Of a stretch of DNA of 64,000 bases, positions 1 to 64,000 are shown one piece after another. The stretch is from positions 15,360 through 79,359 of the forward strand of contig CAZJFE010000001.1 in assembly GCA_964545345.1 (NCBI GenBank). Reading direction: 5' to 3'. The notes beneath the pieces are model-generated. The model searched no databases and was not told where the DNA came from. It saw only the letters and a program-made list of their open reading frames with translations. Within the stretch, counting starts at the first letter, position 1. Each line of letters opens with the position of its first letter. The DNA is from an uncultured Candidatus Saccharibacteria bacterium (lineage in GTDB: Bacteria; Patescibacteriota; Minisyncoccia; UBA6257; WO2-44-18). The translations under genes were made by a program, and so were the position numbers.

Positions 1-99
1 TGCCCGAGCTATGCGGCTTGGGTGGAGAAAAATATTCGGATCGCTATTCAAAAAGAAATTCTTAGGGCCAAGGGATTAATCCCTCCGGAGTTGAACTGA
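1..99 (+). CDS. 3' end of an unidentified upstream gene (partial, 32 codons plus stop); stop overlaps the next start (TGATG), suggesting translational coupling to the NifU-like gene
   Basis: Open frame 1 runs from the window edge to TGA at 97-99; ATG of the next ORF at 99-101. Confidence 0.4.
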   Translation, partial: CPSYAAWVEKNIRIAIQKEILRAKGLIPPELN

Positions 100-587
100 T
101 GTCGGCCGATGAAGAATTGCTTCGCCATTATCAGCAGCCAAAGAATTGGGGTAGTTTTCCCGAAAAGACCAAGAGTGTATTGATTGGTCAGGATCGATCC
201 GAGCTTTATAATGATTTCCTGTCGTTGTCTTTTCGGTGGGCGATGCTCCCCTGTCCTGAATGTTTTGGCGCTGGTAAGGCGGCAAACTCCGCATACGGAA
301 GTTCTGATATTGAGTTCGTGAACTGTTCCGCCTGTCACACGTTCGGATCCATCTATTATATAGAAGCGGTCCACCACGTTTCAGTGGGTTGTGGCTGGTT
401 AATCGCTTCTTCTAGTTGGTTCTCCGAATACGCTGAATGTAGGCGGGTTGAAGAGATCATGAAGCTGAAAGTTGACGATATTATCAATCTATCTGGTCTT
501 CCTTGGGCGGGAGCCCATTGCGCCTCATTAATTGTTGGAGCGATAAAAGACGCTTTTGAATTGGGATTCAGTTGCCTTAAAGATTAA
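99..587 (+). CDS. NifU/IscU-like Fe-S cluster assembly scaffold with a Cys-rich insertion
   Basis: N-term HYQQPKNWG resembles IscU HYENPRNVG; GCGWLIASSS and LPWAGAHCASLIVGAIKDA match IscU GCGSAIASSS and PPVKIHCSILAEDAIKAA; extra segment CPECFGAG..CSACH between motifs. Confidence 0.75.
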   Translation: MSADEELLRHYQQPKNWGSFPEKTKSVLIGQDRSELYNDFLSLSFRWAMLPCPECFGAGKAANSAYGSSDIEFVNCSACHTFGSIYYIEAVHHVSVGCGWLIASSSWFSEYAECRRVEEIMKLKVDDIINLSGLPWAGAHCASLIVGAIKDAFELGFSCLKD

Positions 588-613
588 GGAGCTCAAATGA
601 GCTCCTTTTTATT
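588..613 (+). terminator. Rho-independent terminator after the NifU-like gene
   Basis: Hairpin ggagctc-aaat-gagctcc followed by tttttattt. Confidence 0.7.
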
Positions 614-895
614 TGCCGGATAATGCGGCAACTAGGCAACTTAGTATACTTGACAGAATCCGGCAATCGGTGTGAAACATGTTGTTTTGTTTAACACTTG
701 GATATTAGGAGATTTGTTTAACAGTTAAGTGTTAAACACCGTACCAGATTTGTGCGGGAATCTATAAATTTGTTTGGTGATAAACAAATCCTATGTAAAA
801 CAGGTGCCGTCATAGCTAGAAGAATTTGTTTATCGTCAAACAATGTTTCACAAACTTTTGTTTTTACAAGTTAAACAATATATAATTTTGGCACT

Positions 896-1285
896 ATGTT
901 TAGCGCTAAACAAATGACTGATAAACAAATTACCGGAAATGATGGCGAGAATTTAGCTTGCGATTTTTTAATCAGAAAGGGATATAAAATTATTGAGCGC
1001 AATTATCTGAAACCATGGGGAGAATTGGATATTATCACCAAAGATCGTAGCGGAGTACTGGTTTTTGTTGAAGTAAAAACGATGCGTTGTTTGCCGGCAA
1101 ACACCGTCTTACAACCTGAAGATAACTTAACTGACGCCAAGCTGAAGAAGCTCCGGCGAACCGCCGAGATGTTTGCCGGTAAACATCCAGAACTAATAGA
1201 TAGCGACCTTGGGTGGCGCATTGATTTAGTAGCGATTTGTTTAACGTCAAACAAAAGTAAAATTAGGCACTATGAAAATGTTTAA
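896..1285 (+). CDS. yraN: YraN-family (UPF0102) predicted endonuclease
   Basis: GENLACDFLIRKGYKIIERNY...GELDIITKD...LVFVEVKT matches the UPF0102/YraN signature; 129 aa. Confidence 0.85.
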   Translation: MFSAKQMTDKQITGNDGENLACDFLIRKGYKIIERNYLKPWGELDIITKDRSGVLVFVEVKTMRCLPANTVLQPEDNLTDAKLKKLRRTAEMFAGKHPELIDSDLGWRIDLVAICLTSNKSKIRHYENV

Positions 1286-1323
1286 CACTTTGTTTAACAG
1301 CGAATTCGGCAATCTTTGCCTTA

Positions 1324-1353
1324 TTGACAAAATGCGGCAAGATGTGCTATAAT
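1324..1353 (+). promoter_or_regulatory. Consensus sigma70-type promoter (TTGACA-18-TATAAT) upstream of the small Gly-tail membrane protein; an AATGCGGCAAG motif lies in the spacer
   Basis: ttgaca at 1324-1329 and tataat at 1348-1353; ORF starts 1411 with aaagggga SD. Confidence 0.65.
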
Positions 1354-1410
1354 CAAACCAGAGTGAAAGTTAAATAACCTCCTGAAATCAACCAAGAGAA
1401 AGGGGATCCC

Positions 1411-1701
1411 ATGGATCATGTTTACAGCTTTTTCTTCGGGGGATGGAAGAACATCCTGGGCTGTATCATCGTAATCTTCGGTCTCTGTTATTTGCAGTGG
1501 CCGGAGGAGACGATGGAGCACCTTCTGGTTGGGGTGGTACAGGTGAGGGATGTAGTTCTCGTACCGCTGTGGCCGGTGCTGAAGCCCCTGCTCCTGATCG
1601 CCGCCGCTATTGCTGCCTTCGTTGTCATGACGAAAGGCGTCACTGGTGGAGGAGGTGGGGGAGGCGGAGGAAAACCGTCTGGAGGGGGCAAGAAGAAGTA
1701 A
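1411..1701 (+). CDS. Small membrane protein (two predicted TM helices) with poly-Gly/Lys C-terminal tail
   Basis: Hydrophobic N-terminal 75 aa then GVTGGGGGGGGGKPSGGGKKK; own promoter, SD and terminator. Confidence 0.6.
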   Translation: MDHVYSFFFGGWKNILGCIIVIFGLCYLQWPEETMEHLLVGVVQVRDVVLVPLWPVLKPLLLIAAAIAAFVVMTKGVTGGGGGGGGGKPSGGGKKK

Positions 1702-1702
1702 G

Positions 1703-1737
1703 CCGCTTAGGTCCTTTCAGGACCGGGCGGTTTTTTA
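1703..1737 (+). terminator. Rho-independent terminator (also abuts the 3' end of the convergent TrmB-like gene)
   Basis: ccgcttaggtcc-tttc-aggaccgggcgg followed by ttttttat. Confidence 0.7.
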
Positions 1738-2514
1738 TCGTTCGGCTTTGTCGTAGAGCGTATAGAAGATACTGCGGAACATCTGTACTATATATTGGTC
1801 TTCTATCAGAACGACAAGAGGCGCCTTAGGCTGCCAGAGTACTACTTTATTAGCAAAGATATTGAACGAGGTTGTAAAAGGGCTAGCGCTTTTAAAAATT
1901 CTAAGCTCGCGCAATTCTTCTTTGGCCACCCCTTTGATCAAGTCAACTCCTTTGCCGGGTAAAACTAAACTTCGCACATTGATTTTCTTAGCGACGCGTC
2001 TTTTCGCCCACTCTCTTTGATGCTCCCAGGAAATGAAAGCCAAAATGTCGGAGGCGGAGCCAAAAAATTCTATCTGGTCTTTGGCTTCGTCTAAAATTTG
2101 TTGATATATCTTTAAAAATTGTTCTTTTCCTTCTAATACTCTTATTTTTGTCGGCGTGGCTCCTTGGCGGTAGAGAGCGAGTAGGTCGGGCATGGCTGAA
2201 GTCAGGTGTTGGCCCAAGTCCGACATAGCTTCCTGTTTTTGGCGCAGTTTTTCCAAAACTAGAGTCGGCGATTCCACGGTGAACGATCGGGAATATTTTT
2301 TATGCTCGCTAAATTTAGCTAGGCCGTGCTTTTCTAGCCCGGCAATCACCTTATAAACGTTCGGACGAGGCATGTTTAGGTGCTTGGCAAGTTCGGAGAT
2401 GGAACTCGGCCCAAGTAGTAGGGAAATGGTGTAGAGGTTTATTTCCAGTTCGCTAAGGCCGAGTTGGCGCAGAGAGTCGTATACATTTTCCTCTACTTGT
2501 TTTAGGTCGGCCAT
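1735..2514 (-). CDS. TrmB-family (sugar-responsive type) transcriptional regulator
   Basis: N-terminal wHTH LGLSELEINLYTISLLLGPSSISELAKHLNMPRPNVYKVIAGLEKHGL; ~259 aa with C-terminal effector-like domain typical of TrmB. Confidence 0.75.
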   Translation of the reverse strand: MADLKQVEENVYDSLRQLGLSELEINLYTISLLLGPSSISELAKHLNMPRPNVYKVIAGLEKHGLAKFSEHKKYSRSFTVESPTLVLEKLRQKQEAMSDLGQHLTSAMPDLLALYRQGATPTKIRVLEGKEQFLKIYQQILDEAKDQIEFFGSASDILAFISWEHQREWAKRRVAKKINVRSLVLPGKGVDLIKGVAKEELRELRIFKSASPFTTSFNIFANKVVLWQPKAPLVVLIEDQYIVQMFRSIFYTLYDKAER

Positions 2515-2568
2515 AGGCTTAAGTGTATATCTTATATATACACTATTAGTATATTAAGGTCAATAGCG

Positions 2569-2597
2569 TTGACAAATAGTTATATTTGGAGTATAAT
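2569..2597 (+). promoter_or_regulatory. Perfect consensus sigma70 promoter (TTGACA-17-TATAAT) driving the hammerhead/small-ORF transcription unit
   Basis: ttgaca 2569-2574, 17-nt spacer, tataat 2592-2597; divergent from the TrmB-like gene. Confidence 0.7.
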
Positions 2598-3010
2598 CCC
2601 CGCAAGAAGTTGAGGGTGGGTTTGGTGGAGTGAGTCATGGTGATGAAGTGGAGCTATGCGGATTCGGCCGGGGCTTTATCAAAAATACATAATTGCCCGA
2701 CGGTGTTCCGAGATCCCATAGCGCTGCAGCATTACCACGTGGAGTACGTTACAACGAACTTCATCATCATGACTCACCTCATCAAATCTTGATGAGGCAG
2801 CACCTTTGAATAGGGAGGCCTAAAATGTGGAACATGTAAAGGCGTAGAGAGCGACCAGAAGAGATGGATCCACAGACCTAAAGAAAAGGGACCGGCAATA
2901 AAAAGTCGGGGAGGTGGGGTAGTAGAGATTGCGAAACCCCACCTCCAGGTTGTTTAACAATTCAGGGTTGCAAGTTACCCCTACCGGACCCTCTTGGACC
3001 GGAAAACTTG

Positions 3011-3066
3011 CTCTGTCCTCGGGTGTGCACCCGGGCTGATGAGCCAGAAATGGCGAAACAGATCGT
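3011..3066 (+). ncRNA. Type III hammerhead ribozyme motif (copy 1)
   Basis: cugUC cleavage site (C3017), stem I hairpin cucgggugugcacccggg, CUGAUGA core 3036-3042, stem II g-cca-GAAA-ugg-c, GAAA 3055-3058, stem III cag/cug; all conserved core nucleotides present. Confidence 0.7.
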
Positions 3067-3099
3067 TCTTCAAACAAAATCAAATTAAGGAGGTAGAAT

Positions 3100-3222
3100 A
3101 TGTTCCTTTTCGGCTACTTCGTTGGCGGGATGGTGGGGTGGGTAGTGGCCAAGCACCACCAGAGGTGGGAGCGATGGTTCTGGCTTCGGGTGGCCCGCCT
3201 GGCTCGCGGGAAGGCTGACTGA
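3100..3222 (+). CDS. Small ORF (40 aa) encoding a hydrophobic TM segment with Arg/Trp-rich cationic tail, 35 nt downstream of hammerhead 1 and behind a strong SD (aaggagg)
   Basis: MFLFGYFVGGMVGWVVAKHHQRWERWFWLRVARLARGKAD; SD 3087-3093, ATG 3100; below the 60-aa cutoff of the ORF track. Confidence 0.4.
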   Translation: MFLFGYFVGGMVGWVVAKHHQRWERWFWLRVARLARGKAD

Positions 3223-3317
3223 TAGTACGCGCGGAGAATAACCGCGATAAAAAACCGTTGGCTACCAACGTTAGCGGGGACCCTGGCGAAAAAATAAACC
3301 AAGGCGCTACCGCAGTG

Positions 3318-3372
3318 GTCTGTCCTCGGATGTGTGTCCGGGCTGATGAGCCAGAAATGGCGAAACAAATTT
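3318..3372 (+). ncRNA. Type III hammerhead ribozyme motif (copy 2)
   Basis: Same core as copy 1 (cugUC, CUGAUGAG-cca-GAAA-ugg-CGAAAC); stem I cucgga-ugugug-uccggg carries a compensatory change (gga/ucc versus ggg/ccc in copy 1) preserving pairing. Confidence 0.65.
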
Positions 3373-3398
3373 CGAGATTGAGCAGAAGGAAGCTAGGA

Positions 3399-3494
3399 AT
3401 GAGTTCCTTAAAAACAGAGGCACGGGTGGGCGCAGCCACCTTGGTGTCTAAAGAGGATCGGCTAGAGCTTTCCGGTTACGGGCGCTCTAGCTAA
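3399..3494 (+). CDS. Small ORF (31 aa, hydrophilic) downstream of hammerhead 2 with an upstream gaaggaag SD; may be non-coding
   Basis: MSSLKTEARVGAATLVSKEDRLELSGYGRSS; same architecture as the first module (ribozyme, ~35 nt, SD, ATG). Confidence 0.2.
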   Translation: MSSLKTEARVGAATLVSKEDRLELSGYGRSS

Positions 3495-3697
3495 TCCGGG
3501 GGTTTCGCCCCTCCGCGTTCTGTTTGGTCGAGCTCGCGTTGCAACGCGAGCGGCCATGCAGACGTCTTAGGCCGGCCGCCTAGGACTGACGGAAACAGCG
3601 GACGTAGGCATATCAGTGCGCGCACATTGATATACCTACTGCTCCCTCCCATTAATTTTAGATGGGTGGAATGGGATCAATTGCGAGACTTACTAAA

Positions 3698-3735
3698 GGT
3701 AGGTGGAGCCAGCCACTCCACTTACCCCTTTTATT
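3698..3735 (+). terminator. Strong Rho-independent terminator ending the ribozyme-containing unit
   Basis: 11-bp stem ggtaggtggag / ctccacttacc (one G-U) then ccttttatt. Confidence 0.65.
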
Positions 3736-3931
3736 CAGTTCATAAAAGCCTAGCTTTTGTGGATTGATAGAGGGTCATTGAAAAAGGAGCTGTGCTCACC
3801 GAGCGCGCATACAAACCAAAAGCCGAATGGTTATGGTGTATGCCGTTGATGTGGGCAGTGCTTGCGGGCTCAACTCGCGCAGCTTCTTTCTTCAACCCCC
3901 TTTCAGGAGACCCCCTATGTTCTAGACGCGC

Positions 3932-3964
3932 AACCCGCTCTTATTCTATGGGCGGGTTTTTTGT
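3932..3964 (+). terminator. Rho-independent terminator upstream of the YvcK-like gene
   Basis: aacccgc-13 nt loop-gcgggtt then tttttgtt. Confidence 0.5.
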
Positions 3965-4011
3965 TGCCGGTTGTCGGCTGTTCGCCGATCAATTACTATA
4001 TATGTAACAAA

Positions 4012-4965
4012 ATGAAGGCCTCGAAAAAGATCGTAGTAATCGGCGGGGGAACCGGAATTTTCCCGGTATTACTCGGGTTAAAGAAGTATTTTCAGGACAT
4101 TACCGTGGTGGTAACAACCGCTGACGAAGGAGGGTCCTCCGGGATCCTTAGGGAAGAATTTGGTATTTTGCCTCCCGGAGATCTTCGCCGCGCCTTGGTC
4201 GCCCTTTCTTCTTCCGATAATAAAATCTTGTCGGAACTTTTTAATTATCGTTTTCAGGAGGGGAGCGGTCTTTCCGGGCACAGCTTTGGAAACCTCCTGA
4301 TCACCGCCTTGGAACGGATTACCGGAGGATTTGATCGGGCTATAGAAGAGGCGGGGAAAATACTTTCGGTTCAGGGAAGGGTGTTGCCGGTTTCTCTGCA
4401 GAAGTGCTTCCTGATGGCCGAATTGGAGAATGGAGAAATCATAAAAGGGGAGAGGAACATTGATATCCCGAAACATGATGGTCATTTGCGTATCAAGAAA
4501 GTTTGGTTGAAGCCGGAAGCGAAAATTAATCCACAGGCGCAGAAAGCGATCCTGGCCGCGGATGGGATTATCATTGGCCCCGGTGACTTGTATACGAGTT
4601 TATTGCCAAATCTGCTGGTAAACGGAGTTTCTCAAGCCCTTAGAAAATCTAAAGGTAGGAAAATATATTTTGTAAACTTGATGACTAAGTTTGGAGAAAC
4701 GCACGGTTTCCGCGCTTCAGACTTTTCTAAAACGATTGAGGAATATTTAGGAAGAGATGTTTTGGATTACGTGGTAATTAATAAAGCCCAGCCCTCGCTG
4801 ATGCGCTTTAAGCCATACGCGAAAGAGAACTCCCAATTTGTGGAAGCTGATCTGAATAATTTTGATCGCAGACCGATTCCGGTAGTAGTTGATCTATTAA
4901 GGAAGAGCGGGTTTATCCGCCATGATCCTGAAAAGGTGGCAGCAGCGATCAAGACGCTAATTTAG
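4012..4965 (+). CDS. YvcK/CofD-like family protein (UPF0052, gluconeogenesis-factor-like)
   Basis: KIVVIGGGTGIFPVLLGLKKY...VVTTADEGGSSGILREEFGILPPGDLRRALVAL is the YvcK signature; start moved to internal ATG 4012 because the N-terminal extension overlaps a terminator. Confidence 0.8.
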   Translation: MKASKKIVVIGGGTGIFPVLLGLKKYFQDITVVVTTADEGGSSGILREEFGILPPGDLRRALVALSSSDNKILSELFNYRFQEGSGLSGHSFGNLLITALERITGGFDRAIEEAGKILSVQGRVLPVSLQKCFLMAELENGEIIKGERNIDIPKHDGHLRIKKVWLKPEAKINPQAQKAILAADGIIIGPGDLYTSLLPNLLVNGVSQALRKSKGRKIYFVNLMTKFGETHGFRASDFSKTIEEYLGRDVLDYVVINKAQPSLMRFKPYAKENSQFVEADLNNFDRRPIPVVVDLLRKSGFIRHDPEKVAAAIKTLI

Positions 4966-4967
4966 GG

Positions 4968-6014
4968 ATGAAGTACAAATTTTTTACCAGCTCTGAAAAA
5001 GCATGGCAGGCGATGCAGGAGGCGGCGGAGTCGGCCAAGAAATCAATTTTCCTGGAAAGTTTTATTTTGACCGATGATCATAAGACGCATAAGTTTTGGC
5101 AGGTCTTGAAAGCGAAGGCCAGAGAGGGGGTGAAGGTAAAAATAATTGTGGATCGGGCGGGGAGTTTTTGGTTTGGCACGATTGATCGCGAGGCCTTCGC
5201 CAGAGCCGGCGCTGAAGTTTTGATCTACAACCGTTGGATTAATCACACACACAGGAAACTGCTGATCGTGGATGAAGCAATTGGTTTTATTGGCGGCGTG
5301 AATATCCGCGGCGAATACGCGGACTGGCTAGATTTGCATTTGCGAACCACCGGACTTCTAGTCAAGCGGCTACTTAGCTCTTTTTCTCAAATATACTTTT
5401 TGTCCGGCGGCCGCGATGAATCGGTAACCGGTTTTCGCAGATGGCGAATTCCTAAGCTGAACGAATCTATTTATCGAGCGAAAACTTGGTTGATTGAGCG
5501 TTGGCCGCTCCATGATAAACGCGCTTTCGTTAACTATTACAAGAAAAAATGCGCTGAGGCGCAGAAAAGCATCAGAATCGTCACACCTTATTTTGTTCCA
5601 CAACCCTGGTTATTCAGGTCTCTGAAAAGAGCGGCCAAGCGCGGGGTGGCAGTAGAAGTTATTTTACCGGCGGACACCGATCACGCGTTAGTTCATCTAG
5701 CGCATCGATATATCATGAAAAGTCTGAGCCCAATGATTAAGTTTATGATGATGCCGACCATGAACCATGCCAAGGTTCTGTTAGTGGATGATCAAGAGGG
5801 GCTAGTCGGATCTAATAATATTGATGGTCAAAGTTTTAATTTTAACTTGGAGGCCAGTGTAGTCTTTCAGCGAAAAGACATGATAGGGGATCTGCGGACG
5901 ATTTTGGATGATTGGAGAAAAAAATCCACCCCATTTTCAGGGGCGGATTTTAAGTGGCGCTGGTACGATCGGATATTAGAATTCCTAGTAGGGCTAGTCT
6001 ATCCGATACTCTAA
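4968..6014 (+). CDS. Phospholipase D-family protein with two HKD motifs (cardiolipin-synthase-like)
   Basis: [19 protein letters not shown] and [20 protein letters not shown] are HxK(x)4D motifs. Confidence 0.8.
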
Positions 6015-7036
6015 ACGACGGTAGTCGCGACTTCTTTGACTCTTTTTTCCAGCGCCTGCAGTAGTTTTTTGTCTTCTACTAATTTTGCTTTTACGTTTTC
6101 AATGCCGACGCCTAATTTTTCTCCCTCAAAGCTGTAAGAGGCGCCCGCTTTTGTCATAACGCCGTATTTCAAAGCGGCGTTAGCGACATCGGCTTCATAG
6201 GACATCCCGGTGCCATACATAATATCAAACTCGGCGATTTTGAAGGGCGCCGCCACTTTATTTTTAACCACTTTCGCTCGGACACGATTACCGACAACAT
6301 CCTCACCTTTTTTAATTACCGCCTCTTTGCGAACATCAATTCTAACTGAAGAATAGAATTTCAACGCCCGCCCTCCGGGGGTGGTTTCCGGGTTGCCGAA
6401 CACGATCCCGATTTTTTCACGTAGCTGATTGATAAAGATCACCATTGTGTTGGATTTAGCCGAGATTGCCGTTAGCTTGCGCAGGGCCTGGGACATCATC
6501 CGTGCCTGTAACCCCATGTATTGCGCGCCCATTTCTCCTTCAATTTCTACTTTCGGGGTAAGAGCGGCCACTGAATCTACGACGACCACATCAATAATCC
6601 CGGAGCGCACCAGACTTTCCAGGATGTTTAGCGCTTCTTCGCCATTGTCCGGTTGGGAGATCAACAATTCCTTTGTTTTCACTCCCAATTTTCCGGCATA
6701 TTCCGGGTCCATGGCGTGCTCCGCGTCAATAAAAGCGGCCTTGCCTCCCTTTCTTTGGGCTTGAGCAATAACGTTTAGAGCCAAGGTAGTTTTACCGGAA
6801 GACTCCGGTCCATATATTTCCACGATCCTTCCTTTCGGTAATCCGCCTACCCCAAGAGCAAGATCTAGGGAAAAGGATCCGGTGGGAATAGATTCCACGT
6901 TGAGCTTTTTCGCGTCACCCAACTTCATAATCGCTCCCTCGCCGAACTTTTCCTGCAAAGACGACAGCAGACTATCCATGTCTACTTTTCCGCCCGCTTT
7001 TTCCGCTCCCTCCTTGGCCTCTTTTTTATTGGTCAT
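6011..7036 (-). CDS. recA: Recombinase RecA
   Basis: [19 protein letters not shown] (Walker A), [24 protein letters not shown]2-loop [25 protein letters not shown]. Confidence 0.97.
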
Positions 7037-7076
7037 ATTTTTTTATTTACGAATATAGAAAATTTACCAAACTTTT

Positions 7077-7730
7077 TTATTTCTGTACATCTTCGGCGGC
7101 CACGGGCTGATAAATGATCTGTTTGACCATCTTCGCTTCCCGACCCAAAAATCTTCGGGCCGCGATCTCAAAAGTATTTAGGCCGGAGTGAAGGTCGTAG
7201 CTGGCGCTAAAACCTCCATCTTTATCGGCGATTACCTCCTCGCCATTAACGAAAACTTTGTCCTTCGGTTCAATTTTACCCCGAAGCTCATATTGTGGAA
7301 GGATTGAGATAACCGTGGCGCTGAGCGGGTTACGAACTTCTAGAGGCGGTATGCCAATCAGCTCGTAGGCATTGAAGCCCAAATAAATTATTACAAACAA
7401 CCCGGCCACGCCAACCCAGAGCCATTTTTGCGGATTGCCTTTGAGAGCGAAGCGATTTTCCGGTAGCTTATCAGATGACCCGGAAGACTTTATTTCTGCC
7501 TCTTCTCTATACAAATCCCACAATTCATCGGTCTGACATTCCAACGTGACCTCTATTTTTTTAAAATATCCGCGAGCGTAGGGGGCGGCCGGCAGTTTAT
7601 GCCATTCGCCAGCTAAAATATTTTCCAAGTAATGTCGGGGGATGTTGGTGAGGAAAAATATTTTTTCCAAATTCAAACCCCGCGCGTCCAGTTTTTCTAT
7701 GATTAACTCTCGCAGGGTTTTTTGCTCCAT
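7077..7730 (-). CDS. rodZ: RodZ-like cytoskeleton protein (XRE-type HTH, TM segment, C-terminal DUF4115-like domain)
   Basis: N-terminal LRELIIEKLDARGLNLEKIFFLTNIPRHYLENILAGEWHKLPAAPYARGYFK resembles the RodZ HTH; central TM WLWVGVAGLFVIIYLGF. Confidence 0.65.
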   Translation of the reverse strand: MEQKTLRELIIEKLDARGLNLEKIFFLTNIPRHYLENILAGEWHKLPAAPYARGYFKKIEVTLECQTDELWDLYREEAEIKSSGSSDKLPENRFALKGNPQKWLWVGVAGLFVIIYLGFNAYELIGIPPLEVRNPLSATVISILPQYELRGKIEPKDKVFVNGEEVIADKDGGFSASYDLHSGLNTFEIAARRFLGREAKMVKQIIYQPVAAEDVQK

Positions 7731-7793
7731 CTCTTTTCCCCCGCATTATACCAATCCGGCTTGTCTGTTAGCAACTAGTCAGGGCTAGAGTAG

Positions 7794-9899
7794 TTATGCT
7801 TCATTGCTGGGATCCTCAACCGGCATCTCTGGGTTAACCGCGAAGACTTCTCTTGGTTTGGCGCCTTCTCCCGGACCGATTACTCCCTTCTCCTCCATGA
7901 TATCCAGCAAACGAGCGGCGCGGGCATAGCCGACTTTCAAACGGCGTTGGAGTAGTGAAGCAGAAGCTTTCTGCGCCTCGGTCACTACCCGAATCGCTTC
8001 TTGATACAGCTCATCATCAGCTTCATCACCATCATCCATATTCTCCAGGAAGTCGGTCGGTTCATTTTTCATTGGCAATCCCTTGCCTTCCGGAATTTCC
8101 GCTGTCATGTCGGCGAGTTCATTATTTTCTTCAATGAATCGCGAAACACTCTTAATCTCTTCTTCTGATATATAAGCGCCCTGAATACGTTTCGGTTTGG
8201 AGAATTCCGAAGAGATGAAGAGCATATCGCCACCGCCCAGAAGTTTCTCCGCTCCCGCCATGTCTAAGATGGTACGCGAATCTACCTGACTGCCGACCTG
8301 CATGGCCATTCTAGAGGTAATGTTGGCTTTGATTAGGCCGGTAACAACTTCCACTGAGGGACGCTGGGTGGCTACCACTAGGTGAATTCCGGTGGCGCGG
8401 GCCATTTGGGCGAGTCGTACGATGGATCCCTCAATTTCCTTTCCATAGGCCGCCATTAAATCGGCCAGCTCATCAATAATCATCACCAAATAGGGTAGCG
8501 GCGGAGAATTTTTTTGGTTGTAGGATCGAATATCGCGGGCTCCGGCGTTCAAGAGAATTTCATAACGGTTTTCCATCTCTTTAATCGCCCAGCGGAATAA
8601 ACCGACAGATTTTTTGCCCTCTGTTACCACCGGAGCAATGAGGTGGGGAAGCCCGCCATAAACAGAAAGTTCCACCCTTTTCGGATCCACCATCGCCAAT
8701 CGTAAAGTGGCGGGGGAGTTTTTATATAGGAGTGAAACGATTAAGGAGTGAATGCCCACACTTTTCCCGCTACCAGTGGCTCCCGCGATCAATAGGTGAG
8801 GCATCTTTTCAATGTCGGCCATGATCGGCTCACCACTGACGCCGCGCCCGACGACGAAGGCCAGCGGACCGGAATCTTTGAATTCCGGATAGGCAATCAG
8901 ACTTCCCAATCGTACGATTGCCGCTGATTTATTAGGCACTTCAATACCAACAAGCGATTTTCCCGGAATCGGAGCTTCAATGCGGATTGGGTGAGCCGCT
9001 AACGCGAGCGACAGATCGGAGTTGAGTGAGAGAATTTTAGTCACCTTTACTCCTTCGGCCGGCTTTAGCGTGTAGCGAGTAACCTTCGGGCCAATATTGA
9101 TTTCCCCCATTTCCACCGGAATGCCGAAGCTATCCAAAGTTCGTTTGATTATATTGGCGTTGGCTCGTAAGTCGCCAGAGGTGGGTTTTTCTACTGAAGA
9201 TTTCAGCAAGGAAGCCGGCGGGGCTACATAGTTGCCGTACTCTTTGATTTTTAATTCTACTTTCTTTTTTGCCGGCGCCGCGGATTCGGTTACCGGTAAG
9301 TCCTCTTCTTCGCCTTCTTCTTCGTCCATCTCCTCTTCGTCATCCTCATCAATGTCATCATCTTCTTTGCCGCCTCCCGTCATCCGGAGTTCTTTAACCG
9401 GCTCAACGGATTTTTTGGTTAGGCGCTCCTCCTTTTCTTCTTCTGAGAGACGACGGAATTTTATTGAGGCGTTAAAAGTCAGCAGCAGTGAGGCGGCCAA
9501 AAGGAGAAAGGCCACTATAATGGAAGCCGTATAACCAAATGGCACTTCCAGAAAACCGACGATCTTTCCGGCCATGCCGCCACGGCCATCAAGTAGAATA
9601 TCCAAAAGTCCCAGGCCGGATACGATAAACATTATCGCTCCAATCACGCTGGTGGTGATAAACATTCTTTGCCTTGAGAGGAAAAAGGTGGCGGCGACGA
9701 TGATGGCGATGGTCGGCAACAGGTAATAACCCCAGCCAAACATTTTGTCCAGAACCAAGTAGGCGAATTCACCAACCGGGCCGGCTTTGTGGAATGCCGA
9801 AAGCAATAGGAGCGCCGCCATGCCAAGGAGAAAGATAGCGATGATGCTGTTTTTGGTTTCCGGGCTGACTCTAGGGGTTTTTTTATCGCGTTTTGCCAT
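7794..9899 (-). CDS. ftsK: DNA translocase FtsK/SpoIIIE
   Basis: N-terminal TM helices, acidic linker, motor domain with HLLIAGATGSGKSVGIHSLIVSLLYK Walker A and C-terminal gamma domain. Confidence 0.95.
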   Translation of the reverse strand: MAKRDKKTPRVSPETKNSIIAIFLLGMAALLLLSAFHKAGPVGEFAYLVLDKMFGWGYYLLPTIAIIVAATFFLSRQRMFITTSVIGAIMFIVSGLGLLDILLDGRGGMAGKIVGFLEVPFGYTASIIVAFLLLAASLLLTFNASIKFRRLSEEEKEERLTKKSVEPVKELRMTGGGKEDDDIDEDDEEEMDEEEGEEEDLPVTESAAPAKKKVELKIKEYGNYVAPPASLLKSSVEKPTSGDLRANANIIKRTLDSFGIPVEMGEINIGPKVTRYTLKPAEGVKVTKILSLNSDLSLALAAHPIRIEAPIPGKSLVGIEVPNKSAAIVRLGSLIAYPEFKDSGPLAFVVGRGVSGEPIMADIEKMPHLLIAGATGSGKSVGIHSLIVSLLYKNSPATLRLAMVDPKRVELSVYGGLPHLIAPVVTEGKKSVGLFRWAIKEMENRYEILLNAGARDIRSYNQKNSPPLPYLVMIIDELADLMAAYGKEIEGSIVRLAQMARATGIHLVVATQRPSVEVVTGLIKANITSRMAMQVGSQVDSRTILDMAGAEKLLGGGDMLFISSEFSKPKRIQGAYISEEEIKSVSRFIEENNELADMTAEIPEGKGLPMKNEPTDFLENMDDGDEADDELYQEAIRVVTEAQKASASLLQRRLKVGYARAARLLDIMEEKGVIGPGEGAKPREVFAVNPEMPVEDPSNEA

Positions 9900-9974
9900 T
9901 TTTTGTTCTGTTGTACCGGTTGTCTATCATTATAATGGTTTTGCAAAGTTTCCGACATACTTTAGTATAGAAAC

Positions 9975-10550
9975 GTGGCCAATATTCCTAAAAAATTAGT
10001 TATCGGTTTTGATATGGACGGCGTTATTATCAATAACTATAAAAACAAAATTTCTCTCGCTAAGAAATTCGGGTTTGATTTGAAGCTGGAGGATACCCCG
10101 GCGGAGCGATTTCACGCTGTAGTGCCGGAAGTAATTCTCAACCAAATGCGCCCTCTATTGTATGACGATCCGGAGACGGCGCTGAAAGCTGAAACCGTTC
10201 AGGGCGCCATTGACGGGTTGAGGCGAGTTCGGGAATCGGGGATTCCTTATTTTTTGATCTCTCGGAGGAGGAACTGGGCGATGGCTGTCCGTTCACTTGA
10301 GCATCATGATCTTTGGCCAAGGTTTTTCAATCAGAAGAATGCCTTTTTCGTTTTTGAGCCGGAAGACAAAGACGAGCGGGCCAAAGCCCTAGGAATAAAT
10401 CTTTACGTAGATGACCAGCCGACTGTTTTAGAAAAGTTAGTTTCGGTAGAGAGCCGGATTTTGTTTGATCAATTCGGAATCTTTGGTAAGCCAAACTTCC
10501 CGCATAAAAAAGTTTCTTCTTGGGGGGAGTTGTTACCTAACATATTTTAA
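9975..10550 (+). CDS. HAD-superfamily hydrolase (nucleotidase-like)
   Basis: HAD motif I GFDMDGVII; 191 aa. Confidence 0.6.
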   Translation: MANIPKKLVIGFDMDGVIINNYKNKISLAKKFGFDLKLEDTPAERFHAVVPEVILNQMRPLLYDDPETALKAETVQGAIDGLRRVRESGIPYFLISRRRNWAMAVRSLEHHDLWPRFFNQKNAFFVFEPEDKDERAKALGINLYVDDQPTVLEKLVSVESRILFDQFGIFGKPNFPHKKVSSWGELLPNIF

Positions 10551-11884
10551 TGAAGGAGGTAATTTTCAAAGCTTACGATGTTCGTGGCCGTTATCCCGAC
10601 GAGATCAATGAAGAGGCGGTTGCGGAGACTGCTTCTGTCTTAGCGAAGCGTTGGAAGAAGGGGAAAGTCTTGATTGGCCACGACGCCCGACTAAGCTCCC
10701 CCTCTCTATACAAAGCGATTTCCCGGTCGCTTGTCGTTGGCCGTAAGTCGTTGGTCGTCGTTTCCCTCGGCGAGTGCACCACTCCGATGTTTTATTTCTG
10801 GTGCCACAGATTAAAATCACCCGGAATTATGATTACTGCTTCTCACAATCCCAAAGATTTTAATGGCTTGAAAGTCGTTGGACCCACCGGGGAGGTTATT
10901 AGTGGCTCGGAAATTAAGAAATGGATCCCGTTAGAAACCGCGCCCGCGCTTGCGCGCCCCGGAGGGGCTGTGGGGCGGGCTGTTTCTAACGGGATGGATT
11001 ATTTAAAACCCTATGTTGGTTTTCTAGAAAAGAAGGTGAAATTAGCCGGTCCGCTGAGTGTGGTTTTTGATTGCTTCAACGGCGTGACTGGCATTGTGGT
11101 TAGTAAACTAAAAGCAAATGGTTTGAAAGCGAGAGTTTTGAATCACCAGCCCGATGGGCGTTTCCCCGCGCATGGGCCGAATCCGATGTTGTCGGACGCT
11201 TTAAGTCAGCTGAAAAAAGAAGTTAAAAAACAAGAAGCCGATTTCGGAGCGGCTTTTGATGCCGATGGCGATAGGGTTTTCTTTGTTGACGACCGCGGAA
11301 GGGAAGTCCCTAGCGACGCGGTGTTGGGTTTGATTAGTCAGGCATTCCGCGGACCAATCGCGGTGGACGTTCGCGCCGGTTATTTGGCGAAAGAGTTGAT
11401 GGGAGCCGGCGGGAAAAGGATTATTGAATCCCGGGTCGGGCATTATTTCTTCAAAAAGCTTATGAAGGCCAAGAAAGCCGGATTCGGCGGTGAGATGTCC
11501 GGGCATTACTATTCATCTTTAGCGCCGGGTAAGTTTTTTGATTCGGGAATCGCCGCGGCGCTTTATTTCGCCAACGAAGTATCCGAGCTGAAGAGATTAG
11601 GCGGTAAGCTTTCTGATTGGTTGGATAGTTTACCGAAATATTATCGTTCCGGTGAGTCAAATTTTGTCATTCGAGATAAAAATGAGGTGATTAAGGAAGT
11701 TAGTCGGAGGTACTCCAGGATGGCTAGGAAGATTTCCAGAAAGGACGGGTTGAAAATGGAATTTGCCGATTGGTGGTTTATTATTCGCCCATCGCAAACC
11801 GAGGATTTTCTCCGATTGAACTTGGAGGCGAAAGATAAAAAAGTTTTTCAAAAACGACTTGCCGAACTGCGCCGGTTTTTCTAA
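10550..11884 (+). CDS. Phosphohexomutase (phosphomannomutase/phosphoglucomutase/GlmM family)
   Basis: Active-site TASHNPKDFNGLK, metal loop FDADGDR, 444 aa. Confidence 0.85.
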   Translation: MKEVIFKAYDVRGRYPDEINEEAVAETASVLAKRWKKGKVLIGHDARLSSPSLYKAISRSLVVGRKSLVVVSLGECTTPMFYFWCHRLKSPGIMITASHNPKDFNGLKVVGPTGEVISGSEIKKWIPLETAPALARPGGAVGRAVSNGMDYLKPYVGFLEKKVKLAGPLSVVFDCFNGVTGIVVSKLKANGLKARVLNHQPDGRFPAHGPNPMLSDALSQLKKEVKKQEADFGAAFDADGDRVFFVDDRGREVPSDAVLGLISQAFRGPIAVDVRAGYLAKELMGAGGKRIIESRVGHYFFKKLMKAKKAGFGGEMSGHYYSSLAPGKFFDSGIAAALYFANEVSELKRLGGKLSDWLDSLPKYYRSGESNFVIRDKNEVIKEVSRRYSRMARKISRKDGLKMEFADWWFIIRPSQTEDFLRLNLEAKDKKVFQKRLAELRRFF

Positions 11885-11920
11885 ACTCACAGTAGTTTCT
11901 TTAGAGAAAGAGGAGGCTAG

Positions 11921-12706
11921 GTGAAAATCTTCGACGGCCGTTTGTTGTCCAAGAAAATTCTGGAAAAGTTGAAATCTTGTCCGAAACCGGCTCAACAGCT
12001 GGCGATTCTCGTGCCGCACACTAACGACAGTCCTAGTGAGGGGTTTCTTGCGGAAGTCCGCGGTTCTGCTCAATCACTGGGATTAAGGGTTAGAGTTCAT
12101 TACAAAACTCCGTTTGCCACAACCGATGAATTCATCAACGACTTAAATCGCTTGGCGGCGGATCCGGAAGTCGGTGGAATAGTTTTGATCTTGCCTCTGC
12201 CGGAAGGCGTTGATCGTGAGAGGGTTTTGAAAGCAATCTCTATCGGTAAAGATATTGATGCGTTGAATCCTGACAACAGCACGGTCGTTTCTCCCGCGAG
12301 TTTGGCGGTGAAACATATTTGGCAAGAATTATATAACGACTTAGACCCTGATGTTTGCTGGGAGATGGCGGTGGTGGGCCGAGGTTTGTTAATCGGGAAA
12401 CCAATTGCCGAAATGTTGAGGAAAGAAGAGCAAAATGTAACGGTTTATAACAGCAAAACTCCGCTGGAAGGATTGAAGAAAGCGATGATGGTGATTTTGG
12501 GGACGGGAGTTCCGAAGTTGGTGTCTCCTAGTATGTTGCAAGAAGAAGCGATCGTGATTGATTTCGGATATCCCGGAGATTTTGATCACGCTCACCCGGA
12601 GGCGGATAAAATTTCTTGGTATGTTCCGGCTAAAGGTGGCACTGGACCCCTGCTAGTGGCCTGTTTGTTGGAAACCTTCTACCAATTGACAGGAAGTCTC
12701 AAATAA
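11921..12706 (+). CDS. FolD-like paralog (methylene-THF dehydrogenase/cyclohydrolase fold), divergent N-terminal motif; GTG start
   Basis: VVGRGLLIGKPIAEML and PAKGGTGPLLVACLLETFY match FolD; N-terminal substrate/Lys motif region is diverged relative to the second copy at 38346. Confidence 0.6.
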   Translation: MKIFDGRLLSKKILEKLKSCPKPAQQLAILVPHTNDSPSEGFLAEVRGSAQSLGLRVRVHYKTPFATTDEFINDLNRLAADPEVGGIVLILPLPEGVDRERVLKAISIGKDIDALNPDNSTVVSPASLAVKHIWQELYNDLDPDVCWEMAVVGRGLLIGKPIAEMLRKEEQNVTVYNSKTPLEGLKKAMMVILGTGVPKLVSPSMLQEEAIVIDFGYPGDFDHAHPEADKISWYVPAKGGTGPLLVACLLETFYQLTGSLK

Positions 12707-12794
12707 GTTATTATCTTCCCGGTTCGTAAAGAGGCAATTCAGTCCATCGTGGATTGATCGCCTGAGCTTCGTACGTTGATTCAAGGAGGAAGAA

Positions 12795-13280
12795 ATGGGT
12801 ACTGGTAAGAGACTTTGGAAGCTCGTTGCCGTTCTCGTTATTGTTTGCTCTCTCTCAGGATGCATGGGTAGCGCCGGAGGTCTCGGCTGGAGTCTGACTC
12901 CTTATGGAGGTATCGGCGGCAACACCGATCGCAGCTATCAGAAGGGCTTGAGTTGGCAGGCTGGTGTCTCGGTCACCTTTTTTAACCAGTTCCCTGGCGC
13001 TCCGGCGGTTCCACAGTTCCCCGGCTACTACCGAAACGATGTGCACGTAGATAATACCAACAACAACAGCAATACCCAGAGTCAGACACAGAATCAGTCC
13101 CAAAGTCAGTCGCAGTCTCAGGAGCAGGGCCAGAGTCAGACGACCCTTCCTCCGCCTTCGGGTGGCGATGGAGATGATGACGAGGACTGCGAAGGCAAGG
13201 ATCACGGGCATGGTCATGATCATCATGATGACGATCACCCTGGTCATGGACACGGTCACGATTGTGACGACGACGATTAG
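12795..13280 (+). CDS. Lipoprotein with Gln/Ser repeat linker and His/Asp-rich C-terminal tail (putative metal-binding)
   Basis: Signal peptide with lipobox LSGC; QSQTQNQSQSQSQSQEQGQSQ; tail KDHGHGHDHHDDDHPGHGHGHDCDDDD; SD aaggagg. Confidence 0.7.
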   Translation: MGTGKRLWKLVAVLVIVCSLSGCMGSAGGLGWSLTPYGGIGGNTDRSYQKGLSWQAGVSVTFFNQFPGAPAVPQFPGYYRNDVHVDNTNNNSNTQSQTQNQSQSQSQSQEQGQSQTTLPPPSGGDGDDDEDCEGKDHGHGHDHHDDDHPGHGHGHDCDDDD

Positions 13281-13294
13281 TTTAATAACAAGCT

Positions 13295-13323
13295 CGCCCC
13301 TCAGAAGAGGGGCGGTTTTTTAT
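13295..13323 (+). terminator. Rho-independent terminator between convergent genes
   Basis: gcccctc-agaa-gaggggc then ggttttttat. Confidence 0.7.
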
Positions 13324-13325
13324 CT

Positions 13326-13892
13326 CTAAAATAGTGTCGCCGGCAGAATTTCTTCTTTCCAATTGAACTCGGCTTTTGTCGGTTGATCCGAATTTCTTTG
13401 GGGTACCATCAGGTGCCCCTGTTTTTTTGCTAAATCGTATAATTCTTTGGTGATTTTTACGTCGTTTAAACAATAGGCCGCCAGCTCATCCAGTTTGCCT
13501 TCATTATATAAGCGGATTGCTTCTAAGCCGGTGGAGTGGGTTTTCCCAACGCCTAAATTAGTTTTTGCCAGGGCGTCTAAACTAATCCTATGGCCCAAAA
13601 CCAATTCAATCTCATCTAGCAAATCCAAACGTGGCAATGCAAAGATATTAAATTTGCAATGTTTTTCCAAAACCGGCAAATCAAATCGATTGATACTAAA
13701 GCCAATTAAAAGCCCCGCTTTTTGAATGAGCGAGGCGAGTTTGTCCATTTCGTTTTCTGCAAACGAAAGGTACTTGTCTTGATTATAGGAGTAGACGCCA
13801 ACGAAAGAGACATCCAATTTCCCTACATTATGGTGACCGCCGACATCGGCAAAGCTATTTTTGGTTTCAATATCAATTACTAATTTATCCAT
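13326..13892 (-). CDS. DEDD-family 3'-5' exonuclease (DnaQ/RNase T-like fold)
   Basis: Exo I motif VIDIETKN, later YCLNDVKIT (Exo III-like Y..D); 188 aa. Confidence 0.6.
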   Translation of the reverse strand: MDKLVIDIETKNSFADVGGHHNVGKLDVSFVGVYSYNQDKYLSFAENEMDKLASLIQKAGLLIGFSINRFDLPVLEKHCKFNIFALPRLDLLDEIELVLGHRISLDALAKTNLGVGKTHSTGLEAIRLYNEGKLDELAAYCLNDVKITKELYDLAKKQGHLMVPQRNSDQPTKAEFNWKEEILPATLF

Positions 13893-13908
13893 AATTCAAC
13901 GGAGTCGC

Positions 13909-14394
13909 CTAAACGTGCTTGTCGGCAACGCTAGAGGCGGCATAGCTATCCGGCTTGGTTTTGACTTCAAAGTTATTAGCGCGGATCATTCCGACCAGTT
14001 CTTGGATCATCTTTTTGGTTTCGCCATTTTGCCCGATATCAACGTGAATCGCGAAATCAAATTTAGGGGCATCGGAAAAGGCCGCGAGTCCCTCTGAGAA
14101 TTTATGGGCGGCATCAAGGGAAATAAGCACCTCTCGGGTGATGCGATCCCGCAGCGAGTGAAATTTAACTACATCGCCGCTTCTGGTCCAGAAATAGCGA
14201 GCTCCCTTGCCGATCCGATGCACGACGATTGCCGTGACGAAATCCGCTTTTTGGTCGGCATTGGCTTGTGAGTCGGTACCGATTGTAACCCGGTAATCCG
14301 AAAGCCGGTCATGCTTCATAAAGTCCACAATTTGCTGGAGCACTTGATCGGCGCTAAGCGGGAACGGGATACTGCTATTGAAGTATTTATCCAT
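13909..14394 (-). CDS. YkuK/DUF458-family RNase H-like protein
   Basis: VTIGTDSQ...FVTAIVVHR pattern typical of DUF458; 161 aa. Confidence 0.45.
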   Translation of the reverse strand: MDKYFNSSIPFPLSADQVLQQIVDFMKHDRLSDYRVTIGTDSQANADQKADFVTAIVVHRIGKGARYFWTRSGDVVKFHSLRDRITREVLISLDAAHKFSEGLAAFSDAPKFDFAIHVDIGQNGETKKMIQELVGMIRANNFEVKTKPDSYAASSVADKHV

Positions 14395-14453
14395 CGGTTA
14401 TAAACTACCCCTTTCTGCGTGCTTTGTAAAGAAGCTATATATAATATATATGT

Positions 14454-15623
14454 ATGCGTAAAGTTTATCTAGACCATGCCGCCTCAACGCCGGTTGATCC
14501 AAGGGTGGAGGCATCCCTTCGCCCTTATTTTGGCAAATATTTTGGCAATCCCCATTCAATTCACCAGTTTGGTCAAGCAACTTCCCGGGCCGTTTTTGAG
14601 GCGCGCAAGGATTTGGCTCAGGCAATCGGCGCCTCTCATGAAGAGATCGTTTTTACCGGTTCGGCTACCGAAGCTAATAATCTGGCGATCCGGGGTATTT
14701 GGAAGGGGCTGAGGGGTCGCGCCAATCTCAAAAAGCCCAGGATTATTACTTTTTCTTTGGAGCATGAATCTATATTGAACACCTGCAAAGATTTAGCCAG
14801 TGAAGGAGTGGAGACAATCGTCATTCCTTCCGATCGCCAGGGGTTTATAGATCTCGCGAAATTTAAAAAGGCGCTAAACGCCGATACTTTTTTGGTTTCC
14901 GTGATGCACGCCAATAACGAGGTTGGCACTATCCAGCCAGTAGCCGCCATAGCGGCTGAAATTAGAAACTGGAAACTGAAAACTAAAAGCGACATATTTC
15001 CGGTTTTGCACACCGACGCTGTCCAGTCTTTTCAGTATTTGAATTCGGACGTGAACGGTTTAGGAATTGATCTTATGACACTTTCTGCCCATAAAATTTA
15101 TGGACCGAAGGGGGTCGGAGCTTTATATGTCAGGGAATCCATTCGGGCGATGATGCGCCCCATCATCACTGGCACAGGACAGGAAGGAGGTCTGCGTTCA
15201 GGCACTGACAATGTTCCCTATATGGTGGCGTTCGCCAAAGCGGCGGGGTTGGCGGTTAGTTTGAGGGCTAAAGAATCCGCGCGAGTTCAGGTTCTGCGTG
15301 ATTATTTTTGGAAACAACTAAAGAAGCTCGGACCCAAGGTTTTACTAAATGGATCGCTGGAGAATCGGCTTCCCAACAATTTGAATATTTATTTTCCCGG
15401 ACACAAAGCCCATGATTTATTAATTCAGTTGGATTTGTTGGGTATCGGAGTTTCTCCCGGGGCGGCCTGTTCATCCAGGGTTTCCAAGGGATCTTATGTA
15501 TTGGAAGAGATGGGATTTCCACCGGCGCGCACTTCTGGAAGTCTAAGGTTTAGTCTTGGCAGAGCGACTAAAAAAGCCGATATTGATTATACAATTTCTG
15601 TTATAATGAAAGTATTGGGATAG
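14454..15623 (+). CDS. Cysteine desulfurase (class V aminotransferase, NifS/IscS-like)
   Basis: YLDHAASTPVDPRV N-term, PLP-Lys region SAHKIYGPKGVGALYVR, active-site loop SPGAACSS. Confidence 0.9.
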   Translation: MRKVYLDHAASTPVDPRVEASLRPYFGKYFGNPHSIHQFGQATSRAVFEARKDLAQAIGASHEEIVFTGSATEANNLAIRGIWKGLRGRANLKKPRIITFSLEHESILNTCKDLASEGVETIVIPSDRQGFIDLAKFKKALNADTFLVSVMHANNEVGTIQPVAAIAAEIRNWKLKTKSDIFPVLHTDAVQSFQYLNSDVNGLGIDLMTLSAHKIYGPKGVGALYVRESIRAMMRPIITGTGQEGGLRSGTDNVPYMVAFAKAAGLAVSLRAKESARVQVLRDYFWKQLKKLGPKVLLNGSLENRLPNNLNIYFPGHKAHDLLIQLDLLGIGVSPGAACSSRVSKGSYVLEEMGFPPARTSGSLRFSLGRATKKADIDYTISVIMKVLG

Positions 15624-15632
15624 TGTTGGTAA

Positions 15633-15661
15633 TTGCAATGAGCTCTTTTTAGTGGTATAAT
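15633..15661 (+). promoter_or_regulatory. Sigma70-like promoter (TTGCAA-17-TATAAT) upstream of clpB
   Basis: ttgcaa 15633-15638, tataat 15656-15661. Confidence 0.55.
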
Positions 15662-15684
15662 TTCAACTAATTTCACACTCATTT

Positions 15685-18309
15685 ATGCCATCATTTAATC
15701 GTTTCACTATCCGAGCCCAAGAAGCGCTTCAGAGCGCGCAGGAACTTGCCGCCCAGAGAAGCCATGGAGAATTCAGGGTGCTTCACCTCCTGCACGCGCT
15801 ATTACAAGATGAACAGACCCTAGTTCGCCCTATTTTAATCAAGGCGGGTATTAACGTTGAGACATTACAGAGGGAGATAGAGTCAGAGATGAAGAAAATG
15901 CCGAAAATAGTTACGGCCGCCAGTGTTGGTCAGCTTTATCTTTCACCGGAATTGATGCAGGTATTGGAAAAGGCGGGGAAAATAGCTATTTCGCAGAAGG
16001 ATGAATTTATTTCCTGCGAGCACCTGCTTTTGAGCATTATGGATGCTTCTTCTGCCGCCCAAAAACTGCTGGAGAAATTTGGTTTGAAGCGAGATTCGGC
16101 TTTTCGAGTGCTCGCGCAACTGCGCGGATCCACCCGGATTACCGACGAGACCCCTGAAAGCAAATTCCAGGTTTTAGAAAAATATGCGGTTAATTTAACT
16201 GAAAGAGCCAGAGATGGGAAGCTGGATCCGGTTATCGGAAGACAAGAAGAATTAAAGCGTTTGATCCAGGTTCTGAGCCGTCGCACTAAGAATAATCCGG
16301 TTTTGATCGGCGAGTCGGGTGTGGGCAAGACGGCAATTGTTGAGGGGTTGGCTCAGCGGATTGTCGCCGGCGATGTTCCGGAGACCCTTAAAGATAAAGA
16401 GATAATCATGCTTGATCTGGGATCTTTAATCGCGGGAACCAAGTTTCGTGGAGAATTTGAGGATCGATTAAAAGCTTTCGTAAAAGAGATCCAAAACGCC
16501 GCGGGTCGCTTGATCCTATTTATAGATGAGATTCATATGATAGTAGGCGCCGGTTCAGCCGAGGGAGCGATTGATGCTTCAAATCTTTTAAAGCCGCCAT
16601 TGGCGCGAGGTGAGTTGCATGCTATCGGCGCGACGACGATTAGAGAGTATCAGCGGCATATTGAGAAAGACCCGGCCTTAGAGCGTCGCTTTCAGCCGAT
16701 AATGGTAGAGGAACCAACCGCGGATGATGCCATGGCTATTTTGCGTGGCTTGAAAGAGAAGTATGAGATGCATCACGGTCTGCAGATCAGCGACGAAGCC
16801 ATCGTTACCGCCGTTAATCTATCCTCTCGCTATATCACCGATCGGTTTTTGCCGGATAAAGCGGTGGATTTGATTGATGAAGCGGCGGCGGCTCGTCGAT
16901 TGGAGACCGAAAGTTTGCCATCGGAGTTGGATAAAGCTCGGAGAGAAATTACCAAGCTGGAAATTGAGCAATCCGCTATATCCCAAGAGCCATCTCCTAA
17001 AAATAAAAGCCGCATTAAGGTGATCAACGCGACCCTCGCTAAGCTTAAAGAAAAGAATGACGATTTGTCCGCTTCCTGGCATGCCGAGAAGTTGGCTTTT
17101 GAGGGTCTGCATAATTTGCGCAAGAAGATAGAAGATCTTAAGAGGCAGGCAGAATTAGCTGAAAGGGAAGGTGATTTAGAGGCCGTGGCACAGATTATAT
17201 ATGGAAGCTTGCCTCAAGCCGAGAAAGATTATAAGAGTTTTACTAAAAAACACTCAAAGTCTTCTAAAAATGAGGGTTTTATTAAAGAAGTGGTGGACGC
17301 GGAAGATATTGCCGCGGTAGTTTCCCGTTGGACCGGTATCCCGGTTAGCCGAATGTTGGAATCTGAAGCCCGCAAGCTCTCCAGAATTGAAGATGCTTTA
17401 ACTAAGCGAGTTGTTGGCCAAGAAGATGCTATTGGAGCGGTTTCCAATGCTCTCCGTAGAGCTAGGGCCGGTTTATCTGATGAAAATCGCCCGTTTGGGT
17501 CATTTATGTTCTTAGGTCCAACCGGTGTAGGTAAAACTGAGTTGGCTAAAGCTCTGGCGGAGTTTATGTTTAACGATGATAAGGCGCTTATTAGGATTGA
17601 TATGTCGGAATACATGGAGAAACATTCCGTGGCACGCCTCATCGGTTCCCCGCCTGGATACGTTGGTTTTGAGGATGGCGGTCAACTTACCGAGTTGGTG
17701 CGGCATCGTCCGTACAGCTTGATTCTCTTTGATGAGATTGAGAAGGCCCATCCGGAAGTCTTCAACATTTTGCTTCAAATATTGGATAACGGGCGTCTGA
17801 CTGATAGCAAGGGCAAGGTGGTTAACTTCAAGAACTCCATCATTTTGCTTACCTCTAATGTTGGCAGCCATTATTTTAAGGCCATGTCCGGAATTGGTTT
17901 TTCCGGGGCGTCTGATTCAAGAGAGAGTCCTCAGGAAGATGATTTTAAAGGTAAGGTGTTGGATTCCCTGAAGCGCACTTTTAAGCCGGAATTTTTAAAT
18001 CGGCTGGACGAATCAATTATTTTTCATCCGCTGACTAGGAAGGATATCGCCAAGATTGTTGATTTGCAGATTGAGAAGGTAAGAGAGCGGTTAAAAGAGA
18101 GAGAAATTACCTTGAATGTTGAGCCGTCAGCCCGTCAATATATAGTAGACAATGGATTTGATCCGGAGTACGGAGCTCGGCCGATCAAACGGCTGATTCA
18201 GAAAGTGATTTTGGATAAGCTGGCCGACAAGATTATCGGCGGTGAAATTAAAGATGGAGATAAAGTTAAAATTGATTTCTCTCAATCCGCAATTAAGGTT
18301 AGCGTTTAA
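15685..18309 (+). CDS. clpB: ATP-dependent chaperone ClpB
   Basis: Clp N domain, two AAA+ modules ([18 protein letters not shown]; [17 protein letters not shown]), long coiled-coil middle domain. Confidence 0.97.
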
Positions 18310-18964
18310 GGCGATCTTATTTTTGGGATTTTTGACCCTGGCTCGATTGGGCGATTTTTCTTTGTTCCCGACCCTACTTTTCATCATTGGAGCGGTAGTT
18401 TTGTATGCTAGGCCGCTTTTCCGAACGGTTGAAAAGCTTGGGGATTTTCTTGTGCTGATGTTCAGCGCGTTGGTCTTTAATCTGGTTTTTATTGATTCTC
18501 TGGATTTTTTCTTTTCCGCCGCCTGTTATTCGCTGCTTTTCTTTTTGTTGGTTGGTATCAAGGATTTGATTCTAATCAATCGTAGTTTTTGGTCTGTCGT
18601 TTTGAATTTCGGATTGGCTTATCCGATCTTTCTGATCTTTTTTCAGGGTCATTTCGCCGGAGTTTGGTGGAAGGCGCCTATTTTGTTTTTCTTGACCCTT
18701 TTACTCAGTAAAAATGTTCTTAAGAGGAGTATGGCAACAGCCCCTTTTTCTTTATTGGTTGTAGAAGTGGCTTGGGCGAGTAGTTTTTTACCGATTGGCT
18801 TTATCGGTTTGGCAAATCTGAACCTGCTTTTTTATGCCGTCACTCTTTCGCTATTTGATTTCCGTGAGCGGGGATTATTAGACAAGAAAAAAATCCTTTC
18901 GTTGCTTTCAATATTTATCGTCTTATCCTTAATTATTTTAGGACTCTCCAGCTGGAGCTTTTAA
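18242..18964 (+). CDS. Polytopic membrane protein of unknown function (start uncertain; probably downstream of the clpB stop at 18309)
   Basis: Highly hydrophobic 240-aa frame overlapping the clpB 3' end; no recognisable motif. Confidence 0.45.
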   Translation: MKLKMEIKLKLISLNPQLRLAFKAILFLGFLTLARLGDFSLFPTLLFIIGAVVLYARPLFRTVEKLGDFLVLMFSALVFNLVFIDSLDFFFSAACYSLLFFLLVGIKDLILINRSFWSVVLNFGLAYPIFLIFFQGHFAGVWWKAPILFFLTLLLSKNVLKRSMATAPFSLLVVEVAWASSFLPIGFIGLANLNLLFYAVTLSLFDFRERGLLDKKKILSLLSIFIVLSLIILGLSSWSF

Positions 18965-19182
18965 TCTTCTTAGCATAAAGAGAGTGAGGTTTTTGCGTAA
19001 TTCCGAACGAGATTCCGAGACGTAGCCCCGCGCGAATAGAGATTTTTTCGGGGACCCTTTAGGGCCGGGAAAATATCGTGAGATGAGCGCGTTTCGGCCG
19101 TCGAAGGTCGAGAGAGGAACTTACGCAAAGACCGAGTGAGCCCTTGATAGTTAATATCCGGTTCGCTAAACTGGGTATCACT

Positions 19183-19872
19183 ATGTCGTTGGATCAAAAA
19201 GCGGTAGAAATTTGTTATGCGTTAGTTCGGGTAGCGGCTCAGATCCGGCGTCCTGAGTTGCGCGCCAGGATTGAGAAGCAGGCCTTTGTTTTTCTTGAAA
19301 ATGTCTCTTCCGGCGATTTCTCCTCGGCGATCAACAACAGTTCAGCGATATCCTCGCTTCTTAAGATTGGCCAAGCCCTTTATGAGGTTGAATCAGTAAA
19401 TGTTTCCGTGATTAGCGGGGAACTGGAATTTGTTAATTCGGCAATGCGGCAATCACTTGGTTTAAATGGTTTGCCTGATTGGCAGAGGATTTTTCCAGAA
19501 CCAGGCAATGTTAAAACTAAACAAGGCAATTCGGCAAATAATCCGGCAATTAGCCGATCAATGAGCGATCTTAGGCCGCCGCAGTCCGGGGTTCCTAATG
19601 GGAACGTTCAACAATCCGTGGACACAACGACCTCCGAGTCTAATGGAATGAACGGAAACGGTTTTGCGGCAACAATGCGGCAATCGGCAATTTTGGAAAA
19701 AATCAGGCAATCCGGCAATGGTCAAATTCAACTGAAAGATATCATTGCCGCATTTCCGGAAACTAGCGAAAGGACTATGCGCTATGATTTGCAAAAACTG
19801 TGCAGTCAGGGCTTAGTTGATCGCGTAGGAAATGGTGGGCCTGGAAGCTATTACGCGCTGCGTAATAAATAG
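19183..19872 (+). CDS. Hypothetical protein with C-terminal DeoR/wHTH-like domain; coding sequence dense in AAT(N)CGGCAAT repeats
   Basis: C-terminal IIAAFPETSERTMRYDLQKLCSQGLVDRVG resembles a DeoR-type HTH; internal repeats MRQS, GNS; ATG 19183 preferred over the TTG at 19144. Confidence 0.5.
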   Translation: MSLDQKAVEICYALVRVAAQIRRPELRARIEKQAFVFLENVSSGDFSSAINNSSAISSLLKIGQALYEVESVNVSVISGELEFVNSAMRQSLGLNGLPDWQRIFPEPGNVKTKQGNSANNPAISRSMSDLRPPQSGVPNGNVQQSVDTTTSESNGMNGNGFAATMRQSAILEKIRQSGNGQIQLKDIIAAFPETSERTMRYDLQKLCSQGLVDRVGNGGPGSYYALRNK

Positions 19873-19970
19873 GAATTACCCTCGTTATACCCTATGTAAT
19901 GACTTTGTGTGAGGCTCAGTCATTCCAGGGTTAATTAAGGGTATTTTTGATGGTGTTGAACCTGGATAAG

Positions 19971-19998
19971 CCTCCCACATTTGGGAGAGTTTTTTTAT
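19971..19998 (+). terminator. Rho-independent terminator
   Basis: cctccca-catt-tgggagag then ttttttta. Confidence 0.65.
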
Positions 19999-20170
19999 TC
20001 CTCACGATAAAGAACTCAGATTCATTACTTGGTAGTAGTTCGTCACAAAGATTGGTTTTCTGTTCTTGGTCGATTCTTCTTCGCGAAAGCGTGGGGGGAC
20101 GAATGGGAAACAATTTAGTAAATCAGTAAAATACAAAAATAATTGTTAGAAAAAAAGGTTAATTAATAAA

Positions 20171-23100
20171 ATGGGAAATTTAACAAAGAAATTTGCTTCA
20201 GTTGCCGTTTCCGCGGCTACTGTTGCATGGCTTTCGGGCTTTTCCATGTTGGTTCCTGTCGCTCACGCGCAGACCAGCTTGCAAGGCCAAATTGACGCTT
20301 TGTTAGCTCAGATCGCTGCCCTTCAGGCCCAGCTGGCCGCAGGTAGCTCAAGCTCTGTCGCCGCCTGCTCTTTCACTCGAGACCTCACCTTGGGTGTAAA
20401 AGGAGACGACGTAATGTGCTTGCAGAAATACCTCAACAGCACTGGCCAGAAAGTTTCAACCAGCGGACCAGGTTCTCCTGGTAGTGAAACGTCATACTTC
20501 GGTTCATTGACCGCGTCGGCTGTTGCCAAATGGCAGGCCGCTAATGGCGTTGCTCCGGCTGCTGGATACTTCGGCAAGATCTCTCGAGCTAAATACTCAG
20601 CGTTAGCAGCTGCGGCTCCGGCCCCAGCTCCTGCTCCTGTTCCTGGAACACCAGCCCCGGTTCCTTCCGGTTCTGGTCTAACTGTATCTTTGGCTGCTGA
20701 TCAGCCAGCTGCCGGTCTTTTCGGCGAATCATTCTCCAGTCGGCCGTTCACGAAGTTAACTCTTCGCGCTTCTGCTGATGGTGATGTCACCGTTAAAGCT
20801 TTGGTAATTGAGCGTCAGGGTCAAGGTGCTGATGCCGCTTTCTCCGGCGTAATTGGCTTGGATGAAGATGGTATCCGCATGGGTGTTTCCAAGACTCTTG
20901 GTTCCGATCACCGCTTGCGCTTAACTGAGACCTTTACGGTCAAAGCTGGTCAAACTCGCACTGTCACCATTTCCGGTGATTCCGATGCTGATCAGAATGA
21001 CTACAATGGTCAATTGGTAAGCTTAGCTTTGGTTGGTGTTGAGGTCGCTGGTAGCACCGCAGTCAATGCTTCCTTCCCCTTGGTTGGAAACAACATGACT
21101 GTTAACTCTACATTGTCTATCGGTAGCGTAACTTTGGCTCGTGGAGCTTTGGATCCTGGATCCGGTCAAACTAAAGAGATCGGTTCTACTGGCTATCGCT
21201 TCTCCGGCTTGAGAGTAACTGCTGGAGCCAATGAAGACGTGTTAGTTCGCTCCGTTAAGTGGAATCAATCCGGTTCCGCTGGTACTGGCGACCTAGCCAA
21301 CGTTAAAGTTGTCTTTGATGGCGTAACCTATGCCACCACTCTTAGCGAGGACAATAAGTACTACGTCGCTAAATTTGGTGACGGTATCAAAATCTTGAAA
21401 GGCCTCAACAAAGAGATGCACGTTCAAGGTGATGTTATCAACGGTTCTGCCAGAACTGCTGACTTTGATCTGTACCGCTACGCAGACTTGCGAGCTACCG
21501 GTTTGACTTATGGATACGACATCTTGCCTACAGCTACTGAAGTAGCCGCTAGCGCGGATGACGGTAACTTCCATGCAGCCGAGCCGAACTTTGATGCTTT
21601 CCAGGCCCACATCGGTTCTGGATCTATCGATGCTCAAAACGCTCCGTCTGTGGGAGCCCAGAACATTGCTATCAACTTAGCTAACCAGCCTCTCGGTGGT
21701 TTCATCGTTGACGTTAAAGGTGAAGACATTACTGTCGCCGCCATTAACTTTGATATGGCTACTGCGGGTGATGCAACGGCTATTGATTCCAACGACGTCA
21801 CCAATATCACTTTGGTTGATGAAGATGGTAAGGTAGTTGCCGGTCCGGTTGACGGTGTTGCTGGTGGTAACAATGCCATCCGCTTCTCCGACACCATTAC
21901 TTTCAAAGTTGGTCGCAAAGTTTACTCCTTGAAAGGTAAGCTAGGCACCGATTTCATCAGTAATGACACGGTTGCCGCTTCTACGACTCCTAGCTCTGAC
22001 TGGACAACTGTTAAAGGTGTAACCTCGGGCGTAACTGTTACCCCGACTCCTTCCAGCGCCGTTACTGGCAGCACAATGACTGTTAAGGCATCTTCCTTGA
22101 CTCTCACTGTCAGCCCAGAAACTAATGCTGGTGGCAGCGATGCTAGCTCGACCGCGCAAAACGTGGTAGCTGGTACTGCTGATTACGTCTTTACCAAGTA
22201 CGTCTTGGATGCTAGCGGCTCCGGCGAGGACCTGAAGATTACCAGTATGTCTCCTCGTTTGGGCTTGAGCGCGGTTAACACTGGCGACGATGTTACCAAT
22301 TGCCAATTGTTAGATGGCAGTGTTGCTCTCAACACTGGCACCAACATTGTCAATCCGACTAACAGCGCGGCCAATGCCGACAACGTTGCCTTCGTATTCG
22401 ATGTCCCGTTAGTGCTCGCGAAAGGAACCATCAAGACCTTGTCTCTCAAGTGCAACTTGATCTCCGGAGCGGACGCTGGCCAGCAATGGCGCTGGGGTAT
22501 CGCTGATGCGGCAGGTAATATGGTCAGCACAGGATCTGTTTCCGGTCAGAGTGTGACCGAGACGATCACTGCCGACAACGGCCGCATTATCACTGGTGTT
22601 GGTGGTGGAACCTTGACGATTGCTCTTGATTCTGCCAGCCCAGCAGTGAAGTTGGTTGCTTCCGGCGCGACAGATCAGACCTTAGCGGTCTTCCGCTTGA
22701 ACGCTACCAATGAAGATATCCGATTGGATACAATTGGTTTGCAGCTCGCTACTTCTACAACTAACGCGGCTGATGGAACTGTTGGTAATGCTTCCAACTC
22801 TCCGAGTGACTTGAGTAAGGTTACTTTGTGGAATGGATCCACTAAAGTTGGTGAAGCTACCTTCAGCTCAACTGATTACGCTACTGGTACTTTGTCCGGC
22901 GTCACTGTTCCGAAGAATGGCCAAATCCTCCTGACTGTTAAGGGAGATATGGCGAACATCGGAACGAACTTGACTGCCCGACCTGGTCACTTGGTAATCA
23001 TCAACTACGATGCTCAATCTAGCTCTGATGAAACCAATCTAGGAGCGGTCGGCGTAGGTCTTTCCTCTGGAACGACTATCGCCGCTGCGGGTGCAGATAG

Positions 23101-23971
23101 TGGCTCTTCTGGCGCTCGTTTGGTAAGGACTGTTCCGACTGTTGAGAAACAAGCCTTGCCATCGGGATCGAAGTTAGCTAACGGCTCAAGAGACTTGTTC
23201 CGCTTCAAAGTTACTGCTCCTTCGGGCGGCAACGGTGTTGGCTTGTACAAGTTCACCTTTGACGTCAGCACTTCTTCCGTGAGCACCTTTGACAATGATC
23301 AGGACGCCGATAAGCTTTCCGCTTTCCGCGTCAATGACTTCATCGTCAAGTGTTACTCGGATGCCGCCTTCAGCGTTGCTTCTTGCGGATCTGCTGACGG
23401 TTCTGGCCAGTTGAACAACGGAGACTTCGCTACTTCTTCGGTTCACGAAGATTTAGGTGGAGATCGTTCCGGCTTGGATATTGCCGCGGCTACTGTTCCG
23501 ACCATGGTTGAGGTTTACTTCAACCCGGCGAACACTGCGGATACTACCCAAGACAACCACGCTGATCCTTCTGAAGCGATCCGCGTCCCAGCTGGTGAAT
23601 CTCGCTACTTCGTCTTGAGCGCGACAGTCGTCGGTTCCGGTACTTCTTCTCCGCAGGTCAGCACCAAGCTTCTTGGTGATGGTCAGTGGTTGAAAGTCCG
23701 GTACACTCCGAACGATCTGTCCACTACGGGCGACAGCGATGACGGTACTACCAATGAGGACGTCACAATCGCTGGTGACAACTGGACAACTGGACGGTAT
23801 GTCTTCGCGACTACTGCCGCGTTGGCCGACACTGGTGATGACGACAACTTCATCTGGTCTGCTCACTCCACGAACACTAGCCAATCCAATGTCGACTACG
23901 ACTGGTTGAACGGCTTCTTGATTCCTGGATTGCCGACCGGTGGAACCACGGCTGAAACTTTGACCCTCTAA
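20171..23971 (+). CDS. Giant secreted cell-surface protein (1266 aa) with N-terminal peptidoglycan-binding-like domain, Pro/Ala linker and long Thr/Ser/Gly/Val/Ala-rich beta-type region (putative S-layer or adhesin)
   Basis: Sec signal peptide ending AHAQ; coiled segment IDALLAQIAALQAQLAA; PG_binding_1-like LTLGVKGDDVMCLQKYLNSTG...AVAKWQAANGVAPAAGYFGKISRAKY; APAPAPAPVPGTPAPVP linker; low-complexity remainder. Confidence 0.75.
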   Translation: MGNLTKKFASVAVSAATVAWLSGFSMLVPVAHAQTSLQGQIDALLAQIAALQAQLAAGSSSSVAACSFTRDLTLGVKGDDVMCLQKYLNSTGQKVSTSGPGSPGSETSYFGSLTASAVAKWQAANGVAPAAGYFGKISRAKYSALAAAAPAPAPAPVPGTPAPVPSGSGLTVSLAADQPAAGLFGESFSSRPFTKLTLRASADGDVTVKALVIERQGQGADAAFSGVIGLDEDGIRMGVSKTLGSDHRLRLTETFTVKAGQTRTVTISGDSDADQNDYNGQLVSLALVGVEVAGSTAVNASFPLVGNNMTVNSTLSIGSVTLARGALDPGSGQTKEIGSTGYRFSGLRVTAGANEDVLVRSVKWNQSGSAGTGDLANVKVVFDGVTYATTLSEDNKYYVAKFGDGIKILKGLNKEMHVQGDVINGSARTADFDLYRYADLRATGLTYGYDILPTATEVAASADDGNFHAAEPNFDAFQAHIGSGSIDAQNAPSVGAQNIAINLANQPLGGFIVDVKGEDITVAAINFDMATAGDATAIDSNDVTNITLVDEDGKVVAGPVDGVAGGNNAIRFSDTITFKVGRKVYSLKGKLGTDFISNDTVAASTTPSSDWTTVKGVTSGVTVTPTPSSAVTGSTMTVKASSLTLTVSPETNAGGSDASSTAQNVVAGTADYVFTKYVLDASGSGEDLKITSMSPRLGLSAVNTGDDVTNCQLLDGSVALNTGTNIVNPTNSAANADNVAFVFDVPLVLAKGTIKTLSLKCNLISGADAGQQWRWGIADAAGNMVSTGSVSGQSVTETITADNGRIITGVGGGTLTIALDSASPAVKLVASGATDQTLAVFRLNATNEDIRLDTIGLQLATSTTNAADGTVGNASNSPSDLSKVTLWNGSTKVGEATFSSTDYATGTLSGVTVPKNGQILLTVKGDMANIGTNLTARPGHLVIINYDAQSSSDETNLGAVGVGLSSGTTIAAAGADSGSSGARLVRTVPTVEKQALPSGSKLANGSRDLFRFKVTAPSGGNGVGLYKFTFDVSTSSVSTFDNDQDADKLSAFRVNDFIVKCYSDAAFSVASCGSADGSGQLNNGDFATSSVHEDLGGDRSGLDIAAATVPTMVEVYFNPANTADTTQDNHADPSEAIRVPAGESRYFVLSATVVGSGTSSPQVSTKLLGDGQWLKVRYTPNDLSTTGDSDDGTTNEDVTIAGDNWTTGRYVFATTAALADTGDDDNFIWSAHSTNTSQSNVDYDWLNGFLIPGLPTGGTTAETLTL

Positions 23972-24000
23972 GACTTGAGACTTAGTAGGTTAGGCACAAA

Positions 24001-24030
24001 CCCCCGCTTGAAAAAGCGGGGGTTTTGCTT
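24001..24030 (+). terminator. Rho-independent terminator after the giant surface-protein gene
   Basis: cccccgctt-gaaaa-agcggggg then ttttgcttt. Confidence 0.75.
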
Positions 24031-24044
24031 TAAAATAGGTAATT

Positions 24045-24833
24045 ATGAGAAAACAGCTTCTATTGATCGTCTTAAGCCTGTTAGTTATCGTTGGCGGTGG
24101 TGCCGGTATTTATTTTGGAGTTTTCAGCGAGGACCCCGTCGTTACATCGGAGGAAGTTCCGGTTGTTGATGGTTCACAAACCGGTTCAACGACCGATCCC
24201 GAAATCGTGGAGAATTCTCGACCTAAATATCAGGGGCAGGCACTGCGTTTTATTGGCAGTGACCCGGTGGTTAAAACTTTGGCTGCCGAGATTATAGCGG
24301 AGAAAAAGGTGGAACTGAATAAATTTGCCGAGATCGCGGAGAAAAATCCTTCCGACAGTTTGGCCTGGCTGAAGATCTCGGAAATCAAGAAGTTTTTCAA
24401 CAACTACAAAGGATCCGTCGATGCTTTGGAATACATCAAACTGACATCCCCGGATGATTTCCTGGTGAATCTTAACCTTGGTAATTTGTATGGTTTTTAC
24501 CTTAAGGATTACAAGAGAGCGGAGCAGAATTTCGCAAACGCTATGAATCACAGCGGCGGCGATCAACTGGTGGCAGCCATCTCCGCTTTAGCTGATTTGT
24601 ATAAAGATTTTTATAAAGAAAAGTATGATCAAGTTGATGATCTGTTGTTGATCGGCATTGAAGCAATCCCCAGCGACGTTAACTTAGTGATGAAGCTGGC
24701 CTTTTACTACAAAGAAGTAAACAACAAAGAGGGGGCCATTCAGTCTTTTGAAAGACTCCTGTCCATGCCCGGCCTAACGGGCGCGCAGCAGCAGGCTTTT
24801 GAAGCAGAAATAGCGGCGCTGAAGAAGGCCTAG
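24045..24833 (+). CDS. Membrane-anchored protein with TPR-like helical repeats
   Basis: N-terminal TM LLLIVLSLLVIVGGGAGIYFGVF; C-terminal helical repeats (LGNLYGFYLKDYKRAEQNFANAM, LAFYYKEVNNKEGAIQSFERLL). Confidence 0.55.
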   Translation: MRKQLLLIVLSLLVIVGGGAGIYFGVFSEDPVVTSEEVPVVDGSQTGSTTDPEIVENSRPKYQGQALRFIGSDPVVKTLAAEIIAEKKVELNKFAEIAEKNPSDSLAWLKISEIKKFFNNYKGSVDALEYIKLTSPDDFLVNLNLGNLYGFYLKDYKRAEQNFANAMNHSGGDQLVAAISALADLYKDFYKEKYDQVDDLLLIGIEAIPSDVNLVMKLAFYYKEVNNKEGAIQSFERLLSMPGLTGAQQQAFEAEIAALKKA

Positions 24834-25945
24834 GATAGATAAGCGGTTTTGGTTTGTTCAACCATTTTGGCTAAATTGAGTTGTTCTTTTAAGAACAACT
24901 GGCCTTCTTTGGCGAAATACTGCGCTTTCTCTTTGTTTTTAAGGTAGAAATCAATTGCTCGCGCGAGCTCGTCGGGTTGTTGGGGTTGCATTACTAACCC
25001 TCGGCCATCAACTATCTCTGGCATTCCCCCCACTCTGGTGGTGATCACCGGTACTCCGGCCGCCATTGCTTCGAGTAGCGTGTATGGCAGTCCCTCTTTG
25101 ATTGAGGACAGTAAGAAAATATCAAATGCCTTTAAATATGGAGCGGCGGGAGCCAGGCCAGGTAAGATAAAGAATCTATTTTCCAAACCCCTCTTTTTTA
25201 TCACTTTCGTAAGCCGGTCTTTCAAATAGCCATCACCAATGATGAAAAATTTTGCTTCCGGATTTTTTACCAAAGCCGCGGCATTAATAAAGTCGTGATA
25301 ACTTTTCTCCGAAACCAATCGGCCGATGGAGCCAATCCAGATGCCTTGGTCAGATCCTGATTGGGACAAGGTGGCGATTGTTTTTCTGGCCGTCCGGCGA
25401 TCTAGGAACCTGAGATTTTTCCAATCCAACCCGTTGTAGACAGTGATCAGCTTCTTTTCTTCACCTACTTGGTGTCTGATTGCTAGCTTCTTGTCATATT
25501 CAGAAACGTTAATTATTTTATCCTGAAAACGGGCGGCGATTTTGTGAAGGAGTATATACAACTTCCTTTTAGCAAAGTTTAGGTCGTTGTCAGGGTTAAA
25601 AACCCAGCCGTGCGCCGTGAAGATAACTTTTTTTACTCCGGCGAGTTTCGCGGCCACCGCTCCAATAACTCCCGCCTTTGAGCTGTTGAGATGGACGATA
25701 TCCGGGCGCTCTTTTTTTAACAAGAAGAAAAGTTCGGCCAGAGCCAGCCAGTCGTTGGCGAACAAAAAGTGTGGCCTCAGCTTATTAGACAGGAATCGGA
25801 CCCCTTTATTGCCGCCAGTTATTATCTTGGTTTCATGGCCGGACTTAGTAAACTCTTCCGCGAGATCGCGGACGTACTTTTGGGCTCCGCCAACGTCGTC
25901 TTTTGTAACTAGATAAAGAATTTTCATCCCCTTTAATTCTACCAA
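24830..25945 (-). CDS. Glycosyltransferase family 4 (GT-B)
   Basis: GT4 C-terminal signature SSIKEGLPYTLLEAMAAGVPVITTRVGGMPEIV. Confidence 0.85.
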   Translation of the reverse strand: MVELKGMKILYLVTKDDVGGAQKYVRDLAEEFTKSGHETKIITGGNKGVRFLSNKLRPHFLFANDWLALAELFFLLKKERPDIVHLNSSKAGVIGAVAAKLAGVKKVIFTAHGWVFNPDNDLNFAKRKLYILLHKIAARFQDKIINVSEYDKKLAIRHQVGEEKKLITVYNGLDWKNLRFLDRRTARKTIATLSQSGSDQGIWIGSIGRLVSEKSYHDFINAAALVKNPEAKFFIIGDGYLKDRLTKVIKKRGLENRFFILPGLAPAAPYLKAFDIFLLSSIKEGLPYTLLEAMAAGVPVITTRVGGMPEIVDGRGLVMQPQQPDELARAIDFYLKNKEKAQYFAKEGQLFLKEQLNLAKMVEQTKTAYLS

Positions 25946-25958
25946 TTTATAAGATAAT

Positions 25959-27116
25959 ATGAGACCAATGTCAAAGCTACGTCCCCGGACCGCTATTTTT
26001 AGCTTGGCCTACGATCCGTTCGTTGGCGGAGCGGAGATTGCGGTTCGCGAGATTGTTCGCCGTCTCCCCGGATCGGATTTCGTCATTTTGACCAGGCGGT
26101 TTGATAATGGTTGGCCGCCGATTGAATTCTCGGACAATTATTCGGTTGTGCGTTTAGGGCGCGGCCGTTCTGATGGGAATTATTATGGCGGTTTTTTTAG
26201 GAAAATCTCCTACATCTTTTCGGCCTATCGGTGGGCGGCGCGAGCGCACGCGACCGATCCCTTCACAGCAGTTTGGGCAGTGATGGCGTCTTATGCCGGT
26301 ATCGCCGCGCTGTTTTTTAAGTTGCGTCATCCTGAAGTGCCGCTGTTACTCACCCTGCAGGAGGGAGATTCGGAGATTCATATACTTAGCCGAGTTGGGA
26401 TATTTTATCCGCTTTGGAAATTAATTTTTAAAAAAGCAGATTATGTTCAGGCCATCAGTAACTTTTTGGCTGATTTTGCTAGACGTCACGGCGCGCGTTG
26501 TCCGGTAGAGGTGGTGCCCAACGGCGTTGATTTGGAAAGCTATGAATTATCTGCTGTTAAATCCAAGGGAAATTCTTTCAATGTCGTCACCACCTCGCGT
26601 CTTGTTACAAAAAACGCAGTTGATACTTTGATAAAATCCGCTGAGTACATAGATTCTCATGTCAATTATCTAATTTACGGTTCCGGTCCGGATCATGATC
26701 GACTTGCCGGCCTGGCGAACGCGGTGAGTGGAAAGAATCCTAACGCGACAGTGCGCTTTTTGGGTCATGTAAGTCCGGATGATATACCGGAAGTTTTGGG
26801 TGCGGCTCAAGTTTTTGTCCGGGCTTCACGATCAGAGGGGCTGGGCAATTCTTTTTTAGAGGCCATGGCGGCCGGTGTTCCGGTGATTGGCACCAGGGTT
26901 GGAGGAATACCAGATTTTTTGATCGATGAGGAGACCGGATTGTTTGTTGAGGTTGATAATCCTAAGGATCTTGCTGAGAAGATTCTAAGTTTGAAAAATG
27001 ACCCGGCTTTGCGGGAGAGGTTGAGCCACAACGGAAAGAAGTTGGTCAAAGAAAAGTATTCCTGGGATAACATTGCGTTCAGAATGGAAAACATTTTCAA
27101 AAAATTATGCGTGTAA
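25959..27116 (+). CDS. Glycosyltransferase family 4
   Basis: RSEGLGNSFLEAMAAGVPVIGTRVGGIPDFL. Confidence 0.85.
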   Translation: MRPMSKLRPRTAIFSLAYDPFVGGAEIAVREIVRRLPGSDFVILTRRFDNGWPPIEFSDNYSVVRLGRGRSDGNYYGGFFRKISYIFSAYRWAARAHATDPFTAVWAVMASYAGIAALFFKLRHPEVPLLLTLQEGDSEIHILSRVGIFYPLWKLIFKKADYVQAISNFLADFARRHGARCPVEVVPNGVDLESYELSAVKSKGNSFNVVTTSRLVTKNAVDTLIKSAEYIDSHVNYLIYGSGPDHDRLAGLANAVSGKNPNATVRFLGHVSPDDIPEVLGAAQVFVRASRSEGLGNSFLEAMAAGVPVIGTRVGGIPDFLIDEETGLFVEVDNPKDLAEKILSLKNDPALRERLSHNGKKLVKEKYSWDNIAFRMENIFKKLCV

Positions 27117-28222
27117 CCATTGCGACAGGAATTTACCCTCCAGATTTAGGCGGACCAGCCAAGCATGCTGAGGCGATGCGTAAATTTTTGGAATCCCGAA
27201 ACTGCAAGGTGGCAGTGGTCGCATTTGGCGCTAGTCGGGAAGGAGTTTGGGGTGTGCCTCGTTTTCTGCCATTCGGATTACGTCATTTCGTTTATTTCCT
27301 ACGCTGTCTGACGGCGGCCTTTGTTTCTGATCTGATTTACGCGCAGGATGCGGTCGGCGTGGGATTACCGGCTTTGCTGGCGGCGAAGTTATTACGCCGG
27401 AAATTCGTAGTTAGGGTTGGGGGTGATTTGGTTTGGGAGAGGATCAACGAAAGAGCGAGGCGTTCAGTATCCTTAAAAGAACTCTATGTCGGCCGCCAAT
27501 ATCTTTGGAAGGCGCCTGTTTATTATTGGTTGACCCGTTGCGTGTTGAGTTTCGCGGACGCCGTGATTGTTCCTGCCGCTATGCTGAAAGATTTGTACTC
27601 GCGGCAGTATAATATTGATTCGCGAAAGATTTTTCATTTTCCGAACCCTGAGCTGGTTCCGGAATTTGTAAAGGAAATGTCGCGCGTGGAGACTGACCGT
27701 ATTTTGTTCGCGGGCAGATTTGTCACTTATAAAAATCTGGATTTATTGATGCGAGCTTTTGATCAGGCGAGGCGGCGATCTGGCCGAGGCCAGTTAGTAC
27801 TAGTCGGTGATGGTCCGGAACGTCATCATTTGGAAACCCTCCGGAATCAGTTGAGCGCAAAAGATTTCATAGAAATCCGCTTTCCTATTTCACGGGAAGA
27901 GCTGGCCCATCTGATCAGCGATTCGGGGGTTTGTGTTGGCCCGGCTCTGACGGAATTTAATCCTAATTTTATTTTGGAGTGTCTGGCTATGGAGAAGCCG
28001 GTTCTAATCAGCGCGGAGAATGGCCTGTCGGTGAGATTGCCGGTTTCGTGGATTTTTGATGCTCGGAGTGAGTCGGAACTTGTTCAGAAAATTGAAAAGA
28101 TGCTTGACGGCCGGCAATATCAAAATGCAATTTTAGAATTGGAAAAGATTCCTCCGACGCCGGCATGGGAGGAAACGGCCGAAAATATTTTCTCAACATT
28201 CACAAAACTATGCGGATATTAA
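27107..28222 (+). CDS. Glycosyltransferase family 4-like
   Basis: N-terminal IATGIYPPDLGGPAKHAEAM, central FAGRFVTYKNLDLLMRAF; GT-B fold pattern. Confidence 0.7.
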   Translation: MRVTIATGIYPPDLGGPAKHAEAMRKFLESRNCKVAVVAFGASREGVWGVPRFLPFGLRHFVYFLRCLTAAFVSDLIYAQDAVGVGLPALLAAKLLRRKFVVRVGGDLVWERINERARRSVSLKELYVGRQYLWKAPVYYWLTRCVLSFADAVIVPAAMLKDLYSRQYNIDSRKIFHFPNPELVPEFVKEMSRVETDRILFAGRFVTYKNLDLLMRAFDQARRRSGRGQLVLVGDGPERHHLETLRNQLSAKDFIEIRFPISREELAHLISDSGVCVGPALTEFNPNFILECLAMEKPVLISAENGLSVRLPVSWIFDARSESELVQKIEKMLDGRQYQNAILELEKIPPTPAWEETAENIFSTFTKLCGY

Positions 28223-29223
28223 TGCTTTCAACGGATGCTCAGGTTTGCAATGAAGGGAGCGCTGTGCGCGCCCGTGTTTTGGAGTATGGCAAATTGTTTG
28301 AGGAACTCCATGTGATTGTTTATACCCGCCCCGGAAAGAAAGAGGAGGTAATAGGCAACGTCCATCTCTGGCCAACTAATAATCGGTTAAAATTTGGGTA
28401 TTTCGGAAGGGCGCTGAAGCTCGGGAAGAATCTTCTCAAAGCGGGAGGCGATTGGGTGGTTTCTTCACAGGATCCATTTGAGACTGGCTGGGTAGCTTAT
28501 CAATTGAAGAAGATCTTTGGTGTCCCTTTTCAAGCCCAGATCCATACCGATTTTTTAAGTCCTTACTTTGTTTTGGGATCGTTCAAAAACCGAGTTAGAG
28601 TTTTGCTGGCTCAGTGGTTAGTAAAGCGCGCTGACCGTGTGCGGGTTGTTTCCGATCGCATTAAAAGATCCCTGATTGCGCTCGATTCTAATTTGGAGAA
28701 AAAGACTATTGTCTTGCCGATATTCGTAGATGTGGAGAAGATTCGTGCTACAGCCCCTGATTTGGGACTACAGAAGAGATATAAATCCAACGGTGAATTT
28801 CTGATTTTGACCGTTGCCAGAGATGCACCAGAAAAAAGTTTAAGCTTAGCTGAGAAAATCGTTGATGCATTGAAGAAAAATAATCCGAAGCTTGATTGGC
28901 TACTGATCAGCAATGCATCATCGGCGCTTCCTTACTATAAAATTGCTGATTTATTTTTACTAACCTCTAACTATGAGGGCTACGGAATGGCGGCGGTGGA
29001 GGCGGCCGCGGCCGGTATTCCAGTAGTGATGACTGATGTCGGCGTGGCGTTGGGGGCGACTTTTCCTGTTGGCGATAAAGCAAAAGCTGTAGAGATAATT
29101 GAAGGTTTGATAAAGAATTCTGAGAAGCGCCGGCAGTTAGTTGAGAAACAGAATGAGTTTTTCCGGAATTGGCCGACTAAGCAGCAATATTTAGAAAGGT
29201 ATAAAGCCAGCTTAACTTTTTAA
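28210..29223 (+). CDS. Glycosyltransferase family 4-like (start at internal ATG 28210, 13-nt overlap with previous gene)
   Basis: TSNYEGYGMAAVEAAAAGIPVVMTDVG. Confidence 0.75.
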   Translation: MRILMLSTDAQVCNEGSAVRARVLEYGKLFEELHVIVYTRPGKKEEVIGNVHLWPTNNRLKFGYFGRALKLGKNLLKAGGDWVVSSQDPFETGWVAYQLKKIFGVPFQAQIHTDFLSPYFVLGSFKNRVRVLLAQWLVKRADRVRVVSDRIKRSLIALDSNLEKKTIVLPIFVDVEKIRATAPDLGLQKRYKSNGEFLILTVARDAPEKSLSLAEKIVDALKKNNPKLDWLLISNASSALPYYKIADLFLLTSNYEGYGMAAVEAAAAGIPVVMTDVGVALGATFPVGDKAKAVEIIEGLIKNSEKRRQLVEKQNEFFRNWPTKQQYLERYKASLTF

Positions 29224-29224
29224 T

Positions 29225-29252
29225 ATGAAATCCCGTTAGAAATTCTACTCAA
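29225..29252. repeat. Outer inverted repeat A (28 bp, atgaaatcccgttagaaattctactcaa); perfect inverted copy at 37064-37091
   Basis: Exact 28/28 reverse-complement match read directly from the sequence. Confidence 0.9.
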
Positions 29253-29317
29253 TAAAGTTATAAAGAAAATATGATAATTATCCAAAGAAAATTAAGGTTT
29301 AGCCAAAGGTCATTGTT

Positions 29318-29343
29318 TGGTCAATATTTCTAACGGGATGAAA
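29318..29343. repeat. Inner inverted repeat B (26 bp, tggtcaatatttctaacgggATGaaa) containing the start codon of the GT gene; perfect inverted copy at 36972-36997; 14-nt core complementary to repeat A
   Basis: Exact 26/26 reverse-complement match; ATG at 29338-29340 lies inside the repeat. Confidence 0.9.
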
Positions 29344-30405
29344 ATTTTATTTATTACTCAAAAAGCGGATAAAAATGATGACGTGCTTGGGGTCTATCAT
29401 CGTTGGATAGAGGGGCTTGCTCAACATTTCGAGAAAGTTTCTGTCATTTGTTTATACAAAGGGCAGACGGCGCTTCCGGAGAATGTATCAGTCTATTCTT
29501 TGGGTAAAGAACTGGCTGTCAGTTCTCAGTGGCAGTACGCGCTTCGCTTCCTGAAATTGATCTGGCAATTAAGGAATGATTATGACCGGGTTTTCGTTCA
29601 TATGAATCCGGAATATGTGGTTTTAGGCGGATTATTTTGGAAATTATCCAGGAAAAAAGTTGTGCTTTGGTATGCTCACTATCTGAGCAATTTGAAACTA
29701 AGAATCGCGGTTTTGTTGGCGGATCGGGTCGTTACTTCAATTCGTTTAGCGTTTCCCTTTCCGACAAAAAAGTTACAGGTTTTACAACAAGGGATTGACA
29801 CTATGCTTTTCTCTCCAGCTAAAACCGCTCAGTCGTCTTCTGATAACTTGAACGTATTATTCTTAGGCAGGATCGCTCCGGTAAAGAATTTGGATGTTCT
29901 CGTGAGGGCCATCCAGCTCGCGCGTCAGCGGATTCCGGTCAAACTTTCAGTAGTGGGGGCGCCGACTCTGGGGCGTTCCGCGGAGCGTGGTTATTATACG
30001 GGGATTAAAAAATTAGTGGACGATCTGGGCTTAGCCGGCTTAGTGAACTTTCATAATCCGGTGGCGAATAAGGATACGCCGGCAATTTACCGGAAGCATG
30101 ATTTGTTTGTTAACCTTACGGTAACCGGAAGTTTTGATAAGAGTACGCTGGAAGCGATGGCTTGTGGAATTCCAGTGCTGATAAGCAACCTTGCCTTTCG
30201 AGATATCCTGGGACCAGAGTTGAGCAACCAGTTGATGTTTAAAGAAGGAGACCATCGGGATTTAGCGGACAAAATTTCTCAAATCGCCGCGCTGAGCGTT
30301 GAGGATCGGGAGAAGCTTGGAGGAAGATTAAGAGAGATTATTGTGAATCAGCATGACCTCGGTAGGTTAGTGATTCGCCTTGCCGAGACCATTAAGACTA
30401 TTTAA
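29338..30405 (+). CDS. Glycosyltransferase family 4
   Basis: FLGRIAPVKNLDVLVRAIQLA...DKSTLEAMACGIPVLISN; ATG 29338 preferred over TTG 29317. Confidence 0.8.
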   Translation: MKILFITQKADKNDDVLGVYHRWIEGLAQHFEKVSVICLYKGQTALPENVSVYSLGKELAVSSQWQYALRFLKLIWQLRNDYDRVFVHMNPEYVVLGGLFWKLSRKKVVLWYAHYLSNLKLRIAVLLADRVVTSIRLAFPFPTKKLQVLQQGIDTMLFSPAKTAQSSSDNLNVLFLGRIAPVKNLDVLVRAIQLARQRIPVKLSVVGAPTLGRSAERGYYTGIKKLVDDLGLAGLVNFHNPVANKDTPAIYRKHDLFVNLTVTGSFDKSTLEAMACGIPVLISNLAFRDILGPELSNQLMFKEGDHRDLADKISQIAALSVEDREKLGGRLREIIVNQHDLGRLVIRLAETIKTI

Positions 30406-30410
30406 TCCAA

Positions 30411-31808
30411 ATGATTATTGATGAATCAGATCGCAAACACAGTTTCCTCCACTATTTTCTAAAGGGGGAGGCAACTAAAAGAGTTTTTGACGGCATTTCA
30501 ACGGCGGTAGGTTTGGTTAATTCCTATTTCATTATTTCTAATCTTTCGGTTTTTCACTTCGGATTGTATCAGTTGATGCTCTCGCTGGTTTCCATATTAG
30601 ATAATTTCAATTTGGATGTGATTGATGGCGTAGTACAAATAGACATGCGAAGAAGCTTCAATGTCGGCAACCGGTCTGCCGCTAAACGTCTTTATTGGGA
30701 CTACGCCAAGATCAAGTTAGGTATTTCTGTGGTTTTCGCGACAGCCGTGTTTTTTGGATCTTCTTTGATCTCCAAATATTACGGCGAGGATCTGGGATTA
30801 TTTATCCGGATATCCAGCTTCCTTTTGATTTTTAGAGCCCTTCAATCATTGGAGACAATGCTTCTAAAGTCCCTGCTCACTTTTTCTTATTGGTCCTATC
30901 CGGCCATTCGTGAATCCGCTAAGTTGTTGTTTGTTCTCGGGTTTTTGTTTTTTTCCGGCCAATTCACTATCACTCAGGTTATCACCGCTCACGTGATTGC
31001 TGACGGCGTGGCGGTTGTGGTGATGACGCTGACGCTTTTTATTAATAAATATCGCAAAGCTTTTATGGGCGTGGTGATGGAATCCAAATCGTTAGTATGG
31101 GGGGTTGTCAGCACCTACGGGAAATGGGCAATGTTACGCTACCTATTCTCCAAAGTCAGCAAAAATTCCACTCCTTGGCTGATTAAATATTTCATTAACA
31201 CCGAAGCAGTCGCCTTCTATGCGTTAGCAGTTAACCTAATCGCGTTTATTGAAAACTTTTTCCCGATGGATGGTTTAGCCCAAATATTGGCTTTCAAGGC
31301 GGACAACCTAGGGCAGATTTCTTCTATCTTTAAGAGGGCGGTTAAGTACGCGTTTTGGTTAGGGGTGATATTTATGATTGGCGGGGCGGTGGTTGCCGCG
31401 CCGGTTGTGGTATTTATCTTTCCAAAGTATGGACCAGCGATGCCGGTTTTCTACGTTATGCTTCTCGCTTTGCCGGTGTTTGGACTCTATAAGATTTTAA
31501 AGAGTACCCTGACGGTTCTCAGAGAGCAGAAGATTTTGACCATGAGGGTCTTTAATGAGGCGGTGTTGATCCCCGCCACTTTAGTTATTTTCTTGCCGTT
31601 CTTTCGGTTGGTTGGAGCCGGCTTCACTTACGCCTTACTGTATTTGGAGCGTTCTTGGTTTTTCTACAGTCAATTGGTCAAAAAATACCCGGATTTCAAA
31701 ATTAAGCCCTGGCAGTTTCTAAGATTTGACCGAGCTGATCGCGATCTGTTAGAAAGGGTGATTGCCGATCCCTGGAGAAAGGCGAAGAACTTAATCGGGG
31801 TTGAATAA
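30411..31808 (+). CDS. Oligosaccharide flippase (Wzx-like, MOP superfamily) membrane protein
   Basis: 465 aa, ~12 predicted TM helices, embedded in glycan cluster. Confidence 0.65.
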   Translation: MIIDESDRKHSFLHYFLKGEATKRVFDGISTAVGLVNSYFIISNLSVFHFGLYQLMLSLVSILDNFNLDVIDGVVQIDMRRSFNVGNRSAAKRLYWDYAKIKLGISVVFATAVFFGSSLISKYYGEDLGLFIRISSFLLIFRALQSLETMLLKSLLTFSYWSYPAIRESAKLLFVLGFLFFSGQFTITQVITAHVIADGVAVVVMTLTLFINKYRKAFMGVVMESKSLVWGVVSTYGKWAMLRYLFSKVSKNSTPWLIKYFINTEAVAFYALAVNLIAFIENFFPMDGLAQILAFKADNLGQISSIFKRAVKYAFWLGVIFMIGGAVVAAPVVVFIFPKYGPAMPVFYVMLLALPVFGLYKILKSTLTVLREQKILTMRVFNEAVLIPATLVIFLPFFRLVGAGFTYALLYLERSWFFYSQLVKKYPDFKIKPWQFLRFDRADRDLLERVIADPWRKAKNLIGVE

Positions 31809-31810
31809 CT

Positions 31811-32971
31811 ATGGGGCAAAAAAGAAAAATTTGTTTGTTTTCTGGCAAGCGCGGCGGGTTCGGCGCTTATTTGCCGTTGATGCGATTAATTGACGCTGAC
31901 CCGGACCTGGAATTACAGATTCTTCTGGGCGATATGCACGCTTCAAAAGAATTTGGCCAGACCGTTGATGAAGCCAGAAAGTTCTTTCCGGAAGCGAAAA
32001 TAGAGGTTATTGAGATGGGCGCCGGTCGCGGTGATAGTCCGGTAGTTCGGGCGGAGAATTTGGGAATGTGTCTGCAGAAAGCTCCGGCGATTTTAGAGAA
32101 GCTAGGGCCGGATTTGGTTTTAGTCCATGGCGACAGGGCGGAGCATTTAATGGTGGCGCTGGCGGCGCTCAATCTTGGTATTCCGGTGGGCCACACTCAA
32201 GGAGGAGAGGTCTCGGGGAACATTGATGATGTTCAGCGGCATGCCATTACCAAGCTGGCCCATCTGCATTTTCCGGAGACGGAAGCCGCCGCCGATCGTT
32301 TGAAGAAACTTGGAGAAGAAACTTGGAGGATTAACGTGGTCGGTTCTACTTACATAGATCGGATCGCGAAGAAGATGTATACACCAACTTCGGAAGCCAG
32401 AGCAAAGTATGGTTTGGAGCCAGAAGAAAAATATTTCTTGGTAATTTTCCACCCGGACACTTATCTTTCTCGTGAAGAAAATTATCAGGCGGCTAAAAAT
32501 ATTTTGGCGGCCATGAAAGATTCGGGATATAAGGCGGCTATCACCTATCCTTGCTCCGACCCCGGCTATCAGGGGGTTTTAGACGCGATGGCGGAAGTTA
32601 AGAATGATCCGCAATTTTTAATTTACAAAAATATAGATAATTTAGATTTTTTGGGATTAATGGCTGGCGCGCGGGCGATCTTGGGTAATTCCTCTTCAGC
32701 TATCGTAGAGGCGCCATATTTCCAGTTGGCGGCCGTTAACGTTGGAAAGCGTCAGATGGGACGTGACCGAGAGGAAAATGTAGTTGATTGTGAGGCGACC
32801 GTTGACGGCATCAAATCCAAGATAAGATTTGTTTTGGAGGATTCAAGTTTCCGGGAGAAATTGAAGCAATGCGGCTACCGGTTGGGAAACGGGCAAGCCG
32901 CCGAAAAAATCCTCGCTGTGTTGAAGACCGCCGAAATCAACGAAAAGTTGCTCAAAAAGCGCCTTGTCTAA
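31811..32971 (+). CDS. UDP-N-acetylglucosamine 2-epimerase, hydrolysing type (NeuC-like)
   Basis: N-term KICLFSGKRGGFGAYLPLMRLI, HGDRAEHLMVALAALNLGIPVGHTQGGEVSGNID, 386 aa; family typical of nonulosonic-acid pathways. Confidence 0.75.
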   Translation: MGQKRKICLFSGKRGGFGAYLPLMRLIDADPDLELQILLGDMHASKEFGQTVDEARKFFPEAKIEVIEMGAGRGDSPVVRAENLGMCLQKAPAILEKLGPDLVLVHGDRAEHLMVALAALNLGIPVGHTQGGEVSGNIDDVQRHAITKLAHLHFPETEAAADRLKKLGEETWRINVVGSTYIDRIAKKMYTPTSEARAKYGLEPEEKYFLVIFHPDTYLSREENYQAAKNILAAMKDSGYKAAITYPCSDPGYQGVLDAMAEVKNDPQFLIYKNIDNLDFLGLMAGARAILGNSSSAIVEAPYFQLAAVNVGKRQMGRDREENVVDCEATVDGIKSKIRFVLEDSSFREKLKQCGYRLGNGQAAEKILAVLKTAEINEKLLKKRLV

Positions 32972-33000
32972 AGACGTCTTTCTTGTTAATTTATTAACTA

Positions 33001-34167
33001 ATGAATTCCAAGCCAAAAGTTTTGATTTTAGGCGGCGATGGCTATTTGGGTTGGCCGACAGCCATGCATTTTGCTCGCCAGGGGTATCAGGTTGCGATTG
33101 CCGATAATATGTCCAAGCGTGTCTGGGAGGCCGAGCTCGGCACGGCGCCGCTTTGGAGCATCCCATTGGTTCATAAGCGGGTTCGTTTATGGAAGGACAA
33201 AGCTGGTCATGAGATAAAACTTTATATTGGTGACATTGCGCAGAATCATCGTTTTGTTTACAAAATGTTTGAGGAATTCCGTCCGGATGCTGTAGTGCAT
33301 TACGCGGAACAGCCATCCGCTCCTTATTCCATGCACAGCCGAGAGAAAGCGGTGAACACTCAGGTCAACAATGTGGCCGGCAACCTGAATGTTTTATTCG
33401 CGATGCGGAAATATACTCCTGATGCTCATTTGGTGAAGCTGGGAACTATGGGCGAGTATGGAACTCCGAACATTGATATTGAGGAGGGTTGGTTAGAGAT
33501 TGAGCACAAAGGCAGAAAAGATAGGGTGTTGTTCCCGAAGAAGCCGGGGTCGTTTTATCACTTAAGCAAAGTACACGACAGCCACAACATTGAATTCGCC
33601 TGCCGAATCTGGGGATTGCGAGCAACCGACCTGAACCAAGGCGTGGTCTATGGTCTTGAGACAGAGGAGACTAAGATGCATCCCGAACTTCTTACCAGTT
33701 TCCATTACGATGATGTTTTCGGTACCGCGTTAAACCGATTTTGCGTTCAGGCGGTTGCCGGTGTACCGCTCACGGTATATGGTCAAGGCGGACAAAAGCG
33801 CGGATTTTTAAATATTAGAGACACTTTGCAGTGTGTTCAAATCGCAGTTGATAATCCGGCGAAATCGGGAGAATTCCGGGTGTTCAACCAGTTCACCGAA
33901 GTTTTTTCAGTGTTGGATTTGGCCAAAACTGTTCAGCAAGCTAGCGAGGCCTTAGGTATCAAGGTTTCCATCAACAATATTCCTAATCCACGAGTAGAGG
34001 CCGAACAGCATTATTACAATCCGAAAAATGATTCATTGCTTAAGTTGGGATTAAAGCCCCGCAATCTCTCTAATGAGCTGATCAATTCCATGCTGGTGAA
34101 TATCCAAAAATCCAAGGATCAGATTGAGCACCACACGATTTTGCCGAAGATCACTTGGAAACAGTAA
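33001..34167 (+). CDS. UDP-sulfoquinovose synthase (SQD1/Agl3 family, extended SDR)
   Basis: Near-colinear match to remembered SQD1 blocks: GGDGYLGW, HYAEQPSAPYSM, VKLGTMGEYGTPNIDIEEG, FYHLSKVHDSHNI, ATDLNQGVVYG, FGTALNRFCVQA, NPRVEAEQHYYN. Confidence 0.85.
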   Translation: MNSKPKVLILGGDGYLGWPTAMHFARQGYQVAIADNMSKRVWEAELGTAPLWSIPLVHKRVRLWKDKAGHEIKLYIGDIAQNHRFVYKMFEEFRPDAVVHYAEQPSAPYSMHSREKAVNTQVNNVAGNLNVLFAMRKYTPDAHLVKLGTMGEYGTPNIDIEEGWLEIEHKGRKDRVLFPKKPGSFYHLSKVHDSHNIEFACRIWGLRATDLNQGVVYGLETEETKMHPELLTSFHYDDVFGTALNRFCVQAVAGVPLTVYGQGGQKRGFLNIRDTLQCVQIAVDNPAKSGEFRVFNQFTEVFSVLDLAKTVQQASEALGIKVSINNIPNPRVEAEQHYYNPKNDSLLKLGLKPRNLSNELINSMLVNIQKSKDQIEHHTILPKITWKQ

Positions 34168-34883
34168 TGTCTAATAATCCGAAAGTTTTAGCGATTATTC
34201 CAGCGAGAGGCGGTTCCAAATCCATTCCCCATAAAAATATTGTTTCGTTAGCGGGCAAACCACTTTTGAGTTATGCGGTTAATGCGATCAAAGCGAGCAA
34301 ATCCGTGAATCGTCTGATCGTGGACACCGATGATCAGAAAATCGCCGATGTGGCGAAAGTTTTGGGGGCGGAGGTTCCGTATTTACGACCGGCCGAGCTT
34401 GCCACCGACACCGCCGCCACGATGCCAGTACTGCGTAATTCGTTGGAATGGTTAGCGAAAAATGAAAATTATTTCCCGGATTATATACTGTTGGTTCAAG
34501 CCACTTCCCCGTTTATTAAAACCTCCGAAATTGAAGCCGCGATTGATCTGATAAAAAAGAATTCCGAAGCCGACTCTGTTACCAGTGTTATTGAGGTGCC
34601 AAACAATTTTCATCCGATTAACTCCCGACTGATCACCGATGATGGCTGGTTGCAATTCGTGGATTCGGTTGAGCGGGCGAAATATAACCAGCGGCAGTCC
34701 AAGCCGAAGCGATACGCGATCGGTAATCTCTGGGTCTTTACGCCCGAAGTGATACAAAAAAAAGATATTCCGATCGGTGATCACTGCTTGCCACTGATTA
34801 TTAAGCCGATGAGCGCTTTTGACATTGATACTCCGGAGGACCTAGAGGTCGCCGAAGCGCTTTTACCAATCGCTTTACGATGA
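34167..34883 (+). CDS. N-acylneuraminate (CMP-nonulosonate/CMP-Kdo family) cytidylyltransferase
   Basis: LAIIPARGGSKSIPHKNI...YLRPAELATD; TAATG overlap with previous stop. Confidence 0.8.
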   Translation: MSNNPKVLAIIPARGGSKSIPHKNIVSLAGKPLLSYAVNAIKASKSVNRLIVDTDDQKIADVAKVLGAEVPYLRPAELATDTAATMPVLRNSLEWLAKNENYFPDYILLVQATSPFIKTSEIEAAIDLIKKNSEADSVTSVIEVPNNFHPINSRLITDDGWLQFVDSVERAKYNQRQSKPKRYAIGNLWVFTPEVIQKKDIPIGDHCLPLIIKPMSAFDIDTPEDLEVAEALLPIALR

Positions 34884-36235
34884 GGACTATTTTTTTAACT
34901 GCTTTCACTAATTTTGTTGTCCGAAATATTTTGGACACGGAAGTTCTGGGCATTTTGAAGTCCGATCCGAATTTGAGGATTGTTATTTTAGCCCCTGATG
35001 AGGAAAGAGATTATTTGGCCAAGCATTTTTCTTCCAACAATGTATTAGTTGAGGGGGTCAGGATGTTGCCGGTTGGCACCACGAAAGCTCTGATTAGTTT
35101 TATCTGTCGGTCTCTAGTTAAGACTTATACCACCGAGATGTTCGCCAAACTGCGCTATAGCCGTCTGGAGTATTTTTGGTACTATTTTCTCGTTAACGTA
35201 TTAGCTGGGCGAGTTTGGTTCATGAAGTTCATGCGTTTTCTAGACAATCTTCTGCTCACTAAGGATCGTTTTGCTACTTATTTTGAAAAATATCAGCCAT
35301 CGTTAGTTTTTTCTACCGACATCACCGATCGGAGCACCGGGGAGAGTGATATTGATCTGATTCGTGAGGCGAAGCATCGGGGTGTTCCGGTTGTTGGTAT
35401 GGTACGTTCCTGGGATAATCTTACTTCCAGGGGGATTATTCGGCAGGTCCCGGACAAAATAATTCTGCATAATGAAATTTTGAAGAATGAGTGTGTGAAA
35501 TATCACGGTATAACGCCGGAGAAGATTATTGTCACGGGTATACCCCATTACGACAACTACCTGAAAGTTAAAAAACTTTCTAGGGAAGAATTTTACCGAC
35601 CCCTTGGCCTCGATCCTAATAAAAAGACTGTATTTTTTGTAGTGACGGCCGATGGCTTCCTGGAAAAGCAGTTTGGCGGCCGCAAGCCGACTATTAATCG
35701 GCATATTTTGGAGCAATTAACCAAATTAAATTCGGACAAATATCAAATTCTAGTTCGCTTCCCCTTAATCGGAACGGTTGATCTTGGAGATTTCAAAACA
35801 CCGGCTAATATGGTTTTTGATCATCCGGGGAAACTGTTTGGCAAGGGAGAGTTGGATCGTGACTCGGATTACCACCTGATTAATTCTTTGTATCACTGCG
35901 ACGTTGGTATTCCTGGTCCCTCAACCATTGCGGCCGACACTCTAATTTTTGATAAACCACTAATAGTGGTCGGTTTTGATAAAGAAAAAGATTTGCCCAT
36001 GGAGGCGAGTATGAGAAAGTTTCTAGCTTTGGAGCATCTTCGGCCGCTTACCGATCTTGGCGCGGCTAGGATCGCCAATGACGAATCGGAGTTGGCCGAT
36101 CTGCTGAATAAGTATTTAGAAAATCCTAAGTCCGACGCGGAAAATCGCCAAAAGGCGATTGAGGCAATTTGCTGGAGATTAGATGGCCAGGCGAGTGAAC
36201 GAGTGGCGCAGTCTATTTTGTCGGGGTTGCGCTAG
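34880..36235 (+). CDS. Uncharacterised GT-B-like putative glycosyl-/phospho-transferase, paralog 1 of 3 (motif RSWDNLTSRG; DHPG; FDKPLIVVGFD)
   Basis: Shares N-terminal MRTIF/MRTIL, RSWDN(L/V)T(S/T) and C-terminal FDKPVI blocks with 41282-42622 and 62882-64000; family not identified. Confidence 0.5.
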   Translation: MRTIFLTAFTNFVVRNILDTEVLGILKSDPNLRIVILAPDEERDYLAKHFSSNNVLVEGVRMLPVGTTKALISFICRSLVKTYTTEMFAKLRYSRLEYFWYYFLVNVLAGRVWFMKFMRFLDNLLLTKDRFATYFEKYQPSLVFSTDITDRSTGESDIDLIREAKHRGVPVVGMVRSWDNLTSRGIIRQVPDKIILHNEILKNECVKYHGITPEKIIVTGIPHYDNYLKVKKLSREEFYRPLGLDPNKKTVFFVVTADGFLEKQFGGRKPTINRHILEQLTKLNSDKYQILVRFPLIGTVDLGDFKTPANMVFDHPGKLFGKGELDRDSDYHLINSLYHCDVGIPGPSTIAADTLIFDKPLIVVGFDKEKDLPMEASMRKFLALEHLRPLTDLGAARIANDESELADLLNKYLENPKSDAENRQKAIEAICWRLDGQASERVAQSILSGLR

Positions 36236-36977
36236 GATCTTTTTGAATCACGTAGCAGACGTTGTAGGCCCAGCGGTATTTCAATAATTGTTCCAGTTTT
36301 GGAAATCTTTTTGCAATCCGGAACACTATCTCCCGCAGTTTTCCTTTCCAGCCGCGGAAAACTTTCGGGGTAACCAAGTACTCTATTCCTAGAACTTTAA
36401 ATCCGCGGAAAATAGTTTTTTCCAAAATTCCTTTTGGCAAGAGAGCGATGTGATTATTTTCCGGACGATAGCTGGCGAAATATCCTTTGCGCATTAAGAA
36501 ATCTACGCTTGGTCGGGATAAAACGTGGGGCGTGGTAAATAGGAAGATGCCGCCGGGCTTCAGAACTCGGTTTACTTCTCGAGACGCGTAAAAAGGGTTT
36601 TCTAAATGAGGAATTACGCACCAGGCGGTTACCGCGTCAAAGGTATTATCGGCCCAAGGAAGTTTTTCAGTGCTTAACTCGGCTAACTTATATTCTTTCA
36701 CTAGCGGCCTAACCTCAGCCGGGAGATATTCTAAAATGTCGTGCGCGTACAGGTTTTTGAAGCCCGCGTTATCTAGTTGCTGTAGAAACAGCCCGCTGGC
36801 AGTGCCCAGATCCAAAACCTTAGCTTCTTCTTTTTTCCACCCGAGGTCCTTAGCGTAAGAGTTTAGAACATCAATTCCAAAGTTGTAGCGGACGTTTTTA
36901 CCGGCGCAATTTTTCAACTTTCCCGCCACTTCGTCTTTGTGACTGCCCCGCAACTCCTCGGTTGTAAAATATTTCAT
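36213..36977 (-). CDS. Class I SAM-dependent methyltransferase (paralog of 39128-39817)
   Basis: VLDLGTASGLF motif I; FDAVTAWCVIPHLENP; start codon embedded in inner inverted repeat B'. Confidence 0.75.
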   Translation of the reverse strand: MKYFTTEELRGSHKDEVAGKLKNCAGKNVRYNFGIDVLNSYAKDLGWKKEEAKVLDLGTASGLFLQQLDNAGFKNLYAHDILEYLPAEVRPLVKEYKLAELSTEKLPWADNTFDAVTAWCVIPHLENPFYASREVNRVLKPGGIFLFTTPHVLSRPSVDFLMRKGYFASYRPENNHIALLPKGILEKTIFRGFKVLGIEYLVTPKVFRGWKGKLREIVFRIAKRFPKLEQLLKYRWAYNVCYVIQKDPSATPTK

Positions 36978-36997
36978 CCCGTTAGAAATATTGACCA
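36972..36997. repeat. Inner inverted repeat B' (reverse complement of 29318-29343), contains the minus-strand start codon of the methyltransferase
   Basis: Exact 26-bp match. Confidence 0.9.
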
Positions 36998-37063
36998 GAC
37001 AACGATTTTATAAAATAGATTTGTTTCATATCATTATATTACCCTTTAGTCCTCCTGACTCTG

Positions 37064-37091
37064 TTGAGTAGAATTTCTAACGGGATTTCAT
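37064..37091. repeat. Outer inverted repeat A' (reverse complement of 29225-29252)
   Basis: Exact 28-bp match. Confidence 0.9.
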
Positions 37092-37133
37092 TGTAATTTA
37101 GACAAAAATAAGTTTAACTGAAAATTAATCAAA

Positions 37134-38342
37134 ATGAAAGATAAAATCCTCTCAAATCTGCTTAAAAACGAGCTTCAAAGGCAGAAAGACACGCTTAATC
37201 TTATCCCATCAGAAAACTATGTTTCTTCGGATATTTTATCAATTTTAGGCTCCCCATTAACGAACAAATACTCCGAGGGTTATCCGGGTAAACGCTATTA
37301 TCCGGGAAACCAGTTTTATGATGAAATTGAGAGGTTGGCGCAAAACCGGGCTTTGAAATTTTTTGGTCTCAAGCCAACCGAATGGCGGGCTAACGTCCAA
37401 CCCTATTCCGGTTCTCCGGCGAATCTGGCCATCTATTCTGCTTTGTTGGAAAAAGATGATGTTATTTTGAGTCTCCGCTTGGACGCGGGCGGTCATTTGA
37501 GTCACGGCCACAAAGTTAGCGCCTCGGGGAAATTTTTCAAAGTGGTTCATTATGGGGTGGGCGATGATGGCTTAGTTGATTATGAGCGCTTGGCGGAACT
37601 TGCCAGAGAAAGCAACGCTAAAATTATCGTTTCTGGTTTTACCGCCTATCCTCGGAAGGTAGATTTTTCAAAAATAGGGAAAATCGCGACTTCTGTGGGC
37701 GCCTATCATTTGGCCGACATTTCTCATATTGCCGGTCTAGTTGGGGCTGGTCTTCATCCATCACCTTTCGCGCACAGCGATGTGGTAATGACTACTACCC
37801 ACAAGACTTTACGTGGCCCCCGCGGAGCGGTCATTTTTTCTCGCTCAGAGTTAGCCGATCGTATTGATCGGGCGGTATTTCCGGGAATGCAGGGTGGGCC
37901 GCACAACAATGTGATCGCGGCCAAAGCGTTGATGTTTTTTGAGGATTCCACTTCTGCTTTCAAAAAATATCAGCAGCAGATTGTAAAAAACGCGACTGTA
38001 TTAGCCAAAGGATTAACCGGTAAGGGTTTTGATCTGTTGACCGGCGGAACGGACACCCATCTGATGCTTATTAATTTAAAGCCGGTGGGTCTAACCGGAA
38101 TGGAGGCGGAAAAGATTTTGGAAAAAAATAATATAAACGCGAACCGTAATTCCTTACCCGGTGATCCGTCGCCGTTCAACCCAACCGGTATCCGCATCGG
38201 CATTCCGGCGGCTACTACCCGGGGGATGAAGGAAAAAGAGATGGCTAAAGTTGCCGAGTTGATTCATCGGGCGCTGGTTAAAAAAGAGAATGTTTTGAAA
38301 GAAGTCGTGGCCCTTTGCAAAAAATTTCCTCTGCCTTACTAA
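37134..38342 (+). CDS. glyA: Serine hydroxymethyltransferase
   Basis: PLP-Lys motif TTTHKTLRGPRGA, 402 aa. Confidence 0.95.
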   Translation: MKDKILSNLLKNELQRQKDTLNLIPSENYVSSDILSILGSPLTNKYSEGYPGKRYYPGNQFYDEIERLAQNRALKFFGLKPTEWRANVQPYSGSPANLAIYSALLEKDDVILSLRLDAGGHLSHGHKVSASGKFFKVVHYGVGDDGLVDYERLAELARESNAKIIVSGFTAYPRKVDFSKIGKIATSVGAYHLADISHIAGLVGAGLHPSPFAHSDVVMTTTHKTLRGPRGAVIFSRSELADRIDRAVFPGMQGGPHNNVIAAKALMFFEDSTSAFKKYQQQIVKNATVLAKGLTGKGFDLLTGGTDTHLMLINLKPVGLTGMEAEKILEKNNINANRNSLPGDPSPFNPTGIRIGIPAATTRGMKEKEMAKVAELIHRALVKKENVLKEVVALCKKFPLPY

Positions 38343-38345
38343 CTT

Positions 38346-39128
38346 ATGGTTATTGATGGGAAAAAAATAGCTGGGCAAATTATCGCCGAGCTGAAGAAGC
38401 AGTTGGCGCCGCAAAAAGAGCTGGCGGCGATTTTAGTTGGCGAAAACCCCGCCTCGGCTAGTTTTTTGCGGCAAAAGGAAAAGATCGCGAAAGATTTGGG
38501 AGTTAATTTTCAGCTCCACAATTTGAGAGCCGACTTATCCCAAGGTGAACTGATTGTTGAGTTGGGTAAGTTGATTTCCAGTGATCAGGTCGGCGGATTC
38601 ATTTTGCAATTGCCTTTGCCGGAAAAATACGACCGTGACGAGGTTTTGGCAGCTTTGCCCTCAGAAAAAGATGTTGACGCGCTCACCGGCAGAGGAAAAG
38701 CGGTGCCGCCGGCAGTTTTAGCGGTGCAAGATGTTTTAAAAGAAGTTCGTTTTTCTTTAGCCGACAAAGTGGTTGGGGTTGTGGGCCGGGGTTTACTGGT
38801 TGGTCGACCAATTGCCGAGTGGCTTAGCGGTCAATGCCGGGAAGTAATCATTTTTCACACCAAAACCGATTTGAGTCGGATTGCCGATTGCGATCTGGTG
38901 ATTTCCGGAGCCGGCAAGGCCGGTTTAATTAAACCGGATATGCTCAAGCCAGGCGCTGGATTGATTGATTTCGGTTTTGACATGGTTGACGGCAAAGTTC
39001 GCGGCGATTTTGATCCAGCGTCGTTAGTCGTTAGTCGTTCGTCAGTCAGTTTTTACACTCCCACCCCAGGCGGCACCGGGCCTATTCTGGTTGCCGAATT
39101 GTTCAAAAATTTCTATACTCTTAACTAA
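38346..39128 (+). CDS. folD: Bifunctional methylene-THF dehydrogenase/methenyl-THF cyclohydrolase
   Basis: IDGKKIA...ILVGENPASASFLRQKEKIAKDLG, VVGRGLLVGRPIAEWL, PTPGGTGPILVAELFKNFY. Confidence 0.9.
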   Translation: MVIDGKKIAGQIIAELKKQLAPQKELAAILVGENPASASFLRQKEKIAKDLGVNFQLHNLRADLSQGELIVELGKLISSDQVGGFILQLPLPEKYDRDEVLAALPSEKDVDALTGRGKAVPPAVLAVQDVLKEVRFSLADKVVGVVGRGLLVGRPIAEWLSGQCREVIIFHTKTDLSRIADCDLVISGAGKAGLIKPDMLKPGAGLIDFGFDMVDGKVRGDFDPASLVVSRSSVSFYTPTPGGTGPILVAELFKNFYTLN

Positions 39129-39817
39129 TGGAGTATCTTACGCCCGAGGAAATTAAGGCCAATAAAGAGGGCCTACAGGGCAAGTTTAAGCTTAAAACGA
39201 CTCAACACCCAGGGACTATTAAGGGGCGTTGCAGGGGCATCTTTCTTGACGCTGTCGGTGATAAGAATACGAAGATTTTGGATTTCGGGGTTGGTTCCGG
39301 GGCGTTCCTTAAGTCAATCCAAGAAAGTGGTTATCAGCATCTCTATGGTTGTGACATTGATGACTATCTCGCTCCGGAAGTGAAGCCGCTGATAAAAGAA
39401 TTTAAAACTTTTGACGCTAGCTTTGGAAAATTTCCTTGGCCGGACCAATCTTTTGATGTTGTAACCGCTTGGGAGGTTTTTGAGCACTTAGAGAATCCGC
39501 ATCAGGCGCTTCGGGAGGTGGATAGAATCCTAAAACCGAAAGGATTACTGGTGATGTCCCTGCCGAATATTTTTCATATTATTTCCCGGTTAATTTTCCT
39601 GAAGCGCGGTCTTTTCCCGCGCTGGAACGAAACCAACAATCATATTTCCATGTTCCCGCACGGAATTTTTGAAAAAACTTTCCTGAAGTACTTCAATTTG
39701 GAGAAAGAAGGATATGTTTTTTCTAAAATCAATCTCCCTCTTTTGAGTTCTATCAAATGGTTGCCTGAAAACCAGTGGTTTGGTAATTGGGTGTACTACG
39801 TTCTTAGAAAAAAGTAA
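39128..39817 (+). CDS. Class I SAM-dependent methyltransferase (paralog of 36213-36977)
   Basis: ILDFGVGSGAF; FDVVTAWEVFEHLENP; aligns along its length with the minus-strand paralog. Confidence 0.75.
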   Translation: MEYLTPEEIKANKEGLQGKFKLKTTQHPGTIKGRCRGIFLDAVGDKNTKILDFGVGSGAFLKSIQESGYQHLYGCDIDDYLAPEVKPLIKEFKTFDASFGKFPWPDQSFDVVTAWEVFEHLENPHQALREVDRILKPKGLLVMSLPNIFHIISRLIFLKRGLFPRWNETNNHISMFPHGIFEKTFLKYFNLEKEGYVFSKINLPLLSSIKWLPENQWFGNWVYYVLRKK

Positions 39818-40860
39818 TGAAGATATTTTTTCTCAATCACGATCTAAGCCCATACACCGGCGCTGGGCGATTTTTTATTTTTCTAACCTCAACCCTGAAA
39901 CATTTGCTTCCCGACCTTTCTATTAAGGTCGCCACTTCAGAAGATTTGATTTCTATAAACAAAATAAAATTGCTTTGGAATACTCCGAAGATTTTGAGCA
40001 TAGCCAAAGGTTCCGACCTGATTCATGCGTTGGACGGCTGGCCATATGGTTTTTTGGCGGCGATCTGCGCCCGGTTATTGCGTAAGAGATTGATAATCAC
40101 GGCAGTCGGGACCGGTGGCGTGAAGCCGTTGTATAACTTCTGGCAGCGCCCTTTGTTGAAATGGGCCTACCGACGAGCTGATAGATTAGTAGCTGTGAGC
40201 CGCCACACGCGGGACGAAATCTTTAAAGTGATTCCAGGTTTGAATATTGAGGTGATTAACCACGGAGTGGATGCAACCAAGTTCAACTCGTTAGTTGCAA
40301 GTGGTGAGTCGTTAGTTCCTCGTCCTTATATTTTAAGTGTTGGCGCTTGGAAGCGGCGTAAGGGCTTTGAGTATTCAATCGCCGCATTTGATTTGCTGAA
40401 ACAGCAGCGTCCAAATCTTAGATACGTTATTTTATGCAATCCCCCGGCCGGGATTAAGGAAAGATATCCTCAAGTTTCATTCGTCGGCGGATTTTCGGAG
40501 AGCGCCTTGGCCGCCTTATACAAAAATGCCGAGCTATTCATTTTATTGCCTCAAGATGATAATAAAGATATAGAAGGATTTGGCCTTATTTACCTTGAAG
40601 CCGCCGCCGCTGGGCTACCGGTGATCGGGGCGAAGAGTACCAGCGCCGAGGATGCGGTTTTGAATGGCAAGAACGGAATCTTAGTAGACGGTCAGAATCC
40701 ACGGGAGGCCGTCGCGGCGATGGAGAAGATATTGAGCAATTCAGAGTTGCGGACTCAGATGAGTAGGGAATCTGTAGAGTTTGCGAAAACTATGACTTGG
40801 GAAAAAGCCGCGCAAGCATATTCCAACATATACCATGAACTTCAAAGTAGAAACTCTTAA
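39817..40860 (+). CDS. Glycosyltransferase family 4
   Basis: EGFGLIYLEAAAAGLPVIGAKSTSAEDAV. Confidence 0.8.
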   Translation: MKIFFLNHDLSPYTGAGRFFIFLTSTLKHLLPDLSIKVATSEDLISINKIKLLWNTPKILSIAKGSDLIHALDGWPYGFLAAICARLLRKRLIITAVGTGGVKPLYNFWQRPLLKWAYRRADRLVAVSRHTRDEIFKVIPGLNIEVINHGVDATKFNSLVASGESLVPRPYILSVGAWKRRKGFEYSIAAFDLLKQQRPNLRYVILCNPPAGIKERYPQVSFVGGFSESALAALYKNAELFILLPQDDNKDIEGFGLIYLEAAAAGLPVIGAKSTSAEDAVLNGKNGILVDGQNPREAVAAMEKILSNSELRTQMSRESVEFAKTMTWEKAAQAYSNIYHELQSRNS

Positions 40861-41281
40861 AAAGGCAGACAAAAAATCTTTAGCGGAGATGAATAATCTT
40901 ACCGCTCAATTGAGTTTATCAGCGACCGCGCCTAAGCCGATGACTTTGGTGGAATTGAAACAGATGCTGGCGCAGAAAGATTTTTACCAACTGGTAATCC
41001 GCAGTAAGGGAGTGATCGTTGCCGGACTGAATGTCTATATGACCCGCATCCCGACGGGGCTGATTGCTGAAGCGGAGGACTTGGTAGTAGATGAGCCATA
41101 CCGAATGTGGGGGTTGGGCAGAATTTTAATGGAGAAAGCGATTGAGTTCGCAAAAAAGCACAAAGCCAAGCACATCAGTCACCGTACTAATCCGAAACGG
41201 CTGGATGCCAATAAGTTGTACCGGGCAATGGGTTTCAAGCAGATGGAAACCAATTTTTATCGGATCAATCTAAACTACTAA
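40835..41281 (+). CDS. GNAT-family N-acetyltransferase
   Basis: Acetyl-CoA loop RMWGLGRILMEKAIEFAKKHKAK and LYRAMGF; 148 aa. Confidence 0.65.
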   Translation: MNFKVETLKKADKKSLAEMNNLTAQLSLSATAPKPMTLVELKQMLAQKDFYQLVIRSKGVIVAGLNVYMTRIPTGLIAEAEDLVVDEPYRMWGLGRILMEKAIEFAKKHKAKHISHRTNPKRLDANKLYRAMGFKQMETNFYRINLNY

Positions 41282-42622
41282 ATGCGTACGATATTAATTT
41301 CCAGCTTCAACCCCTTTATCTCCCGCAATCTCTTCTGCGGGGATTTTTTGACCGGTTTGAAATCTACTCCGGACGCTAAAGTTATTTTGATAGTTCCGGA
41401 TTATAAGAAATATTTTTTTGAGAAAAATTTTGGGGGTGGCAATGTCTCCATTGAGGGAGTATTAGTTGCCTCTCCCAGCAGACGAGAAGTGCTTTTTAAG
41501 TATTTGGCGAGTTCATTAGTTTGGACCCGAACCATCTTTATTCATAAACGGGAGAAGTTAGCCAAGGATGGAAAGATTTTAAGATTTTTATCGGCCCTAT
41601 TTTTAATGGCCATTGGCGGTTTGCGAATACCGAGAATGATTTGCCGGGCCGTGGATTACCGGTTAGATAAACTGGAAAAGTTCCGGATGCTTATTGATAA
41701 GTATTCCCCGTCTCTAGTTTTCGCGACCGATGTTTTCAATGATGATGACGTTCGTTTATTGCACGCCGCTAGGCGCGCCAAGATTCAAACAGTTGGAATG
41801 ATTCGCTCCTGGGACAATGTCACCACCAAAGGACTTTTTAGAGCTAAGCCGGATAAGTTGGTAGTCCATAACGAAATTATCAAAAAAGAAGCAACCGGTT
41901 ATTGCGGTATGGGCGCGAAGGATGTTTCGGTCGTCGGCCTGCCCCAATTTGATGTGTATTTTAAAGGCGGGCATCAACCGCGAGAAGAGTTTTTCAAAAA
42001 AATCGGCTTGGATCCGAATAAAAAACTAATCATGTTCGCGCCTTTCGGGAATCGGTTTTGGGATTTGGATTGGCAGATTTTGGAGATCCTAAAAAAGACC
42101 GGTTATCAGATACTAGCGCGGATGACACCGCAGGATTTAGTGGATTTATCCAAATTTCAGCTAGCTCCGAATGTTTATATTGATTGGCCCGGTCAGCGAT
42201 TTCACGAAAATAAAGCTCGGGATGCCGAGTTGGGCCAGGAAGATTTACAATGGCTTTCCGACTCGCTCTATTATTCTGATCTGGTAGTTACTTGCGGGGC
42301 GACGCTGGGAATGGACGCGGCGGTTTTTGATAAGCCGGTAATCATGATTGGGTTTGATGGTCGGGAGAAGCGGTCGTATATCAGGAGTGTGGACCGATTT
42401 TTGAAATTCAATCATCCACAAATTGTTTATCGGACCGGTGGATTCAAGGTAGCCCGAAGTGAAGACGAACTTCATAAAATGATGGACGAATATCTAAAAA
42501 ATCCGGCCTTGGGTTGGGAAAATCGTCAAAAAATGATCCAGGAATTTTGTGTTTACTTAGACGGCAAGTGTGGAGAGCGCCTCGGACGTTTCATCTTATC
42601 TCAACTGAAACGAGAGAATTAA
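41282..42622 (+). CDS. Uncharacterised GT-B-like putative transferase, paralog 2 of 3 (RSWDNVTTKG; FDKPVIMIGFDG)
   Basis: Aligns along its length with 34880-36235. Confidence 0.5.
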   Translation: MRTILISSFNPFISRNLFCGDFLTGLKSTPDAKVILIVPDYKKYFFEKNFGGGNVSIEGVLVASPSRREVLFKYLASSLVWTRTIFIHKREKLAKDGKILRFLSALFLMAIGGLRIPRMICRAVDYRLDKLEKFRMLIDKYSPSLVFATDVFNDDDVRLLHAARRAKIQTVGMIRSWDNVTTKGLFRAKPDKLVVHNEIIKKEATGYCGMGAKDVSVVGLPQFDVYFKGGHQPREEFFKKIGLDPNKKLIMFAPFGNRFWDLDWQILEILKKTGYQILARMTPQDLVDLSKFQLAPNVYIDWPGQRFHENKARDAELGQEDLQWLSDSLYYSDLVVTCGATLGMDAAVFDKPVIMIGFDGREKRSYIRSVDRFLKFNHPQIVYRTGGFKVARSEDELHKMMDEYLKNPALGWENRQKMIQEFCVYLDGKCGERLGRFILSQLKREN

Positions 42623-42654
42623 CCTTCAAGGAACATCTCAGTTTTCCCAAAGCG

Positions 42655-42790
42655 GAGGCCACACTACTTTTGGGGGGTTGTCGGAGCGAAGCTAGCTTGG
42701 TTTCTGAATAGCTGAGCGAGACAGAGGGAGCCGGCTCGCCGGAAGCCGGCTACCCGTCCCCCAGAAGTAGTGTGGCTGAAGCGGGTTATT
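42655..42790. other. GC-rich nested inverted repeats between convergent genes (possible bidirectional terminator or small structured RNA)
   Basis: ggccacactacttttggggg pairs with cccccagaagtagtgtggc ~75 nt away; internal palindromes aagctagctt and gccggctcgccggaagccggc. Confidence 0.4.
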
Positions 42791-42820
42791 TTGTTTCCGC
42801 GAAGGTTAGTTACCGAGTCC

Positions 42821-43786
42821 TTATTGCGAGCGAGCTTGCTGCCACTCAATAGTCCTCTTTAGCCCTTCTTCAAATTTGATTTTCGGATCATAACCGAACC
42901 ATTCTTTGGCCTTAGAAACATCAGCGTGAGTATGTTTCACGTCTCCCAGGCGAGGCGGGCGCGATTCCAGACTCAGCTTCCTGCCGGTATGTCTTTCAAT
43001 TATTTCTCGAACTTCATTTAAAGCAGTGCGTTCGCCGTGCGCAACATTGAAAGCTTCTCCGGCAAACTTTTTGTCGGATTGCATGGCGAGGATATTGGCG
43101 GCGACAACATTGTCTACATAACAAAAGTCCCGTGATTGCGTGCCGTCTCCCTCTAAGAATCCCTTTTTCTTTTCCGGGAAATATAAAGCTTCTAACCAGC
43201 CGGCAATAACGGTTGAATATGGGGAATCGCCATATTGCCCCGGACCAAAAACGGTGAAGTAGCGCAACGCTACCGTGTCTAAGCCATAAAGATTACTGAA
43301 AACCTTACAGAATAATTCCCCGGTATATTTTTGAAGGGCGTAGGGAGATTTTGGGTCGCAGGGATTTTCCGATTCTTTGGTCGGCATTGTCAGCGCCCCG
43401 CCGTACACGGATGAGGAAGAGGAATACATTACTCGTTTCACTCCGTGATTTTTGGCGGCCTCCAGTACGGCTACCGTTCCGGTGATGTTTGCTTCGGTGG
43501 TCAGGGTCGGATTTTCCACTGAAAAAGAAACTCTGGGGACGGCGGCGAAATGGAAAACATATTCCGGTTTGTGGGTGGAAAAGATTTTTTCCAATAGAAC
43601 AGTATCGGTGATGGAGCCCTCATAGAATTTCATGCCTCCATCAATGGCGTCACGTCGGCCGGTGGCGAAATTATCTATTCCGATAATCTGGGTTTGCGGG
43701 AATTGATTTTTAAACTGGCGTACAAAATTACTGCCGATGAATCCGGCGGGTCCGGTAACTAGAATAGTCCTAGGGTTATTAGTCAT
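42821..43786 (-). CDS. NAD-dependent sugar epimerase/dehydratase (extended SDR; UDP-hexose 4-epimerase or UDP-glucuronate decarboxylase-like)
   Basis: ILVTGPAGFIGSNF Rossmann motif; catalytic SPYALQKY (YxxxK); 321 aa. Confidence 0.8.
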   Translation of the reverse strand: MTNNPRTILVTGPAGFIGSNFVRQFKNQFPQTQIIGIDNFATGRRDAIDGGMKFYEGSITDTVLLEKIFSTHKPEYVFHFAAVPRVSFSVENPTLTTEANITGTVAVLEAAKNHGVKRVMYSSSSSVYGGALTMPTKESENPCDPKSPYALQKYTGELFCKVFSNLYGLDTVALRYFTVFGPGQYGDSPYSTVIAGWLEALYFPEKKKGFLEGDGTQSRDFCYVDNVVAANILAMQSDKKFAGEAFNVAHGERTALNEVREIIERHTGRKLSLESRPPRLGDVKHTHADVSKAKEWFGYDPKIKFEEGLKRTIEWQQARSQ

Positions 43787-45690
43787 TAGTTATTAGTCCG
43801 AAGGATTTTGTAGATCAGGACGCCCTCGTTTTTGTAGACCAATCTTAGTCCGGGATCAGATGATAAATCAATAGCGCCCAGTTGCTTCTCCCAGGGGCCA
43901 AAATAGACATAATCAGCGTCGATATCTTCCCAGCTCGTCCTTAATTTCAGGTAATCTTGCGACAATTTGGTCATTCTCTCGGCGCGCGCTTCCTTTACGG
44001 AAGTTTTATCCCCACCGCTCATAAATTCGTTGTAGGTTCCATATTTGCTGGTGAAGTAATTGCCGTAGAGATGCCAGATGCTGTCATTTTGATTACTACC
44101 TTCATCGGGGAAGCAATCAAAGCCGGAGCAGGTCCTCGGGTAAGTCCCATAGAGACGGTTTTCAAAATTTACCGGGCTGACGCCAAAAAGCTTATGCGCA
44201 GACAAATATCTATTTTCCATTTCCTCCATCGGCATTGTGCTGGTGAAGCCGGTCGGCAGATAAGGACGCGCAGAAGTGTATGTGGTCAGATATAGAGCAT
44301 TCATCACAGAAGGGGTTATGACGCGCGGTTCGGGAGGAAGATTCTCGTTGATCCAGTCCCAGGATTTGGCGATGCCATTATCAAATTTGTAATAGTCCCA
44401 GAGGAATTGTTGTTGGTTGCGATAAATAGCGATCGGATTCGCGATCTTTTTGATAACCAAAACCGCGGACAAGGCGATTAGAGAAATCAGCAGAACCTTT
44501 CGCCATTTTTGTTTATGAGCCAACCGATTTAGTAGTTCAAATATCACTACGCCTAGAACTATAAACACAATTGGGCTTGCCACCTTATACCAGGTGTGTG
44601 GAACAGGAACGTAGCCAATTACTAATTGCACATTCCAGGCGATGAAGAATGCCGCGATCAGAGTTGTGAGAAATACCGCTTTGAGTCGATCAGTTTTCCG
44701 GTAGAGCCAGATCACTAAAGCAATCAATCCGGCATAGACTAGGTAATCCGGCCAGACCTGCGTTGCAAAAAACCTCCCCTGGGCGATCCCTAACCGGAAA
44801 GTGTAATCTTCCATATTTGGCAGCTGCGAAAAATCCCAATAGTTAACGAAATAGGGCAGAGCAAAGACGATCAGCGTGGTCCAGAAGATAATCAAAAGTT
44901 TCCACCGGTGGAGCCGTTCTATTTTCGTCACTAGGCAGTAGGTGGTTAACAATCCCAAGACGATCACCCAGTAAACCCAAAAATGGAAGTAGACGTAGAA
45001 TAGAGTTGAAGAAACGACGGCGGCGACCACGGCTGAAATTTTTGACGGCTTAGTCCAGAACCAATAAGTCGCGGCGACGGCGCCGAGAAGGAACGGCGTG
45101 GTCATCAAAGGGTTATCAATTAAATGAAATGGCAGTTTATCAAACTGGGTTTGGACTAATGGGATGAAGTTCTTCAGGAAAAATGCCGAAAAATCATTCC
45201 AGCCGGACCAATCATAGAACGGGAGCTTCAGTGGAATTGGCGTTAATACTCCAACAAGGCCAAAAAATACCGACCAGATTTTTGATTTGGTGAATAGCCA
45301 GCTGATTAAAACGAAAAGTATGAAGATCAGTGCCGGGAAGCGCAGTTGAAGCATTAGATAGGCCCGGTTGATGCTTCCGTGAAAAGAGTTTAGATATATG
45401 GAGAAGATTGTCGGCGGTAGTAAATTAGCAACTGTTGGTCCGTTCACGGTGGCTGATACATCTGAGGGCGGGAAGTGGCCATCATATATTTCCCGCGCGC
45501 GTGGTAGGTAATGGTAAAGGGAATTGCGGTAGGTTTTGAATTGAGCGAGCACGAAACGCTGCCCTTCATTAATAAAGTTTTTACGAATGGCAAGGGATGG
45601 AGCGACATAGAGTACGCCAACCAGCGCCGCGAGGCCAACCACGAGAAGTATGAACTTATAACTATAAACTTTGCTCAATATTTTTCGCAT
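43786..45690 (-). CDS. Large polytopic membrane protein with C-terminal extracytoplasmic domain (putative GT-C-type glycosyltransferase/polymerase; unassigned)
   Basis: 634 aa, >10 hydrophobic segments in N-terminal 400 aa, soluble C-terminal ~200 aa; glycan-island context. Confidence 0.4.
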   Translation of the reverse strand: MRKILSKVYSYKFILLVVGLAALVGVLYVAPSLAIRKNFINEGQRFVLAQFKTYRNSLYHYLPRAREIYDGHFPPSDVSATVNGPTVANLLPPTIFSIYLNSFHGSINRAYLMLQLRFPALIFILFVLISWLFTKSKIWSVFFGLVGVLTPIPLKLPFYDWSGWNDFSAFFLKNFIPLVQTQFDKLPFHLIDNPLMTTPFLLGAVAATYWFWTKPSKISAVVAAVVSSTLFYVYFHFWVYWVIVLGLLTTYCLVTKIERLHRWKLLIIFWTTLIVFALPYFVNYWDFSQLPNMEDYTFRLGIAQGRFFATQVWPDYLVYAGLIALVIWLYRKTDRLKAVFLTTLIAAFFIAWNVQLVIGYVPVPHTWYKVASPIVFIVLGVVIFELLNRLAHKQKWRKVLLISLIALSAVLVIKKIANPIAIYRNQQQFLWDYYKFDNGIAKSWDWINENLPPEPRVITPSVMNALYLTTYTSARPYLPTGFTSTMPMEEMENRYLSAHKLFGVSPVNFENRLYGTYPRTCSGFDCFPDEGSNQNDSIWHLYGNYFTSKYGTYNEFMSGGDKTSVKEARAERMTKLSQDYLKLRTSWEDIDADYVYFGPWEKQLGAIDLSSDPGLRLVYKNEGVLIYKILRTNN

Positions 45691-45779
45691 AAGTTTATTC
45701 TACCAATGCCTATTGCCTATTGCCTAATCCGTAGATTTCTGCTATAATCCTCGGCAGTTCTAACAAAAGGAGATCGGCC

Positions 45780-46451
45780 GTGGACAAGACTTCCGAAGGC
45801 AAACTGCTGGAGCTGGTGACTAGAATTTCTTCTGATCCCTTTCCGATTAAGGATCTGGTGCTATACCTAGTTGGTCAGACAGCAGACAATCAGTGGAGTG
45901 TGATTGGTCGAGCAGAAGAACTTTACGCTCGTCACTGGGGCTGTCTTCCAAAGATTTGCCTGGCAGAAAGTCAATTTCCACCCGAGAAAAGAAAGTACCC
46001 AAATTTCGCGGTTGATTGGAAGAACATCATGACGCGCAGAGGACTTCGCGTCGACTCGTTTACCACCTTCCGCTTTCCCGAAGGTCCTGTTGAGCATACC
46101 GGCACAGAGATGATGGGTTTGGTGGCTCACGCCAAGGAGCAGAGTTGGGAAGATGTTGTGTTGATCGCCACGCCCTGGCATCAGCTGCGCTCCTTCCTTT
46201 CGGCGGTGGCTGCCACGAAGAAGATCGGTTATCCATTGCGCCTCTGGAGTTGCCCCGGAAACGCCTTGTCTTGGACCGAGCAGTCGGTTCACTCCCAGGG
46301 CGTGCAGACCGGCTCTCGCGCTGATTTCATCCACGCCGAGTTGGACAAGGTCAAGGCCTATTCCGCCCGAGGTGACATCTCTACGATTGAGGAGGGCATT
46401 GAGTACCTCAACTGGCGAGACGCTCAGGGCTGGGAAGACGCCCCAAAATAA
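45780..46451 (+). CDS. DUF218 (YdcF/SanA/ElyC-like) protein; noticeably higher GC than neighbours; GTG start
   Basis: VVLIATPWHQLRSF resembles the DUF218 V-x-V-T-S-x-x-H-x-x-R motif; LVLYLVGQTAD resembles the N-terminal LG motif. Confidence 0.45.
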   Translation: MDKTSEGKLLELVTRISSDPFPIKDLVLYLVGQTADNQWSVIGRAEELYARHWGCLPKICLAESQFPPEKRKYPNFAVDWKNIMTRRGLRVDSFTTFRFPEGPVEHTGTEMMGLVAHAKEQSWEDVVLIATPWHQLRSFLSAVAATKKIGYPLRLWSCPGNALSWTEQSVHSQGVQTGSRADFIHAELDKVKAYSARGDISTIEEGIEYLNWRDAQGWEDAPK

Positions 46452-46458
46452 ACTAAAA

Positions 46459-46486
46459 GCCCGCTTTACCGCGGGCCTTTTTTGTT
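46459..46486 (+). terminator. Rho-independent terminator
   Basis: gcccgc-tttacc-gcgggc then cttttttgtttt. Confidence 0.7.
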
Positions 46487-46499
46487 TTAATATCTGTAC

Positions 46500-47222
46500 A
46501 TGTTTAACGGGAAGCGGGTGTCGGTGGTTTTTGCTACTTACCGCGAAAAAAACTCCGTGCGAGCCGCTATTGAGGACTTCTATAATACCGGGATGGTTGA
46601 TGAGGTGGTGGTGGTGAGCAATAACGCCGAGCCGGGTACCGATGAAGAGGTCAAGAAAACTAAGGCCCGCTTGGTTTACCAGCCACAACAGGGTTATGGT
46701 TGGGCATTCCGAAAAGGCATCGCCGAAGCGACCGGCGACCTAATCGTTCTTTGCGAGCCGGATTCCACTTACACCGGGAAAGATTTAGGAAAGTTTTTAG
46801 AATATTCAAAAGATTTTGACGCGGTTTTTGGAACCCGCACCAATACCAGCACGATCGTGCCCGGTGGTGATATGCGCACCCTACGAAGAATTTGCAACGT
46901 GATTTACGGAAAAATTATTCAAACTCTTTACGGCACGACTTCCCTGACCGAAATCGGTTGTACTTATAAACTGTTTCGCAAAGAAGCTCTGCGGAAGATT
47001 GAACCGTTTTTTGTCTCCACTAACCCGCTATTTGCTACCGAGTTGATTTTGTTGTCTTCCGTGCACGGGCTGAAATTTGTGGAGATCCCGGTTCACTATG
47101 GGAATCGGGTCGGCCAATCCACGATCATCGCGAATTGGCGTAAATTGGTGAAATGGGCGATTAAATTACTGGTGTTTATTATCGGTTTCAGAATTGCCGC
47201 GCTACTTGGAAAACATAAATAG
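46500..47222 (+). CDS. Glycosyltransferase family 2 (polyprenol-phosphate sugar transferase-like) with C-terminal TM helix
   Basis: VSVVFATYREKNSV, ...LIVLCEPD..., C-terminal hydrophobic segment; 240 aa. Confidence 0.75.
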   Translation: MFNGKRVSVVFATYREKNSVRAAIEDFYNTGMVDEVVVVSNNAEPGTDEEVKKTKARLVYQPQQGYGWAFRKGIAEATGDLIVLCEPDSTYTGKDLGKFLEYSKDFDAVFGTRTNTSTIVPGGDMRTLRRICNVIYGKIIQTLYGTTSLTEIGCTYKLFRKEALRKIEPFFVSTNPLFATELILLSSVHGLKFVEIPVHYGNRVGQSTIIANWRKLVKWAIKLLVFIIGFRIAALLGKHK

Positions 47223-48458
47223 ATGATGAAGGTAAACAAAACTTGTCGAGAGTGTGAAAGCGCCGACCTGGTGAAGTTTTTGGATTTGGGATTACAGCCG
47301 GCCGCTAATAGTTTTTTGAAGAAAGAAGAATTGAGCAATCCGGAGCTGAAGTTTCCGCTGGAAGCTTATTTTTGTCGGTCTTGTAATGCCGCCCAGCTAG
47401 TTCATGTGGTTGATAAGAGTTTATTGTTCCGGAATTATGTTTATTTCTCTTCCGGGATGCCAAAAGTTTCCCCGCATTGGCAGGCCTACGCAGAGCACGT
47501 GATGGCGAATTATTTGCCGGCCAAGAATGAATTTGTTTTGGAAATCGGCAGTAATGATGGCGTGCTGTTGAGGTTTTTCCGGGATCGCGGATATAAGGTT
47601 TTAGGCATTGACCCGGCGGAAAATATCGCTAAGGTCGCTGAAGCAATGGGTGTGCCTACCTGGGCAGACTTCTTTGGCGACACGGTAGCGGCTAAAGCGG
47701 TTGCCGCCCACGGACAGGCGATGGCGATTCTAGCCAATAACGTAGTGGCGCATATTGATGAGCATCAGGATTTGGTTCAGGGAGTGAAAACTTTATTACA
47801 TCCCAAAGGGGTGTTTGTCTTAGAAGCGCCGTACTTGATTGATATGTTTGAAAACCTAACTTATGACACAATCTATCACGAACATCTGGGATTTTTGGCC
47901 GTTCGCCCGCTTCAGAAACTTTTTGCCAAATATGGGTTGGAAGTTTTTGACGCCCAAGTGGTGCCATCACAGGGCAAATCAATTCGGCTGTTCACCTGCC
48001 ACCAAGGAGCTTATCCGGTTAAGCAATCGGTAATAGATTTGGTTAAAAAAGAGTTGGATCTGGGGTTAGATAAAGAAGAAAGCTACCAGGAACTTGGTCG
48101 GAGAGTGGCGGCTTCAAAAGAAAAACTGATGGCGTTGTTACAGGATCTGAAAAAGCAGGGCAAAACCATCGCCGCCTACGGCGCTCCGGCTAAAGGCAAT
48201 ACCCTTTTGAATTATTGCCAGATCGGGGCGGATACCTTAGATTACGCCCTGGAGGATTTACCGACTAAAACCGGCCTTTATACGCCCGGAACGCACATAC
48301 CGGTTGTGGATCGGAAGTATTCCGAAGCGCATAGGCCGGATTATTATCTGATGCTGGCCTGGAATTATCAGAAGGCAATCTTGGAGAAAGAACAGGAATT
48401 TTTGAAGAACGGCGGGCATTTCATTATCCCCGTGGGAGATGAAATAAAAATTATATGA
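47223..48458 (+). CDS. NDP-sugar C-methyltransferase (TylCIII-like; N-terminal Zn-ribbon plus SAM-MTase)
   Basis: CRECESADL...CRSCNAAQL zinc ribbon; LEIGSNDGVLL motif I; YHEHLGF. Confidence 0.7.
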   Translation: MMKVNKTCRECESADLVKFLDLGLQPAANSFLKKEELSNPELKFPLEAYFCRSCNAAQLVHVVDKSLLFRNYVYFSSGMPKVSPHWQAYAEHVMANYLPAKNEFVLEIGSNDGVLLRFFRDRGYKVLGIDPAENIAKVAEAMGVPTWADFFGDTVAAKAVAAHGQAMAILANNVVAHIDEHQDLVQGVKTLLHPKGVFVLEAPYLIDMFENLTYDTIYHEHLGFLAVRPLQKLFAKYGLEVFDAQVVPSQGKSIRLFTCHQGAYPVKQSVIDLVKKELDLGLDKEESYQELGRRVAASKEKLMALLQDLKKQGKTIAAYGAPAKGNTLLNYCQIGADTLDYALEDLPTKTGLYTPGTHIPVVDRKYSEAHRPDYYLMLAWNYQKAILEKEQEFLKNGGHFIIPVGDEIKII

Positions 48459-49492
48459 GCTCAGATTCAAAGAAAATTTTAGTATGTGGCGGCTGCGGAT
48501 TCATGGGTTCGCAGTTCATCCGCTACCTGCACAATAAGTATCCGAACTACCAGATCTACAATCTGGATCTTTTAACTTACGCCGGTAATCCGGAGAATTT
48601 GAAAGATCTGGCGGTCAGCGATCGTTACCATTTCGTCCACGGCGATATCGGCGATAAACCGCTGATAGAAGATCTGATGGCTAAGCATAAGTTTGATGTG
48701 GTGATTAATTTTGCCGCGGAGAGCCACGTGGATCGCTCTATTTTAAATGCTTTCCAGTTTATTAAAACTAATATTCAGGGCGCCTACGTTTTACTGGAGG
48801 CCGCCCGGCATTACAAAATTCCCCGATTCGTTTATGTATCCACGGATGAAATTTACGGCGATGTGCCGCATGGCGTGAAGACTGATGAAAATTATCCGCT
48901 TCAACCGACTAATCCTTACGCTGCCTCCAAGGCCGCCGCGGATTTGATGGTGCAGTCGTATATCAAAACTCACCGAGTGCCGGCAGTTATTATCCGGAGT
49001 TCTAATAATTACGGGCCTTATCAATATCCCGAGAAGCTCCATTCCTTGGTGATTACGAATTTGTTGGAGGGCAAAAAAGTTCCTGTGCACGGGAAAGGCC
49101 TGCACTTACGAAGTTGGATTCACACCCAAGATTTTTGTAACGCGTTGGATTTGGTGATGCACAAAGGCGATGACTATAAAGTCTACAATGTGGCCGGAGA
49201 GGAGAGAAGTAACATGGAAGTTATACGGGCAGTAGCGAAGGTGGTAGGGAAAAATCACGATGAACACCTTGAGCACGTAAGCGACCGGCCCGGCGCTGAT
49301 TTTAGGTATGCGCCGGACCACTCCCGTATTTCCAAGGAGTTGAAGTGGGAGCGTCAGTACTCGTACGACAGCGCTCTGCAGGAAATCGTGGCTTGGTATG
49401 ATAAGAATCGGGACTGGTGGCAAAAGATTAAGTTAAGGGGCGAATTCCAAGACCACTACCAGAAACAAAGTAAGGGCCAGTATGATTTATAA
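48455..49492 (+). CDS. rfbB: dTDP-glucose 4,6-dehydratase
   Basis: KILVCGGCGFMGSQF, YVSTDEIYGD, catalytic NPYAASKAAADLMV. Confidence 0.9.
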   Translation: MSSDSKKILVCGGCGFMGSQFIRYLHNKYPNYQIYNLDLLTYAGNPENLKDLAVSDRYHFVHGDIGDKPLIEDLMAKHKFDVVINFAAESHVDRSILNAFQFIKTNIQGAYVLLEAARHYKIPRFVYVSTDEIYGDVPHGVKTDENYPLQPTNPYAASKAAADLMVQSYIKTHRVPAVIIRSSNNYGPYQYPEKLHSLVITNLLEGKKVPVHGKGLHLRSWIHTQDFCNALDLVMHKGDDYKVYNVAGEERSNMEVIRAVAKVVGKNHDEHLEHVSDRPGADFRYAPDHSRISKELKWERQYSYDSALQEIVAWYDKNRDWWQKIKLRGEFQDHYQKQSKGQYDL

Positions 49493-50345
49493 AAAAATAT
49501 TGATTATCGGCGCCGACGGTCAGCTGGGTTTTGATTTGATGCATTCTTTTGGAGAGAAAGCGGTTGGTTTGACCCATAAAGATATTGAAGTAAAAAACGC
49601 TCAACAGGTTGAAGAGGTTATCGCCGCTCATAAGCCAGATGTGGTTATCAATACCGCGGCTATCGTCAAGTCAGAGTGGTGCGAGTTAAATAAAGAGGAG
49701 TGCTTGGCGGTGAACGCGGTTGGCGCGGGGAACGTCGCCGCCGCGGCCAACAAAATAGGAGCGGCGGTCATTCAAATTAGTACCGATTATGTTTTTGATG
49801 GTTCCAAAGATTCTTTTAATGAAAGTGATCAGCCGAACCCGTTGAATGTTTACGGAGAATCTAAATTGGAGGGCGAGCGCTCGGTTCGTAAAAATAATCC
49901 GAAATATTACATTGTCCGCTCCGGATGGTTCTTCGGGAAAAATATTCCCCATAAAGGACTGGATTTTCCCCGGGCGATGTTGAAACTGGCGAAAGAGAAG
50001 GGCGAAGTTCGGGTTGTTAGGGATCAGTTTGGTTGCCCGACTTATACTCGCGATTTAGCAGGTAAAATTAAGGAATTGTTACATCGCAATGCTCCGTTTG
50101 GCGTTTATCATGTTACCAATCATGGGCGGACGTCTTGGTATGGGTTCGCGAAGAAAGCTTTTGAGTTGGCGAAGGAGAAAGCGAAACTGATTCCGATTAC
50201 CACCGCGGAAAGCGGTTCTAAAATTCAGCGGCCAAAGGATTCTATTTTAGAAAATCGCAATTTATCAGAGGTCGGGATCCCGCTTCTACGTTCCTGGGAG
50301 GAGGCGCTGGCAGAATATTTTCGGGAAATTAATGAATCTATTTAG
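49482..50345 (+). CDS. rfbD: dTDP-4-dehydrorhamnose reductase
   Basis: KILIIGADGQLG, YVFDGSK, NVYGESKLEGE; 287 aa. Confidence 0.8.
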   Translation: MIYKKILIIGADGQLGFDLMHSFGEKAVGLTHKDIEVKNAQQVEEVIAAHKPDVVINTAAIVKSEWCELNKEECLAVNAVGAGNVAAAANKIGAAVIQISTDYVFDGSKDSFNESDQPNPLNVYGESKLEGERSVRKNNPKYYIVRSGWFFGKNIPHKGLDFPRAMLKLAKEKGEVRVVRDQFGCPTYTRDLAGKIKELLHRNAPFGVYHVTNHGRTSWYGFAKKAFELAKEKAKLIPITTAESGSKIQRPKDSILENRNLSEVGIPLLRSWEEALAEYFREINESI

Positions 50346-50997
50346 CAAACTTAACGAATATTGGAAGAAGCAGGGTTCGGAATTTGATTCTTTTTATTCC
50401 GCGTCCGCTTTTTCACCGAAGAAAATAGTAGGCGCTTTTTTGGACCGCAGATCCGAAATTTTACAGAAGATGCTCGGTGATATTTCTGGAAAAAAAATCT
50501 TGGATTTGGCATGCGGATCCGGCATACAGATGGTGGATCTAGCGCCACGTTGCAAAGAAATTATTGGCGTAGATATTTCTGACGAATTATTGGCAATCGC
50601 AAAAAAAGAGCTAGAGAAGTTGAAAAACAATAACTGGAGTCTAGTTTCCTCGGATGCCACACGCCTTCCGCTGAAGGATGGAGAGATTGATTTGGTTTAT
50701 TCTCTGGGGCTTTTGGATTACGTGGAAGATATCCCGGTAATCTTGAGGGAATGTAGAAGGGTTTTACGAGATGATGGCAGTATAATCTTTACTGTTCCAA
50801 GGCGACCATCTCTGTTTGCCTTTTTCCGAACTCAACCGGGTATTTGGCTTAGAAGAAAACTTTTTAATCTCCCTCCAATCGCTAATGCTCTCAAAAAATC
50901 CGAATTAAATAATCTGCTTGCCTCAGTTGGTTTACGGATCATTAGCGCAAAGTCTCTTTGGTCAACTATGTGGATCGTCAAAGTAGAAAAATTATAA
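50332..50997 (+). CDS. Class I SAM-dependent methyltransferase
   Basis: ILDLACGSGIQ motif I. Confidence 0.7.
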   Translation: MNLFSKLNEYWKKQGSEFDSFYSASAFSPKKIVGAFLDRRSEILQKMLGDISGKKILDLACGSGIQMVDLAPRCKEIIGVDISDELLAIAKKELEKLKNNNWSLVSSDATRLPLKDGEIDLVYSLGLLDYVEDIPVILRECRRVLRDDGSIIFTVPRRPSLFAFFRTQPGIWLRRKLFNLPPIANALKKSELNNLLASVGLRIISAKSLWSTMWIVKVEKL

Positions 50998-50999
50998 AC

Positions 51000-51716
51000 A
51001 TGGATTTCAGCTTGATTATTACCTGTTATAACGAAGCTCCGCACTTACGGGAAAGTTTTGAGATTTTGAAACGCGTCTTAAAAGAGACCGGTTGGCGGTC
51101 AGAGTTTATTTTTGTCGAGGATTTTAGCACTGATAGCACGAGGGACGTTATTGATTCAATATTGAAAGAAAATCCTGATTTGAATATTAAAAAGATTTTT
51201 CACCAAAAGAATGAAGGACGTGGGCAATCGGTGAATGACGGCATTCGGGCGGCTATTGGGAGGGTCGTTGGTTTTTTGGACATTGATTTAGAAATTGACG
51301 CGCATTATTTAGTTCCGGCCGTTGTCCTGATCCGGGAAAAACAGGCAGATTTTGTGATGGCGCGCCGTATTTACAAATATTCTATTTTTAGCTTTACTCG
51401 CGCTATCGTCAGCCGTGGTTATAATTTTTTGATGCGATTGTTGCTGGGCTTGCCGTTTTCCGACACCGAGGCCGGTTTTAAGTTTTTTGATAGAGAGAAA
51501 ATCCTGCCTTTACTTGATAAGCTTCAAGATAAGCGTTGGTTTTGGGATACGGAAATCGTCGCTTGCGCCCACAGAGCAGGATTAAAGATAATCCTTCTAC
51601 CAACCTTATTTATTCGAAGACCAGATAAAAAAAGTACTGTTAGGTTGTTGCGCGATAGCTGGATTTATTTCGTTAGTTTGCTTAAATTTAGGAAGCGATA
51701 CCGCGCTTCTAAATGA
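51000..51716 (+). CDS. Glycosyltransferase family 2
   Basis: FSLIITCYNEAPHL, VEDFSTD; ATG 51000 immediately after previous stop. Confidence 0.75.
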   Translation: MDFSLIITCYNEAPHLRESFEILKRVLKETGWRSEFIFVEDFSTDSTRDVIDSILKENPDLNIKKIFHQKNEGRGQSVNDGIRAAIGRVVGFLDIDLEIDAHYLVPAVVLIREKQADFVMARRIYKYSIFSFTRAIVSRGYNFLMRLLLGLPFSDTEAGFKFFDREKILPLLDKLQDKRWFWDTEIVACAHRAGLKIILLPTLFIRRPDKKSTVRLLRDSWIYFVSLLKFRKRYRASK

Positions 51717-52846
51717 AAATACCTTTTAATAAGCCATATTTTGACGATCGCGACCAAAAGGCGGTTTCAAAGGCCCTAGAGGAAGGACATGTTACCGGGG
51801 ATAGTTTCTATGGACAAAAACTCGCCCAGAAACTGCAGGTAATCCTTGGAGTCAAATATGCTCTGCCTACTCCTTCTTGCACCGCCGCCTTGGAGTTGGC
51901 GATCTTATCCTTGGATATCGGGGCGGGCGATGAGGTTATTTTGCCCAGTTTCAATTTTGCTTCCGGAGCAGTAGCGATCTTGCATTCCGGCGCCCGACCG
52001 GTTTTTGCCGATATAGAGAAAGAAACTTTTTGCATTGATCCGAAATCAATTGAACGAGCCATAACCCCCCGCACTAGGGCAATAATGATTGTCCATTATG
52101 CAGGGCACTCTTGCGATATGAGCGCCATTTTGAAGTTGACGCGCAAATATAAACTCAAAATTATTGAGGATGCCGCTCACGCCATTGGCGGAAAATATAG
52201 AAATAAATCACTCGGAACCATTGGCGACATAGGTTGTTTCAGCTTCCATGGCACTAAAAACATCGTTACCGGAGAAGGGGGCGCTTTTGTTACCAATGAT
52301 CAAAAGGTATTTGAAAAAGCAGAAATCATGCGGGAAAAAGGCACAAATCGCCCGGCTTTTTTACGCGGAGAGGCGGACAAATATGGCTTAGTATCCATTG
52401 GTAGCAGCTATCTTTTAGGGGATATTCTATCGGCTTTGGCCACTTCCCAACTGAACAAGTTGGAAAAAATTACAAAGCTACGCAGACAACACGCCAAATA
52501 TCTAATTGGTTCATTAGCTGACCTCAAGGCGAAGATCAATTTGCCGGTGACGAAATCTTATGCGGACAGCTGTTGGCACATCTTTGCTCTGCTAGTTGAT
52601 CCCGCTAAACGTGACCAATATATCAAAGAATTAAAAATTCGCGGTGTTGATGCCGCCGCTCATTATTTGCCCCTTCATTCTTCCCCGCTCGGTAAAAAAA
52701 TGGGGTGGGATAAAAAGGAACTGCCGATCACCGATCTGGTGTCCGCTTCCATGATCCGTTTGCCATTGTACCCTTCTCTTACTAAAAAAGAATTGAATTA
52801 TCTGTCCAAAATCTTCCATGAAGTTGCTACCAAGATTCTTCAATAG
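51713..52846 (+). CDS. DegT/DnrJ/EryC1/StrS-family PLP-dependent sugar aminotransferase
   Basis: IIEDAAHAIGGKY, FSFHGTKNIVTGEGG (PLP Lys). Confidence 0.85.
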   Translation: MKIPFNKPYFDDRDQKAVSKALEEGHVTGDSFYGQKLAQKLQVILGVKYALPTPSCTAALELAILSLDIGAGDEVILPSFNFASGAVAILHSGARPVFADIEKETFCIDPKSIERAITPRTRAIMIVHYAGHSCDMSAILKLTRKYKLKIIEDAAHAIGGKYRNKSLGTIGDIGCFSFHGTKNIVTGEGGAFVTNDQKVFEKAEIMREKGTNRPAFLRGEADKYGLVSIGSSYLLGDILSALATSQLNKLEKITKLRRQHAKYLIGSLADLKAKINLPVTKSYADSCWHIFALLVDPAKRDQYIKELKIRGVDAAAHYLPLHSSPLGKKMGWDKKELPITDLVSASMIRLPLYPSLTKKELNYLSKIFHEVATKILQ

Positions 52847-53405
52847 CCCGGGTTTCTATAATTTGATCCAGTGGATCTTAGCCCCCATCGGTAGCTTAGA
52901 GATTCGGGGAAAATTATTTGAATTCTCTAAAAATGTTAATGGTCGGATATTGGATATTGGTTGTGGCACCGGGAAATATGCCGGCGTTTTCCTTGATAAG
53001 GAATATTCTGGAGTTGATATTGATGAGGCGTATCTTGATCACGCGCGAAAAAAATATCCGCGTGGAAAATTTTTCCAGGTGAGCTCTATTAAATTGCCAT
53101 TTGAAGACAGTTATTTTAACTTCGTTTTTTCGGTTAGCACCTTTCATCATCTTACAGACGAGGAGGTTGCGATCAGCATTGCAGAGATGCGCCGGGTCTG
53201 TAGGCCGGGTGGATTGATGGTAGTAATTGACAACATTTATCCAACTGGGTGGAACTTTTTAGGATACGCGCTATTCAAGTTGGATAGGGGTAGAAACCAG
53301 AGAACATTTCAAAAAATGAGCTATCTTATGGGCCGGCATGGATTTTCCGGAGCGCCCTTCTTTGGTTTCCCCTATGAATATTCTGTTTTTCAAGCTTCTA
53401 AATGA
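52818..53405 (+). CDS. Class I SAM-dependent methyltransferase
   Basis: ILDIGCGTGKY. Confidence 0.7.
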   Translation: MKLLPRFFNSPGFYNLIQWILAPIGSLEIRGKLFEFSKNVNGRILDIGCGTGKYAGVFLDKEYSGVDIDEAYLDHARKKYPRGKFFQVSSIKLPFEDSYFNFVFSVSTFHHLTDEEVAISIAEMRRVCRPGGLMVVIDNIYPTGWNFLGYALFKLDRGRNQRTFQKMSYLMGRHGFSGAPFFGFPYEYSVFQASK

Positions 53406-55762
53406 TTAACGCTTTCAATCTCATAGACAAGTTTTTAAACAAGACCTCCGGTCAGCTAATCTTTGCTTTGTTGTTGACCGCGATCATCCTCCTCCCATTT
53501 TTATCAGGTGGTTGGGTAGCCGGTGATGATGCCACGAAACTTATAATTCCTCAGCTCAATTTCTATAAAAATGCCATTTCCAGCGGCCAGAGCCCATTTT
53601 GGAATCCTAACGTAGCGGTCGGATTTCCTAATTTTATAGATATCTCCCACCCTTTTTCTCCGGTTGTATTACTGTCGCTTTTACTTTCTCCGGTTACCGC
53701 GCACTATTGGTGGCTGTTTGTTTTATTATCGGCAACTTTCTTTCTGACCATTTTATTCCTTAAAGAGCTGGACCTCGGTGTTTACCCGGCCTTGATTGGA
53801 GCGATGGCTTATTTAATTTCTTCAATTTGGTTTACCCAAAGCGTTTTTGTGGTGACGGCGATTTTCTCTCAGGTTTTGATTTTCTGGTTTCTTCTAAGGA
53901 TTAGCCGTGGAGCAAGTCGCCGGTTCGGAGTTTTGGTGGGCGCGATTTGCGTTTTGGCGCTCGCCAATAACTGGTTATCTATCGGTTATTGGATAAATCT
54001 TTATTTATTTTTTGCAAGCTTGGCTTTCGCCGTCTTCCTGTTCCTGAAAAATCGCGATTCCGGAAAGCGAGTTTTTATATTTTTTTTCGCAATCTGGTCG
54101 TTGGGTACAGTCGTCGGACTCCTCCAGATTATTCCAACTTATATTCTATCTCAATTCTCCGGGAGAGGCGGGGGATTAGATGCCGGATCGGCCGCCGGCT
54201 ACGTTATCGGTCTGAAAGAATTATTTAATTTTCTCCACTTCACTCCCCGCCGTGGATTAGACGCTTACCTGTACATGGGTATCGCGCCGTTGATCTTTTG
54301 GATTTTTTCATTTCGCGTCAAAGGTGATTTTATAAGATTTTTCCGATGGCTGTTTTTTCTGGTGTTTTTTATCGCCGTTTCTCATTCCCAGATTTTTTGG
54401 TTAATTCAAAAACTGCCGTTGTTTAATTTATTTCAGGGCGCGAGCCGGTTTCTTTTTATTGCTAATCTGGCAGTCGCAGTTTTAGTCGGCTATGGGGCGA
54501 AATATTTTTTCAATAACGCCAATCGCTCACCCGTCATTCCCGTTCTGATGTCAACCTTGTTAGCATTCGGTTCGGCTATTTTGTGGAGTTCCAAATTGGT
54601 ATTACCGGTTGCATCCTCGTTGGTTCTAATCGCTCTATTTATTCTGATTTCTAAATACGTAAGAAAAGAACTGTTGCCGCTGCTTCTTACTTCCATAGTC
54701 GTCATAGATTTTATTTTTGCCTTTTCCTATTTCCAAGGTCCTGGGTTGACTAGCATTGCTTCATACATTGATCCGCCGGCAACCGCCGGATTTTTCAAGA
54801 GCCATCCTGGTAGAATTTTGCCGCTTTTTGTTGACGATTGGGATAATCAATATTTCTATCAACTTTTCCAGACATCAGCGCCACACTCCGAAGATGCCCC
54901 CTACCTTTTTGCGTTAGAGAGAGAAACTTATCAACCTAATTATCAAAATCTTGACGGTATTGAAAATCTTGAGGCGAACGAACCGCTTCTCAACACGTCG
55001 ATGGCGAGACTAATGGCGCTTCTCGGAACGAGGCAATTGGCTAACACCGGCGGCGAGGAAAAATTGGATAAAACCTACGAAGTTATTACCGAGTTAACCG
55101 GCGAAACCAAGATTGAAGAAGGCCAGGAATTATTAGGCGTTGTCTATACCGATATTTCAGTAATGGAGAAGTTTAGAGTCTTAAAAGAACGAATTCCGCT
55201 TATAAATTTTTTGGGCATAAAATATCTTCTTGCCGCCTATAACTTGGAAGAAGAAAAAATTCCTGGTTTCATACCGGTTTCTTATATTGAGCTTTATATT
55301 ATGGGCAAAGATAAGCCGTCGATGCCGATGATTATTTACGACAATCCCTACGCCAAGCCGATCGCCTACTTCTCAAAAGTTTCTGGGTATAAAACTGATC
55401 CGGAAGTGATCCACCGGGCCTTTAAAGACGGTGGATTCAAAGATATTTTCGTGGAATGCTCGGACTGTCCGACCAAAAAATTTACAACGCAGGGGAAAAT
55501 CGGGCTGGCAAAAAAAGAAAACGGGCGAGTGGAGCTACTGACCGAGTCCCCAGCCGAACAGTTCCTCGTCTTTACTCAAAACTATTTACCGGGATGGCGG
55601 GCTTATATTGATGGTAAAGAAGTTGAAATTTATAAAGTGAACACTGTTTTCCCTGGTGTATTTGTGCCGACGGGGAAGCATAAGGTAGAATTCGTTTACG
55701 ATTACTGGAGCTTGTTTAATCCTAAATGGCTTTTCTTGAGCAGCAACTCAATCGCAAAATAA
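53402..55762 (+). CDS. YfhO-family GT-C membrane glycosyltransferase (paralog 1)
   Basis: Multi-TM N-terminus; C-terminal FLVFTQNYLPGWRAYIDGKEVEIYKVNTVFPGVFVPTGKHKVEFVYDYW typical of YfhO. Confidence 0.7.
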   Translation: MINAFNLIDKFLNKTSGQLIFALLLTAIILLPFLSGGWVAGDDATKLIIPQLNFYKNAISSGQSPFWNPNVAVGFPNFIDISHPFSPVVLLSLLLSPVTAHYWWLFVLLSATFFLTILFLKELDLGVYPALIGAMAYLISSIWFTQSVFVVTAIFSQVLIFWFLLRISRGASRRFGVLVGAICVLALANNWLSIGYWINLYLFFASLAFAVFLFLKNRDSGKRVFIFFFAIWSLGTVVGLLQIIPTYILSQFSGRGGGLDAGSAAGYVIGLKELFNFLHFTPRRGLDAYLYMGIAPLIFWIFSFRVKGDFIRFFRWLFFLVFFIAVSHSQIFWLIQKLPLFNLFQGASRFLFIANLAVAVLVGYGAKYFFNNANRSPVIPVLMSTLLAFGSAILWSSKLVLPVASSLVLIALFILISKYVRKELLPLLLTSIVVIDFIFAFSYFQGPGLTSIASYIDPPATAGFFKSHPGRILPLFVDDWDNQYFYQLFQTSAPHSEDAPYLFALERETYQPNYQNLDGIENLEANEPLLNTSMARLMALLGTRQLANTGGEEKLDKTYEVITELTGETKIEEGQELLGVVYTDISVMEKFRVLKERIPLINFLGIKYLLAAYNLEEEKIPGFIPVSYIELYIMGKDKPSMPMIIYDNPYAKPIAYFSKVSGYKTDPEVIHRAFKDGGFKDIFVECSDCPTKKFTTQGKIGLAKKENGRVELLTESPAEQFLVFTQNYLPGWRAYIDGKEVEIYKVNTVFPGVFVPTGKHKVEFVYDYWSLFNPKWLFLSSNSIAK

Positions 55763-58062
55763 TCCTCTTTTCCTTCTCGCTTCTACTTGCGGGCGCGATT
55801 TTTTATCCGGCGCTTTTTAGCGGAAAAGTGATGGGGACAGACGCGATTGAGTTGAATATTCCGCAAATGGCTTTCTATAAACAGGTTCTCCAAAACGGTG
55901 GTACGCCCTTTTGGAATCCTAATGTCGCCGTTGGTTTTCCCAATTTCATTTCTATCCAGGGTTTTCCTTACTCGCCGGTCAATTGGTTATTGTTCGCTTT
56001 TTCTCCGATCACCGCTCATTACATTGGTATTACTTTAACAATTGCCCTGGCCTTGTTTTTCGGCGCGCTCTTCCTGCGGGAACTCGGCATAAGTATTTGG
56101 GGATCTTTGATCGGCTCACTAGCTTATGTAGCCGGCAATATCCACTTTGACCGAGATGTTGTTTTGGCGACCGCGGTAATGATTCAGGTAATTGATTTCT
56201 GGGTGCTAATGAAGATATATAAAGCCCCGGATTTTCGTTTCTCGCTGAAATATTATGTTTTCGGGGCGTTAACGGTTGGTTATGGCTGGCTGATGACTTC
56301 TTATTTCCCGACCTTATATATTTTCACCGGCCTGGTTGCTTTCGCTCTTTTCTTGGGTTCCCAAAGCGTGGATCGTAAGGCAGCTCTCAAGAAGTTATTT
56401 CTGGCTTTATTTATCGTTTTTGCCATCGGCACAATTATCGGACTGTTGCAGCTTGTGCCCACCTATGTGCTTACGCAGTTCTCCCAACGCAGCGGCGGAT
56501 TTGGGGCCGAAGCTCTGCAAGGATATTCCATCAATTGGTACGAACTTTCTCACTTCTTCTTCCTGACGCCGCGCCGTGGGCTGGACGCCTACTTATTCAT
56601 AGGTATTGCTCCGTTGATCTACCTGATTTTTTCTTTTTGGAACAAAAAACCAATGGCGGAATTTTTCCGGTGGTTTTTCCTGATTGTCCTATTAATTTCT
56701 ATCAAACACTCGCCATTATTTTGGCTGCTTGCTCAGCTGCCGATTTTTGACCTTTTTCAGGGCGCGGCCCGGTTTATGTTGGTTGGCATGCTCGGCGCTG
56801 GCGTATCGGTCGGATTCGGGTTTGATTATCTCGCCAATCTGATTGCAGAAAATAAAACCAGTGAGATTAGAAAGAAATTTATGGTCTTAGCTACTGCTAT
56901 CGCCGCCCTCCTACTATTAGTCTGGAAACTTTATCCAGAATCAGTGTTGCTATCGGTTGCCCTATCTTTCGGGGCGCTTTTACTGATCGCAGCCCCGCTT
57001 TTATTTAATCAATGGAAGATTTTTTTGCCGACAATGATTTTGTTGGCCGTCATTGAATTCGTCATAATTTTTTATAATTTCAACCAAACAATAACTTTTG
57101 ACAAAGAATCTTATAAAAGCGGCCCCCCCGTTGTTGAATATCTTCAAAAAAATACCGGGCGGCTCTTGCCCATTTTCGTAGATGACTGGGATGATGTCTT
57201 TTTCTACAACTATCTAAGCCCAAGGACTCCTAATCCTGAATGGGAAGAGAATCCACAGGGGCTTGTTAACTTCAAATACAAAACCCTTTATCCTAATTAC
57301 CACCTTCTTCACGGCATCGCTAACCTGGAGGTTAACGAGCCGCTTCTTAATGTCGCTGTCGGTCGCCTGATGGCTCTCGTCGGTCCACGCCAGCTGGTCG
57401 CCTCTGGCGGAGAGGAAAAGCTGGATAAGTTGCATGCTACGCTGGGTAAAGTAGATAATTCGGCTCGGGCCAAGCTCATCATTCTCTTGGATCGGTCTGC
57501 CCTTTTGGACTTTTTGGGCATCAGATATCTATTGAGCATGGTTGATTTACGTTCAGTTGAGAATAATTGGCCAAATCTGCAGTTAGTCGGGACCTATGGG
57601 ATCAGTCTCGCAGATGATGCCCCTAGAAACTTACCTGTTGGTTTGTATGAGAGCAAAACCGTTAAACCGCTTGCCTATTTTGCCCAGCGTCCGATTTTCA
57701 AGTCTGACGAGTCGGAAATATATCAATTATTTAAAGGGGGGAATTTTCGGGATATCTATGTTCAATGCGCTGACTGCGGGCAAACATCTTTTGATGGATT
57801 AGGGAAGGTGAATATTGGAGAGGAAAAGGCAGGTATAGCAAAAGTTAGCACCAATTCCCCAAAAGAACAGTTTCTGGTTTTTACTCAAAATTATTTACCG
57901 GGCTGGCGGGCGTTTGTAGATGGCCAGGAAGTTGAAATGTATAAGGTGAATACAGTCTTCCCCGGAATCTTTGTTCCAGCGGGGGAACACAAAGTAGAGT
58001 TCCGTTACGATTATTGGCAGATGTTTAGCCTAAAACTTATTTTCGGCCAAAATAATGAATAA
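55726..58062 (+). CDS. YfhO-family GT-C membrane glycosyltransferase (paralog 2, tandem)
   Basis: FWNPNVAVGFPNF shared with paralog 1; C-terminal NYLPGWRAFVDGQEVEMYKVNTVFPGIFVPAGEHKVEFRYDYW. Confidence 0.7.
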   Translation: MAFLEQQLNRKIILFSFSLLLAGAIFYPALFSGKVMGTDAIELNIPQMAFYKQVLQNGGTPFWNPNVAVGFPNFISIQGFPYSPVNWLLFAFSPITAHYIGITLTIALALFFGALFLRELGISIWGSLIGSLAYVAGNIHFDRDVVLATAVMIQVIDFWVLMKIYKAPDFRFSLKYYVFGALTVGYGWLMTSYFPTLYIFTGLVAFALFLGSQSVDRKAALKKLFLALFIVFAIGTIIGLLQLVPTYVLTQFSQRSGGFGAEALQGYSINWYELSHFFFLTPRRGLDAYLFIGIAPLIYLIFSFWNKKPMAEFFRWFFLIVLLISIKHSPLFWLLAQLPIFDLFQGAARFMLVGMLGAGVSVGFGFDYLANLIAENKTSEIRKKFMVLATAIAALLLLVWKLYPESVLLSVALSFGALLLIAAPLLFNQWKIFLPTMILLAVIEFVIIFYNFNQTITFDKESYKSGPPVVEYLQKNTGRLLPIFVDDWDDVFFYNYLSPRTPNPEWEENPQGLVNFKYKTLYPNYHLLHGIANLEVNEPLLNVAVGRLMALVGPRQLVASGGEEKLDKLHATLGKVDNSARAKLIILLDRSALLDFLGIRYLLSMVDLRSVENNWPNLQLVGTYGISLADDAPRNLPVGLYESKTVKPLAYFAQRPIFKSDESEIYQLFKGGNFRDIYVQCADCGQTSFDGLGKVNIGEEKAGIAKVSTNSPKEQFLVFTQNYLPGWRAFVDGQEVEMYKVNTVFPGIFVPAGEHKVEFRYDYWQMFSLKLIFGQNNE

Positions 58063-58075
58063 TTAATTAAGAATT

Positions 58076-58876
58076 ATGAACTCACTGGTAAAATTCAAAA
58101 AGGATCCGGTTCGTCTAGTTGATGGCAGGCCGCTTTTTATTTCCGATACAGAATTCTCCGGATTGCATAGCGATTTGCATACCGGCTTTATTAATCGTCT
58201 AAAAACCGCTCTTAAAAAAATCCCCCAGCTCTATGCTTTCATCTTTTATTTTCTGGCTCCGGCTTTTTTCTTGGGGAAACAACCGAAATCAATCTTCCAA
58301 TACGCTGGCGGCGGAAAATTGATTATCGATATTGGCTCCGGCAACCGGCGTTTGGGTCCTAATGTGGTCAATGTTGATATCCATCCCTGGGAGCAGGTGG
58401 ATATTCTGGCGGATGCCCACGATTTGCCCTTCGCTGACAACTCTGTTGATGGCTTGGTCTTTTCCTGGGTGCTCGAGCATATGAAGGATCCAATAAAGGT
58501 GGCCAGTGAATTCCGTCGAGTGCTGAAGTCCGGTGGCTATCTTTATCTCTCAACCAATTTTATTTTTCCATACCATCCTTCTCCACGAGATTATTATCGC
58601 TGGACCTCCGAAGGTCTGCGCGAATTATTTAGCGACTTAGAAATAGTTGAATTAAAACCAACGATTGGTCCAATGGCGGCCTTCTTGTCGGTATTTCAGG
58701 AATGGGCATCCCTGATTTTGTCTTTCAATAGCCAATGGCTGAAGGATTTTCTGTGGATATTGCTGGTGGTTACGACTTCCCCGTTAAAATTGCTTGACCT
58801 GCTCTTCATTCATTACAAATTTGCGGAGAATATCAGCGCCGGCTTCTACTTGATTGCCCGTAAACCCCGCACTTAA
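58076..58876 (+). CDS. Class I SAM-dependent methyltransferase (type 11-like)
   Basis: LIIDIGSGNRRLGPNVVNVDI; DGLVFSWVLEHMKDP. Confidence 0.7.
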   Translation: MNSLVKFKKDPVRLVDGRPLFISDTEFSGLHSDLHTGFINRLKTALKKIPQLYAFIFYFLAPAFFLGKQPKSIFQYAGGGKLIIDIGSGNRRLGPNVVNVDIHPWEQVDILADAHDLPFADNSVDGLVFSWVLEHMKDPIKVASEFRRVLKSGGYLYLSTNFIFPYHPSPRDYYRWTSEGLRELFSDLEIVELKPTIGPMAAFLSVFQEWASLILSFNSQWLKDFLWILLVVTTSPLKLLDLLFIHYKFAENISAGFYLIARKPRT

Positions 58877-59040
58877 AAAGCGCTCCACTGCCAGATGGTT
58901 TTTCTTAATCTCCGGTTTGTTTTTTGCATAGAACTTAATTTTCTAGAAAGATTACTTTACCGCGGGCAGTGAAATTTCACCGGCGCCTCTTAAGTGACGG
59001 GGTTGATTTTTCGAATCAAAATAGTTTAAATTGGCTGTAC

Positions 59041-59919
59041 ATGAATAAGGCGGTAAAAATTGGCCACAAGGAGGTGGGGCCGGGCAAGCCGGTTTTTGTG
59101 ATTGCCGAGATTGGCATAAATCACAATGGTGAGCTGGAGACCGCCAAAAAATTGATCAGAACCGCCGCTGAGGCAGGTTGTGACGCGGTAAAATTTCAGA
59201 AGCGTACTCCGGAGATTTGCGTGCCGAAAGATCAGTGGGACAAAATGCGCGAGACCCCCTGGGGCTACATCAGCTACATTGATTACAAGAAGAAGATGGA
59301 ATTCGGACCGGCCGAATACAAAGAAATTGATCAGCTTTGCAAGGAGTTGGGAATTTTGTGGTTTGCCTCCTGCTGGGACGAAGAGAGTGTCGCTTTCATG
59401 GAGCAATTCAATCCGCCTTGCCACAAAGTTGCCTCGGCTTCCTTAACCGACCGCGGTTTGTTGGAATCTCTGAAGAAAACCGGCAAGCCAATTATTCTTT
59501 CCACCGGGATGAGCTCTGTGGCGCAAATTGATAAGGCGGTGGAAGTTTTGGGCAAAGACAATCTCGTTTTGATGCACACCGTCTCCACTTATCCGGCCGA
59601 GCATCATCATTTGAATTTGAATGCTGTTCAAACGCTGGCCGATCGGTATGAAGTCCCGGTTGGTTACAGCGGACATGAGAAGGGTGTCGTGCCGTCCGTT
59701 GTCGCTACCGCCTTGGGCGCTTGCGCCGTGGAGCGTCATATTACTTTGGACCGGACTATGTGGGGCACTGATCAGGCGGCTAGTTTGGAACCGAAAGGGC
59801 TGAAGATGTTGGTAAAAGAAATTAGAATCTTAGAGCAAGCTCTTGGTGACGGAGTTAAGCGGGTGCTTGCCGAAGAAGTTCCGATTGCCGAAAAACTTCG
59901 CCGGAAAAAGGACTTCTAA
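59041..59919 (+). CDS. NeuB-family sialic-acid-synthase-like TIM-barrel protein, apparently lacking the C-terminal SAF domain
   Basis: PVFVIAEIGINHNGELETAKKLI signature; ends ~LEQALGDGVKRVLAEEVPIAEKLRRKKDF, 292 aa versus ~340-350 for NeuB/PseI; next gene is on the opposite strand. Confidence 0.7.
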   Translation: MNKAVKIGHKEVGPGKPVFVIAEIGINHNGELETAKKLIRTAAEAGCDAVKFQKRTPEICVPKDQWDKMRETPWGYISYIDYKKKMEFGPAEYKEIDQLCKELGILWFASCWDEESVAFMEQFNPPCHKVASASLTDRGLLESLKKTGKPIILSTGMSSVAQIDKAVEVLGKDNLVLMHTVSTYPAEHHHLNLNAVQTLADRYEVPVGYSGHEKGVVPSVVATALGACAVERHITLDRTMWGTDQAASLEPKGLKMLVKEIRILEQALGDGVKRVLAEEVPIAEKLRRKKDF

Positions 59920-61832
59920 GCTTTGTAGAAGAAACCGAATTTGTATTGGCCGGATTTAAATCCACACGCTCTAAGAAACTTGGCATTCATGTTGGCGATT
60001 TCCATCTTTTCTTTAAGAAACTTTTGATACTCGGCGGGCAGATTGCTTTTAAGTTTTCCGATGATTTTCAGATTCTTTTTAAATCCTACTCCGATTATTC
60101 CACCCTGCTTCGCGTATAAGGCAAAATGGGGCAAAAGGGCGGAGCTTACAAAAACCCGGACATCGCCAGCGACGGATTGAGCGAAAGACCAATCTGGGCT
60201 TATCTCGCTTTGGTTGTTGGTGAAAACTATTTCTTGGCCGGAGAATAAAGTTAGCTTTCCTTCGGCGGCAATCGGTTTTCCAAAGGTTTTTTCCGAGAAC
60301 TCATTTAGGACGTCATAGCCAAGATATAATCCAACGCGCACCATTTCCTGCAATTCCAATGATTTTTCTGGCCGCCAATTTTTGCGCAGGTTTTGTAGTC
60401 GAGCTAAGAAATCATCTGATTCCTTTTTTCGCCCGATAATTTTAGCAGTATTTTCTAGGGCGTAAGCGAAAGATCTCGTATAGCGGAGCGCGCATTGAAC
60501 ATCCAGAGGATTTTTCTTAAGGATCATTATTAAACGGATCATTCGTTCGGGTAGCCAGTCCACCACGTTCGCTAAGTTGCGAAGCGATCGCACCTTTTTA
60601 TTTGGGTGCTTTGGGAGCGCGGCGCGGCCGTGTAGCGGCTTGATTTTTAGGTCGTCCAGCCAGAGTATCTTCTGGAAGACTGCTTCGGGCATGATCATCA
60701 ACCCGCCCTTAGCCACCTTTTGGATATTCGGCCCATCGGGATTATGCCAGGCATAGGTTTGGTTTTTCTTTAAAACGACAATCGGGTCAATATCGCTCAC
60801 GCCCGGAGCGCTGACCGAGCCATATTCATAGGCGCCGAGGACGTCCGGATTTTTTGATAGACCTTTGACCATCTCCCGACGAGCGGAATCGTAAATTTTC
60901 AATGGGATTTTTTTCGGATGGTTTGCGAATTTGGTCCGTGATTTTTCCAGATCTTTTTTCCACTCGTCCAGCATTTTTAATGCCGCTTGGTAATAATTCT
61001 TTCCTAGGATCTTTTCGGCTTGAGGAAAGTTTCTACGGGCCAGTTCCAACTTTTTCAGAAACGGATGCTTGATCAAATCAAAAGAAAACTTTTTATACAC
61101 AAAAATCCCCTTGGCCTGTAGGTATACGCTAGGCATCAGAAGGAGCATCGCCACGAACCACTTCAGTTGATATTTGGGTGAACCGGGTTTGTTGGTAATT
61201 CTCCCGGTGGCGGCGATATCTTTGAATATCTGATAATAGTGTTCAAAGTTTTCCAGGTCTTCCCGGCGCGAGTCTCGGATGTGGAAGTTTATTTTATTTT
61301 TCCCGGATAAGACCTTCGCATATCGGAAGACTTCCACCGGCATAAAGCGTTGATGATAATAATTTAAATTGGCTTCATTGCAGAAAATAAAACCATGGTG
61401 TTCCAGGGGGTCGGCTTTTTTTAATAAACCACGAACAGCAGAGATCTTTTTTCGCAATGTCTCAAGTTTTTCCGGATTTCCGCAAACGCTACCCCGAATC
61501 AATACAAAAGTGTCTAAGTCACTGAATCCTTCGGCCCAATCCATCGTGGCGACACTGCCATGAACGATTAGCGAGGCCACCTCTTTTTTTAGATTTTTCT
61601 CAAAGTATTTCTTCAGTTCGGTCAGAATTGGGGCATATTTTGTTCCTCGATACTCTCTCAATTCCAATTTATTAATTTCTATTTTCTGTTCAACTGTCCA
61701 CGTCTTACTAAATGTTGGCCAGAGCTTCTTGTATCCTGTGGCGATCCGCCCCGCTTCTTTGGGGTTTGATGCTGGCGAATTTAAGAAATGATTAAGCGCG
61801 TAAAAAAGCTCATTTTGCTCCTTCTGGTGCAT
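59916..61832 (-). CDS. Protein with two nucleotidyltransferase (Pol-beta superfamily) motifs, function unknown
   Basis: LIVHGSVATMDWAEGFSDLDTFVL and YEYGSVSAPGVSDIDPIVVL each fit hG[GS]-x9-13-DhD; 638 aa. Confidence 0.5.
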   Translation of the reverse strand: MHQKEQNELFYALNHFLNSPASNPKEAGRIATGYKKLWPTFSKTWTVEQKIEINKLELREYRGTKYAPILTELKKYFEKNLKKEVASLIVHGSVATMDWAEGFSDLDTFVLIRGSVCGNPEKLETLRKKISAVRGLLKKADPLEHHGFIFCNEANLNYYHQRFMPVEVFRYAKVLSGKNKINFHIRDSRREDLENFEHYYQIFKDIAATGRITNKPGSPKYQLKWFVAMLLLMPSVYLQAKGIFVYKKFSFDLIKHPFLKKLELARRNFPQAEKILGKNYYQAALKMLDEWKKDLEKSRTKFANHPKKIPLKIYDSARREMVKGLSKNPDVLGAYEYGSVSAPGVSDIDPIVVLKKNQTYAWHNPDGPNIQKVAKGGLMIMPEAVFQKILWLDDLKIKPLHGRAALPKHPNKKVRSLRNLANVVDWLPERMIRLIMILKKNPLDVQCALRYTRSFAYALENTAKIIGRKKESDDFLARLQNLRKNWRPEKSLELQEMVRVGLYLGYDVLNEFSEKTFGKPIAAEGKLTLFSGQEIVFTNNQSEISPDWSFAQSVAGDVRVFVSSALLPHFALYAKQGGIIGVGFKKNLKIIGKLKSNLPAEYQKFLKEKMEIANMNAKFLRACGFKSGQYKFGFFYKA

Positions 61833-61840
61833 TAACAGGA

Positions 61841-62560
61841 TTATGAACGGCCGGTTAGCGCCTTTGCAAGCGCCTTAAGATCCTTCGGCTCATCAAGATC
61901 CATTGATTTTACGGCGTCGGTGATTACTCCGCAGATCGGACCGGCGAAAATATTTCCGGTTTTTATATTTTTAACGCGAATGGCATCCACTAGTCCGTTC
62001 TGCCAATAGACTTGCGGCAGAATTTGCCGAGGCACATCCGTTCCGAGTTTTTTGTAATGCTTGGTGGGCATTAAGGGCTGCATCTTATTTTCTCCGTCAA
62101 AGAGCCACATCTTGTACGGGTTGTGTGGGAGAGGAGAGGAAACGGTTTTTACCAGCGAACATTTTTCTTTTAACGCTACGGAAATTACCTCATCAATATC
62201 CTTTGCGGTGCGAAGCGGGGAGGTTGGCCGCAGGTTTACTAGTATTTCTGGTTCCCAACCTCGATGTTTTTTCACCCACGCTAAGGCATGGCGCATAAAC
62301 TCAATATCTATGGATTTATCTCCGGAAATTTCCGCCGGACGTAGAAATGGCACGTCCGCTCCATGTTTTTTTGCCACCGCGGCGATTCTTGGGTCATCGG
62401 TGGAAACTATAAAAGCATCAAGCAGCTTTGATTTCTTGGCGGCGGCGATCGTGTAGTAGATCAAAGGCTTGCCCGCTACTAAAGCGATATTTTTATGCGG
62501 GATACTTTTAGATCCGCCGCGAGCGGGGATAATTCCTAAAACTTTGATCTTTTTTTTCAT
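61841..62560 (-). CDS. N-acylneuraminate (CMP-nonulosonate family) cytidylyltransferase, second paralog
   Basis: LGIIPARGGSKSIPHKNI...FLRPAEISGD. Confidence 0.8.
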   Translation of the reverse strand: MKKKIKVLGIIPARGGSKSIPHKNIALVAGKPLIYYTIAAAKKSKLLDAFIVSTDDPRIAAVAKKHGADVPFLRPAEISGDKSIDIEFMRHALAWVKKHRGWEPEILVNLRPTSPLRTAKDIDEVISVALKEKCSLVKTVSSPLPHNPYKMWLFDGENKMQPLMPTKHYKKLGTDVPRQILPQVYWQNGLVDAIRVKNIKTGNIFAGPICGVITDAVKSMDLDEPKDLKALAKALTGRS

Positions 62561-62566
62561 TTGTTT

Positions 62567-62830
62567 TTAGTGCCAATCGTTATGAATGTAATATTGACCA
62601 TCCTCGCAGAGGTACATATTTTTCTTACTCCCTTCATCAATGCCGGAATATTTGCAGAGCTGGTTGCCGATTTTTATCTCAGGTAGCTTCTCCCCGAAGT
62701 ATGTAGCGTCCGCCTGAAGGTTGAGCCGCTGTTTTTCCTGATGATTGATGGCAGCCGCGTAAATCCACGAGGCAATCAGGATAAACATTGCCGTAGAAAG
62801 CGCCCAGATTTTTTTCTTGTCTCCGCTCAT
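62567..62830 (-). CDS. Small membrane-anchored hypothetical protein
   Basis: 87 aa; N-terminal TM IWALSTAMFILIASWIYAAAI; Cys pair in C-terminal part. Confidence 0.4.
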   Translation of the reverse strand: MSGDKKKIWALSTAMFILIASWIYAAAINHQEKQRLNLQADATYFGEKLPEIKIGNQLCKYSGIDEGSKKNMYLCEDGQYYIHNDWH

Positions 62831-62881
62831 CTCTTTTATTGATAATTAAGCATTTTTATGGCATTATGACAAGACATTTAG

Positions 62882-64000
62882 ATGTCTGAAACTATTTTCC
62901 TCTTTCTTAAAAACGCCCTCTTTATCGCCGATTTACTGAAAACTAACTACATCAAAGAACTCGCCAGTAAGTACCGCGTGGTAGTTTTCAGTAACGTGGA
63001 CGATCTGGAGATGGATCGGCGCCTCAAAGAACTCAATGTGGAGCGGGTATTTTGGAAGCTTCAAAATTCGCGGTTGTTTATGGTCACCAAATTCCTGCGT
63101 ACCGCCTGTATGCATGAGTTTGATAAGGTTTCCAGCTTACAGTTTTATTACGGCAGTCCGGCTTTCCAAAACGATAAGCGGGCTAAATTGCTCCGCCTGA
63201 TTTCTTGGCCGTTCGCTCCGATTTTGACCGTCAACTTTTTCACCTGGGTAGAGAAATTATTTTTACGGCGGTCAAAGTTGTTTGATGAGTATTGCGCGAA
63301 ATACAATCCGGCGCTGATCATGACCGCCACACCCGGCGTGCAGGTATACGACGCGGAGGCGATTCTCTATGGAAAGAAAAAAGGCATTCCGACACTCGCC
63401 ACCAACTTGAGTTGGGATAATTTAACCTCCTTCAAATGTGTTCGTTCTCGGAAGCCCGACTATCTTTTTGTCTGGAATCAGGTCTTAAAAGACGCGGCGG
63501 TAAAAATTCACCGTTTTGATCCGGAGAGGATTTTCATCACCGGCAGTATGCGGTTTGATCGCTATTTTGATGGCGTTCATCCGATTCCGGCGCGCGAAGA
63601 GTTTTTGAAATCCAAAAATTTGAATCCTGCCCACCCGACAATCTTGTTTGCTTCCGGAGGGCGCGCGCCGCATCAACCAAAAGTTTTGGCGAAGATTATC
63701 GCCGCTCGCGACGAGAAAAAGATTCCTTATGTTAATTTTTTGGTCCGGCCGCATCCGTTTGATGACCCCGAGTTTTATCGTCCGTTGGCGGGCGCGAAAG
63801 ATTTATGGATTGAGCGATTATCGCGACCGATTGAAAATCCATTCATAAATCTGAAGGCAAGCTTGGCCCACACCGAAATCAACATCAATCATAAGTCCAC
63901 AATTTCTTTGGAATCGTTTATTTTTGATAAACCGGTGATTAACTTTATGGATCCTGGGGCGACCTTCCAAAACAAGCATTATTTTGATGAGAGCTCTTAT
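62882..64000 (+). CDS. Uncharacterised GT-B-like putative transferase, paralog 3 of 3 (partial, runs off the window end)
   Basis: ATG 62882; LSWDNLTSFK, RPHPFDDPEF, FDKPVINF blocks shared with the other two paralogs; no stop before 64000. Confidence 0.5.
   Translation, partial: MSETIFLFLKNALFIADLLKTNYIKELASKYRVVVFSNVDDLEMDRRLKELNVERVFWKLQNSRLFMVTKFLRTACMHEFDKVSSLQFYYGSPAFQNDKRAKLLRLISWPFAPILTVNFFTWVEKLFLRRSKLFDEYCAKYNPALIMTATPGVQVYDAEAILYGKKKGIPTLATNLSWDNLTSFKCVRSRKPDYLFVWNQVLKDAAVKIHRFDPERIFITGSMRFDRYFDGVHPIPAREEFLKSKNLNPAHPTILFASGGRAPHQPKVLAKIIAARDEKKIPYVNFLVRPHPFDDPEFYRPLAGAKDLWIERLSRPIENPFINLKASLAHTEININHKSTISLESFIFDKPVINFMDPGATFQNKHYFDESSY

Follow-up and report, generated by a model that had tools for sequence, protein, structure and literature searches.

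Clustered hammerhead ribozymes that flank genes in prophages were described in 2011 and cleave during transcription in vitro (PMC3088659), and a role in the processing of polycistronic RNA has been proposed for them (PMC3088659; reviewed in PMC6765202). In the haloviruses HF1/HF2, a hammerhead is located 13 nt upstream of the helicase start codon, and the mapped 5' end of the mRNA lies near the cleavage site (PMC3088659). The in vivo role of bacterial and phage hammerheads is an open question (PMC6765202). Hammerheads of a compact type-III form are plentiful in IMG/VR contigs. RiboJ and its relatives are engineered insulators derived from the type-III hammerhead of sTRSV and placed directly upstream of the ribosome-binding site; upon cleavage, the ribozyme body remains on the 5' end of the mRNA, which carries a 5'-OH, and the upstream sequence loses its effect on translation. 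These synthetic parts are used singly and are followed by a designed hairpin.

Here, we analyze a locus from a metagenome-assembled genome (MAG) of groundwater Parcubacteria, contained in a 64-kb stretch of DNA, the whole of which is referred to below as the window. The presence of two type-III hammerheads in one transcription unit, each ahead of a ribosome-binding site, is well supported by sequence comparison, and the two ribozymes probably excise the message of a 40-aa membrane peptide.

A Promoter-to-Terminator Unit with Two Ribozymes

The features of the unit and of the adjacent regulator gene are as follows; L052 denotes an orthologous locus.

1735-2514, minus strand: gene for a TrmB-like HTH regulator, divergent from the unit (Pfam PF01978, E 1.7e-12)
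2524-2542, no strand: inverted repeat TGTATA-N7-TATACA between the divergent promoters, seen in the sequence
2569-2597, plus strand: sigma-70-type promoter TTGACA-17-TATAAT (12/12 consensus match)
2617-2790, plus strand: conserved structured 5' RNA domain (fold z-score, compensatory pairs)
2813-3008, plus strand: variable linker with local hairpins, e.g., 2910-2946 (inverted repeat I8)
3009-3063, plus strand: hammerhead 1, type III, predicted cleavage after C3017 (RF00008, 41.3 bits, E 3.5e-7)
3058-3067, plus strand: 3' strand of hammerhead 1 helix III, with the alternative partner 3314-3323 (10 contiguous pairs, 3 G-U)
3064-3099, plus strand: A-rich leader with a GUUCUUC element and the Shine-Dalgarno sequence (SD) AAGGAGG at 3087-3093, near-identical in L052
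3100-3222, plus strand: ORF1, 40 aa, shared with L052; a hypothetical protein in the MAG annotation
3316-3370, plus strand: hammerhead 2, type III, predicted cleavage after C3324 (RF00008, 28.9 bits, E 1e-3)
3399-3494, plus strand: ORF2, 31 aa, doubtful (weak SD; overlaps two strong hairpins)
3418-3690, plus strand: structured 3' domain, about seven hairpins in series (fold z-score -6.5 for 3325-3740)
3698-3735, plus strand: intrinsic terminator (11-pair stem, 7-nt loop, T-run)

The boundaries agree with the original prediction, which had called a perfect promoter, a terminator with an 11-bp stem, and a GC content above the window average (52.7% in the unit vs 46.2%). The region is reproduced at 100% identity in two independent assemblies (ENA and Logan), and the tandem copies are therefore no assembly artefact. 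An engineered construct, suggested by restriction-site-like palindromes at 3560-3590, was rejected as well: these palindromes form the stems of hairpins, and the unit has natural orthologues in addition to the independent assemblies.

The two ribozymes are direct 55-nt copies, 307 nt apart from start to start and 89% identical, and both consist of GUC, after which cleavage is predicted, a 6-bp stem I, CUGAUGA, G-CCA-GAAA-UGG-C, and GAAAC. All positions of the catalytic core (C3-U4-G5-A6-N7-G8-A9, G12-A13-A14, A15.1-U16.1, and H17) are at consensus in both copies, and a scan of the window with the core pattern CTGATGAGNNNGAAANNNCGAAAC gives two matches, compared with 0.00 expected from shuffles. 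In the Rfam and R2 (family model) alignments, helices I (6 bp) and II (4 bp) are capped by loops and helix III is open; the latter comprises 5(+2) bp in hammerhead 1 and 3 bp followed by a mismatch in hammerhead 2. The loops, UGUGCA/UGUGUG and GAAA, between which a tertiary contact would allow fast cleavage at low Mg2+, agree with those that are strongly conserved in the family represented by R2. Thus, two complete type-III cores with three helices are present in the same orientation within a single unit, the predicted cuts after C3017 and C3324 delimit a fragment of 307 nt, and the compensatory stem I difference between the copies (G-C to A-U) is real, all as had been claimed; the "identical 47-nt core" shrinks to a longest identical run of 30 nt (3031-3060).

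A covariance-model search had been proposed as a check, with the lack of a match above threshold counting against the prediction. Rfam RF00008 detects both copies, but at 41.3 and 28.9 bits neither attains the gathering cut-off of 48.5 bits, so that, formally, the outcome goes against the prediction. However, nine related hammerheads in contigs L007, L150, L141, and L143 likewise score 32-47 bits, and the cut-off thus excludes the compact subfamily as a whole. Judged by these relatives and by the intact core and compensatory stems of L052, this threshold is too strict for the hammerheads considered here. With the family model R2, hammerhead 1, the sequence of which is in the training set, scores 71.5 bits and hammerhead 2 scores 67 bits; no third copy was found in the 64 kb, the next-best matches reaching at most 9 bits. 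A degenerate third hammerhead assembled from the repeats D3/D4 (UUGAUGAG at 2789 and GCGAAAC at 2931) was discarded because stem II cannot form, and the first element is merely part of a hairpin that is also conserved in L052.

Conservation of the Ribozymes and the Flanking RNA Domains

In a family of 86 hammerhead sequences gathered by the core pattern alone, helices I-III are formed in 94% of cells, compared with 33-43% in slid controls, and the covariation score is 0.72, compared with 0.10 in the controls. The L052 orthologue of hammerhead 1 retains the core intact, while stem II changes from CCA/UGG to CUC/GAG through two double changes, a U.G pair in stem I is repaired to U-A, and the leader and SD are nearly unchanged relative to the window. 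Retention of the CUGAUGA/GAAA core in orthologous loci, set in advance as a check, is thus borne out in L052, with compensatory stems. The L052 copy also has GUU at the position of the cleavage triplet and a mismatch in helix III. The second hammerhead and the 3' domain of L052 were not recovered by synteny via CofD homologues; contigs of the L052 type end inside or just past the hammerhead. In another locus, L055, the 5' domain and promoter are present and the hammerhead and ORF1 are absent, and the closest genomes (L056, L057, and L059) lack both TrmB and the unit. The complete unit is known from two close lineages only. Both promoter hexamers and their spacing are retained in L052, and L055 has TTGACG/TATACT with the spacing retained; the linker at 2813-3008 is not alignable to L052, where ~250 nt occupy its place.

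In the 5' domain, a closing helix of ~31 bp leads into a three-way inner region, and the apical loop, rich in A/U, is invariant. The fold z-score for 2604-3009 is -8.8, and 11 of the 58 pairs show compensatory changes among the window, L052, and L055. An ORF within this region (2637-2792) is non-coding, because a 1-nt indel in L052 breaks the frame. The model of the domain, R1, matches solely the window, L052-54, and L055. To look for the domain in phages, IMG/VR was scanned by pattern and then with model R1, and nothing was found. No credible match besides the hammerheads was found in Rfam release 15 across 2400-3900 (E up to 10), the 3' domain included, and Rfam searches of L049 and L055 gave none either. 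Identification of the 5' domain as 6S RNA or another known RNA was rejected, given the lack of an Rfam match and of a two-sided central bubble. Upstream of TrmB in L055 and L049, similarity to the 3' domain or to the linker is no higher than in shuffled controls. In contrast to the two flanks (z -8.8 and -6.5), the segment between the ribozymes has a z-score of -0.7, and such ordinary predicted folding is as expected for an mRNA.

The TrmB-like protein has a 100% match in "Parcubacteria group bacterium Gr01-1014_19". The TGTATA-N7-TATACA repeat is conserved in L052, L055, and L049, is present at most of ~50 TrmB loci in other CPR genomes, and is probably the operator to which the TrmB-like protein binds. 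The neighborhood encodes, besides TrmB, CofD/YvcK, PLD, RecA, FtsK, ClpB, SHMT, and a glycan-synthesis cluster; no phage or prophage genes were identified within the 64-kb window, and BLAST searches of the complete unit against phage and plasmid records returned no match. The unit occupies a variable slot beneath a likely dedicated regulator.

A Small Gene between the Ribozymes

The fragment delimited by the two cleavage sites had been claimed to carry an intact SD and a 40-codon ORF, and comparison with L052 corroborates this. Across 27 shared codons, ORF1 shows seven synonymous differences and five conservative replacements, with 3/2/8 differences at the three codon positions; since the changes are mostly synonymous, ORF1 is, on comparative grounds, a real gene that evolves like a coding sequence. 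The N-terminal 17 residues of its product are hydrophobic (mean hydropathy +1.8) and are followed by a Trp/Arg-rich basic tail (+5). Word-indexed search of 5.8 billion proteins and exhaustive HMMER search over 1.84 billion representatives both retrieved only the ORF1 protein itself, tblastn across all fetched loci found L052 as the only match, and Pfam and PHROGs contain no match for either ORF1 or ORF2, nor for the small ORFs that related cassettes carry.

An SD and an ATG had been predicted after each ribozyme. The strong SD lies 6 nt ahead of ATG 3100; that of ATG 3399 is the weaker AAGGAAG. The second small ORF itself fared less well: it has no homologue in the fetched loci and no other comparative support, and it sits within strong hairpins. 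Because ORF2 is unsupported, the notion that each ribozyme serves an ORF may hold for hammerhead 1 alone.

Related Hammerheads in Phage and Metagenome Contigs

For 73 of 101 related hammerheads, an ATG-initiated ORF of at least 30 codons begins 10-70 nt downstream, with a median distance of 29 nt, compared with 38% at random positions (Fisher p 2e-11); the distance from the end of hammerhead 1 to ATG 3100 is 36 nt. At least two copies, spaced by 301-2452 nt, are present on 24 of the 75 hammerhead-bearing strands. In L007, hammerhead, SD, and ORF form an array of at least three repeats, and a CPR-like chromosomal contig, L150, has the order promoter-ORF-hammerhead-ORF-hammerhead-ORF-terminator. 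Over 49 nt, hammerhead 2 shares 98% identity with the hammerheads of L150 and L141, in which the combination of hammerhead, GUUCUUU, A-rich stretch, and AAGGAG recurs. Extension of helix III by pairing of GUUCUUU with upstream A-runs was considered and rejected, given that the upstream sequences are not conserved. The small proteins encoded by the related cassettes are unrelated and mostly hydrophilic. Thus, a "hammerhead + leader + SD" module of ~90 nt is found nearly unchanged across organisms in front of unrelated small genes, which points to a portable module for expression and processing.

Proposed Processing of the Transcript and Alternative Readings

We consider it reasonably probable that double cleavage during transcription frees the ORF1 mRNA from its structured flanks. 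Under this model, the strong promoter would produce a primary transcript of ~1.13 kb; this promoter adjoins the TrmB operator, and the unit is probably co-regulated with the divergent TrmB-like gene. The hammerheads would cut the nascent RNA after C3017 and C3324, giving rise to three RNAs: RNA A, a structured 5' RNA of ~414 nt bearing the conserved hairpin domain; RNA B, a monocistronic mRNA of 307 nt with a 5'-OH and the folded body of hammerhead 1 at its start, followed by the A-rich leader, the strong SD, the 40 codons of ORF1, and a 2',3'-cyclic phosphate end; and RNA C, a structured 3' RNA of ~410 nt that ends with the terminator. Given this separation into three RNAs, the hammerheads would act as natural insulators and processing sites that uncouple the translation and stability of the peptide message from the long structured flanks. 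RNA decay depends on the 5' end in model bacteria, and the suggested insulating and stabilizing effect is an analogy to such decay and to engineered insulators, rather than to CPR bacteria. The 5' strand of hammerhead 2 helix III pairs better (10 bp) with hammerhead 1, and this predicted pairing could compete with the folding of hammerhead 2.

The same pairing brings up a different fate of the excised segment, namely, circularization into an exonuclease-resistant circular mRNA for the 40-aa peptide or a retrozyme-like circle, either through reversal of the hammerhead reaction, which needs no ligase, or through a ligase of the RtcB type. Hammerheads of the same polarity leave one fragment with both a 5'-OH and a 2',3'-cyclic phosphate, and 3314-3323 with 3058-3067 form 10 contiguous bp that rebuild a complete hammerhead across the junction, so that circularization is geometrically possible. 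This junction helix, partly visible in the minimum free energy fold of 3018-3324, is longer than the helices III formed in cis (5 and 3 bp) and is the longest among 37 tandem pairs; family-wide, such "circular" helices average 4.4 bp, compared with 3.5 bp for random pairs. A circle would carry the junction of CAGTGGTCTGTC with CTCGGGTGTGCACCC, and the diagnostic back-splice 30-mer CAGTGGTCTGTCCTCGGGTGTGCACCCGGG, in which the 5' flank of hammerhead 2 runs into stem I of hammerhead 1, is contained in neither linear hammerhead. However, this 10-bp helix was spotted only post hoc, three of its pairs are G-U, and it is partly due to the copies being duplicates; its counterpart in L150 is no better than the cis helices there. 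Furthermore, no RtcB, reverse transcriptase, or extra copies were detected within the 64-kb window, and a search by Perreault et al. for circular or spliced RNAs arising from clustered hammerheads of bacteria was negative (PMC3088659). We therefore regard circularization as rather unlikely. If it did occur, the product would be a natural bacterial protein-coding RNA circle produced by ribozymes, the first natural circular mRNA of this origin in bacteria; the fuller version, in which the 10-bp helix closes the twice-cut 307-nt segment into a translatable, SD-bearing circle for a membrane peptide and the encoding cassette is mobile between CPR genomes and their phages, is unlikely.

Two further readings concern the peptide and the ribozymes themselves. 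Type I toxins and phage membrane peptides share the general layout of a hydrophobic N-terminus followed by a basic, Trp-rich tail, and ORF1, with its 17-residue hydrophobic N-terminus and +5 tail, could accordingly encode a membrane-damaging peptide, the translation of which would be restrained by the structured flanks and by local SD-sequestering pairings and switched on or off by cleavage. Consistent with such a toxin-type module, SD AAGGAG can pair with UUCCUU (codons 2-3) and with the upstream UUCUUC, and the unit sits in a variable slot with a likely dedicated regulator. Nevertheless, a crude consensus scan of the unit detected no antisense promoter or antitoxin RNA, the sole minus-strand feature being a terminator-like hairpin at 3256-3270, outside ORF1; moreover, ORF1 resembles no known toxin, PHROG, or Pfam family, and the unrelated, mostly hydrophilic products of the related cassettes argue against a toxin, which we hold to be very unlikely. 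The presence of the 5' domain and promoter in L055 without hammerhead or ORF1 indicates that the hammerhead-ORF module is a later insertion and would fit a scenario in which a cassette of phage origin recombined into an older non-coding RNA gene, its ribozymes persisting as relics that are inactive or irrelevant, and the RNA functions uncut. The weak helix III of hammerhead 2 and the mismatch in that of L052 can be read likewise. Yet the core positions are intact in all three copies (hammerheads 1 and 2 and L052), the stem changes are compensatory rather than random, and the near-identical counterparts of hammerhead 2 in other organisms occupy clean inter-cistronic positions, which makes this scenario very unlikely.

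Comparison with Known Systems

The original prediction had matched the locus to no RNA family, such as RNase P, tmRNA, or SRP, and had missed that tandem hammerheads flanking small genes are known from prophages; the arrangement itself is that of the clustered hammerheads described in 2011 (PMC3088659). A search for reports of clustered hammerheads on CPR/Patescibacteria chromosomes in the searchable literature found none. The novelty lies in the host, a MAG of groundwater Parcubacteria, in the placement across from the gene of a TrmB-like regulator, and in the structured 5' RNA domain, which is conserved. The prophage and phage clusters (PMC3088659) share with this unit several same-orientation copies per transcript, located between small genes, a canonical core, and the proposed cutting of long transcripts into single-gene mRNAs. 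Unlike these clusters, the unit lies on a CPR (Parcubacteria) chromosome in a 64-kb window free of phage genes, forms a free-standing cassette with its own promoter and terminator across from the TrmB-like regulator gene, and has its ribozymes placed between two long structured non-coding domains, bounding a single 40-codon ORF.

The HF1/HF2 hammerhead also immediately precedes a start codon, but it belongs to an archaeal virus, has a variant core and a high Mg2+ requirement, and is present in a single copy (PMC3088659). The hammerheads of Avsunviroidae viroids, virusoids, and retrozymes (PMC6765202) have very similar loops and stems, with a UGUGY loop I and stem II closed by GAAA, and in these circular RNAs, as here, a segment a few hundred nucleotides long is flanked by two sites of one polarity and has ends that helix III can join. 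In contrast to those circles, nothing at the present locus points to RNA replication, multimers, reverse transcription, or several genomic copies, and the bounded unit carries a translatable ORF with an SD. With RiboJ it shares a type-III hammerhead ahead of the ribosome-binding site, whereas here the ribozymes are natural, paired, and followed by a conserved GUUCUUY/A-rich leader. The clustered hammerheads described in prophages are thereby extended to CPR/Patescibacteria chromosomes, in a very compact natural test case: a single promoter and a single terminator enclose two ribozymes and a 40-codon gene, and a likely dedicated regulator is encoded opposite.

Organization of the unit

The CofD/YvcK gene and the gene for a TrmB-like regulator enclose a region (window 2515-3861) that holds tiny ORFs only, without a long reading frame. 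The main elements of this region, together with counterparts elsewhere, are as follows.

Features of the unit and of related loci
1735-2514, minus: TrmB-like regulator gene (Pfam PF01978)
2569-2597, plus: promoter, perfect TTGACA-17-TATAAT
2617-2790, plus: conserved structured 5' RNA domain, ~175 nt (also L052 444-618, minus; L055 5739-5906, minus)
3009-3063, plus: hammerhead 1, 55-nt direct repeat
3064-3099: GUUCUUY/A-rich/AAGGAG leader (also L150 8205-8160 and 7795-7760, minus; L141 about 612-650; L052)
3316-3370, plus: hammerhead 2, 55-nt direct repeat
3698-3735, plus: intrinsic terminator, 11-pair stem

The promoter, the terminator and both repeats were found where the original prediction had placed them, and the region is identical (100%) in two further public assemblies. 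The repeats lie 307 nt apart and share 89% identity, with a longest identical run of 30 nt rather than the 47-nt identical core claimed earlier. Each contains, in order, cuGUC^ (the caret marking cleavage), a 6-bp stem I with a UGUGYR loop, CUGAUGA, G-CCA-GAAA-UGG-C and GAAAC-ag. The window contains two matches to this core pattern, versus 0.00 expected, and no hammerhead candidate beyond the two copies was found in the 64 kb.

Evidence for hammerhead ribozymes

At gathering thresholds, Rfam returned no match in the unit. In a local search, the Hammerhead_3 model (RF00008) matched both copies end to end, hammerhead 1 with 41.3 bits (E 3.5e-7) and hammerhead 2 with 28.9 bits (E 1e-3), both under the cut-off of 48.5 bits, a result that the original prediction had regarded as refuting. 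That standard is too strict for a compact hammerhead subfamily, because RF00008 gives only 32-47 bits for clear members in phage and metagenome contigs (L007, L150, L141 and L143), and because the architecture and covariation of the wider family are those of hammerheads. A scan of IMG/VR by the core pattern alone, which demanded neither stems I/III nor stem II complementarity, recovered 48 loci, almost all with the same full architecture, and a metagenome scan added 52 hammerhead loci. Across the 86 distinct sequences gathered by these scans, helices I-III were formed in 94% of cells, compared with 33-43% in controls with the helix partners slid by 1-3 columns, and the covariation score was 0.72 versus about 0.10 in the controls.

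The TrmB protein of the window matches that of the MAG 'Parcubacteria group bacterium Gr01-1014_19' at 100%, and its closest relative (83% TrmB identity; groundwater contigs L052-L054) carries the same unit. The promoter hexamers and their spacing are unchanged and the 5' hairpin domain is ~90% identical; the following ~200 nt cannot be aligned. Hammerhead 1 is retained in L052 with an intact core, two compensatory double changes in stem II (CCA/UGG to CUC/GAG), a stem I U.G pair replaced by U-A, a GUU cleavage triplet that is still a permitted NUH, and the loss of one helix III pair; the downstream leader and Shine-Dalgarno sequence (SD) are nearly invariant. Family covariation and these changes in the orthologue support the reading of the window copies as hammerhead ribozymes. 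L053 and L054 terminate inside the hammerhead and L052 within ORF1, as expected of an assembler that meets a repeat; there is thus no orthologous sequence with which to compare hammerhead 2, ORF2 and the 3' domain.

The small ORFs

Of the two small ORFs originally proposed, the 40-codon ORF1 held up. Between the window and L052, 12 of the 27 available codons differ, with 7 synonymous changes and 5 conservative replacements (3/2/8 by codon position), and ORF1 is therefore a real gene. Its 40-aa product has a hydrophobic N-terminus (17 residues) and a Trp-rich tail with a charge of +5; searches of 5.8 billion and 1.84 billion proteins returned no homologue beyond the L052 counterpart already described, and there was no Pfam or PHROG match. 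ORF2 (3399-3494) is unsupported: its SD is weaker than that of ORF1 and it lies across two strong hairpins.

Codons 2-3 of ORF1 contain UUCCUU, with which its SD, AAGGAG, can pair (window 3087-3108); in the minimum free energy (MFE) fold of the 307-nt fragment (3018-3324), this gives a 6-bp hairpin whose loop holds the AUG. The pairing is weaker, and still possible, in L052. Directly past the ORF1 stop, the minus strand carries a terminator-like hairpin with a T-run (3256-3270), for which no matching minus-strand promoter was found.

A structured 5' RNA domain

Both flanks of the ribozyme pair fold far better than shuffled sequences (z = -8.8 for 2604-3009 and -6.5 for 3325-3740). The inter-ribozyme segment does not exceed shuffles (z = -0.7), as expected for mRNA. 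The 5' domain is a conserved RNA structure: when the window is compared with L052 and with the more distant relative L055 (TrmB 62%), 11 of the 58 predicted pairs have changed in a compensatory manner. Its closing helix has ~31 bp, and the A/U-rich apical loop, CUUUAUCAAAAAUA, is invariant in all three. An overlapping 51-codon ORF was ruled out by a 1-nt indel in L052. Matches to a covariance model of the domain were confined to the window, L052-type and L055 lineages (two or three close lineages), with none in 61 other TrmB loci, the hammerhead-bearing metagenome contigs or the IMG/VR candidates; searches with the window, L055 and L049 (another TrmB locus) returned no Rfam family that matches the domain. 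L055 possesses the promoter and the domain and lacks the hammerhead and ORF1, which suggests that a non-coding RNA gene came first and that the hammerhead-ORF module was inserted into it later.

Apparently exchangeable cargo beside TrmB

Beyond the unit, the window has ordinary chromosomal content (NifU, UPF0102, PLD, RecA, FtsK, PGM, ClpB, SHMT and a large glycan-synthesis cluster), with no phage genes in the 64 kb. The envelope glycan cluster (24830-58062), ordinary for a CPR chromosome and without a link to the hammerhead unit, encodes several GT4 glycosyltransferases, two CDP-glycerol glycerophosphotransferase-like proteins, sugar epimerases/dehydratases, a DegT aminotransferase, a C-methyltransferase and two tandem YfhO-like membrane proteins.

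In the nearest genomes that share this backbone (L056, L057 and L059), UPF0102 and CofD are separated by another small gene, and both TrmB and the unit are missing; therefore, TrmB and its divergent unit occupy a variable slot. The NifU-UPF0102-CofD-PLD neighbourhood is a hotspot for small insertions. In these relatives it also harbors free-standing LAGLIDADG and GIY-YIG endonuclease ORFs (L056 1349-1792 and 3726-3989; L059 5882-6391), which the window lacks.

Most of ~50 CPR TrmB loci have an inverted repeat, TGTATA-N7-TATACA, directly upstream of the trmB start (2524-2542 in the window; loci L060-L120) and a strong divergent promoter ~90 nt off, followed by highly variable cargo: a dehydrogenase, a decarboxylase, a histidine phosphatase, receiver-like proteins and many 60-120-aa hypothetical proteins. 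These loci resemble a conserved cassette of regulator, operator and promoter whose cargo can be exchanged. The unit's -35 hexamer (TTGACA, plus) overlaps almost wholly with that predicted for trmB (TTGTCA, minus, 2575-2570; window 2569-2575), and the two promoters may therefore compete for RNA polymerase. In ~0.49 Mb of CPR loci around TrmB/CofD homologues, only two hammerheads were found, both in TrmB-divergent cargo: that of the orthologue L052 and one in a Zambryskibacteria MAG (L084; ORF87-hammerhead-ORF163).

In the relative L049, which has no hammerheads, a ~70-nt element, CCCACCTTTCTCCAGCTCATCACAATTTCGTGGTGATCTGGAATCGAGGTTCTTTTGAAAATTAGGAGG, precedes each small ORF of the TrmB-divergent region (minus strand, about 5120-5052, 3905-3835 and 3710-3640). 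It contains GTTCTTTTGAAAA, resembling the leader that follows hammerheads, has no Rfam match and could serve in processing or translation in some other way.

A portable hammerhead-leader module

Across the family in phage and metagenome contigs, 73 of 101 hammerheads have, 10-70 nt downstream (median 29 nt), the ATG of an ORF with 30 codons or more, versus 38% of random same-strand positions (p 2e-11), and 24 of 75 hammerhead-bearing strands have two or more hammerheads, spaced by 301-2452 nt. The phage contig L007 carries at least three consecutive hammerhead-SD-ORF units. L150, a CPR-like chromosomal contig from Hainich groundwater (with LysRS, SerRS and alanine racemase), has a stand-alone cassette (8570-7440, minus) of the form promoter-ORF57-hammerhead-ORF88-hammerhead-ORF97-terminator, and one of its hammerheads is 98% identical to window hammerhead 2 over 49 nt. 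This cassette lies between the lysyl-tRNA synthetase and other housekeeping genes and is followed by another promoter and an internally duplicated ORF of 121 aa; none of the proteins is annotated.

A leader consisting of AGAnnGUUCUUY, an A-rich tract and AAGGAG follows window hammerhead 1 and the hammerheads of L052, L150 (both copies) and L141; hammerhead, leader and SD thus make up a portable ~90-nt module placed before unrelated ORFs. Some of the hammerheads have the conserved GUUCUUY element directly 3' of helix III, and a UYCWUU-like motif occurs in ~32 of 108 hammerhead tails. Because UUCUUU is complementary to AAGGAG when G-U pairs are allowed, it may function as an anti-SD. Pairing of the GUUCUUY element with the upstream flanks was ruled out.

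Proposed processing and the question of a circle

As the most likely mechanism, we propose that a primary transcript of ~1.13 kb is cut co-transcriptionally after C3017 and C3324. When a type-III hammerhead cuts, nearly the whole ribozyme body remains with the downstream product. The ORF1 mRNA, freed from a 414-nt structured 5' RNA, would therefore carry a 5'-OH at its start, followed by the compact folded ribozyme and then by an A-rich leader without structure, and would end in a cyclic phosphate right after two small hairpins. Engineered hammerhead insulators and 5'-end-dependent RNA decay in model bacteria follow the same logic, which we infer for the ORF1 mRNA by analogy. Once released, the 5' RNA that carries the conserved domain may itself be functional.

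The original prediction further envisaged circularization of the 307-nt fragment. Just ahead of the second cleavage site, 10 nt (3314-3323) can form an uninterrupted helix with the 3' strand of hammerhead 1 helix III (3058-3067), with 3 of the 10 pairs G-U, and this helix is partly present in the MFE fold of the fragment. In the model, it would rebuild a full hammerhead across the would-be junction, and at 10 bp it exceeds the cis helices III (5 bp in hammerhead 1, 3 bp in hammerhead 2) and is the longest among 37 tandem pairs examined; the idea is geometrically sound, slightly more so than was first apparent. However, the helix came to light post hoc and is in part a consequence of the duplication of the copies, it could equally inhibit hammerhead 2 folding or form a protective panhandle, and Perreault et al. 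found no circular or spliced products of bacterial arrays (PMC3088659). We therefore regard circularization as improbable and retain the linear, doubly cleaved ORF1 mRNA as the proposed product.

Comparison with known hammerhead arrays

Tandem hammerheads preceding genes were described in prophages by Perreault et al. 2011 (PMC3088659), who demonstrated in vitro cleavage of three tandem arrays and proposed a role in polycistronic transcript processing; a 2019 review still lists hammerhead function as unresolved (PMC6765202). We found no literature linking hammerheads with CPR/Patescibacteria. The window locus shares with the clustered prophage hammerheads the already known arrangement of type-III ribozymes flanking small genes. 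Unlike the prophage arrays, it resides in a CPR chromosome, with no phage gene in 64 kb, and what is new here is this chromosomal setting, the position as cargo of a TrmB-type regulatory cassette and the apparent insertion into a conserved structured RNA.

Follow-up and report, generated by a model that had tools for sequence, protein, structure and literature searches.

To our knowledge, the biological role of most bacterial hammerhead ribozymes is still unknown. Among the closest described systems are hammerheads that flank individual genes and have been proposed to process long transcripts into single-gene mRNAs, and one of which has a start codon 13 nt downstream (Perreault et al. 2011, PMC3088659). 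In E. coli, the synthetic hammerhead element RiboJ increases protein 2–10 fold and roughly doubles the transcript (PMC6206723). Elsewhere, circRNAs arise from closely spaced tandem ribozymes in plants, in animals and probably also in totiviruses; Zeta-like circles are recognized by a size that is a multiple of 3, a stop-less ORF and a rod-like stable fold, and in chrysovirids and fusarivirids hammerheads of the 5' UTR make initiation of translation possible (bioRxiv 10.1101/2024.05.16.594327).

Here, we analyse a locus in which two hammerheads, HH1 and HH2, bracket a reading frame of 40 codons, ORF40, within the window, by which we mean the whole 64,000-nt stretch of DNA that was analysed. The initial annotation had likened the encoded peptide to type I toxins and to phage lysis or antimicrobial peptides, had suggested that its translation or stability would be tied to ribozyme processing, and had known of no described example of such an arrangement. 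Type I toxins (Hok, TisB, Ldr, Fst, ZorO, DinQ and AapA1) are tiny proteins that combine a single hydrophobic helix with a charged tail, and the 5' region of their mRNAs is long, structured and processed prior to translation; for tisB, zorO and dinQ, this 5' processing activates an otherwise inert primary transcript. With moderate confidence, we favour the reading that ORF40 is genuine and that the hammerheads form a generic mRNA-processing cassette, insulating and end-defining, not a toxin-gating device.

Hammerhead pair and genomic context

The features of the locus are listed below by window coordinates; loci and contigs compared with it carry L numbers.

1701–3948, no strand: accessory insertion of ~2.25 kb, holding TrmB and the divergent ribozyme/small-ORF unit, with terminator-like hairpins at its bounds
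1735–2514, minus strand: TrmB-family regulator (Pfam PF01978), divergent from the ribozyme unit and within the 2.25-kb insertion
2523–2543, no strand: palindrome GTGTATAT-N5-ATATACAC, flanked by the TrmB start on one side and the divergent promoters on the other
2569–2597, plus strand: sigma-70-type promoter, TTGACA-17-TATAAT, 12/12 matches in a promoter scan, conserved in L005 and L006
2604–2812, plus strand: structured 5' leader RNA, a ~30-bp closing helix around a conserved GGCUUUAUCAAAAAUA loop region
3010–3066, plus strand: HH1, type III hammerhead, RF00008 match, predicted cleavage after C3017 (3017/3018)
3018–3324, plus strand: predicted double-cleavage product of 307 nt, from the two cleavage sites
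3067–3086, plus strand: A-rich linker TCTTCAAACAAAATCAAATT between HH1 and the Shine-Dalgarno (SD) sequence, unpaired in the MFE fold
3087–3093, plus strand: SD sequence AAGGAGG, 6-nt spacer to the ORF40 ATG, conserved in L005
3100–3222, plus strand: ORF40, MFLFGYFVGGMVGWVVAKHHQRWERWFWLRVARLARGKAD, a likely real small membrane-peptide gene
3232–3274, plus strand: two hairpins 3' of ORF40, GCGCGGagaataaCCGCG and AACGTTGGctaCCAACGTT, in the MFE fold of the 307-nt RNA
3317–3373, plus strand: HH2, type III hammerhead, RF00008 match, predicted cleavage after C3324 (3324/3325)
3399–3494, plus strand: ORF31, MSSLKTEARVGAATLVSKEDRLELSGYGRSS, with SD-like GAAGGAAG, 33 nt after the HH2 core

An Rfam scan at the gathering threshold gave no match across the 64-kb window, and hence the E-value mode was needed to detect the two ribozymes. 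RF00008 then matches HH1 at 3010–3064 (41.3 bits, E=4e-7) and HH2 at 3321–3367 (28.9 bits, E=1e-3). Both scores are under the gathering score of 48.5, and the members of this hammerhead lineage span 29.8–43.5 bits, a shortfall that arises because the stem II loop is short and stem III has 5 bp. Measured against the core C3 U4 G5 A6 N7 G8 A9, G12 A13 A14, A15.1-U16.1 and H17, HH1 and HH2 are both complete (CUGAUGA, G10.1-C11.1, GAAA, C1.1-G2.1 and a GUC cleavage triplet), and both have the three helices of a type III hammerhead, in which loops close stems I and II and stem III is left open.

Covariation points the same way. Among nine lineage hammerheads (the window pair, L005 and L057–L062), stems I and II are 100% paired with seven pairs changed on both sides, and not one of 500 shuffles had a covariation score as high. 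Stem I is partly fixed by the search pattern whereas stem II is free of it, and in stem II 3/4 pairs covary. The changes are compensatory both between HH1 and HH2 in stem I (GGG/CCC vs GGA/UCC) and between HH1 and L005 in stem II (CCA/UGG to CUC/GAG), and the 3' strand of HH1 is altered in L005 (ACCGAUCG). A covariance model of our own, built from 13 lineage-type hammerheads, scores HH1 at 78.5 bits and HH2 at 76.2 bits and finds exactly these two in the 64-kb window. The MFE fold of either ribozyme in isolation differs from the catalytic fold, and the own stem III of HH2 is weak, a C/A mismatch separating its first 3 bp from three weak pairs. Judged by its sequence, HH1 is a credible self-cleaving ribozyme, and both hammerheads would be expected to cleave in vivo.

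The ribozyme unit sits among genes for NifU, UPF0102, TrmB, CofD/YvcK, PLD, RecA and FtsK. In L065, in which CofD is 93% identical, a 96-aa gene is followed directly by CofD, and in L066 (CofD 80% identical) a DUF5701 gene lies between these two; the module is absent from both. Window positions 956–1700 align to 1944–2665 of L065 and positions 3949–4974 to 2680–3710, which identifies 1701–3948 as a 2.25-kb insertion between the 96-aa gene and CofD/YvcK (4012–4965). The 1.5 kb between TrmB and CofD/YvcK is without a long ORF and has a G+C content of 0.54–0.58, compared with ~0.46 in the flanks.

The TrmB regulator has more than 300 homologues in the candidate phyla radiation (CPR). At the TrmB loci of other CPR genomes the divergent promoter and palindrome are kept and the cargo is variable, and thus ORF40 can be seen as cargo of a TrmB-linked accessory module. 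Comparable palindromes lie in the same place in L003, L005, L007, L068 and L069, and the one at 2523–2543 is a candidate TrmB operator. A repeated module in L003 was considered as another known ribozyme class and rejected, having no Rfam match at E values up to 10.

The promoter at 2569–2597 is placed to drive the leader, the hammerheads and the small ORFs. In L005, 215 nt of the leader are kept at ~93% identity with a 1-nt indel, which argues that the leader is non-coding, and in comparison with L007 ten of its pairs are changed on both sides. The 817-nt precursor RNA as a whole has a fold z-score of -6.0. Further downstream, ATCGTTCTTCAAACAAAATCAAA (3062–3084, overlapping the A-rich linker) is identical in L005, and similar A-rich linkers also stand 3' of the hammerheads in L057, L058 and L062.

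ORF40 and its peptide

ORF40 begins 35 nt 3' of HH1 with an ATG at 3100–3102 and ends with a TGA at 3220–3222, immediately followed by a TAG, giving two stops. The initial annotation had correctly described this frame, with its SD sequence aaggagg at 6-nt spacing, and had placed it immediately 3' of a first hammerhead, a placement borne out by the RF00008 match and stem covariation of HH1 (3010–3066).

An identical 40-aa ORF is annotated as hypothetical protein G01um101419_602 of Parcubacteria group bacterium Gr01-1014_19, and two other assemblies are identical. A word-indexed search of 5.8 billion protein clusters and an exhaustive phmmer search of 1.84 billion protein representatives both returned only ORF40 itself, and the back-translated ORF40 pattern found only the L005 contig among metagenome contigs. 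Nothing significant was found in Pfam, PHROGs, NCBIfam and PADLOC (best match DUF3789, E=0.43) or among PDB sequences.

L005 is thus the sole related locus. The organism of this type was reached via its TrmB (83% identical) and is represented by four contigs (L005, L006, L063 and L064), all of which stop at or before ORF40 codon 27, so that frame conservation is that of one partial relative. Across the 27 aligned codons the frame is kept with a bias towards synonymous change. Eight of the 13 substitutions fall in third positions (Fisher p=0.023), and they comprise 8 synonymous and 5 amino-acid changes, with a dN/dS of ~0.10; the residue changes (F4L, M11L, V16A, H19N and R22K) are all conservative. 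Codon usage gives a log-likelihood ratio of +7.8 bits in frame compared with -13.4 and -9.8 bits out of frame, and no off-frame chunk of a real gene scored as high as +7.8 bits. GC3 is atypical, at 0.82 vs 0.50 in the genes of the genome.

How often such a frame arises by chance was estimated by simulating 1.49-kb regions matched in dinucleotide content. ATG-initiated ORFs of 40 aa or more that are preceded by a strong SD sequence appear in 3.2% of them, and at a fixed point 25–60 nt after a ribozyme in 0.1%. The first of these rates is non-negligible, and non-coding structured RNA is dense in the surrounding 1.5 kb; a sceptical reader could add the orphan status of the peptide, its atypical GC3 and a single relative covering 27 codons, and propose that ORF40 is fortuitous, the 307-nt segment being a non-coding RNA or spacer that resembles L005 through RNA-level conservation or recent ancestry. 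We consider this unlikely. Conservation of an RNA does not sit well with substitutions concentrated in third positions and conservative residue changes, when the adjacent hammerhead varies instead by compensatory pairs, nor with a 307-nt RNA that is no stabler than its shuffled versions (z = -0.74). Codon usage fits the ORF40 frame only, and the consensus SD sequence lies at the spacing seen for bona fide ORFs that follow other ribozymes of this lineage. Together, the SD sequence, the substitution pattern relative to L005, the codon usage and the chance rates indicate that ORF40 is probably translated as a real gene, with conservation drawn from one partial relative. It is likely a genuine lineage-restricted peptide under purifying selection and a candidate member of the little-known set of CPR small proteins.

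The peptide has 40 residues, a net charge of +5 and 4 Trp. Residues 1–17 are hydrophobic and Gly-rich (Kyte-Doolittle mean 1.81), a stretch that is short for a membrane span, and the C-terminal 23 residues (18–40) are Arg/Trp-rich and amphipathic with a hydrophobic moment of ~0.5. AlphaFold models a single helix over residues 2–39 (pLDDT 82.8). Hydropathy, charge and model therefore agree with the initial description of one hydrophobic helix followed by an Arg/Trp-rich cationic tail. ORF40 would encode a single-helix peptide that inserts into the membrane, anchored by its N-terminus and cationic at its C-terminus.

In size and hydrophobicity, ORF40 resembles type I toxins (<60 aa, hydrophobic membrane peptide). 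A shape of this kind fits type I toxins and membrane-active peptides, and also many small membrane proteins that are harmless. A type I-toxin-like, lysis or antimicrobial peptide with translation or mRNA stability gated by hammerhead processing would account for the short hydrophobic helix with its cationic Arg/Trp amphipathic tail and +5 charge, for the position within an accessory insertion and for the removal of a long structured leader by HH1. The surroundings speak against it. No sigma-70-like antisense promoter lies near ORF40: a consensus-type scan of the minus strand from 2300 to 4200 found the TrmB promoter (2575–2548) only, and a minus-strand terminator-like hairpin at 3270–3256 has no promoter upstream. 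The peptide shows no homology to toxin, holin, defence or phage families, and its hydrophobic stretch has just 17 residues. The 2.25-kb module holds only TrmB, non-coding RNA and small ORFs, without endolysin, immunity or transporter genes, and hence is not a lysis cassette. Nor is the neighbourhood that of a prophage, with no phage DNA match, PHROG hit or integrase, and the 1.5-kb region had no blastn match in phage genomes. The toxin, lysis or antimicrobial likeness suggested initially thus finds neither an antisense promoter nor a family match, in a context that is neither phage nor lysis cassette, and our best guess for ORF40 is a small membrane-associated accessory protein.

Recurrence of the cassette and the predicted excised RNA

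Searching GTDB genomes with the lineage-specific hammerhead pattern gave six loci (L057–L062), all in CPR/DPANN MAGs (Saccharibacteria, Patescibacteria, Giovannonibacteria and a Pacearchaeota-labelled bin), and the same pattern found none among viral contigs. An SD sequence and start codon follow CUGAUGA by 56–71 nt in 7/9 lineage hammerheads, usually across an A-rich linker of the form GTTCTTT...AAAA...AAGGAG. The ORFs 3' of the lineage hammerheads are unrelated (100 aa, a Cys-rich 97 aa, 88 aa and >146 aa). On Patescibacteria contig JBBTRE010000014.1 the order is HH-ORF88-HH-ORF97 with 410 nt between cleavage sites, mirroring HH1-ORF40-HH2-ORF31 in the window. The neighbours in L057 and L058 are housekeeping genes (aspartyl/lysyl- and seryl-tRNA synthetases and alanine racemase), and these loci are not prophages.

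With a looser hammerhead pattern, 48 phage contigs with 40 distinct hammerheads were found, 33 of which have an ATG ORF of 30 aa or more that starts 10–60 nt downstream (control 31%). Taken together, hammerheads of the CPR lineage and on phage contigs stand 20–45 nt upstream of the start codons of unrelated genes. Several of the ORFs behind phage hammerheads, among them those in L043 (49 aa) and L048 (40 aa), encode a small peptide of one helix and a basic tail, a point in favour of a toxin-like ORF40. However, the same cassette precedes ordinary soluble proteins, and the ribozyme therefore carries no toxin-specific logic; the proposed tie between the ribozyme and a toxic peptide in particular does not survive the diversity of downstream genes. 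Cleavage-driven unmasking of the SD sequence, considered as a gating mechanism, was likewise rejected as unsupported, since a weak hairpin between the SD sequence and codons 2–3 is predicted identically before and after cleavage. Overall, we regard gated expression of a toxin-like peptide as quite improbable.

This recurrence, together with earlier work, makes the ribozyme-gene arrangement one of a known kind (Perreault et al. 2011, PMC3088659). With that precedent and a start codon downstream of 33/40 phage and 7/9 CPR-lineage hammerheads, the initial view of the arrangement as undescribed can no longer be held.

For the favoured reading, a generic cassette around a genuine ORF40, the following course of events is proposed. 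Transcription would start at the consensus sigma-70 promoter (2569–2597), with ORF40 as the first cistron. HH1 would cut after C3017 and remove the structured leader of ~410 nt from the ORF40 mRNA, and the HH2 cut after C3324 would set the 3' end. Because type III hammerheads leave the ribozyme body on the downstream fragment, double cleavage is predicted to release the 307-nt product, a monocistronic mRNA capped by a 5'-OH and two compact ribozyme hairpins. Its predicted order is 5'-OH, ribozyme hairpins, linker, SD sequence, ORF40, 3' hairpins and 2',3'-cyclic phosphate. The unpaired A-rich linker would present the SD sequence for translation, and the 3' end would consist of hairpins and the cyclic phosphate, the hairpins at 3232–3274 possibly acting as 3' stabilizers of the excised mRNA. 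In this way, the cassette would shield the mRNA from structure further upstream, set its ends and probably make it more stable; that cleavage stabilizes or insulates the ORF40 mRNA would follow by analogy with E. coli synthetic biology.

Beyond HH2, ORF31 may be a second ribozyme-preceded cistron. In frame, codon usage gives it a log-likelihood ratio of +4.7 bits, compared with -27.9 and -19.8 bits out of frame, and it is not among the called genes in three assemblies.

The two ends of the 307-nt RNA pair together in its MFE fold, which at z = -0.74 is not stabler than shuffles. Tandem same-strand type III hammerheads 307 nt apart could also release a unit that is then circularized, by hammerhead self-ligation or an RtcB-type ligase, into a DNA-encoded coding circular RNA of 307 nt. 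Nine positions of GUGGUCUGU, the 3' terminus of the excised RNA, pair with ACAGAUCGU, the 3' strand of HH1 stem III; this pairing is better than that in the own stem III of either genomic hammerhead, and the MFE fold of the junction sequence is a canonical hammerhead, whereas that of the genomic copies is not. The four extra pairs are, however, mostly G-U, with an estimated chance of ~2%, and the other CPR tandem pair has no special cross-pairing. Closely spaced tandem ribozymes do give circRNAs elsewhere, but the features by which Zeta-like circles are recognized are not found here, as 307 nt is not a multiple of 3, the unit has two stops, and its fold is neither rod-like nor unusually stable (bioRxiv 10.1101/2024.05.16.594327). 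Against the hallmarks of retrozymes (long hammerhead-bearing direct repeats, multiple genomic copies and PBS/PPT), the repeat of ~50–52 nt is the ribozyme alone and the unit is single-copy in the 64-kb window. Circular products of bacterial tandem hammerheads have been sought and none were found (Perreault et al. 2011, PMC3088659). Circularization of the excised unit is in our judgement very unlikely, and it would equally be a long shot to propose that the termini rebuild a better hammerhead and so yield, from the chromosome of a CPR bacterium, a circular mini-mRNA that is SD-led and codes for a membrane-active peptide. If true, retrozyme and viroid-like circles would have a protein-coding counterpart in bacteria, and CPR accessory islands would be connected with the world of circular RNAs that carry ribozymes.

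Comparison with known systems

Type I toxin loci share the peptide architecture and the long structured 5' region described above. Unlike these, ORF40 has no antisense RNA gene or promoter (consensus scan) and no sequence relationship to the toxins, and the processing of its mRNA would be autocatalytic and constitutive, not RNase-dependent. The likeness to retrozymes, Zeta-like and viroid-like circles lies in tandem same-strand hammerheads that enclose a unit of 186–1000 nt and in ends that can rebuild a hammerhead, whereas the unit in the window is a bacterial SD-led cistron without long terminal repeats. The hammerheads of chrysovirids and fusarivirids also stand directly upstream of an ORF, as self-cleaving ribozymes linked to its translation. 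They belong, however, to eukaryotic RNA viruses and are of type I and cap-independent, in contrast to the bacterial, DNA-encoded, type III and SD-dependent arrangement seen here.

A close natural counterpart is formed by the clustered hammerheads of prophages and bacterial genomes described by Perreault et al. (2011, PMC3088659), in which, as in HH1-ORF40-HH2, same-strand ribozymes lie close together and bracket one gene; the 40 phage hammerheads surveyed here have the same layout. A prophage or integrase nearby is frequent, though not obligatory, in that group. The window differs in belonging to a Parcubacteria chromosome, with the ribozymes in a TrmB-linked insertion between housekeeping flanks and a bracketed gene of 40 codons. 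A literature search found no report of hammerhead ribozymes in connection with Parcubacteria, Patescibacteria or candidate phyla radiation. New here are the host group (CPR), the recurrent linker-SD cassette and the very small orphan cistron.

RiboJ, which places the sTRSV hammerhead and a spacer hairpin in the 5' UTR, offers an engineered counterpart: its hammerhead before the ribosome-binding site strips the upstream context and leaves a structured 5'-OH end, as HH1 is predicted to do. RiboJ is engineered and relies on a designed hairpin, whereas the cassette in the window is natural and has an unpaired A-rich linker before the SD sequence. In this locus and its CPR relatives, a compact cassette is reused before unrelated small genes in ultra-small bacteria. 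Its recurrence leads to a testable hypothesis, namely that natural ribozymes may define the ends of mRNAs and insulate them in the way that RiboJ works in synthetic circuits.

An inserted regulator and ribozyme module

Compared with L065, the closest genome found, the regulator gene TrmB and the entire ribozyme/small-ORF unit (window 1701-3948) form a 2.25-kb insertion relative to L065 2666-2679, and both of its ends carry similar terminator sequences, GGGCGGTTTTTTAT and GGGCGGGTTTTTTGT. In its vicinity L065 has LAGLIDADG and GIY-YIG genes instead. ORF40, the probable gene for a 40-aa predicted membrane peptide (window 3100-3222), has a GC3 of 0.82 against 0.50 in the long genes of the genome, which is consistent with a different origin of the G+C-rich inserted module or with different constraints on it. 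Across the whole 64-kb window (1-64000), no tRNA genes were found and no Rfam families at the gathering threshold.

The nearest relative is represented by four contigs (L005, L006, L063 and L064), each of which breaks off either at the hammerhead/ORF40 region or shortly before it. L006 and L063 have a common end point, 590 nt upstream of where TrmB begins, and by alignment the L006 end point falls inside stem II of HH1, the first predicted hammerhead. The shared ends look like an assembly break at the hammerhead/ORF40 locus.

Putative regulatory and structured elements of the inserted unit

Elements of the inserted unit and their counterparts at other TrmB loci
Window 2523-2543: palindrome GTGTATAT-N5-ATATACAC, adjoining the TrmB start
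Window 2604-2812; L005 425-632 (-); L007 5735-5925 (-): conserved structured leader RNA, directly 3' of the promoter
Window 3698-3790; L003 (-) ~5130-5060, 3925-3840 and 3735-3640; L007 (-) ~5570-5510: repeated module upstream of small ORFs

The position of the palindrome is kept at TrmB loci in several CPR lineages, and it is probably the TrmB operator. The leader is closed by a helix of approximately 30 bp, in which both sides have changed in 10 pairs in comparison with L007, and this helix encloses the conserved segment GGCUUU(U)AUCAAAAAUA. A coding role for the leader is excluded because the alignment contains a 1-nt indel. The leader, a candidate for a new non-coding RNA or riboregulator, has no Rfam match and is missing from two TrmB loci that are more distant, L068 and L069.

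The repeated module consists, in this order, of a GC hairpin, the motif CCTTT(C)TYCAGYYCAT, a second hairpin, GGTTCTTTTGAAAA and a Shine-Dalgarno sequence. The ends of the second hairpin covary (CCAG...CTGG versus TCAG...TTGA), and the 3' part of the module is similar to the linker that follows the hammerhead in L057 and L062, two CPR contigs with the same hammerhead lineage. No Rfam family matches the module, which may serve as a combined terminator and leader or else be a processing element that has so far gone unrecognised.

Pairing between the two hammerheads and the ORF downstream

The 5' strand of the second predicted hammerhead, HH2 (3315-3324), can pair with the 3' strand of HH1 (3059-3067) over nine positions, four of them G-U, and this pairing is better than that of either hammerhead with its own partner. 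In the predicted fold the junction sequence forms a canonical hammerhead, which the isolated genomic copies do not.

Small ORF behind the second hammerhead
Window 3399-3494: second small ORF, 31 aa, start 33 nt 3' of the HH2 core, SD-like GAAGGAAG

Its codon score is +4.7 bits, with the other frames not positive, and it is without a gene call in the three assemblies listed.

Hammerhead cassettes in other genomes

Hairpin TAAGGTTTCCGGAGGATTTCCYAAAAATCC at gene ends
L057 ~1555-1600 and ~2014-2050
L062 ~262-300 (-)

In the Saccharibacteria/Patescibacteria cassettes, the same TAAGGTTTCCGGAGGATTTCCYAAAAATCC hairpin ends both the gene before and the gene after the hammerhead, which suggests that these cassettes are modular, with conserved boundaries and variable ORFs. 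At several phage loci (L024, L032, L043 and L048), an ORF for a very small peptide (30-49 aa, one helix) begins 18-51 nt after the hammerhead, and the peptide of L043 has a basic tail like that of ORF40.

Follow-up and report, generated by a model that had tools for sequence, protein, structure and literature searches.

Results

Paired repeats in the window

The two ~120-bp flanks of a seven-gene glycan-biosynthesis block in the window (the whole 64-kb stretch of DNA analysed) are very probably independent, oppositely oriented insertions of a small, non-autonomous, MITE-like element, a third copy of which lies in a phosphomannomutase gene (Table 1). Comparison of loci documents insertion/absence polymorphism with target duplications, shared ends, copies of one subfamily at unrelated loci, and a coding copy in the window's own genome.

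A repeat search of the window showed that sequences A (29225-29252) and A' (37064-37091) are exact reverse complements, as are B (29318-29343) and B' (36972-36997); by our calculation, ~1e-6 perfect inverted pairs of 26-28 nt are expected by chance in 64 kb. The first-pass annotation had described these matches as exact and the two flanks as inverted copies of one another, and both descriptions held. The 14-nt core ATCCCGTTAGAAAT occurs at 29230(+), 29326(-), 36976(+), and 37073(-), forming two local inverted-repeat pairs with spacers of 82 and 83 nt. When up to two mismatches were allowed, the core matched six times in the window versus 0.68 expected, a count of six or more being reached in 0 of 100 shuffles. 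A third core pair that had gone unreported (ATCCCGTTAGAAAC, 10925/10982) lies inside the ORF at 10550-11884 and has a GC-rich spacer of 43 nt and a fold z-score of -5. RNA folding likewise confirmed the proposed 14-bp stem reaching the start codon in each flank; this stem is the MFE structure (z = -2.6 to -3.4).

All three window copies have exact arms around free interiors, and the window has no decayed copies at ≤2 mismatches. The interiors of units 1 and 2 had been called diverged, which is not simply the case: they represent two subfamilies, each having relatives of 81-90% identity at different loci of other genomes. That of unit 1 is 90% identical to a copy ahead of a NUDIX-type gene (L135), and copies in L133 and L134 share 81-82% identity with that of unit 2. 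As a side observation, all three window copies touch sugar-metabolism genes.

Table 1. Elements, target sites and context in the window
Feature	Position	Strand	Details
Unit 1, non-coding hairpin element	29231..29338	+	core CCCG...CGGG 29232-29337, 106 nt
Unit 1, terminal T/A pair	29231/29338
Unit 1, arms			ATCCCGTTAGAAAT / ATTTCTAACGGGAT
Unit 1, left target duplicate ATGAAA(T)	29225..29231	+	copy of GT4 start codon plus Lys codon
Unit 1, right target duplicate	29338..29344	+	functional start of GT4 gene (29338-30405)
Unit 2, non-coding hairpin element, second subfamily	36977..37085	- (opposite to unit 1)	core 36978-37084, 107 nt
Unit 2, target duplicate ATGAAAT (minus-strand reading)	36971..36977	-	functional start of methyltransferase gene (36213-36977, minus)
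Unit 2, second target duplicate ATGAAAT (minus-strand reading)	37085..37091	-	SHMT side
Unit 3, short GC-rich hairpin element	10926..10994	+	core 10927-10993, 67 nt
Unoccupied target ATGAAGT	4968..4974	+	start codon of PLD-like gene 4968-6014
Seven-gene glycan-biosynthesis block, 7.65 kb	29338..36977		Pfam; context, outside any element

Empty sites in relatives

The gene order GT-GT-GT4-465aa-epimerase-epimerase-cytidylyltransferase-Glyphos_transf-MTase(-)-SHMT(+) is common to the window and three relatives (L126, L127, and L128), in all of which the 7.65-kb block has the same orientation; the repeats are missing from two of the three. At the unit positions, L126 and L127 have intergenic gaps of 1-2 nt and 23-42 nt and exact empty sites. 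Site 1 reads 'taatATGAAAT[unit]ATGAAAAtttt' in the window versus 'taacATGAAAAttct' in L126 and L127, and site 2 reads 'aaaatATTTCAT[unit]ATTTCATtgtaattt' in the window versus 'aaaatATTTCATtgtaattt' in L126. The third site, in the phosphomannomutase gene, is empty in L001. Exact empty sites were thus found among relatives for each of the three window units, which along with the target duplications is as in MITEs. Because L126 and L127 have the same gene order with exact empty sites, the block is, judging from synteny, ancestral chromosome into which the flanks alone were inserted. The notion of the block as a cassette is refuted by the same synteny and empty sites; the suspicion that something at the flanks is mobile was borne out, but what moved was the flanks and not the block.

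Unit 3, flanked by ATGGAT at 10921-10926 and 10994-10999, lies in a phosphomannomutase gene split into two ORFs, on the start codon of the C-terminal one; the insertion adds 73 nt (3n+1) and joins both into a single ORF of 444 aa (10550-11884). The same insertion is present in L124, where it is 97% identical although its flanks are only ~80% identical, and the unit 3 interior also occurs at a different locus in L055.

Ends, target, and start codons

The element has terminal inverted repeats of 13 bp (Y-CCCGTTAGAAAN), a variable interior, and a target duplication of 4-5 bp, T(N)2-3A. The arm consensus is Y-CCCGTTAGAAA-N, in which the outermost and innermost pairs co-vary: the outermost pair is complementary in 96% of cases versus 51% expected, and position 12 in 85% versus 46%. 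Short units have the size and terminal repeats of MITEs, measuring 24-128 nt core to core, with perfect 13-bp arms, ~5-100 nt of free interior, and no ORF of their own. Identity between the flanking direct repeats averages 3.9/6, versus 2.55 in shuffled pairings (maximum 2.78), and the signal peaks at T-N-N-A; many copies, among them L138 and L064 of the five coding copies described below, have imperfect duplications.

The element ends in R and the duplication starts with TG, so that insertion on a start codon rebuilds ATG or GTG immediately after ...CGGG; in unit 1 the terminal base is the A of the GT4 ATG. This explains why the two edge genes share leader, start codon, and second codon. The first-pass annotation had correctly noted this identity, and B and B' do both contain ...TTTCTAACGGG-ATG-AAA, but it stems from target duplication of ATGAAA plus the element end rather than from a common regulatory leader. 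The left target duplicate of unit 1 in turn opens a four-codon uORF, ATG AAA TCC CGT TAG, that ends in the left arm.

A family spanning about ten phyla

A search of genome contigs for the exact 22-base paired end pattern returned at least 120 genome stretches versus ~2 expected by chance (our own calculation). They come from Patescibacteria (52), Planctomycetota (28), Desulfobacterota and allies (16), and Nitrospirota, Omnitrophota, KSB1, WOR-3, and others, roughly ten phyla in total. Because the element's last base and the duplicated TG rebuild ATG or GTG, 36% of units lie exactly on a start codon, versus 10% of mock sites; stop/start junctions carry 9.6% of units versus 0.2% of mock sites. 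The downstream genes are mutually unrelated and include those for Asp/Lys-tRNA synthetase, topoisomerase I, FtsK, UvrD, Pro-tRNA synthetase, T2SS-F, and NUDIX-type and M16-peptidase-like proteins. Copies of the same subfamily precede different genes, as expected of multi-locus MITEs; one MAG has three copies with identical interiors (L013, L015, and L063), and tandem and nested copies were observed.

These results bear on the first-pass annotation's interpretation, namely a regulatory leader (an RNA hairpin switch or operator pair) for the glycan genes, or the boundaries of an invertible or mobile 7.65-kb cassette. It is true that seven glycan genes are bracketed by exact inverted repeats of 28 and 26 nt, that the start codon lies in the stem, and that all window copies touch sugar-metabolism genes. 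We nevertheless regard this interpretation as highly improbable. An inverton or invertible cassette was rejected because the orientation is the same in the window and three relatives, of which L126 and L127 are repeat-free, and no recombinase was found near the 120 family loci. A leader or operator pair dedicated to glycan genes is contradicted by the unrelated housekeeping genes that follow the motif in many phyla; occurrence of the core ahead of many unrelated genes was the very outcome that the annotation had named as refuting it. Promoter- and terminator-like signals were not above those in shuffles, and Rfam gave no match at the gathering threshold in the whole window, a permissive search yielding sub-threshold miRNA-type hairpin noise only. 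A hairpin effect on translation is possible.

Copies encoding a GIY-YIG nuclease

Longer copies of ~280 nt have the same ends, target, and duplication as the short units, and their sole gene encodes an 86-87-aa Slx1/UPF0213-like GIY-YIG nuclease. Coding copies were found in L124, L064, L137 (the window's own genome), L138, and L146; the window itself has no nuclease gene. Insertion/absence polymorphism with duplications extends to this version: the target at 4968-4974 is unoccupied in the window, and its L124 ortholog is occupied by a 275-nt GIY-YIG-encoding element with ATGAAGT on both sides. The arms at either end of the gene belong to a single hairpin, not to two separate ones, and solo non-coding copies are abundant. 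In five phyla or lineages, this was the only protein encountered between the repeats.

The right repeat constitutes the final codons of the nuclease gene, TCT CTA ACG GG (S-L-T-G). The duplicated target supplies the rest of the stop codon (GG-A-TGA), which overlaps the ATG of the host gene. Of 120 nuclease sequences, 85 end in ...SLTG and seven in ...FLFLTG, the codons of the latter matching the window arm TTTCTAACGGG. The arm codons are invariant, whereas other conserved residues use 2-4 synonymous codons; the repeat is under DNA-level constraint. Arms of short units and coding copies differ by one compensated pair (AAA/TTT versus AGA/TCT). The interiors of the short units do not resemble the nuclease gene, and these units therefore did not arise from it by recent deletion.

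The nuclease family gave 2917 matches at 70-82% identity, with 82% column identity across phyla and Y6, Y17, R27, H31, E51, and N77 invariant in 24 sequences. Its score against PF01541 (GIY-YIG) is 52-56 bits (cut-off 22.6), and the nearest solved chains are the UPF0213 protein BH0048 (E = 2e-6) and EF2693. These proteins have been classed as prokaryotic Slx1-like (PMC1564403), and by these matches the partner protein belongs to the minimal single-domain Slx1-like/UPF0213 GIY-YIG branch of ~90 aa.

Discussion

The covariation, the invariant arm codons, and the recurrence of one protein between the repeats lead us to infer that the nuclease drives movement of the family. It would recognise the repeats folded into a hairpin or cruciform and make the cuts, joining would be left to host repair, and short copies would be mobilised in trans. 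Insertions on start codons would survive because the host gene stays translatable, in coding copies via ATGA stop/start coupling; more speculatively, the four-codon uORF at units 1 and 2 may open the stem. We know of no strand-transfer or ligation activity of an 86-aa GIY-YIG domain, so the GIY-YIG protein alone is not a complete transposase. Precise loss by slippage between short direct repeats could also account for part of the polymorphism among relatives.

A conventional alternative is that these are ordinary MITEs mobilised in trans by a DDE transposase, for instance of a family making 4-5-bp duplications, in which case the GIY-YIG gene would be a passenger or have nothing to do with the captured ends around it. 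In favour of this are the classic DDE hallmarks (terminal inverted repeats, short duplications, and a palindromic consensus at the target), the inability of a GIY-YIG domain to join DNA by itself, and the finding that the short units did not arise from the nuclease gene by deletion. We still think a DDE origin unlikely. The 120 loci have no transposase in common, and no long copy with Y-CCCGTTAGA ends was found. The invariant C-terminal codons of the nuclease, which are constrained at synonymous sites, contain the right repeat, and across five phyla or lineages the nuclease is the sole protein to have turned up between the repeats. Near-perfect covariation of the ends, moreover, points to a hairpin requirement that duplex-binding DDE enzymes would not impose.

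The nuclease and repeats might instead serve the host as a domesticated pair like Ssn/NTS, the repeats being ssDNA cleavage sites that modulate transformation or recombination and are kept by selection rather than by ongoing transposition. Ssn, a 94-aa GIY-YIG protein that cuts ssDNA beside hairpin repeats, is a precedent (PMC11893778), and domestication would fit the strong conservation of the protein across phyla and the exact arms, free interiors, and lack of decayed copies in the window. Taken alone it leaves target duplications, empty sites, tandem and nested copies, and start-codon precision unexplained, and the published SRM motif has no match here. We judge it rather improbable as an origin; it is compatible with nuclease-driven transposition as a later stage.

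A bolder reading, held at somewhat below even confidence, is that the ~280-bp elements, with inverted repeats of 12-13 bp, are autonomous transposons that rely on a structure-specific GIY-YIG nuclease and host repair. They would have evolved to land on start codons, to be translated from the host gene's initiation signals and to pass the ribosome on via the ATGA overlap, and would spawn hairpin MITEs such as those of the window. Full-length members may be the smallest self-contained mobile elements known in bacteria; if the autonomous reading is true, they would be the smallest autonomous DNA transposons of prokaryotes and, enzymatically, a new class among these.

For the window, what looked like a bounded glycan module is accounted for by three independent insertions of one mobile hairpin, so that no cassette-level mechanism is needed. 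More broadly, a single family is very widespread in candidate-phyla-radiation bacteria, Planctomycetota, Desulfobacterota, and others, and is supported by empty sites and target duplications beyond architecture. Its distinguishing features are identical 12-nt ends across phyla, start-codon insertion with regeneration, in-frame fusion of split genes (phosphomannomutase), and an association with a minimal GIY-YIG nuclease whose gene lies between those ends. The units also matter for annotation of reduced genomes, where they shift predicted starts, join or split ORFs, and create artificial uORFs or N-terminal extensions (MNPVRDNM...).

Several known systems share some of these features. In integron attC sites the order is RYYYAAC...GTTRRRY on both strands, the stem is imperfect, containing extrahelical bases, and intI or a cassette array is linked. 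The present hairpins resemble them in length (57-141 nt), conserved ends, variable interior, and GTTRRRY-like and RYYYAAC-like heptamers (GTTAGAA / TTCTAAC). The attC assignment was rejected because both strands show the reverse order (GTTAGAA...TTCTAAC), the stems are perfect and lack extrahelical bases, neither an integrase nor a cassette array is present, and the units do not serve as cassette boundaries. GIY-YIG homing endonucleases (I-TevI, Seg proteins) are likewise selfish genes between or within host genes, and near-identical unit 3 at the same site in diverged genomes is homing-like. These enzymes have separate DNA-binding domains and lack terminal inverted repeats, target duplications, and non-coding derivatives; the present nuclease scores 23 bits against TIGR01453, far below the cut-off of 56.

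In REP/REPIN-RAYT (TnpA-REP) and IS200/IS605 systems, a single small nuclease-type protein with a repeat-flanked gene disperses hairpin repeats, much as proposed here, where covariation suggests a hairpin requirement. Their enzymes are of the HUH/Y1 type, their repeats are host-specific, and insertion leaves no target duplication. Identity with them was rejected given the duplications, the GIY-YIG protein, and the lack of a Y1 gene common to the 120 loci. Neisseria Correia elements and Rickettsia palindromic elements are non-coding, 50-150 bp long, with terminal inverted repeats and short target duplications; they lie next to or inside genes and are transcribed along with these as hairpins. 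In-frame insertion into ORFs, as in unit 3, is known from the Rickettsia elements. Both families are lineage-restricted and derived from or attributed to conventional IS transposases, whereas the present elements have identical ends across about ten phyla, a third of copies on start codons, and a GIY-YIG coding partner.

The closest known system is the Ssn nuclease with its NTS (SRM) hairpin repeats, which flank the ssn gene and are also scattered in the genome (Chenal et al. 2025, PMC11893778). That study, which discussed REP/REPIN-RAYT and IS200/IS605 elements beside Ssn, demonstrated hairpin recognition by the nuclease, a property that here is inferred, and noted an IS-like gene architecture. 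Both systems combine a very small single-domain GIY-YIG protein (94 aa in Ssn, 86-87 aa here), a gene bounded by hairpin-forming repeats, though in an arrangement that is only partly alike, and many solo copies near other genes. The repeat sequences are unrelated: the SRM consensus HGTCWY N0-2 YYVSBRH N0-5 WNVSBRG N0-2 RNCYNB had no match on either strand of the window or the five GIY-YIG loci. Ssn repeats are compact, self-contained hairpins of 20-50 nt on each side, whereas the arms described here pair across the gene or interior and one arm lies inside coding sequence. The hosts differ as well, being Patescibacteria, Planctomycetota, Desulfobacterota, and similar MAGs, in contrast to the RefSeq genomes, mainly Pseudomonadati, of the Ssn survey. 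Mobility was hypothesised for Ssn (PMC11893778) and is documented here by sequence comparison, in empty sites, duplications, and start-codon targeting. By this analogy the family looks like a still-mobile form of Ssn-like nuclease/hairpin-repeat systems, and the previously suspected descent of Ssn from mobile elements becomes testable with one 87-residue protein and a 30-nt hairpin.

Hairpin units in the window and their empty sites in relatives

The first-pass annotation had described two exact inverted repeats on either side of a block of glycan genes, together with a 14-nt core, ATCCCGTTAGAAAT, that pairs with its own complement inside each flank. These observations were confirmed, with core and complement 82 or 83 nt apart, and in computed folds the 14-bp stem is the minimum-energy RNA structure of each flank (z -2.6 to -3.4). 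At ≤2 mismatches the core has six matches in the window, as against 0.68 expected and six reached in 0 of 100 shuffles. Two of the six make up a third pair that had not been described, ATCCCGTTAGAAAC / GTTTCTAACGGGAT, with a GC-rich 43-nt spacer (z = -5), located between Pfam domains I and II of a phosphomannomutase ORF. Since the window holds three local pairs, the repeating unit is a local hairpin and not a 7.65-kb bracket; the two flanks are hereafter units 1 and 2, and the third pair unit 3. A lone half-site, CCCTTTAGAAA, with one mismatch and without a partner, is probably due to chance. Searches of Rfam at gathering and permissive thresholds gave no match, and scans for sigma-70 promoters and intrinsic terminators gave signals no stronger than those of shuffles.

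Coordinates of the features discussed (L-numbers denote stretches from other genomes or loci; positions are those of the stretch named)
Feature	Stretch	Position	Strand	Remark
Outer exact inverted repeat	window	29225-29252; 37064-37091		reverse complements
Inner exact inverted repeat	window	29318-29343; 36972-36997		reverse complements
Unit 1	window	29231-29338	+	
Unit 2	window	36977-37085	-	
uORF MKSR*	window	29225-29239		stop = TAG inside conserved left arm
uORF, second copy	window	37077-37091	-	stop as in first copy
Third core pair	window	10925-10995		
Unit 3	window	10926-10994	+	
Phosphomannomutase ORF	window	10550-11884		contains unit 3
7.65-kb block	window	29338-36977		glycan genes between units 1 and 2
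Lone half-site	window	30456-30466	-	in 465-aa membrane-protein gene
Empty site for L124 copy	window	4968		single ATGAAGT, PLD-like gene start
SHMT/FolD junction	window	38342/38346		genes adjacent
Split phosphomannomutase	L001	5630-6918		two overlapping ORFs
Small GIY-YIG gene	L004	~2000-2300		plus-strand coordinates; other clade
Long inverted repeats	L015	2046-2369; 4832-5155		MAG DX4.bin27
LAGLIDADG endonuclease ORF	L124	928-1371		free-standing, adjoins NifU
Retroelement-like insert	L126	11448-13913		SHMT/FolD interval
Site 1, tandem units	L128	2105-2312		
Abutted palindromes	L132	700-830		Bacteroidota-like contig

Proteins encoded in the window match those of Parcubacteria group bacterium Gr01-1014_19 at 100%, identifying this bacterium as its source. 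The block was compared with three relatives, L126, L127 and L128, in which SHMT is 92%, 87% and 82% identical, respectively. Gene order and orientation are the same in all three: GT, GT, GT4, 465-aa membrane protein, two epimerases, cytidylyltransferase, Glyphos_transf protein, methyltransferase (minus strand), SHMT. In L126 and L127, GT4 follows the preceding GT gene after 1-2 nt, and 23-42 nt separate the methyltransferase from SHMT. Site 1, the insertion point of unit 1, reads ...ctaacATGAAAATTCT... in the relatives versus ...ttaatATGAAAT[106 nt]ATGAAAATTTT... in the window; site 2, that of unit 2, reads ...aaaatATTTCATtgtaatttagac... in L126 versus ...aaaatATTTCAT[107 nt]ATTTCATtgtaatttagac... 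in the window. Each flank therefore arose by insertion, with duplication of the first two codons of its target gene, which is why the divergent edge genes have a common leader, ATG and AAA. The block itself is, judging from these sequence comparisons, ancestral, with only its flanks inserted. The proposal that it is a bounded 7.65-kb cassette thus fails, because the relatives have it in the same order and orientation, L126 and L127 with empty sites. An inverton, i.e., an 83-nt invertible promoter, was likewise rejected; units 1 and 2 have interiors oriented alike relative to their own genes, and no recombinase is present. The units are very probably mobile insertions of a MITE-like hairpin element.

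Two other differences were seen at this locus. Site 1 of L128 is filled by a tandem pair of identical 101-nt units from another subfamily (arms, or halves of the terminal inverted repeat, CCCGTTAGAAGTT...) with ATGTGT between them. SHMT and FolD are adjacent in the window, and the closest relative, L126, has between them an insert resembling a diversity-generating retroelement, with a 218-aa ORF, bAvd (PF22296) and a reverse transcriptase (RVT_1).

Ends, target duplication and insertion position

Units follow the pattern Y-CCCGTTAG...CTAACGGG-R, an example of an empty target being ...TAACATGAAAATT... The pair just outside CCCG...CGGG is C-G in 86 cases and T-A in 54, giving 96% complementarity versus 51% expected, and position 12 also covaries (85% versus 46%). 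General pairing is absent further inward, which gives a stem length of 13 bp. The two flanking sequences form a direct repeat, their identity being 3.9/6 versus 2.55 in shuffled pairings (maximum 2.78), and the signal is centred on T-N-N-A. The model that best fits these sequences is an element ending in Y-CCCGTTAGAAAN... with a 4-5-bp duplication, T(N)2-3A; its boundary is ambiguous at the single-base level since the target consensus, RT..AY, itself resembles the terminal pair. ATG or GTG arises from the terminal R of the element plus the duplicated TG. A site-specific recombinase core site (11-6-11) working through a mini-circle was considered but set aside, as the duplicated hexamer differs among copies and a circle of 60-110 bp would be implausibly small; an integron attC site was rejected because the heptamers stand in reverse order and the stem has no imperfections.

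Insertion position was tallied for 135 units and for mock RTNNAY sites, counting ORFs of ≥80 codons for the start-codon class. Units lie exactly on an ORF start codon in 36% of cases versus 10% of mock sites, and at a tight stop/start junction in 9.6% versus 0.2%; read-through frames hold ~10% of units. The host genes are mutually unrelated (Asp/Lys-tRNA synthetase, topoisomerase I, FtsK, UvrD, Pro-tRNA synthetase, T2SS-F, sugar dehydratase). Consequently neither a regulatory leader for the glycan genes, as the first-pass annotation had suggested, nor a glycan-specific regulator site is tenable: the cross-genome scan placed units before many unrelated genes.

Distribution of the element

A scan of GTDB species, each represented by a single genome, for CCCGTTAGAAA, 31-91 nt, TTTCTAACGGG matched at least 120 stretches versus ~2 calculated to occur by chance. 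The matches listed comprise 52 stretches from Patescibacteria, 28 from Planctomycetota, 16 from Desulfobacterota and allies, three from Nitrospirota, two each from Omnitrophota and Gammaproteobacteria, one each from KSB1, WOR-3, Stahlbacteria and Edwardsbacteria, and 13 unclassified. In every listed case the units are convergent pairs, and ~30% of the 8-kb loci listed hold at least two, some tandem or nested. A CRISPR-like reading, in which arm-X-arm would be a 28-nt palindromic repeat, was ruled out because the units are single convergent pairs, not arrays. Viral contigs contain the pattern in just 3 stretches among 2.9 million, and a phage vector was rejected.

Conservation is confined to the ends; among the matches listed, the interiors range from 24 to 128 nt with GC of 0.14-0.87, and ~130 of 145 are unique. 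Units 1 and 2 represent two subfamilies, each with close relatives at other loci: the unit 1 interior is 90% identical to that of a copy preceding a NUDIX-type gene (L135), and the unit 2 interior is 81-82% identical to those of copies preceding an M16-peptidase-like gene (L133) and a methyltransferase (L134). The unit 3 interior recurs (91%) at a different locus in L055, which is also from Parcubacteria.

A larger composite structure occurs in L015, where long inverted repeats of ~325 nt, 89-95% identical, contain two units. The 2.46 kb between these repeats includes an Ig-like (Big_5) ORF of 686 aa. A metagenome scan gave L132, in which abutted palindromes, TTTCTAAC-NN-GTTAGAAA, stand beside a lone partnerless CCCGTTAGAAATTCTACTC; this is probably chance or a different context or element.

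A coding version with a GIY-YIG nuclease

No protein is common to the 120 loci listed. A DDE-type parent was looked for by clustering 1396 ORFs from these loci all against all, the largest common cluster covering 7 loci, and among long-range end pairs with matching flanks, which yielded no long copy. Degenerate partners of solitary half-sites gave pairs ~265-270 nt apart that enclose a complete small gene, in copies of ~275 nt. The copy in L124 reads ...gggATGAAGT[CCCGTTAGAGACAAT ATG ... 87 codons ... TTC CTG TCT CTA ACG GG]ATGAAGTata...; the left arm serves as leader, the right arm encodes the final residues S-L-T-G, and the duplicated target completes the stop TGA, overlapping the ATG of the next gene. 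The corresponding site in the window is empty. L124 also carries a free-standing LAGLIDADG endonuclease ORF.

The encoded protein is a GIY-YIG domain (PF01541, 52-56 bits). Among solved structures its closest relatives are BH0048 and EF2693, UPF0213 proteins placed in a 2006 superfamily survey as the minimal prokaryotic Slx1-like form (PMC1564403). Homologs number 2917, the best 120 being 70-82% identical, with catalytic-type residues and the tail KRFL-LTG invariant. Among these best 120, 85 end exactly in SLTG, ~20 extend by a few residues, as expected if the flank supplies no stop codon, and seven end in FLFLTG, whose codons TTT CTA ACG GG match the arm of the window's short units. In five diverged nuclease genes, conserved residues are encoded by 2-4 synonymous codons, whereas the three arm codons (TCT CTA ACG) are invariant; the repeat is thus constrained at both the DNA and the protein level. 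P0252 and ~10 other homologs are 94 aa long and start MNPVRDNM-, from the duplicated host ATG with the left arm translated in frame, which suggests that the nuclease of some copies can draw on the initiation signals of the host gene.

The window's own genome (L137) encodes a homolog, P0242 (87 aa), that is 82% identical. Its copy occupies the start codon of an EPSP-synthase-family gene and has ATGAAAT, the duplicated heptamer of units 1 and 2, on both sides. The same ends bound the copies of planctomycete, Giovannonibacteria and Omnitrophota origin. GIY-YIG genes in L004 and L019 were discarded as coding copies, being of other clades and without arms; the L004 gene (36% identical) is flanked by direct repeats resembling tRNA 5' halves (gggcccatagctcatccggtagag).

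Unit 3 and the phosphomannomutase gene

The unit 3 site is a single ATGGAT in the relative L001 versus ATGGAT[67 nt]ATGGAT in the window. In L001 phosphomannomutase is split into two ORFs meeting at 'caATGGATTATTTAA', one encoding domain I (127 aa) and the other, in the -1 frame, domains II-IV (~300 aa). The split form appears common to dozens of Patescibacteria, judging from ~300-aa matches starting MDYLK. In the window and L124, the 73-nt unit (3n+1) joins both ORFs in frame, adding 24 residues (IPLETAPALARPGGAVGRAVSNGM). Programmed ribosomal bypass or an intron was rejected, since deleting the unit restores the frameshifted two-ORF state of L001. Unit 3 of the window shares 97% identity with that of L124, versus ~80% for the flanks, a difference compatible with homing-like spread as well as with strong structural constraint.

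Proposed mechanism

Coding and non-coding versions have common ends, target type and duplication, and both are present or absent at exact sites among close relatives; copies of a single subfamily occur at unrelated loci, and one coding copy lies in the window's own genome. We lean slightly toward the GIY-YIG nuclease as the driver of movement. It would recognise the repeats folded as a hairpin or cruciform and cut, and host functions would join the ends, a role suggested by the covariation and by analogy with the structure-selective Slx1 and hairpin-guided Ssn nucleases. To our knowledge, a GIY-YIG domain is unable to ligate DNA. Short units would be moved by the nuclease acting in trans. Start-codon sites may be favoured because insertion there is harmless, the start codon being regenerated, and in coding copies the ATGA stop/start overlap would permit translational coupling. 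The duplicated ATG of units 1 and 2 begins a 4-codon uORF (ATG AAA TCC CGT TAG); more speculatively, a ribosome on it might pull apart the stem in which the real start is otherwise hidden. Some of the presence/absence differences could reflect precise loss, through slippage between direct repeats across a perfect hairpin.

Comparison with known systems

A literature string search for the core gave chance primer matches only. Literature searches on MITEs in these phyla and on repeat-bounded GIY-YIG elements gave no prior description except Ssn, which is absence of evidence only. Other systems compared were Correia-type MITEs, REP/RAYT, IS200/IS605, attC and homing endonucleases; Rickettsia palindromic elements resemble unit 3 in their in-frame insertion.

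The closest known system is Ssn/NTS, a 94-aa single-domain GIY-YIG nuclease that cuts ssDNA beside hairpin repeats, which flank the nuclease gene and are also dispersed genome-wide; its authors noted an IS-like architecture and hypothesised a mobile origin (PMC11893778). A co-occurrence of 81% is reported for Ssn and SRM. The present element differs in that its repeat gives 0 matches to the SRM consensus, that one hairpin spans the gene in place of the two compact hairpins of Ssn, that the hosts are different, and that mobility is documented here but hypothesised there. As a kind of element the MITE is already known; what is new in this one is its GIY-YIG partner, its ends that are identical across phyla and the precision with which it lands on start codons, and should the nuclease prove sufficient, the element would represent a new transposon class.
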